From Desulfogranum marinum (GTDB lineage: Bacteria > Desulfobacterota > Desulfobulbia > Desulfobulbales > Desulfobulbaceae): a DNA stretch of 24,000 bases. Position 1 is the first letter of the stretch. The number at the start of each line of letters is the position of its first letter. This document shows positions 1 through 24,000 of this stretch, one piece after another. Location of the stretch: NCBI RefSeq assembly GCF_016918565.1, contig NZ_JAFFQD010000005.1, forward strand, positions 111,833 through 135,832, given 5' to 3'. Below the pieces are notes generated by a model. The model did no database searches and was not told the origin of the DNA. It saw only the letters and a list, made by a program, of their open reading frames with translations. The position numbers and the translations under genes are program-made.

Positions 1-182
1 TAGTAGAATATTGTATTGTCTATTTTAAATGATAGGGCAGCGCACAGGTATCATTCCGATTCGTCTCTCCCCTTTCAGTCACTTTCCTTCCCAAAAAAAA
101 TAGAGAAAGAATGTAACCTTTTTTATACCGTACTGTTGTATCTATAGATAGCTGTTAACGTAGAACTCTACAGGGCATAACC

Positions 183-668
183 GTGGAAAAAGTAGCTACA
201 TATCAACGGTTTTATACGGACCAGAAGAATCGGCTTTTCAGTTACCTGTTTTTTCGGTGTGGTGACAGAGAGGTCGCCAGGGATATTACCCAGGAGAGTT
301 TTACCCGCCATTTTAAGCAGTATGGCACTGCGCAGAAGACACTCATCCCCAGCCTGCTGTTTACCATTGCCCGTAATGCGCTGGTGGATTATCAGCGCAA
401 TCGATATAAGCAAAATACCTTAAACCCTCCTCAGGTTGTTATTCCCGATGAGGAGTCGACCTTTATCCGTAAAGAGGAGCATTCGCGAATCCTCCAGGCA
501 ATGGGCAAACTCTCTGAACAGGACCGAGAAATACTCACGCTGGCAGTTGGCGGTATGGCCTATAAGGAGATTGGCGCTCTACTGGATTTGAGTATTGCCA
601 ATGTAAAAGTGCGCGTCCATCGGGCAAGGAAAACACTTCAGGAGCTACTAAGCGACAAGGTGATATAA
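183..668 (+). CDS. ECF-type RNA polymerase sigma factor (sigma-70 family, regions 2 and 4 only)
   Basis: 161-aa ORF with GTG start and AGGG 7 nt upstream. Region 2 motifs (RDITQESF, ARNALVDYQR) and region 4 HTH (LSEQDREILTL..YKEIGALLDLSIANVKVRVHRARKTL). The stop overlaps the next start (TAATG). Confidence 0.85.
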   Translation: MEKVATYQRFYTDQKNRLFSYLFFRCGDREVARDITQESFTRHFKQYGTAQKTLIPSLLFTIARNALVDYQRNRYKQNTLNPPQVVIPDEESTFIRKEEHSRILQAMGKLSEQDREILTLAVGGMAYKEIGALLDLSIANVKVRVHRARKTLQELLSDKVI

Positions 669-1255
669 TGGAACAGTTCATAAGCATGTACATTGATAAT
701 GAACTCTCCCTGGATGAAAAAAAGCTGTTTGTAGGTCAGGTTGCAATAAACAAGCGATACCGCGAAGAGGTGTTGGACCTGCTCGAGCAGGAAAAACTGC
801 TGGCCGGTGCACTGGTCCATGATGTAGCTGATCTGGAGATGCCCTCTGGAAAAAGTGCAAACACCTGGCACACCCTCGGCTTGGGGCTGGCAGCATGTGT
901 GGCGCTTTGTTTTTCTTTTTTCGCGGGATCCTTTTTTCCGCAAACTGTTGATCAACCACCTGGGAATAGTGTTGCTATAGTGGAGGCAGTAGCACAGCAC
1001 CGCTTTGTCATTTACCAGCAAGGTTCGGCGCAGGTGGAGATAACAGGCAGTTTTACTGGCTGGCAAAAGGTGGCCCTCGTGCCGTCCGGTACCAATGGGT
1101 ACTGGGAGGTAACCTTGCCAGTGGTATCTGGTGAACACAGGTATACCTTTATCGTCGATGGTAAAAGGCTTGTTCCAGATCCAACTGTGGATATCCAGGA
1201 GGCAGATGATTTTGGAGCAATTAACTCGATTTTAGTCGTGGAGGGTAAGGCATGA
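668..1255 (+). CDS. Membrane anti-sigma factor with C-terminal AMPK-beta/CBM48-like (glycogen-binding, E-set) extracytoplasmic domain
   Basis: 195 aa, translationally coupled to the sigma gene. N-terminal anti-sigma-like helix (MYIDNELSLDEKKLF). One TM segment (WHTLGLGLAACVALCFSFFAGSFF). The C-terminus VEITGSFTGWQKVALVPSGTNGYWEVTLPVVSGEHRYTFIVDGKRLVPDP..FGAINSILVV matches the AMPK beta GBD pattern (GSFnnW..L....f...l.LpeGeHqYKFfVDG.w..DP...G..NN.i.V). Confidence 0.7.
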   Translation: MEQFISMYIDNELSLDEKKLFVGQVAINKRYREEVLDLLEQEKLLAGALVHDVADLEMPSGKSANTWHTLGLGLAACVALCFSFFAGSFFPQTVDQPPGNSVAIVEAVAQHRFVIYQQGSAQVEITGSFTGWQKVALVPSGTNGYWEVTLPVVSGEHRYTFIVDGKRLVPDPTVDIQEADDFGAINSILVVEGKA

Positions 1256-1599
1256 CTACTTGGTTGAGAGCAAACTGGATTGCGGGGTTGTTGTTTGTGT
1301 GCCTGCTATTTTTTTCGGGCTGTGCACCCAAACATTCTATTCGGGTTGCTGGAGATTCGATCACCGTCTATTGCGAATATCCTGAAGCGAAAAAGGTTGT
1401 CTTTGCATCATCCGCTGATCGTTTTCAACTGCATGAGGCAGCTCAAGCAAAGGGTGATAGCTGGGTGGTTACTGTGCCAAAGGCAAAAGAGTTTACCTAC
1501 TTCTATATGGTCGACGGGGTCGTTACCTTGCCTGAGTGCAGATATACGGTGATGGATGATTTTGGTGGGAAAAATTGTTTTTTTTCTGAAGAGTTGTAA
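1252..1599 (+). CDS. Putative lipoprotein with divergent CBM48/E-set-like domain
   Basis: 115 aa with ATGA overlap to the upstream gene. Signal peptide ending in a lipobox-like LLFFSG|C. VVFASSADRFQLHEA...DSWVVTVPKAKEFTYFYMVDGVVTLPECRYTVMDDFGGKNCFF has the same sandwich-fold pattern as the anti-sigma C-terminus. Confidence 0.6.
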   Translation: MTTWLRANWIAGLLFVCLLFFSGCAPKHSIRVAGDSITVYCEYPEAKKVVFASSADRFQLHEAAQAKGDSWVVTVPKAKEFTYFYMVDGVVTLPECRYTVMDDFGGKNCFFSEEL

Positions 1600-1728
1600 C
1601 CCCTGTGCTGTTTAGGCGTTGTATTAGTAAAGATGAAAAAAAACTGTTGTTATTGAGCTTAATAAATTGCCGTTTCATACGAACGTGGTGGTTATGACAA
1701 GTAACTTCAACTCTCAGGAGAAGAAGCG

Positions 1729-2736
1729 ATGAAAAATATATATGTCGTTTTAATTGGGATGTTTTTTGCGACCTGCTCACTCGCTTTTGCAGATGAGCCG
1801 GTTACAGATGCTGTTGAATTGCAGCAGCGATCGCAGACGCGAGAGATGGCACAATTCATTGTTGATCAAGAGGAATTGCCGGCTCTTTTAAAGGCCATGC
1901 AAAGACAACGCTTTACCCATACCAATCAGGTTCAGGTGCAGAAAGTTATACAGGACGCCGAGCAAGAAGGACTTCCGACCAAGCCTCTAGCTGATAAAGT
2001 GTATGAAGGCATTGCCAAAGATGTAGATGAACAGAGGATTTTTCAGGCGATGACCACAGTGCGAAACAGATATGCTTATGCCTATCGTCAGGTTCGGCAG
2101 TTAGTAGATGATGCCGAGGATACACAGGTTTTGGGCAAGGTCGTTGCTGAAGCCTATACCGCCGGATTGCAACAACAAGATTATGATGAGATTGTGGAGG
2201 CATTGCAAACTCGTTTGCGAACAATGACCCGTCAGGAGGCGCGGGAGTTGGCCCTTGAGACTATGCTCACCGTCAGATTAATGGCACGGCGCGGGGTTGA
2301 ATCAGTAACTGTTAGTGCCGTAGTGGTCAGCGCTTTGGAACAGTCATATGACGATGTAGATATGCAACAAATACAGAAGGCTTTCACGAGAAGGGCACGA
2401 AACGGTTCTGCCCAGGGGATTGCAAATCAGCTTGGTGAGCACATTGGCTCAGGAGGAACTGCTCAGAATTTTGGGAGATCATCAGGTTTTGGGCAGTCTC
2501 CTGGTGATGGGGCAGGTTCAGGGGGAAATTCAGGTGGCTCATCCGGTAATGGTGCCGGTAGCTCAGGCAGTTCGGGCGGTTCAGGGAATGACTCCAGTGG
2601 ATCCGGCGGGAACAGTGGAGGTTCCGGTGGCTCAAGCGGCGGAGGTGGCTCTAATGGCAGCAGCGGAGGATCGGGCGGCTCAGGCGGCCAAGGTGGATCA
2701 TCTGGCAATAGTGGTGGCGGAAAGGGACGATCATGA
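1729..2736 (+). CDS. Secreted protein of unknown function: helical ~215-aa domain plus ~90-aa Gly/Ser-rich low-complexity C-terminal tail
   Basis: 335 aa with AGGAGAAG RBS 6 nt upstream of the ATG. Sec signal peptide MKNIYVVLIGMFFATCSLAFA|DEP. Tail is GSGGNSGGSSGNGAGSSGSSGGSGNDSSGSGGNSGGSGGSSGGGGSNGSSGGSGGSGGQGGSSGNSGGGKGRS. Confidence 0.7.
   Translation: MKNIYVVLIGMFFATCSLAFADEPVTDAVELQQRSQTREMAQFIVDQEELPALLKAMQRQRFTHTNQVQVQKVIQDAEQEGLPTKPLADKVYEGIAKDVDEQRIFQAMTTVRNRYAYAYRQVRQLVDDAEDTQVLGKVVAEAYTAGLQQQDYDEIVEALQTRLRTMTRQEARELALETMLTVRLMARRGVESVTVSAVVVSALEQSYDDVDMQQIQKAFTRRARNGSAQGIANQLGEHIGSGGTAQNFGRSSGFGQSPGDGAGSGGNSGGSSGNGAGSSGSSGGSGNDSSGSGGNSGGSGGSSGGGGSNGSSGGSGGSGGQGGSSGNSGGGKGRS
2500..2733 (+). 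repeat. Low-complexity GGN/AGY codon tract encoding the Gly/Ser tail
   Basis: Imperfect short tandem reiterations of ggt/ggc/gga/agc/tca codons. It generates spurious Pro/Glu-rich and other ORFs in other frames and on the opposite strand. Confidence 0.6.
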
Positions 2737-2824
2737 GATCACCCTTAAATAAGAAAAATGAAAAACATTAAAAAGGAAGGAATTGTTATTAAAATTGTTG
2801 TTGGCGTTATTGTCCGTTTTAATT

Positions 2825-2956
2825 ATGGCTTTTGAGATGGTTCAAGATACTATCGTTTTGGATAAAGAATCTTATGGACCAGCACCAAACTCCGGTGATG
2901 GCATTTCTGACGGTAGTGGTTTTGAAGATGATGCTCGCTCCAGCAAAAGAAAATAG
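2825..2956 (+). CDS. Possible small ORF (43 aa from ATG; frame stays open upstream to 2762 and there encodes a hydrophobic leader)
   Basis: ATG 2825 gives MAFEMVQDTIVLDKESYGPAPNSGDGISDGSGFEDDARSSKRK*. The same frame upstream reads KTLKRKELLLKLLLALLSVLI. The ATG at 2758 is in a different frame and stops after 25 codons. The start is unresolved and there is no homology evidence. Confidence 0.3.
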   Translation: MAFEMVQDTIVLDKESYGPAPNSGDGISDGSGFEDDARSSKRK

Positions 2957-3005
2957 TAAGTAGGAAACATATTGGTAATATACTTTTAGCCTAGATGTTT
3001 TATCT

Positions 3006-3051
3006 CACCGTATTCCTAAGCCTTGTCGGTTTGAGAATACGGTGTTTTTTT
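3006..3051 (+). terminator. Rho-independent terminator closing the ECF cluster
   Basis: Perfect 10-bp stem CACCGTATTC (3006-3015) / GAATACGGTG (3035-3044) with a 19-nt loop, followed directly by T7 (3045-3051). Confidence 0.6.
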
Positions 3052-3166
3052 GGGGGCTGATGATGAACTGCTCACTTATGTACCAACATTTTGCCTGATA
3101 CATCTTTACGTGTAGGACCATGGACGAGCGATAGCTGTCGTTTGTTAGTCGCACCTAATAAAAATA

Positions 3167-3195
3167 TTGACTTTATATTTCAATTCAATTAAATC
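3167..3195 (+). promoter_or_regulatory. Candidate sigma-70 promoter of feoAB, overlapped by an AT-rich inverted repeat (possible Fur-type operator)
   Basis: TTGACT (3167-3172), 17-nt spacer, TAAATC (3190-3195), about 50 nt upstream of the feoA ATG. ATTGA (3166-3170) and TCAAT (3180-3184) form an inverted repeat, and the half-site ATATTTCAAT resembles Fur-box halves. Motif reading only. Confidence 0.3.
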
Positions 3196-3246
3196 TCGCT
3201 CCTTATAGATATTAGGTAAACCTAAAAACAATAGCCGGAGCGAAGA

Positions 3247-3492
3247 ATGAGTGCAAACATTGTCCTTGCCAACATGCAGGCAGGAATCACCTATCAAGTA
3301 ACAGGTTTTAATACCACGTCTGAGGACTATGCCACCAAGCTGTACAAAATGGGATTTGTCGAGGGGACTCCAGTGGAGCTTTCTTCGGTGAAAATAGCAG
3401 ACCCGATTGTGGTCCAGATCAGGGGCAGTAGAATCGCATTACGAAAAAAAGAAGCACGCCAGGTGCTCGTTCGGGAGTGCAACAATGCATAA
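3247..3492 (+). CDS. feoA: Ferrous iron transport protein A (FeoA)
   Basis: 81 aa with GGAG RBS. Small SH3-like FeoA pattern (ITYQVTGF...LYKMGFVEGTPVELSSV...PIVVQIRGSRIALRKKEARQVLV). Overlaps the feoB start by 8 nt. Confidence 0.85.
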   Translation: MSANIVLANMQAGITYQVTGFNTTSEDYATKLYKMGFVEGTPVELSSVKIADPIVVQIRGSRIALRKKEARQVLVRECNNA

Positions 3493-5623
3493 GATAGAAA
3501 GAATTGCTATTGCTGGTGTGCCTAATTGCGGCAAGACAACGCTTTTCAACAGCCTGACAGGTGCCCGGCAGAAGGTCGGCAACTGGCCTGGAGTTACGGT
3601 GGAAAAGATAGAAGGAACATTCCCGCTTCAGGAAAGTCGAGTGGAACTGGTAGATTTGCCGGGGACTTACAACCTCAGCCCGGACACTGAAGACCAGAAA
3701 GTAGCAGAGCGGGTTATTCGAGATGGTGAGTATGACTTGATTATCAATGTCGTGGATGCGACCAACCTGTCTCGTAACCTGTATTTAACCATGGACCTCA
3801 AAGAGCGAACCAACCAAATCATTGTCCTGCTCAACATGGTTGATGTTGCTGAGAATGAAGGTATTGAAATTGATATTGATCGGTTGAGCAAAGATCTCGG
3901 CCTGCCGGTTATTCCTGTTGTGGCAGTGGACAAGTCCTCCGTAAAAAAGGCAGTGGTTGCTATCGAACAGCGTGTCGCCGACCTGCCGGCCCATGATTCT
4001 CATGTGTCGACTAAAGAAGTCATGGATACGGTAAAAAAGTATGCCCACATCGACGCCATCTGTGGACGGGTTGCCCGTGAGAAGAAAGACCGCAGCGAAA
4101 ACCTTACCACCAGAATTGACAATGTTGTCATGAACCGTTTTGCTGCAATTCCGATCTTCCTTGCCTCAATGTTTGTCACGTTCTGGTTTGCCATAGGTCT
4201 TGGCTCTGTATTTATTGATTTCTTTGATATTATTGGCGGTTTGCTTTTTGTTGATATACCCGAAGCGCTTCTCTCTGCCGTTGGTAGCCCTGAATGGCTT
4301 ACGGTAGCCATTGCAGGCGGTATCGGGGCCGGGTGTCAAACCGTGGCAACCTTTATTCCTGTCGTTTTCTTCATGTTCCTGGCTCTTGCCATTCTGGAAG
4401 ATTTGGGATACATGGCCCGTGTTGGCGTTGTTGCAGACAAGTTTATGAGAAAAATCGGTTTGCCCGGCTCAGCTTTCATCCCCATGATAGTTGGTTTTGG
4501 TTGTACGGTTCCTGCCGTGATGGCGGCACGGACCCTTAGCAGCAAAAGAGACCGTTTTATGACCATATTCATGGCACCATTTATGTCCTGTGGTGCCCGC
4601 CTTCCTGTGTATGCTCTTTTCTGTGCAGCTCTCTTTGGTGCGTATTCTGGTTTAGCCGTGTTTCTGATTTACCTCAGTGGTCTCTTTATGGCCATCCTCA
4701 CTGGATTCTTTTTGAAAAATACGCTGTTCAAAGGAACGCCGTCCCATTTTGTGATGGATCTGCCTCTTTATCATGCCCCACGGGTAAGTGCGGTTTTCAA
4801 AAGTTCTTGGCTGCGTCTTAAGTCCTTTATCAAAAGAGCCGGTACTATTGTTGTAACAGCAGTTTTTGTCCTCAGTCTTTTCAATTCCATTGGCTATGAA
4901 AATGGTGAAATGAGCTTTGGTAATGAAGACTCGCAATCCTCGATACTCGCTCATGCTGGTAAAGCCATATCGCCAGTATTTGAACCCATGGGCATTACAA
5001 AAGATAACTGGCCTGCGTCGGTAGCTCTTTTTACCGGACTTTTTGCCAAAGAGGCCATTGTCGGTACCGTGAACGCACTCTATTCCTCAATGGACATGAA
5101 CCAAGCAACGGTAGCGGAAGTAGCTGAGGAGCCGGCTGAACTTGATATAGGCGGGACAATAACCGAAGCCTTTACCACCGTGGGTGAAGGATTAGTGGGT
5201 GTGATCAGTAGCGTAGATTTACTCGGCCTAGGATTGATAGCCGAAGACCAAGAAACGATTTCTGAAGAAATTGGAGCGAGCTCCTCTGTTTACAAGCATA
5301 TTGCAGCAAATTTCACCGTATTCTCTGCCTTTGCCTATTTGCTCTTTGTTCTCATGTATTTTCCTTGTCTTGCAGTTATCGGCGCAGCCCGTAAGGAAAT
5401 GGGAGGCTACTATGCAGCGGTAATGGCGATTTATGCCACCTTGCTGGCCTGGGCTGTGGCCACTTTCTTTTATCAGGTGACTGAAGGACATAATGTCGTC
5501 TATATTCTGCTCTCTTTGCTCACTTTGGTTGGCATTTATGGTTGGTTGTATCTACTGGGCAAGAAGGAGCAGGAAAAGACGCTGGCACTAGCTCCGTTGC
5601 CAATAATTAAAAATTGCTCTTAA
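3485..5623 (+). CDS. feoB: Ferrous iron transporter FeoB (N-terminal G-domain plus polytopic permease)
   Basis: 712 aa from ATG 3485 (MHKIERIAIAGVPNCGKTTLFNSLTG = G1; DLPGTY = G3; NMVD = G4), followed by a long multi-TM region. The ORF-track start at 3407 would overlap most of the feoA C-terminus and precede the G1 motif unnaturally. Confidence 0.95.
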   Translation: MHKIERIAIAGVPNCGKTTLFNSLTGARQKVGNWPGVTVEKIEGTFPLQESRVELVDLPGTYNLSPDTEDQKVAERVIRDGEYDLIINVVDATNLSRNLYLTMDLKERTNQIIVLLNMVDVAENEGIEIDIDRLSKDLGLPVIPVVAVDKSSVKKAVVAIEQRVADLPAHDSHVSTKEVMDTVKKYAHIDAICGRVAREKKDRSENLTTRIDNVVMNRFAAIPIFLASMFVTFWFAIGLGSVFIDFFDIIGGLLFVDIPEALLSAVGSPEWLTVAIAGGIGAGCQTVATFIPVVFFMFLALAILEDLGYMARVGVVADKFMRKIGLPGSAFIPMIVGFGCTVPAVMAARTLSSKRDRFMTIFMAPFMSCGARLPVYALFCAALFGAYSGLAVFLIYLSGLFMAILTGFFLKNTLFKGTPSHFVMDLPLYHAPRVSAVFKSSWLRLKSFIKRAGTIVVTAVFVLSLFNSIGYENGEMSFGNEDSQSSILAHAGKAISPVFEPMGITKDNWPASVALFTGLFAKEAIVGTVNALYSSMDMNQATVAEVAEEPAELDIGGTITEAFTTVGEGLVGVISSVDLLGLGLIAEDQETISEEIGASSSVYKHIAANFTVFSAFAYLLFVLMYFPCLAVIGAARKEMGGYYAAVMAIYATLLAWAVATFFYQVTEGHNVVYILLSLLTLVGIYGWLYLLGKKEQEKTLALAPLPIIKNCS

Positions 5624-5674
5624 GTTTCAGCCAGTAATGAAAGTCTGACGTTTCATTCTTTATGTAAACACTCA

Positions 5675-5711
5675 ATACAACCTTTCATTTTATCTGAATG
5701 GAAGGTTGTAT
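5675..5711 (+). terminator. Strong hairpin downstream of feoB (terminator-like, no canonical U-tract)
   Basis: 15-bp stem ATACAACCTTTCATT / AATGGAAGGTTGTAT (one U-G pair) with a 7-nt loop. A weaker hairpin lies at 5636-5657 (AATGAAA-N8-TTTCATT followed by CTTTAT). Neither has a clean T-run. Confidence 0.35.
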
Positions 5712-5859
5712 ACTGTGAATTTCCCGATTTTGGTCAGGGGCCGTGTCATCTTCTTCTCTTCCTTTCCTGTCGTAAAAACAACTGCTGACTTTCAGGGCAA
5801 TCCGTTTTACATTTCTATGCGTACATTTATTTATTGTTAATTTTTCATTGAGGCAGCCC

Positions 5860-8800
5860 ATGACTTCCCTTGGATCATCACCAGCCATTGAATCAGATGC
5901 GTTGAAAGCAAATCTCCAGGAAACAGCTGGTGAGGTGGAGATAAACCCGACGTATATGCCTCTCTATGAGATAATCAGTGGCTATAAAGGGCTGGCGACC
6001 AAAATCGAGACGCTGTTGTATGAAATCAGTCATCCTTACCGGAACTGGAAAATGCTTATTCCTGAGCTGCGGGCCTTTGCTCTAAAGAATTTACATCATT
6101 ACCGGAAGCATGAGCAGGGGCCGCAATCGTTTGCCTTGTTCACCAGTATATTTTTTGAGGCCCTGGAAGATTCCTATAAAAATGAGCAAATGGTCTCTCG
6201 GATCATTGAAGCGCTCCTTGCTTATGCCGATAAACTGGTGGCATCGTTGGGGCCGGAATCCCTGCCTCTGTATGAACAGGAACTCAATCTATTTTTTAAT
6301 AAGCTTCACCGTCTCGATGCAAACAGACCCGATATTATGATGTTTATTGTCCAGGGGCATCATCCGGTGCGTAAGATTGCCGAATGTGTTTTAAGCCTGT
6401 GGCAGGAGATGGAGGAGAAAGCTTTTCACCTTGGGGAACTGGCAATTTTGGTGCAGGTAATCCTCAAACGAAATTATGAATACTGGCTGAGCGAAGAGGA
6501 CCCGCTTCCCTGGTTTGAAGCCAGATGTGGCGAGTATTGCAAAAATTGGCATGCTGGGGATTACCTGGTGGCCATTTCCCACAAGCAGATACGGATCCAT
6601 CAGGAACGTTTGCAGCAGGTTGATATTGTCGATGATCCGGAAACGGGCTTGGTCACTATGGCTGGATTACCGAACCACATGGACATTGTTCGTCTTTACC
6701 GGAGCATCCCTTCCCATCTGGTTGCCGACCCGATAGATGAGCTTGAGGCCCATTTTATTGAGAACAGGAAGTTGCTGTTTCTTTTTCGGATTATGGAGAC
6801 AGACGGTTTGCGTCTCATTCATGAAGAAACACTGCGGGAGATCAATCGATCCCTGGTACAGCTTATTCGCAGCCAGAGTTTTGAAGAGATTGAACGTTTT
6901 TTTACCACTACCTTTCAGCTGCTCAAGGCAAATGTGCGTCGTTATCCCCATACCTCTCTGCAGTGTATTCAGGTGATCGGTAACGAAGTTTTTAAGCGGG
7001 GCAACTCAAGTCTGGTGGAGGCTTTTTTGTGGGAGGCTGTCCGGTTTGGATTTCAATATGCAAATGTTCGCGGCGTGGATGAGGATTGGCAACCCATTGC
7101 TAACCCCGCTCATTTAAGTAATATCAGGATCTGGCTCAATTTGATCCAACAGGAGCCCAAATGGTGTGCCACCCTGTTTTCCGCCCTGATTATTAATATT
7201 CGTATCAGTGGGGTCTGTGTAAAAGATACAGACCTGTTCCAGCGAGATATCACTGACCTGCTCAATCATCCCATTGAGCCGATCTACAATCTTGCCAAGC
7301 AGTTCACCAAGCTCATGCCCGTCTTCTTTAATGAAATAGGGGCAGAAGGCGAGTTGCGTGATGTCTCAACCGAGATCGATGAGATCCACAAACGTAAGGA
7401 TCTGCTTATCCATTTTTTGCGCAAACAGGCCCATGTGGAATCAAGTAATCTCATCGTAGGCTTTATCGAGGCAATATTTACCTTCTGGATCACGCTTGAT
7501 AAGACCTATTTAGAAGATTACCTGCCCATAGAGGTGCTGGAGCAGGTGGAAGAGAGCGGTTTGTTTGTTGATGATCAACATCGGCTGGCGCAGCGCATCA
7601 AAGAGCAACTTCGCTTTAGCAGGATGGAGCAGATACTGGACTGGGATGATAGTGACCGTCAGCAGTTCCTGGCAGCCCAAAACGATATAGCCAAGGATGA
7701 ACTGAAACGGTTTAACCTGCTGGTTAAAATGTATAAGTTGCTCCATCAGAAATATCATCTCAGCCTGCCGGAACTGCATCTGCAATTGCAGTATGCCATC
7801 CAAAATGGATTTCCGGAGCTGGAAAATTTGATGGATATCCTGGCAGAAGATGATCCTTTCCAGTGCCTTGATGCATTGTTGGGGCAGCTTGAACACCTGC
7901 GCCAGGTTATACTCAGCGAGGAGCGGTTTGAACCTAATGAAGAAATTTACTACAAACGGCATATTGCGGTCGATATCCCATCGGTATATGGACGTTACAG
8001 CGAACGTAAATTTGATTCCCTTGGTTTGACCTTTCGTCTGGAAAGTCTGGCTAATATTTATCTTGAGCGGTTGTTTGAAACCGTTAACCTCTCATTTATC
8101 ACCCAGGCAACCTTTATTCATATCCTGAAGTGTCTCCGTTTTTTTTCCAGAGCCCTGCAGATCGACGGTATCACCAGTAGACGGTTGGATACCTACAGCA
8201 ACCTGCTGGCGTCTTCCATTGGCATTAAACGGTTTTCTTACACCCAGCACCTCGACATCATGCGTGGTCTGTCCGAAGGGGTAAAAGATATTATATATGC
8301 CTATTATACCAACATTCATCAGAATAATTTGTCTATTGTGGTGCCTCAGGTAGGGCGGGAAAATTTGCTCGGCAAGTATTGTTCCCTTTGGGATGAGGAG
8401 AATATTCCGGAGACAGTCCTCCGGATATCCGAGTCTTTTTTTAGGGAACTGATTTCCACTGCCTTTGGATTGCAGCATCTGGATAATTTTATCGGCAAGA
8501 TTATCCAGACCCTGGAAGCCCAAAAAGACATTCTTGACGAGGATACCCTTGATCTGTTGATGTCGTATAATCCAGAGAAGGCGATCAGTGCGCTTCACGA
8601 CGAAAACATGCGCACCCACAACCTTATTCATCTTGGCAATAAGGGATTTAACCTGGTGGTTATGGCACGGGATGAAAAACCAGTGCCGCCGGCCTTTATT
8701 ATTACCACTGAAATTTTTCGTTGCTACGAAGCGGTGCGTAAGTTTGACCGTGCCAGGGATGAGTTCATGCAACGGGTTCGTGGTTCGATCACGGAAATTG

Positions 8801-10116
8801 AAAAATTGACTGGGACCGTGTTTGGTGGTGTGGATCGGCCACTGCTGCTTTCTGTTCGATCCGGTTCGGCCATGTCCATGCCTGGCATGATGACTACCAT
8901 CCATAATGTGGGCACCAACGAGGAGCTGGTGGAGGAATTCGTCGCTCTGCATCCGGATTCGGCTGCTTTTGCCTGGGATAATTATCGTCGGTTTTTGCAG
9001 TCCTGGGGTATGTCTCACGGAATGGACCGGGAAGATTTTCAGGAGTTGATGAATGAGCAAAAAGAGCGGCAGAATGTCCGCTTGAAAAAAGATTTTTCTC
9101 CAGAGGCGATGCATGAGCTGGCACTGAGCTATCAGCAGGCGATCCGCAACCGGGGATATGGGATGCCGGAAGATCCCTGGCTGCAGCTTATCGGTGCGGT
9201 TGAAGTGGTACTGGATTCATGGAATGCTCATAAGGCAAAGGAATATCGGCGGTTAATGGATGTTTCAGACGACTGGGGAACAGCGGTGATTGTCCAGGCC
9301 ATGGTGTATGGTAACATTAGCCCCCAGGCCGGCAGTGGGGTGTTGTTTACCGCCCACCCTTACCGCAAGGTTCGTCGGGTTGCTCTTTGGGGAGATTATG
9401 CCCCTGGTGATCAGGGGGAGGATATTGTGTCCGGTTTGGTGACAAGTTATCCGGTTTCGGTTGAACAAGCTGAGCTTGATGGTCGTGATGAACGAAACAG
9501 CCTGGAATTGAGGTTTCCTGAAATTTATAACAGGTTGCGTGATATCAGCCGTGAACTGGTATACGAGAAGGGATGGAATCCCCAGGAGATTGAATTCACC
9601 TTTGAGGGGCCGGAACCGGAAAAACTCTATATCCTCCAGACCAGGGATATGATCACAATCAAGAAAAAAGAGCACCTTAACGTGTTTGTTGATAGCGATC
9701 TTGCCCATAATAACATTCTTACCAAGGGGATAGGTGTCTCCGGGTCAGCCATGTCGGGACGGGCAGTGTTTACCGAGGAGAACATTAAACAGTTACGCCA
9801 GGAAGAGGATGCCGGAGACCTTATTCTCCTTCGTCAGGATACTGTTCCGGAAGATATCCGGGAAATTTCCATGGTCGACGGGCTGATTACTTCCAGAGGG
9901 GGCCAGACATCTCATGCCTCCGTGGTGGCCACCCGGTTGGAAAAAACCTGTGTGGTTGGTTGTCGCGATATGGCGGTGTACGAAGCTGAGGAATATGCGG
10001 AAGTAAACGGATGTAGGATTAATTTTGGGGACCCTGTCTCCATTGATGGACGCCATGGTTTGTTGATAAAAGGCAATTATCCCTTGCAGGAAGAGATACA
10101 TATTCTGCCCTTGTAA
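5860..10116 (+). CDS. Large PPDK-related protein: ~915-aa uncharacterised N-terminal region plus PPDK-type nucleotide-binding (ATP-grasp) domain plus PEP-utilising-enzyme mobile phosphohistidine domain; no PEP/pyruvate-binding TIM barrel
   Basis: 1418 aa from ATG 5860 (GAGG 6 nt upstream; the TTG at 5848 is less likely). From about residue 920 it is colinear with pyruvate phosphate dikinase: [105 protein letters not shown] (His codon 9913-9915). The ORF ends about 65 aa after the catalytic His. Confidence 0.85.
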
Positions 10117-10171
10117 TGTGAAGAGGGGAGAAGCTGTGAAAAGCAGTTATTTGGTGGACAAAGGATATAAG

Positions 10172-13084
10172 ATGATACATGCAGCAGGGAATTCGCCCTA
10201 TGTAATAACGGTTACCGACATGACCTGTGAGCATTGTGAAAAAAGGGTACATGATATTATCAGTGCGGTGGAAGGGGTCTGTAAAGTTGAGGTCGATCTT
10301 GCCGGCGGCAAAGTAACTGTTACCGGAGGGGTAGAGCAGGACGTCGTGGCAGCTGTAAAGGAAGGAGGCTACCAGGCCTCTTCCCTGGAGAGCGATCCGG
10401 GGGGCGTGCAACAGGTGGTTAAAGGAGCTGGTAGACAAGGACGTGATAGTTTTATGGTGCATGTCGCTGACATGAGCTGTTCCAGCTGCGTGCATGCTGT
10501 AGAGAAAGCAGCGTTGAGTACGGATGGTGTGGTCAAAGCCGAGGCTGATCTGCTTGCCAAAAACGTTTTGGTAGCAGGAGGCAATCCGGATGCTGTGATT
10601 GCAGCCATTCGTGACCGTGGTTATCAGGCTGAGGCAGTGCCCAGGAAAAAGAGCGTGTCCGGTGAGGGGGAATACTGGCTTTCTGTCCGTGATATGACCT
10701 GCTCAAGTTGCGTGCATAATGTTGAACAGGCAGCGCAAGCGGTGAGCGGAGTACAGAGTGCCCAAGTGAGCCTGCTGGAAAAGAAGGTAAGGGTTGTTGG
10801 CGGTGATCCGGCAGCGGTGGTCGCAGCCATTATAGAGCATGGGTATGATGCATCCTTGCCCGAAGGAGCACCGACTGCCGGGAGTTTTATTATCCGTTTT
10901 ACCAACAGGCTCGGTGAACAGGAAAAAAGTAAGATCCGGGAAATTATCCAAAGAGAAGACGGTGAGGCTGATCTGCAGATGTTCGCCGACCACTTTTTGG
11001 TTACCACAACTGCTCATCCTGCAGACGTTTTCTTTGCGCTGAACGATGCGGGCCTTGCCGGTGTTATGGAAGAGACCTATGTCGATCCTCACTTGCAACA
11101 GGCTGCGGAAAGTCGAAAAGAGATTGTTCGTTCATGGCAGCGAGCTGTAGTCGCGGCTGGGGTGGGGGCTGTAATTATGGTTGGGCATATGGGCGGTTTT
11201 TTCCCTGCTGTACAGGACAATCAGTGGTTCTGGGGCGGTATCGCTTTGCTTTGTCTCTTCACCATGTGGTTCAGCGGTCGCACCTATTATGTAACAGCCT
11301 GGAAAATGGCCCGCCATTTTTCTTCCAATATGGATACCCTGGTAGCCCTGGGAACAGCTGCTGCATGGAGTGCGTCGGTACTGGTCATCATTAATCCTGA
11401 TTTTTTACCGGGGCAGGCCAGCCACCTCTACCTGGATGCCTCGGTGATGATTCTGGCCTTTTTACAACTGGGGCATGGTTTGGAGGTAAGGGCCAAAAGA
11501 AAAACCAGTGAAGCTATCGGTTCCCTGGTGGGGTTGCAGGCCAAGACAGGGCACCTGCAACGGTCGGAAAGGACGGTTGATGTACCTGCTTCCCTCATTC
11601 GGCCGGATGACTTACTTCGGGTAAGGCCTGGTGAAAAGATACCCACCGATGGTGTGATAGAGGAAGGCGGGTCAACGGTTGATGAGTCTATGCTTACCGG
11701 TGAGCCGCTGGCAGTGAAAAAAAATGTCGGGGACAGTGTAACCGGCGGGACCATCAACCGGGCAGGTACTTTTCTTTTCCGGGTAACAAAAAACAGCGAT
11801 GAGACTGCTCTTTCCCAGATTATCAGCATGGTAAAAGCGGCACAGCTTTCCAAACCGCCCATCGGGAGACTGGTCGATAAGGTGGCTGCCGTTTTTGTAC
11901 CTTGTGTAATTGCTATTGCCATTGTGACTTTCGGCATCTGGTACCTGGTGGGTCCGGAACCGAGTCCGGCCTTTGCCTTGACAGCAGGTATCGCCGTACT
12001 GGTTATCGCCTGTCCCTGTTCTCTTGGCCTGGCCACCCCTATTGCGATCATGGTGGGCATGAGCAGGGCTGCTGAATGTAATGTGTTAATCAGAAACTCT
12101 GAAGCACTGCAGACCGCCTCCTCTTTGACCCATATTGTTGTCGATAAAACCGGTACCCTCACCAGGGGCAAACCAACTGTGACTCGGGTGGTCTCAGCGG
12201 GATCGGCCACAGAAGAGGAAATTTTACAGTTGGCGGCTAGTCTTGAGATACACTCCGAGCACCCCCTGGCCGAGGCAGTACTGGATGCATCTGCCGGTAA
12301 AAAAGTAATTCCTGATAGGTTGACTGATTTTACAGCCGTGGCTGGTCGGGGGGTAAAAGCGCGCAATAAAGAAGAATGGGTGTACCTTGGAAACCATCAT
12401 CTGATGGCAGAACAAGGGGCCGCTCTTGATCCGCAATTACGCACTATTGCCAATGAAGAAGCTACCCTTGGCGGCACACCGATTTGGCTTGGACAAGGGC
12501 AAACAGTAGTGGGGTTACTTATTTTAAAAGATCCATTGCGCAAAGATTCGATTGAGGCCGTCAGCCAGCTGCAACATCGTGGCATTCAAGTGGTGATGTG
12601 TACCGGGGATAACCGGAAAACAGCAGACGCAGTGGCTGAACAGCTTGGCATTTCCATGGTGCACAGTGAAGTGCTGCCCCAGGAAAAGCAGGATGTCGTC
12701 AAGACGCTGCAGGATCAGGGGGCATTGGTCGGTATGGTCGGTGACGGGGTCAACGATGCTCCGGCGCTTGCCCAGGCAGATACAGGGTTTGCCATCGGCA
12801 GCGGCACCGACGTGGCCATAGAAAATGCTGATATCACCCTGACCGGTGATTCCCTGCAACACGTTGCCGCCGCTGTTGCCATATCGCGTGCTACTTTGCG
12901 CAACATAAAGCAAAATCTCTTTGGAGCCTTTGTCTATAACGCGCTCGGTATTCCACTGGCTGCCGGGCTCTTTTTTCCTTTCACAGGCTGGCTGCTGGAG
13001 CCCATGTTTGCCAGTGCTGCCATGGCCTTGTCTTCGGTCACTGTTGTTACCAACGCTAACCGGCTTCGCTTTTTTAAACCATAA
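10172..13084 (+). CDS. copA: Copper-translocating P1B-type ATPase with three N-terminal CxxC heavy-metal-associated domains
   Basis: 970 aa from ATG 10172 (AAGGA 6 nt upstream; alternative in-frame GTG 10136 after GAGGGGAG, or GTG 10118). HMA motifs MTCEHC, MSCSSC, MTCSSC. TM CPC motif ([13 protein letters not shown]). [27 protein letters not shown]. Confidence 0.9.
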
Positions 13085-13096
13085 TAAGACGTCCAT

Positions 13097-13954
13097 ATGC
13101 ACACGCTTTACGAACGGATCACCTATCTCTTTGATCCACTGCATGCCTTTTATGAACACGAGAATCTTCACCGTAAACTTTCGACGGTTCTCGTGTTCCT
13201 TTTTTTGGTCAGTCTGCTGGTTATTGAATTGAACCGGAGACATTTTTTACCGGTTCCACTGGCAGGAATGCTTCCTGCCAACCACTTTTATGCAGTGCAG
13301 ATGGCTTTTTCCATTATCCTTGTATTGGAGGTGATCAGCCTGATTTTTGTTCTGCCCTGTTCTTTTTCCAGGTCGCTTGGCAAACAGTTTGAGATACTCT
13401 CCCTTATTCTGATCCGTAATGCCTTTAAAGAGCTTTCTTACTTTCCCGAACCAATCACCTATCTGGGAAATGAGGAAAAAATTCTCCATATTCTTTCCAA
13501 TGGATTTGGCGCCCTGCTTATTTTCGCCTTGCTGGGAGTGTATTACAAGATTCAGGTCCGGGCAGAGGAACAAAGTAAGCCCATGGATATTTTAGGTTTT
13601 GTGGCAGCTAAAAAAGGAATTTCCCTGCTGTTGCTGGCTGCATTTGTTATTATGGGAGGGTATTCCGTTGTACAGAACAGCGTAGGGGAGGGGCATGTAG
13701 ATTTCTTTCACGATTTTTATACCCTGCTCATCCTTACCGATATTCTTATCGTTCTTATTTCCCAGTGTTTTCATCCGTCCGCCAAGTTTGTGTTTCGCAA
13801 TTCCGGTTATGCGCTGTCAACCCTGATGATCCGTATTGCCTTGGTGGCACCGGTATATTTTAATGTGTTACTTGGCGGTGCGGCCATTGGTTTTGCGATT
13901 CTTCTTTCTCTGATCAGTAATCATCTCTTTCCTGAAACAGTACACAGGGGATAG
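13097..13954 (+). CDS. Polytopic inner-membrane protein of unknown function (at least six hydrophobic segments)
   Basis: 285 aa starting 12 nt after the copA stop. Hydrophobic helices include LSTVLVFLFLVSLLVIEL, FYAVQMAFSIILVLEVISLIFVL, FGALLIFALLGVYY, ISLLLLAAFVIMGGY, YTLLILTDILIVLISQCF, AAIGFAILLSLI. I could not recognise any family motif. Confidence 0.65.
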   Translation: MHTLYERITYLFDPLHAFYEHENLHRKLSTVLVFLFLVSLLVIELNRRHFLPVPLAGMLPANHFYAVQMAFSIILVLEVISLIFVLPCSFSRSLGKQFEILSLILIRNAFKELSYFPEPITYLGNEEKILHILSNGFGALLIFALLGVYYKIQVRAEEQSKPMDILGFVAAKKGISLLLLAAFVIMGGYSVVQNSVGEGHVDFFHDFYTLLILTDILIVLISQCFHPSAKFVFRNSGYALSTLMIRIALVAPVYFNVLLGGAAIGFAILLSLISNHLFPETVHRG

Positions 13955-14031
13955 TTTGCAGCGACCCTGAGCCTTGTGAGATGGCCTAGCCAAAGGTCAG
14001 TCCATCCAGCATTATTTTTTTCAGTATTTCG

Positions 14032-14094
14032 GTAATGAATATAGTCTACTGTCGGAGTCTGCGCTTACCATAGTCTACGCTTCCTATTCATTAC
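14032..14094. repeat. Structured intergenic element: 10-bp inverted repeat enclosing two 9-nt direct repeats
   Basis: GTAATGAATA (14032-14041) / TATTCATTAC (14085-14094). ATAGTCTAC occurs at 14041-14049 and 14070-14078. The central core CGGAGTCTGCGCTTACC (14053-14069) recurs with 1 mismatch at 18301-18317. Confidence 0.45.
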
Positions 14095-14145
14095 ATTTCT
14101 GAAAACTTTGAACCTGAGGTTGCCTGAACTGACGAGAGATCCAAG

Positions 14146-16908
14146 CTAGAGGTATCTGTCCGCTTGGTCTTCTTGCCCTTTGATGGGTTGTTTGGGAATT
14201 TTTTCGGCAGGTACTGGTGTTTGTCTTTCCACTGGGGCAGGTAATATCGGCTGCCAGTTGAGCCACTCTTCATTGAGGGTTGCTTCCAGTTTGAAATGGT
14301 CGCCATCTTGGGCAGGAATGCCTATGGATTCGTCATCAGGGGTTGCCAAAGAAATTCCGCCTTTGAGTAGGGCCTCAACCGATTCCGTGCTTATCTGCAG
14401 ACCGCTGAATACGCCACCGCTTACCTGCACTCCGCTGGAGTTCCAGAATTTTGTCCCCTTGTAGATAAGTTCTTCATATTGTGGGGTAATGTTGACCTGC
14501 ACCCAGACGGATTGACGGGTCGGTGACAGCGAAAAACCAGTGACCCGGCCAACCTGTATCTGCCTGTAGTGGACGGGACTGCCCTTGGACAGTGAGCCCA
14601 GGCGTGCTGTTTCAAGAACAATGTTCAAGCCCGGTAGTGTTTTGATCTTTTCAGGCGGAGCATTGAGGACACGGAAAGTTGTTTGCAATGGACCCTTGCC
14701 CGCATGAACGGCAATATACGGACCAGAGAGCAGCGTATTAAGATTTTGAACACCTTGCAGGGTAATTGAAGGCTGAACAAGCCATACAGAGGATGTGCTT
14801 CGAAAAAATTTGACCGCATCTTGTTGAATGTGTGCTGTTGCGAGAATCCCTTTACCATCAGGTGAGATGTCGATAGAGGTGATGGTGCCGACTACAATTC
14901 CTTGATAGGTAATTTTGGTTTGCAGAGAAATCCCGGTGGCGTCGTTGAGGAAGAGCGTAATCTGCGTATCATCTGTATGTAAAGCAGCATGGTAGTTTTT
15001 ATACAGCTGAAATTGGTGGGAGTCAGTTACTGCTGCCCCCTCTCCCGGCGAGAAAAAAGTTATCCCGCCCGATATAACAGAGTCAATGGGGCCTGCCTGC
15101 ATATCAATTCCTTGCAAAGAGGCCCTGATCTGTATTCCTGAAAGATTATAGAACCTGGAGGTAGAAGTGACCAGATGAGCATATTTTTTATCGATAAGTA
15201 CATCTATCACGACCTCATCACTCTCTGGTTGCGGGGTGAACTTGAGTGATTTGCCAACTTTTATATTGTTATACAGAACAGGTGAACCAACAGAGAGCGG
15301 TGGCATTTCGGCAGTGGAGATCTTGAGGTGCAGGCCGGGAGGCTCTAAAAAAGGATTGGCTTGAACTGCCTCGCTAAAATCATCATACAGTGGAAAACTG
15401 TGGTTTTGGTCAGGAATAACTGCCTGCTGCCCCTCAGGCACGGGCGGAGATATAAAGGCGATGCCACCGGCGAGCATTGTTTGTAAGGAGGCAAGGTTAA
15501 CCTTAAAGTGAGAAAGGCTCCCGCCGATCTGCACTCCCGATACATTCCAGAAAATGGTTTTGGCATGGATGAGCTTGTCATAAGGTTTATAAAGCATGAG
15601 ACTGATCTGTACGCCTTTGTTTTTCGGCGACAGGGTAATGTCTAGAATTTCTCCGACTTTGAGTTGCTTGAAAAGAACCGGGGCCCCTCTCTCAAGCGAA
15701 CCGCTGTCAGATGCTTCCAGCCGAAATGTCGTTCCCTCGCGCATAACCTGATTGGGCATGGGATCAGGTTCTTCTTTGAAGTCGTTTAAGTATTCACCCT
15801 TACCAACCCTGAAGGTGATAAAATTTCCTCCCACCAAGGTCTCTATGTTGCGTATCCCCGTGATACTCACCTCCGGTTTTATAACCCAGAATTTGGTTGT
15901 TTCCCGCAAAATAGGTTCAGCCCTGGGGTCGAGAAGGATGTGAGCGGTGACCGTATGGAAAGAATCATGATTAAAGGTGAGACCTTTCACCACCCCAACC
16001 TTTAACCCCCTGTATCGTACTTCTGTTTTACCGGGAGCGATACCGTCGCCTGAGTTAAGCTGCAGGGTCATTGGTATACCGTATTCTGCAGATTCAAAAT
16101 CCTTGTAGAGGATGAAATGGCTGTTTGTTGCAGCAGGGCTGGTTGTTTGTAGAGAATCATGGGTGGCGCATGTTATGCCGCCGTAAAGGAGCGATGCCAT
16201 TGATTCTATGTTGACAGTCAGCCCCTGACGCAGATTACCGGTTAAAGAGAGGCCTGATGCGTTCCAGAAGCGAGTACCATTTTTTATGAGATGGGCAAAT
16301 TGGGGCTGTACATAGGCACTGAATAGGATTTTGCCGTTATCCTGCAATGCATAGTCTTCTATCTGACCGATTTGTAGGTTTTTTGTGTAAATATGGGATC
16401 CCCGCTGCAGCGAGTACAGGGTATCCGATTCCAGGGTAAAGCGTAGTCCTGGAGTGGCTTGGTCAAGTGGAGGCGGGACTTCGAGACCCTGGAAATGGGT
16501 TGTTGTTTCCGTTGATTTTCCCTTTTGGGTGCCGATATAAGAACCGCTTACGAGTGTTTCAATGCCGCTGATACGACCGGCAGAGACTTCGGCTTTGACA
16601 ATCCAGAAGGCCGTATCCTTTACGAGGAGAGCATCTGAGCGGTTCTCCATTTCAATGATCAGATTGACGCCCTGCATATCGTCGTCAATCTCTATCTTTT
16701 TTACTGTTCCAATGGGAATACCCTTGAAGATAACTTTTGTCTTTCCTGGAGTGATGCCTTCCGCATTTTCAAAATGAACATGGATGTCAATTCCGGCGTC
16801 ACGGAAACTGGTATATAGCAGCCAGCTGCCGATGCAGAGTGCTACAAAAGGAAGAATCCATATGGGGGAAAGGATGCGTTTATGACGTTGTATGGGGTCC
16901 TGTATCAT
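14146..16908 (-). CDS. letB: Seven-MCE-domain envelope-spanning lipid transport protein, LetB/YebT-like (PqiB/MlaD family)
   Basis: 920 aa with N-terminal TM (ILSPIWILPFVALCIGSWLLYTSF). Seven reiterations of the MCE pattern (e.g. GITPGKTKVIFKGIPIGTVKKIEI; LQRGSHIYTKNLQIGQIEDYAL; IAPGKTEVRYRGLKVGVVKGLTF; LERGAPVLFKQLKVGEILDITL; LSVGSPVLYNNIKVGKSLKFT; LQTKITYQGIVVGTITSIDI; LSKGSPVHYRQIQVGRVTGFSL), each followed by FW..SG. GAGG RBS; sits 8 nt downstream of the pqiA-like gene. The symbol is assigned by architecture, not orthology. Confidence 0.8.
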   Translation of the reverse strand: MIQDPIQRHKRILSPIWILPFVALCIGSWLLYTSFRDAGIDIHVHFENAEGITPGKTKVIFKGIPIGTVKKIEIDDDMQGVNLIIEMENRSDALLVKDTAFWIVKAEVSAGRISGIETLVSGSYIGTQKGKSTETTTHFQGLEVPPPLDQATPGLRFTLESDTLYSLQRGSHIYTKNLQIGQIEDYALQDNGKILFSAYVQPQFAHLIKNGTRFWNASGLSLTGNLRQGLTVNIESMASLLYGGITCATHDSLQTTSPAATNSHFILYKDFESAEYGIPMTLQLNSGDGIAPGKTEVRYRGLKVGVVKGLTFNHDSFHTVTAHILLDPRAEPILRETTKFWVIKPEVSITGIRNIETLVGGNFITFRVGKGEYLNDFKEEPDPMPNQVMREGTTFRLEASDSGSLERGAPVLFKQLKVGEILDITLSPKNKGVQISLMLYKPYDKLIHAKTIFWNVSGVQIGGSLSHFKVNLASLQTMLAGGIAFISPPVPEGQQAVIPDQNHSFPLYDDFSEAVQANPFLEPPGLHLKISTAEMPPLSVGSPVLYNNIKVGKSLKFTPQPESDEVVIDVLIDKKYAHLVTSTSRFYNLSGIQIRASLQGIDMQAGPIDSVISGGITFFSPGEGAAVTDSHQFQLYKNYHAALHTDDTQITLFLNDATGISLQTKITYQGIVVGTITSIDISPDGKGILATAHIQQDAVKFFRSTSSVWLVQPSITLQGVQNLNTLLSGPYIAVHAGKGPLQTTFRVLNAPPEKIKTLPGLNIVLETARLGSLSKGSPVHYRQIQVGRVTGFSLSPTRQSVWVQVNITPQYEELIYKGTKFWNSSGVQVSGGVFSGLQISTESVEALLKGGISLATPDDESIGIPAQDGDHFKLEATLNEEWLNWQPILPAPVERQTPVPAEKIPKQPIKGQEDQADRYL

Positions 16909-16916
16909 TGATTACC

Positions 16917-18209
16917 TCAGGAAGTAGACTCACAATTGTCCCAGAGCAGTCGTGTATCAAAGGTGACGGCAGCAAGCATGGTGGAAACAACAACACATGT
17001 AAAATAGAAGGCAGCCGGAGCGGTGGAAATGGTTGAAAGAAAACCGAATTGTACCAGGGTGCAGAGTAAGGCGATGACAAAAATATCAAGCATGGACCAA
17101 CGACCGATGAATTCAATTAATCGAAACATGGTGGTTTTTCGGCGTAGTCCTGTGTGCCATTGAAAATGGATGGAAAGGAGAATAATACTCAGGCCGATTA
17201 TTTTAAAGAGGGGAACCAGGATTGAGGCCGTTAAGATAATAATCCCGATGCCATAGGAGCCGTCTTGGAAAAAATAAACAATACCATCCAAAATGGTTGA
17301 ACGTTCGGGGACACCAAAGTATTCGACCTCCATGATGGGGAGTATATTGGCCGGAAAGGTGAAAAGAACAGCTGTGCAGAGGAGAGCCCAGGTACGCATA
17401 ATGCTGTTCTTTTTTCGATGGTGGAGTTTTTCTCCGCATCGAGGGCACTTTGAGTGAGATGGTGTATTCTCGTTGTCTGACCACACTATTTTATGACAGG
17501 TATGGCAGACAAGATGGCTTGCTCCACGGCTGTTGGATCCGGGTGATGTTAGGGGGTCCGGCGGGGATGGGCTCGTTTTGGCGCAGGTCGGTTCCAGTAA
17601 TGACCAGAAGAGTTTTCTGTCGCTGGCTGTTTGGGAAGCAATGGTAACAACAACAAGAAAGACAAAACAGAAAAAGCCTAGATTGAGATTGATTTCCGCA
17701 GAGTGGGCCATCTTGATGATTGTAATCAATATGCCGACCAGAAAAACATCGGTCATAGCCCATTCACGTAGATGGTTGTAGTGCCGAAACATCCATGGCA
17801 TCCATTTTTTTTGGTGATCCGTGAGAAGACCGAAAGAAACTACACAGAGACTTAACAGAGTGAAAAAAGGAAAAATAACGGCGGTCAAAAGAACGATGAA
17901 GCCCACAAAGAATTGCTGCTGAACAAACAGGCTGAAGATTGCATAGATGATGGACGAGGAGGACTCTGTACCGAGGATGCCCATGGTCAGCAAAGGGAGA
18001 AAGAGTGCGGGAATATAAAGCAGGAGCGCTGTCAGGCTAAGGGAAAAGGTTTTAACAATGGAATTGTGTTTATCCCTGTGGAGCAGTTCATTACATCTGG
18101 GGCACAGCGCAGCATGGTTTTCTCGTGCAGTCGTACCGCTAAGCAGCAGATCGCAGCTGGGGCACGCCGTTACGGTTGTATTGAGGGAGGGCTGAGTGGT
18201 TTTGTTCAC
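16917..18209 (-). CDS. letA: PqiA/LetA (YebS)-family integral membrane protein, duplicated module each preceded by a Cys4 zinc-ribbon motif
   Basis: 430 aa with GTG start. CPSCDLL..(N19)..CPRCNELL and CHTCHKIV..(N14)..CPRCGEKL, each followed by about 4 TM helices. Immediately upstream of the MCE gene, as in pqiAB/letAB. Confidence 0.8.
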   Translation of the reverse strand: MNKTTQPSLNTTVTACPSCDLLLSGTTARENHAALCPRCNELLHRDKHNSIVKTFSLSLTALLLYIPALFLPLLTMGILGTESSSSIIYAIFSLFVQQQFFVGFIVLLTAVIFPFFTLLSLCVVSFGLLTDHQKKWMPWMFRHYNHLREWAMTDVFLVGILITIIKMAHSAEINLNLGFFCFVFLVVVTIASQTASDRKLFWSLLEPTCAKTSPSPPDPLTSPGSNSRGASHLVCHTCHKIVWSDNENTPSHSKCPRCGEKLHHRKKNSIMRTWALLCTAVLFTFPANILPIMEVEYFGVPERSTILDGIVYFFQDGSYGIGIIILTASILVPLFKIIGLSIILLSIHFQWHTGLRRKTTMFRLIEFIGRWSMLDIFVIALLCTLVQFGFLSTISTAPAAFYFTCVVVSTMLAAVTFDTRLLWDNCESTS

Positions 18210-18238
18210 GTAGGCTACGAGGTGCTAGAGTAGATTTT

Positions 18239-18417
18239 TCGTAACTACTCACAGGCACCCTATATTCGAACGGTCATGATTTCCCGCATAGATAGGCTAA
18301 CGGAGTCTTCGCTTACCTGCGAAAAATCGTACCTGCCCAAATATGAGGCACCTGTAAGCGGTTACAGGTTTTAGGTATAATACATCAAAGAGTTATCAAC
18401 TCCGTGAGTAGTTACGA
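18239..18417. repeat. 14-bp perfect inverted repeat with 151-nt spacer in the letA upstream region
   Basis: TCGTAACTACTCAC (18239-18252) / GTGAGTAGTTACGA (18404-18417). The spacer holds the CGGAGTCTTCGCTTACC core (18301-18317) and an 8-bp hairpin ACCTGTAA-GCGG-TTACAGGT (18350-18369) followed by TTT. Confidence 0.5.
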
Positions 18418-18610
18418 TTTTTCATGAACATTGGTTCAAGCTTGCTGAGTTACACTCAAATTTCACTGTTGATCAGCATCAGCTGGAGTTTCATTTATCA
18501 CAATTTTCATGAGGAATGTGGACGATTGATATCAAAAGAATAACGGACAACGGCCAATGTCGCAATCCAGGAGACTGTTTTTTTCTGTTTTGTGAGACTG
18601 GAGAAGGGCC

Positions 18611-20845
18611 TCAGGAGTTTTGGCCGTTTTGTATAAATTGAGTAGCGTCGCTCTCCGGCATAGGTTTGGCAAAGAAATATCCCTGGGCTTCATTGCAGCC
18701 TAAAGTACGCAGCCAGTCAAGCTGCTCTCCTGTTTCTACGCCTTCAGCTATAACTTTTAGCTGCATTTGTTTGGACATTGCAATGATAGTGGAAACTATA
18801 CTTCTGCTATGGTTGTCATTGGCATCTATAAAGCGTTTGTCTATCTTGAGGGTGGAGACTGGCATTTCATTGAGATAGCTTAGGGAGGAATACCCAGTGC
18901 CAAAATCATCAATAGAGAAACTTATCCCTCGCTGACGGAATCTGTTCATGGTTTTCAGGGTATGGTGAATATCCTGCATGGCCGTTGTTTCGGTAATTTC
19001 AAACTCTATGTATTTATGGTCAATTCGATATTTGTGAAGAATGGTATCTATGGTTTCAACTATTTCCAGATTGTTAAAGGTCCGAGGAGCCATGTTGACG
19101 CTCACTGGGAGCAGAGAAGTACCTTGTGTATGTAATTTGTTAAGGAAAATACAGACCTCTTCCAGCACATAAAGGCTCATCTTGTCAATCAGGCCGGATT
19201 CCTCGGCAATCGGGATGAATTTATCCGGGCCGATGATGAGACCGTTTTTATTCCAGCGAATAAGCGCTTCAAAAGAGGTTAACCGTTCCGAAGGTATGTC
19301 TATTTTGGGCTGGTAATAAATAATAAATTCTTTTTTCTGTAAGCCGGTGCGAATGGAATTTTCAATACGAACATGGGTGAGGAAATTTTCATGCATTTCT
19401 TGGGTAAAGAGGACAAACTTATTTTTTCCCTCATCTTTGGCGCGGTACATAGCCATGTCCGCATTTTTAATGAGTTCATTGGTGTTCTTGCCATCATTGG
19501 GATAGGTGGCTATGCCGATACTGGCATTAATGAAAAGTTCACTGAAACCGATAACAAAAGGTTCCTGCAGGCAGGAGAGAATTCGCCCTGCCAAGTGAAA
19601 TATACCGCTTTCATTTTCAATGGATTCGCTGAGGAGGATAAACTCATCGCCACCAAGGCGGGAAAGAGTGTCTTCTTGGCGGATAACCTGGTTAATCCTT
19701 TTTGAAACCTGGATGAGAACTTCGTCGCCCTTGTCGTGGCCGAGAGTGTCATTAATATTTTTAAAATTATCAAGATCGATAAAGAGTACAGCCAATGTCC
19801 CGGCCTCTCTTTTTGCCTTTGAGATGGCTTTGGTTAAGCGTGCTTCAAGCGCAGCCCTGTTGGGTAGCTTAGTCAGCGCATCGCGGTAGGCCATGATGGA
19901 TATCTGCTTTTCTTTTTCCTTTAATTCGCTGATGTCATGGAAAAAGGCAAAGTAGTGAGTGGTATTGTTGTCTTTATCTTTGAGTTGACTGATCGACAGC
20001 CATTCCGGACAGATGGTTCCATCTTTTTTGCGATTGATAATTTCGCCAAACCAGGAACCGTTTTTTTGTAAAGACTGCCACATCTTTCTGTAGAAGTTCG
20101 CCGACTGTTGTCCGGAACTGAGCATGTTGGGGTTCCGGCCGATTGCTTCTTGGGGTTGATAGCCGGTTATATCTGTGAAAGATTTGTTGACAGTGAGGAT
20201 ACGGGCATCCTTGTCGGTGACAATAATGCCTTCAATGGCATGCTCAAAAAGATTTTTAAAAAGCTGGAGATAATTTTCGGCACTTTTCCTTGTTGCTATC
20301 TCTGAGAGCAATTTTTCGTGGGTTTGTTCGCGGGTGAGGATTTCGCTTTTGAGTTGATCATGGACAGCTTCGCTGGTTTGTTGTTCAGCGTTGAGTTGTT
20401 CTTTCGTTTGATGCAGTTGTTCGATCAGTATATTGAAGGTGCTGCCTATCTGCGCCAGTTCCTTGTATGTCCGGCGGCTCAGGTGAAGGGGTTCAAAGGT
20501 GCTGATATTTTGTGCTGTGTGTTGAACAAACTGGATGAGTGGTCGAACCAGAATTTTGGTGGCGAAAAATGCGAGAAGCAGAGCGAGCAGGAAGGCTGCT
20601 GCAAACGCCGGCAGTAGTTTTTGCGGGGAGAAGACAATAACCATATCAGGCCGGGTATGTGGAGCTGTAATCCCGGCAATGAGCCTGAGTTCAGGAATTT
20701 CTCTGAATGCTATATTTTTGTCCGCGGGGTTGCTACTGTTGCTCGGAATCCAGCTGTAGCTGTGAAACCCATTTTTTTCTCCCCATACTTTTTCAGCAAG
20801 CGTTGCAAATTCTTCCGCTATTTCAGCAGAGAGATTTTCCTTCAC
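18611..20845 (-). CDS. c-di-GMP turnover sensor fragment: partial periplasmic domain, TM, HAMP, coiled coil, PAS, GGDEF, EAL
   Basis: 744 aa as called (GTG start overlapping the upstream stop, GTGA). TM plus HAMP (AAAFLLALLLAFFATKILVRPLIQF...). PAS (IEGIIVTDKDARILTVNKSFTDITGY). GGDEF (RLGGDEFILL). EAL (FEALIRW, DDFGTGYSSLSYL, EGVET). It begins mid-domain with no N-terminal TM or signal, so it is probably the 3' part of a split gene. Confidence 0.8.
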   Translation of the reverse strand: MKENLSAEIAEEFATLAEKVWGEKNGFHSYSWIPSNSSNPADKNIAFREIPELRLIAGITAPHTRPDMVIVFSPQKLLPAFAAAFLLALLLAFFATKILVRPLIQFVQHTAQNISTFEPLHLSRRTYKELAQIGSTFNILIEQLHQTKEQLNAEQQTSEAVHDQLKSEILTREQTHEKLLSEIATRKSAENYLQLFKNLFEHAIEGIIVTDKDARILTVNKSFTDITGYQPQEAIGRNPNMLSSGQQSANFYRKMWQSLQKNGSWFGEIINRKKDGTICPEWLSISQLKDKDNNTTHYFAFFHDISELKEKEKQISIMAYRDALTKLPNRAALEARLTKAISKAKREAGTLAVLFIDLDNFKNINDTLGHDKGDEVLIQVSKRINQVIRQEDTLSRLGGDEFILLSESIENESGIFHLAGRILSCLQEPFVIGFSELFINASIGIATYPNDGKNTNELIKNADMAMYRAKDEGKNKFVLFTQEMHENFLTHVRIENSIRTGLQKKEFIIYYQPKIDIPSERLTSFEALIRWNKNGLIIGPDKFIPIAEESGLIDKMSLYVLEEVCIFLNKLHTQGTSLLPVSVNMAPRTFNNLEIVETIDTILHKYRIDHKYIEFEITETTAMQDIHHTLKTMNRFRQRGISFSIDDFGTGYSSLSYLNEMPVSTLKIDKRFIDANDNHSRSIVSTIIAMSKQMQLKVIAEGVETGEQLDWLRTLGCNEAQGYFFAKPMPESDATQFIQNGQNS

Positions 20846-21552
20846 CGATTTTGAGTGCCATATATGACCATCTTGAAAAAAAGGACAATCTCATGCTCGG
20901 CCCAAGAGGGAGTCTGGGCGATTGCGGCTTGAATGTCCTCAATGTTGATGAATGCTACAGCCTCGTCAACTGCAATACTGGTAATTATCTGCCAGCCCCA
21001 TGGTTTAAAAAAGGTAACGTAACCAAGCTTGGAAACAGCAGTTGATTGATTTATCTTATCGTGGGTGGTGAAAGTGTAAAAGCCCTGCCGGGGGATTTCC
21101 TGTTGTTGATTTGATTTTTTGCCATGATAGGTTCTTCCTATCATGGCACTTTGGGGGTGGGCTCTGATCGTACTCTGCGCATCAATGGCAAAATTATAGG
21201 AGGATTTACCCCCTTGCCGACCTGTGATGATGCTGCCTGCAAGCCATTGCGCTTCATCAAGAGAAAGAGCACCTGCTCGAAATTTATCCTGCAGTGTCTG
21301 CAGGGCATCAAGTTGGTTTTCCGCTGTAGTTCTCAGATGGTTACGTCTTGCTCTATCTGCTGAGGACACAATTTGCCGCTGCAGCACCAGCGCAAGCGAT
21401 TGGAGAGTTTGTTTTTGGCTGTCATTAGTGGGGTGAAAGAGGGGGAAATACGCGTAGAAGCCTGTGGTAAACAAAAAGAATAACAAGATCACAAATATGG
21501 TGAGAAATGTGATGTGTTTTGCACGGAACGGGCCGCGAAAATTGATGCGCAA
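20842..21552 (-). CDS. N-terminal fragment of the same sensor: TM anchor plus Cache-like periplasmic domain
   Basis: 236 aa with a weak TTG start and no SD. TM HITFLTIFVILLFFLFTTGFYAYF. Cache-type motifs SYNFAIDAQSTIRAHPQSAMIG and LGYVTFFKPWGWQIITSIAVDE. No output domain of its own. Confidence 0.6.
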   Translation of the reverse strand: MRINFRGPFRAKHITFLTIFVILLFFLFTTGFYAYFPLFHPTNDSQKQTLQSLALVLQRQIVSSADRARRNHLRTTAENQLDALQTLQDKFRAGALSLDEAQWLAGSIITGRQGGKSSYNFAIDAQSTIRAHPQSAMIGRTYHGKKSNQQQEIPRQGFYTFTTHDKINQSTAVSKLGYVTFFKPWGWQIITSIAVDEAVAFINIEDIQAAIAQTPSWAEHEIVLFFKMVIYGTQNR

Positions 21553-21577
21553 AGTGGTTAACCTGTTTTGTTAAAAC

Positions 21578-21602
21578 GCCACTGATCCATTGGATCAGTG
21601 GC
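21578..21602. promoter_or_regulatory. Perfect 25-nt palindrome upstream of the sensor gene
   Basis: GCCACTGATCCA-T-TGGATCAGTGGC, 26 nt upstream of the TTG start. On the minus strand it is followed by GTTTTAA. It could be an operator or an RNA hairpin; its role is unknown. Confidence 0.4.
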
Positions 21603-21854
21603 AGCGGCCTGGCTTGGAAGATTCACCTCTCTCCTCCATTATTTTGCATGGTTGCATGCCCTCACAAAGGTTATCTGGTATTCAATTCGAACAATGCATA
21701 CAAAAAAACATCTGTAGCAACCAGTATATAGAAGCTAGGGCAAATAGTCCAATATAATCATTTAGTTTGCTGAATGCCTTTTTTATCTGGTTATCCCGGT
21801 TGAAATGTGTATTGTTCACCATCTTCAAGAATAAACCGAAAATTTTAAAAAAAT

Positions 21855-23243
21855 ATGAGTACGACCAAGACTACCATCTCGCCGTTCAGCCTGCTCAATA
21901 TAAAGCTTTTCCTTCTGTTTCGGGTGCTTTTTAATGCCAGATTTTACTATCCTGTATTTACCATTCTTTTTCTTGATTACGGCTTGACTCTGGAACAGTT
22001 TGCCCTGCTGAATACCGTTTGGGCATTTACCATTGTTTTGGCCGAGGTTCCCCTGGGGGTGGTAGCGGATCTGATCGGTAGAAAGCGTTTGCTGGTAGGA
22101 ACGACTCTTTTAATGATTACTGAGTTGGCCGTGATAGCCTTTGTGCCACTTGGAAACGGTACCCTTATATTTTCAGCGTTTTTGGTGAACAGGATATTAA
22201 GCGGTTTGGCTGAAGCAATGGCCAGCGGTGCTGATGAGGCGATGGCCTATGATACACTGGTTGAGGCGGGCATTCGGGAAGAGTGGTCCAGGGTGCTCGA
22301 TTTGCAGATGCGTTGCCAAAATTTCGGTTATATCTTTGCCATGACCATCGGTGCCGTGGTTTACGATCCCGGTATGGTTAATCGTTTTCTTCACCTGTTT
22401 GGCTATACAGGTATGCTTTCCCTGCAGGTAACCATGCGTTTTCCTCTTTATCTGACTCTGCTGCTCGCTATTGTAGCGTGGATGACAACCATGCGTATGC
22501 GCGATCCGCAAGTAGTTTTCAAGCAAGAGCAGGAGGAATCGGCGCAGTTAAGTGTTATGGAGATGACCCGCCAGACCATGGCTGCCGGCAGCTGGATCAT
22601 ACGCACTCCTTTGGCGCTGGCTATTATCCTTTTTGCCATGACCTTTGACCATACCCTGCGCATGATTGTTACCATGACCAGCCAGTATTATCGTTTGATC
22701 AACCTGCCGGAAGCCAGCTTTGGTCTGTTGGGGTCAGGTGTGGCTGTTTTAGGTTTATTGGTTCCCAGAATAGCAAGGGGCATGACTGAACGTTTCTCGC
22801 TTGCCAAAAACCTGGTTGTGCTCACTCTGCTGGCATTGGCCACTTTGTTTATTCTGCCGTTATTTATTCCCTATTACGGTTTCATTCCGATGATGTTTGT
22901 CTTTATAGGGATGATGATGACCTCTTTTTTTACCAGCTATTATCTTAATGAACTTGCAGCCTCCGAGCAGCGGGCAACAGTGCTCAGTTTTAAAGGCCTG
23001 GCCTTCAATGCGGCATACGGACTGATCGGTATTTTTTATGCAGTGTTGATCCAGCAATTGCGAGAACTGCAAGGCAGTCAGCATCCTGGGTGGACAACAC
23101 AACTGGTTGAAAATGAGGCCTTTAAAATTTCCATGGGCTGGTTTCCCTGGTATATGATTGTAGTACTGGCGCTGGTAGCATTGATTTGTCTGCCAAGATT
23201 GCGATCAGCCAAAAAAAGTGATGCCGGGGGTAGTGCATCTTAA
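21855..23243 (+). CDS. MFS-family transporter
   Basis: 462 aa with about 12 hydrophobic segments. MFS loop 2-3 signature-like VVADLIGRKRLLV. Central hydrophilic loop (RDPQVVFKQEQEESAQ). Substrate not inferable. Confidence 0.8.
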   Translation: MSTTKTTISPFSLLNIKLFLLFRVLFNARFYYPVFTILFLDYGLTLEQFALLNTVWAFTIVLAEVPLGVVADLIGRKRLLVGTTLLMITELAVIAFVPLGNGTLIFSAFLVNRILSGLAEAMASGADEAMAYDTLVEAGIREEWSRVLDLQMRCQNFGYIFAMTIGAVVYDPGMVNRFLHLFGYTGMLSLQVTMRFPLYLTLLLAIVAWMTTMRMRDPQVVFKQEQEESAQLSVMEMTRQTMAAGSWIIRTPLALAIILFAMTFDHTLRMIVTMTSQYYRLINLPEASFGLLGSGVAVLGLLVPRIARGMTERFSLAKNLVVLTLLALATLFILPLFIPYYGFIPMMFVFIGMMMTSFFTSYYLNELAASEQRATVLSFKGLAFNAAYGLIGIFYAVLIQQLRELQGSQHPGWTTQLVENEAFKISMGWFPWYMIVVLALVALICLPRLRSAKKSDAGGSAS

Positions 23244-23431
23244 CAGGTAGCTGCTTTGTCGGTTTTAGAAAGGAGCTGTGTTTGATTAATGACGATGTTG
23301 GGTATACCCACCCGCTAGCTCGCATTTCTTATCAGTCCAGGCAAGCGCTCTTGAAGGCACAGACAGTTCTTGTGACCGATGAAATGACAAAATAACTTTA
23401 CCCAACAATAATGACAAAACAGGAGACAGGA

Positions 23432-24000
23432 ATGAGAACGATTTTCGGTTTCAGGTTGGTGGGGACAATTCTTCTTGTTTTAGTGTTGTTAGCAGGAGGC
23501 CCTTCGACCTTTGCATCTGGTGAAGAACCTGATCCGGCCGCTGAGGAAGCCATCAGTGCTGCCACAAACCCTCAAGAAATAGATGCTGTACTTGCCAGGC
23601 TGAGCGACAGTGAGATCCGTAAATTACTCATAGAAGAACTGGGCAAAACTGCCGCCGAAGCAACGGCTGTGCCTGAATCGAAAAGCGGTTTAGTAGCATC
23701 TCTACAAGAGTGGCTTCATGCTATTGATACAAATGACGATCAAAGCGGGGCAGGTGGGGTGCGTCTTTTGCCGTTTTTCCTACAAATACCTGGAGAAGCG
23801 GGCCGCGCCCTGATGCAGATTGGTGACGGCCATTTTGGCAGATTATTTCTCAATCTATTTCTAATAGCTCTCTCCCTTGGGCTGGGCTTGGGCGTAGAGT
23901 GGTTTTTTCGGCGAATGACAGGTGAAACCTTTCTCCAAGCACCGCCTCCGGTGGGAGAAGAAGATGAAGGGGTCGCCCGACTGTGGGGGGCTTGCGTTGC
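23432..24000 (+). CDS. 5' part of a signal-peptide-bearing membrane protein (runs off the window end); function unknown
   Basis: AGGAGA RBS 5 nt upstream of ATG 23432. MRTIFGFRLVGTILLVLVLLAGGPSTFA|SGEEP, an acidic/Ala-rich segment, then TM LFLNLFLIALSLGLGLGVEWFF. Open to position 24000 and absent from the ORF track because no stop lies in the window. The N-terminal layout is reminiscent of large mechanosensitive-channel proteins, but that is unproven. Confidence 0.55.
   Translation, partial: MRTIFGFRLVGTILLVLVLLAGGPSTFASGEEPDPAAEEAISAATNPQEIDAVLARLSDSEIRKLLIEELGKTAAEATAVPESKSGLVASLQEWLHAIDTNDDQSGAGGVRLLPFFLQIPGEAGRALMQIGDGHFGRLFLNLFLIALSLGLGLGVEWFFRRMTGETFLQAPPPVGEEDEGVARLWGACV

Follow-up and report, generated by a model that had tools for sequence, protein, structure and literature searches.

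Related dikinases and phosphotransfer systems

Pyruvate phosphate dikinase (PPDK, EC 2.7.9.1; C. symbiosum structures 1KBL/1DIK) joins an ATP-grasp nucleotide-binding domain and a mobile phosphohistidine (swivel) domain to a C-terminal PEP/pyruvate TIM barrel, and several described systems use parts of the same machinery with a different acceptor. In rifampin phosphotransferase (RPH, PDB 5FBS/5HV1) and related PEP-synthase-like small-molecule dikinases, an ATP-grasp domain and a swivel His feed an acceptor on a helical, non-TIM domain, which in RPH lies between the ATP-grasp domain and the C-terminal His domain. In plant alpha-glucan, water dikinase (GWD/PWD), the nucleotide and phosphohistidine cassette is likewise of the PPDK type and is coupled to another acceptor module; GWD carries CBM45 or CBM20 modules and has its His domain ahead of the nucleotide domain. 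PTS Enzyme I (PtsI/PtsP), whose swivel His domain is homologous, takes its phosphate from PEP at a TIM barrel and carries an HPr-binding helical subdomain inserted in EIN. At the level of gene context, carboxylate kinases are paired with acyl-phosphate reductases in pgk-gap, proB-proA, argB-argC, and ask-asd.

A PPDK-type cassette without the TIM barrel

The gene analyzed here lies on the forward strand of a 24-kb stretch of Desulfogranum marinum DNA (24,000 nucleotides, hereafter the window). Its reading frame spans 5848/5860..10116 (+), and from the ATG at 5860 it encodes 1,418 residues plus the stop codon (5860..10116, +), laid out as an N-terminal helical region, a PPDK-type ATP-grasp domain, and a swivel phosphohistidine domain. 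In an earlier note, residues ~920-1418 had been described as colinear with the first part of PPDK, and our alignments bear this out: residues 916-1411 match residues 11-513 of 1KBL (E about 2e-72 among PDB sequences), with the nucleotide-site motifs and the catalytic TSH intact and shared with PPDK. The ATP-grasp domain (residues ~916-1287; 8605..9720, +) was delimited by the Pfam PPDK_N match (PF01326, residues 925-1205, E 2e-28) and by alignment with PPDK structures, in which every Lys, Arg, Glu, and Gln motif of the nucleotide site is intact; the motifs comprise LGNKGFNL (925-932), a 14-residue motif (998-1011), YRRF (1042-1045), EIEFTFE (1243-1249), and LQTRD (1259-1263). The swivel domain (PEP-utilizers, PF00391, E 1.9e-16; residues 1321-1400; 9820..10059, +) has a match in the isolated His domain of PPDK (PDB 2FM4) and holds the catalytic His1352 (codon CAT, 9913..9915, +) within an 11-residue motif that starts at residue 1347. 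Of 156 related loci, 155 retain the TSH motif, as do 44 of 46 full-length family representatives; in one hemerythrin-fused lineage the catalytic His is replaced by Tyr (TSY), a hint at some role of the N-terminal region for which phosphotransfer is not needed.

Where the cassette ends, the resemblance to PPDK ends as well. The TAA stop (10114..10116, +) lies 66 residues past His1352, in agreement with the ~65 given in the earlier note, and no PF02896 match to the PEP/pyruvate TIM barrel was found by Pfam in the reading frame, nor any TIM-barrel gene among the neighboring genes of 171 related loci. All 156 related loci in which the C-terminus is covered end 52-74 residues (median 66) past the catalytic residue, and because they end alike, a sequencing error can be excluded as the cause of the truncation. 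Instead of the barrel, the protein has an additional helical N-terminus of 915 residues compared with PPDK. Among NCBIfam models, the PPDK model TIGR01828 was the best match but scored only 357.3 bits against a cutoff of 843.45; PEP synthase (TIGR01418) reached 72.5 bits against 739.75, and rifamycin-inactivating phosphotransferase (NF041857) 34 bits against 999.

By architecture (Pfam and AF2), the three-module layout resembles that of RPH-type enzymes. In a profile search of the PDB, however, the matches to RPH structures were confined to the His domain and a short stretch at the N-terminus of the ATP-grasp domain, the His domain alone being detectably similar (E about 5e-13). The ATP-grasp domain is of the PPDK type and not of the PpsA type, in contrast to RPH and the PEP-synthase-like dikinases, and the putative acceptor domain precedes the ATP-grasp and His domains in the chain, unlike in RPH. 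Compared with Enzyme I, the protein would be charged by ATP at its predicted ATP-grasp domain and has no TIM barrel.

A large family with a conserved helical N-terminal region

Although it had been called an orphan in the earlier note, the protein has homologs in a large, conserved family of 595 representatives (clusters at 50% identity, E<=1e-3), present in at least 592 species genomes. Members of ~1335-1540 aa combine an N-terminal helical domain with PPDK_N and PEP-utilizers, and a layout of 1335-1433 aa persists down to 27% identity. Named members fall in the Thermodesulfobacteriota and a Bacteroidales clade, with one cluster labelled Thermoleophilia and Dehalococcoidia; their public annotation is a generic PPDK or PEP synthase. 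Some distant members additionally carry a hemerythrin domain, and one such locus has a ferritin gene upstream. The 1418-aa protein is colinear with the family over its full length and contains its core motifs, namely a 15-residue motif, HFLRKQxHxE, and KRHxxxGIPSxYG. On these alignments, the gene is a member of a large, uncharacterized, PPDK-derived family in which the two modules that bring phosphate from ATP to the swivel histidine are retained, the pyruvate/PEP TIM barrel has been lost, and a helical N-terminal region of ~900 residues is present instead.

The N-terminal region (residues 1-915; 5860..8604, +) gave no match in Pfam, even at E<=10 on three sub-fragments, and none in NCBIfam or among PDB sequences. 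AlphaFold2 returned a confident model (pLDDT 87.2, pTM 0.79) of ~45 helices and one beta-hairpin, consistent with the helix-rich character noted previously. Foldseek found nothing for it in the PDB at E<=1e-3; its weak neighbors were all helical-repeat scaffolds, and because their TM-scores were <=0.2, these fold matches carry no information. A separate model of residues 380-915 was more confident still (pLDDT 91.1, pTM 0.88) and returned a best PDB match of only E 0.18. The earlier judgment that this region cannot be assigned to a family thus stands. Indeed, neither a characterized N-terminal family, nor a functionally described full-length homolog, nor a hidden TIM barrel was found, each of which the earlier note had named as counting against its reading.

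Conservation is strongest in a core at residues 396-735 (7045..8064, +; alignments A1, A2, and A4), where ~15 residues, including His, Asp, Arg, Lys, Tyr, and Ser, are invariant: H418, D456, P487, G497, R500, D507, R521, K522, H525, K631, Y632, K699, H701, S708, and G711. Most are gathered in short motifs: DTDLFQRD (456-463; 7225..7248, +), which is near-invariant in the family; an 18-residue motif (487-504; 7318..7371, +) and HFLRKQxHVES (518-528; 7411..7443, +), both from the family alignments; and a 17-residue motif (697-713; 7948..7998, +) on the sole beta-hairpin, whose strands are modeled at 693-700 and 707-714. The low model confidence of the loop at 701-705 suggests that it may be flexible. 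We propose that residues 1-915 form a putative acceptor-binding or partner-binding module.

Gene neighborhoods link the family to GAPDH

Among 41 diverse metagenome loci with enough flanking sequence, 37 have a distinctive GAPDH paralog of ~420 aa, here called gapL, within 1.5 kb of the dikinase gene (DIK). All clades of the family show the linkage, with gapL on the same strand, convergent, or divergent, and in three loci (L089, L091, and L174) gapL directly follows DIK. In Dissulfuribacter thermophilus, whose member is 44% identical to the 1418-aa protein over its full length, the genes form an operon, gapS-DIK-gapL-pgk-tpiA-secG, with gaps of 0-16 bp; this organism is in culture. In the Desulfobulbales, another GAPDH gene, gapS, lies directly upstream of DIK in 51 of 80 loci. 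Besides GAPDH, the recurrent neighbors are tpiA, pgk, secG, and a GapN-like ALDH, and no cluster of enolase, pyruvate kinase, or mutase neighbors reached five loci. The earlier note did not pick up the GAPDH linkage across the family, and the 24-kb window of D. marinum contains no gap gene anywhere.

In the gapL product, the catalytic Cys and His are retained, as are the two residues of the phosphate site, while the NAD-specifying Asp32 is replaced by N-x-G-R. B. subtilis GapB represents an anabolic, NADPH-using type of GAPDH, and by analogy gapL probably accepts NADP(H). Two observations bear on how the linkage should be read. In the P0138 clade, gapL and the dikinase gene are convergent and therefore not co-transcribed. 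In the Desulfobulbales, gapL fills the usual gap slot of a gap-pgk-tpi operon, and may therefore be a simple housekeeping GAPDH there. The GAPDH linkage may thus mean no more than "glycolytic operon".

Proposed function and alternative explanations

Because the catalytic His is kept in nearly all loci and the TIM barrel is absent, it is reasonable to suppose, as the earlier note did, an ATP-dependent dikinase whose acceptor module is non-canonical, and we consider it very probable that the protein is active as a His-swivel dikinase and that its acceptor module is not a TIM barrel. In the mechanism that we propose, His1352 would, as in PPDK, be phosphorylated from ATP at the ATP-grasp site, with release of AMP and either PPi or Pi. 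Anchored through one linker at the C-terminal end, the His domain would then swing to a putative site built by the conserved N-terminal core and pass its phosphate to an acceptor bound there. The gene neighborhoods would place this acceptor in the triose-phosphate segment of glycolysis/gluconeogenesis, with gapL as a dedicated partner, and we lean towards a function in triose-phosphate metabolism together with GAPDH. Taken as a whole, the explanation of a His-swivel dikinase with an N-terminal acceptor site in the triose-phosphate segment is put forward tentatively, at somewhat short of an even chance.

The leading candidate reaction is that of an AMP-forming counterpart of phosphoglycerate kinase (PGK), 3-phosphoglycerate + ATP (+ Pi) <-> 1,3-bisphosphoglycerate + AMP + PPi (or Pi), after which gapL would reduce the acyl phosphate to glyceraldehyde 3-phosphate. 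The proposed pairing would resemble the carboxylate kinase and acyl-phosphate reductase pairs mentioned above, above all pgk-gap, as the dikinase gene adjoins a phosphorylating GAPDH-type reductase and shares an operon with pgk and tpiA. PGK itself has no sequence or fold relationship to the dikinase. The likeness lies only in function and context; the dikinase mechanism, unlike that of PGK, would use a phosphohistidine and form AMP. From textbook hydrolysis energies, 3-phosphoglycerate + ATP + Pi -> 1,3-bisphosphoglycerate + AMP + PPi is calculated at about +4 kJ/mol, compared with about +19 kJ/mol for PGK in the same direction. Since PGK is encoded in the same operons, the dikinase would provide a parallel route and not a replacement. 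This choice of 3-phosphoglycerate and 1,3-bisphosphoglycerate, drawn by analogy, is possible but doubtful; equally speculative is the full description of a phosphohistidine-dependent, AMP-forming (PPi-linked) 3-phosphoglycerate dikinase of a new fold, working with a probably NADP(H)-accepting gapL.

Two other readings also start from an active enzyme. The protein could be a non-canonical PPDK or PEP synthase whose helical N-terminus is a replacement pyruvate/PEP site, as might be expected from its position within glycolytic operons, from its names in public sources, and from a cassette that is far nearer to PPDK than to other dikinases (E about 1e-72), with TIGR01828 as the best NCBIfam match. 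That match nevertheless falls at 357 bits against a cutoff of 843, PF02896 is missing, and the conserved neighbors are GAPDH, pgk, and tpiA, while enolase, pyruvate kinase, and mutase clusters do not recur. Moreover, exchanging a working TIM barrel for an unrelated domain of 900 residues to perform the same chemistry seems unparsimonious, and we regard this reading as unlikely. Alternatively, the helical N-terminus could be a docking platform for a protein that receives the phosphate of His1352, which would make the dikinase an ATP-driven protein phosphotransferase or regulator, an ATP-dependent analog of PTS Enzyme I, with GAPDH, PGK, or a PTS-Ntr component (PtsN or EIIA-Man) as candidate acceptors. 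The homology of its His domain to that of Enzyme I fits this idea, as do two loci (L089 and L174) where the operon directly follows hpf-ptsN-rapZ-EIIA(Man), and the TSY variant with its hemerythrin fusion points to a role in sensing or regulation for one lineage or more. PTS genes adjoin in these two loci only, however, and are absent from the recurrent neighbors. The helical-repeat scaffolds that are the only structural neighbors of the N-terminus would also suit a docking role, but matches at TM<=0.2 are uninformative, and the invariant His, Asp, Arg, and Lys residues, densely clustered within short motifs, seem more typical of a site for a small molecule or a metal than of a docking surface; on balance this, too, is improbable.

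The remaining explanations fare worse. In favor of a bacterial dikinase of glucan (glycogen), a counterpart of the plant alpha-glucan, water dikinase, one could point to the order glgA-gapS-DIK found in most Desulfobulbales loci (41/80), which puts a GT5 gene of the glycogen/starch-synthase-like kind two positions upstream of DIK, but glgA is not linked in any of 86 loci outside this order. The protein has no carbohydrate-binding module, with no CBM detected by Pfam at E<=10, and its domain order is unlike that of GWD. A glucan link had been floated in the earlier note on the strength of two CBM48-type domains 4-5 kb away; Pfam detects a single CBM48/AMPK1_CBM domain nearby, in an unrelated ORF (668-1255) that follows an ECF sigma-factor ORF, and the idea is very unlikely. 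The position of the gene between feoAB and copA in the window, where a single base separates its stop from the earliest possible start of copA (10118), would suggest a tie to metal homeostasis, as could the hemerythrin domain of some distant members and the ferritin gene upstream of one of them. Conservation of the copA neighbor, which the earlier note proposed to check, is limited to 10 of 84 loci, and these belong without exception to the closest Desulfobulbus/Desulfogranum-type relatives; copA is missing from the other 74 and feoB from all 84, and Electrothrix and all more distant members have different neighbors. The copA neighbor is local synteny only, no copper or iron phenotype would be expected given how rarely copA is kept, and a metal-related function is largely refuted and highly improbable. 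Finally, a truncated or decaying PPDK, whether pseudogene or assembly artefact, could be imagined where a reading frame ends just at the point at which the PPDK TIM barrel would begin. Full length is, however, kept across phyla with invariant residues in both halves, and the closest homolog (P0001) is 95% identical and likewise has 1418 aa. A decaying or artefactual PPDK was rejected on the layout of the 595-member family and the shared end point of the 156 covered loci, which leave it next to no probability.

Implications for central metabolism

To our knowledge, the catalogue of reactions in the trunk of glycolysis is considered complete, and the PPi-dependent variants (PPi-PFK and PPDK) are the main routes known to us by which anaerobes alter the energy balance of glycolysis. 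Here, ~600 clusters of proteins encoded in or beside gap-pgk-tpi operons are labelled PPDK or PEP synthase everywhere, despite the missing pyruvate-binding domain. Reconstructions of Desulfobulbales metabolism, including that of cable bacteria, which count this gene as PPDK or PpsA are probably wrong. The GAPDH neighborhoods point to an undescribed step in central sugar metabolism; if the proposal is true, it would add a new central-metabolic reaction on a new fold, and would equip anaerobes living under energy limitation with an alternative to phosphoglycerate kinase in the style of PPDK.

A dikinase cassette without its pyruvate-binding barrel

The gene under study is a single long open reading frame on the plus strand (5848/5860 to 10116). 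Translated from the ATG at 5860, it yields a dikinase-like protein of 1418 aa, called DIK here, as is the family it belongs to; its nearest homologues share this length, including P0001, which is 95% identical and likewise 1418 aa long. Pfam places a PPDK_N domain at residues 925-1205 (E 2e-28) and a PEP-utilizers mobile domain at residues 1321-1400 (E 1.9e-16), but a PEP-utilizers_C TIM barrel was not detected. Aligned to the 873-residue pyruvate phosphate dikinase (PPDK) of C. symbiosum, residues 916-1411 cover its residues 11-513 (E about 1e-72). Both the ATP-grasp and the swivelling His domain are intact, with the nucleotide-site motifs ([33 protein letters not shown] and LQTRD) preserved and His1352 (codon 9913-9915, in [11 protein letters not shown]) as the catalytic residue; 66 residues separate this His from the TAA stop codon (10114-10116). 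A scan for promoters and terminators around the gene gave matches at background level only. The feature is real, and the structural reading of the earlier note, which had described the cassette, the TSH histidine and the early stop, is borne out by Pfam, the PPDK alignment and the translation.

DIK is a widespread and mis-annotated family

Using the N-terminal 915 residues as a query, we retrieved 1936 proteins. Almost every one of the best 120 is full length (about 1412-1444 aa); these 120 are 64-95% identical to the query and belong to Desulfobulbus, Desulfogranum, Desulfolithobacter and the cable bacteria Electrothrix and Electronema; their source names are “PEP/pyruvate-binding domain-containing protein”, “PEP synthase” or “PPDK”. 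An exhaustive HMMER search covering 1.84 billion cluster representatives found 595 DIK representatives at E<=1e-3 and 208 at E<=1e-30, and among GTDB species, each represented by one genome, at least 592 genomes contain a relative, so that the gene is not the orphan it had been taken for. Named members include Desulfobacterium, unclassified Deltaproteobacteria and Thermodesulfobacteriota, with one cluster containing Thermoleophilia and Dehalococcoidia, and the family also includes a large Bacteroidales/Lentimicrobiaceae clade. The order of N-terminal region, PPDK_N and PEP-utilizers domain, in proteins of 1335-1433 aa, is kept down to 27% identity.

Of 46 full-length representatives, 44 carry the catalytic TSH, as do 155 of 156 loci, and in all 156 loci the reading frame ends 52-74 residues (median 66) past the catalytic position. 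Because the TSH is kept and the early stop is uniform across loci, we consider the loss of the TIM barrel, which the earlier note had rightly reported, a trait of the family rather than an error. The same conservation refutes the notion of a truncated pseudogene, to which we give a negligible chance. We also rejected a split PPDK with the barrel encoded separately: with a C. symbiosum C-terminal sequence as query, tblastn of the flanks of 171 loci found no TIM-barrel gene, a soft negative.

Some distant members (P0162, P0314, P0167, P0150 and P0197) carry an additional N-terminal extension of ~140 residues. For P0162, P0167 and P0314, Pfam assigns this extension to hemerythrin; the similar-sized offset in P0150 and P0197 suggests that theirs is hemerythrin as well. 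In the P0162 lineage (P0162/P0314, L090:7001-11623), TSY replaces the catalytic TSH and a ferritin-like gene lies upstream; this lineage may have lost phosphotransfer and serve to sense O2 or iron.

The N-terminal region is a conserved fold with no detectable relative

Residues 1-915 returned nothing from Pfam or NCBIfam at E<=10, either within the whole protein or as three sub-fragments. Sequence searches of the PDB with the single protein and with two profiles (A1 and A2) gave only compositional matches for this region, to designed helical bundles and BAR domains. AlphaFold2 modelled residues 1-920 with a pLDDT of 87.2 (pTM 0.79) and residues 380-915 with a pLDDT of 91.1 (pTM 0.88). A fold check of the kind that the earlier note had proposed for the full-length protein was run on these models, and Foldseek found no relative in the PDB for either (best E 3.6e-3 at TM 0.12, and best E 0.18, respectively). 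The N-terminus is a well-folded, conserved region without detectable relative, in keeping with the earlier view that its ~915 aa match no recognisable family. The DIK family is widespread and mis-annotated, and it has a new fold.

When 79-89 diverse members are aligned, a strongly conserved core stands out at residues ~396-735, with 15 invariant positions (H418, D456, P487, G497, R500, D507, R521, K522, H525, K631, Y632, K699, H701, S708 and G711) that are grouped into short motifs ([26 protein letters not shown], HFLRKQxHVES and YxKRHIAxxIPSxYGxY). The model is all helical but for one beta-hairpin (693-714), which bears the KRH...IPSxYG motif on a low-confidence loop. Because invariant His, Asp, Arg and Lys residues are so dense in this core, we infer that it holds a candidate site for a small anionic ligand or a metal.

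Many DIK genes lie near a long GAPDH paralogue

Clustering of flanking ORFs revealed a normal-sized GAPDH gene (gapS, ~336 aa) directly upstream and on the same strand in 51 of the 80 Desulfobulbales loci, at a median gap of 174 bp. A GT5 glycogen-synthase-like gene precedes gapS in 41 of these 80 loci, with aroC and aroK further out. More distant members lie beside GAPDH genes as well. At locus L089 (38% identity), the order is DIK-gapL-gapS-pgk-tpiA-secG, where gapL encodes a 415-aa GAPDH paralogue; in a Thermoleophilia member (27% identity), a gene for a 420-aa GAPDH begins 37 bp past the DIK stop, and in one Bacteroidales locus gap lies divergently upstream. The cultured Dissulfuribacter thermophilus, whose DIK is 44% identical to that of the window over its full length, has gapS-DIK-gapL-pgk-tpiA-secG with gaps of 0-16 bp (locus L174). 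Its DIK occupies L174:3765-7985, on contig MAGO01000011.1 of assembly GCA_001687335.1.

A metagenome scan seeded from a different DIK clade added 80 loci, 41 of which extend 1.5 kb or more beyond the gene in both directions. Within these 41, gapL lies no more than 1.5 kb from DIK in 37, in every clade of the family. Its orientation relative to DIK varies between same strand, convergent and divergent, which argues for selection on proximity rather than inherited gene order. Besides GAPDH genes, tpiA, pgk and secG recur nearby (8-9 loci each), and so does an aldehyde dehydrogenase gene (ALDH; 6 loci); enolase, pyruvate kinase and mutase genes formed no recurring cluster among the neighbours. The ALDH gene lies ~70 bp upstream of DIK at L121:4780-6186 and at five other metagenome loci; its best NCBIfam match is the archaeal non-phosphorylating GAPDH (GapN), far below threshold at 200 vs 780 bits.

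The gapL genes form a coherent paralogue group of ~400-423 aa with insertions common to its members (for example, L089:11342-12589, L091:11216-12478, L174:8001-9260 and L172:7001-8221), found in Thermodesulfobacteriota (Dissulfuribacter, Thermodesulfatator and Desulfobulbales) and in other phyla. They score below the TIGR01534 cutoff (289-337 vs 367 bits), and we found no family model of their own. In 56 of 56 gapL proteins, the catalytic residues Cys (in SCTTT) and His176 are kept, as are the residues of the two phosphate sites (T179, the R195 region, T208 and R231). The same 56 have N-x-G-R-[E/D] where gapS has the Asp32 that specifies NAD (in VNDL). Loss of this Asp together with gain of a basic residue is expected of NADP(H)-accepting GAPDHs such as B. 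subtilis GapB, which are typically anabolic.

In Desulfobulbales, gapL (70-73% identical to the search query) lies away from DIK, as gapL-GNAT-pgk-tpiA-secG, from which we conclude that in these bacteria an ancestral cluster broke apart between DIK and gapL. In the subclade of the window, DIK has moved away from gapS too. Overall, DIK shows a strong and previously unremarked link both to this unusual GAPDH, gapL, and to the gap-pgk-tpi operon.

In two clade-A loci (L089:1-6917 and L174:1-2710, the latter that of D. thermophilus), the PTS-Ntr cluster hpf-ptsN-rapZ-EIIA(Man) and a small GNAT gene stand directly before the operon, with rpoN ahead of them in L089. A GNAT gene also lies between gapL and pgk in Desulfobulbales (L172 and L173); as a third module member this acetyltransferase was rejected, being found in 4 loci only.

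Neighbouring genes in the window

In the window, DIK is flanked by feoA-feoB (3247-5623) and by copA (10118-13084). The earlier note had proposed checking whether the copA neighbour is conserved: of 84 related loci, only 10 have copA after DIK, and these all belong to the closest relatives; copA was seen neither in Electrothrix nor in any more distant member, while feoB is never conserved across the 84. We therefore rejected a copA/feoB link as local synteny, and a role of DIK in metal homeostasis seems barely credible. The note's contextual speculation was wrong also in its pair of nearby CBM48-type domains. Pfam detects one, in an ORF (668-1255) adjoining an ECF sigma factor gene, and a link to DIK was rejected on that ground.

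This 195-aa ORF, with the AMPK1_CBM/CBM48 glycogen-binding-type domain at its C-terminus, follows the sigma factor ORF (183-668) and precedes a family-less 115-aa ORF (cluster 183-1599); it may encode an anti-sigma factor with a carbohydrate-binding module. A 335-aa ORF at 1729-2736 has a signal-peptide-like hydrophobic N-terminus, a Gly/Ser/Asn-rich low-complexity C-terminus (GSGGNSGG-type repeats) and no Pfam match. Read from its first possible start, a GTG at 10118 one base past the DIK stop, CopA has 988 aa with three N-terminal HMA domains; in related genomes the gap is 85-250 bp. Right behind copA, a 285-aa ORF (13097-13954) matches nothing in Pfam or NCBIfam; 6 related loci (5 distinct places), all with copA, carry a counterpart there that is 69-82% identical, and the product of this ORF may be an unrecognised partner of CopA. 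On the minus strand (14146-18209) lie a pqiA-like gene and, after it, a gene whose 920-aa MCE product has seven MlaD domains, LetB/YebT-like in architecture but named PqiB by NCBIfam; the pair is kept beside copA in Desulfogranum (L001).

Proposed reaction and alternatives

Several His-swivel dikinases reuse this cassette with another acceptor module: rifampin phosphotransferase (RPH), the glucan dikinases (GWD/PWD), phenylphosphate synthase and PigC-type enzymes. The earlier analogy to such enzymes agrees with the architecture, and no characterised N-terminal family was found. By its architecture, DIK would work like them, yet it falls outside each of these families. It scores 34 vs 999 bits against RPH, resembling it in the His domain alone and having its proposed acceptor domain elsewhere, and it differs from GWD in domain order and in having no CBM. 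This absence also counts against a glucan dikinase, which we think very unlikely, the glgA linkage being confined to Desulfobulbales. A non-canonical PPDK or PEP synthase would fit the cassette, closest to that of PPDK, and the glycolytic setting. However, without the barrel and far under the curated cutoffs (357 vs 843 bits for PPDK), DIK is neither PPDK nor PpsA, and its neighbours come from the wrong pathway segment; we regard this reading as unlikely. Much the same standing is given to an ATP-driven protein phosphotransferase or regulator. In its favour are the scaffold-like helices, the PTS-Ntr genes that precede the operon in L089 and L174, and the variant with hemerythrin and TSY; against it stand the polar motifs, which are invariant, and the scarcity of PTS genes among the neighbours.

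We favour DIK as a dikinase with a new acceptor module, which is very probable, and one that probably acts with GAPDH in triose-phosphate metabolism. By homology to PPDK, ATP would pyrophosphorylate or phosphorylate His1352, with release of AMP and PPi (or Pi). The His domain is tethered only at its N-terminal side, and would therefore swing to a second site, for which the conserved N-terminal core would be the sole candidate. Gene context points to an acceptor from the GAP, 1,3-BPG and 3-PG segment. Specifically, and more tentatively, the substrate pair could be 3-PG/1,3-BPG, in the reaction 3-PG + ATP (+ Pi) <-> 1,3-BPG + AMP + PPi (or Pi); gapL would then use the acyl phosphate that DIK makes. 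Pairs of a carboxylate kinase and an acyl-phosphate reductase are common (pgk-gap, proBA, argBC and ask-asd), and the proposal is modelled on them. From textbook hydrolysis energies, we calculated about +4 kJ/mol for the PPi-forming reaction, compared with about +19 kJ/mol for gluconeogenic PGK, so that it could run both ways, as PPDK does. Our literature search found no description of the DIK family or of any phosphoglycerate dikinase. There is a realistic, if minority, chance that DIK represents a new reaction of central carbon metabolism.
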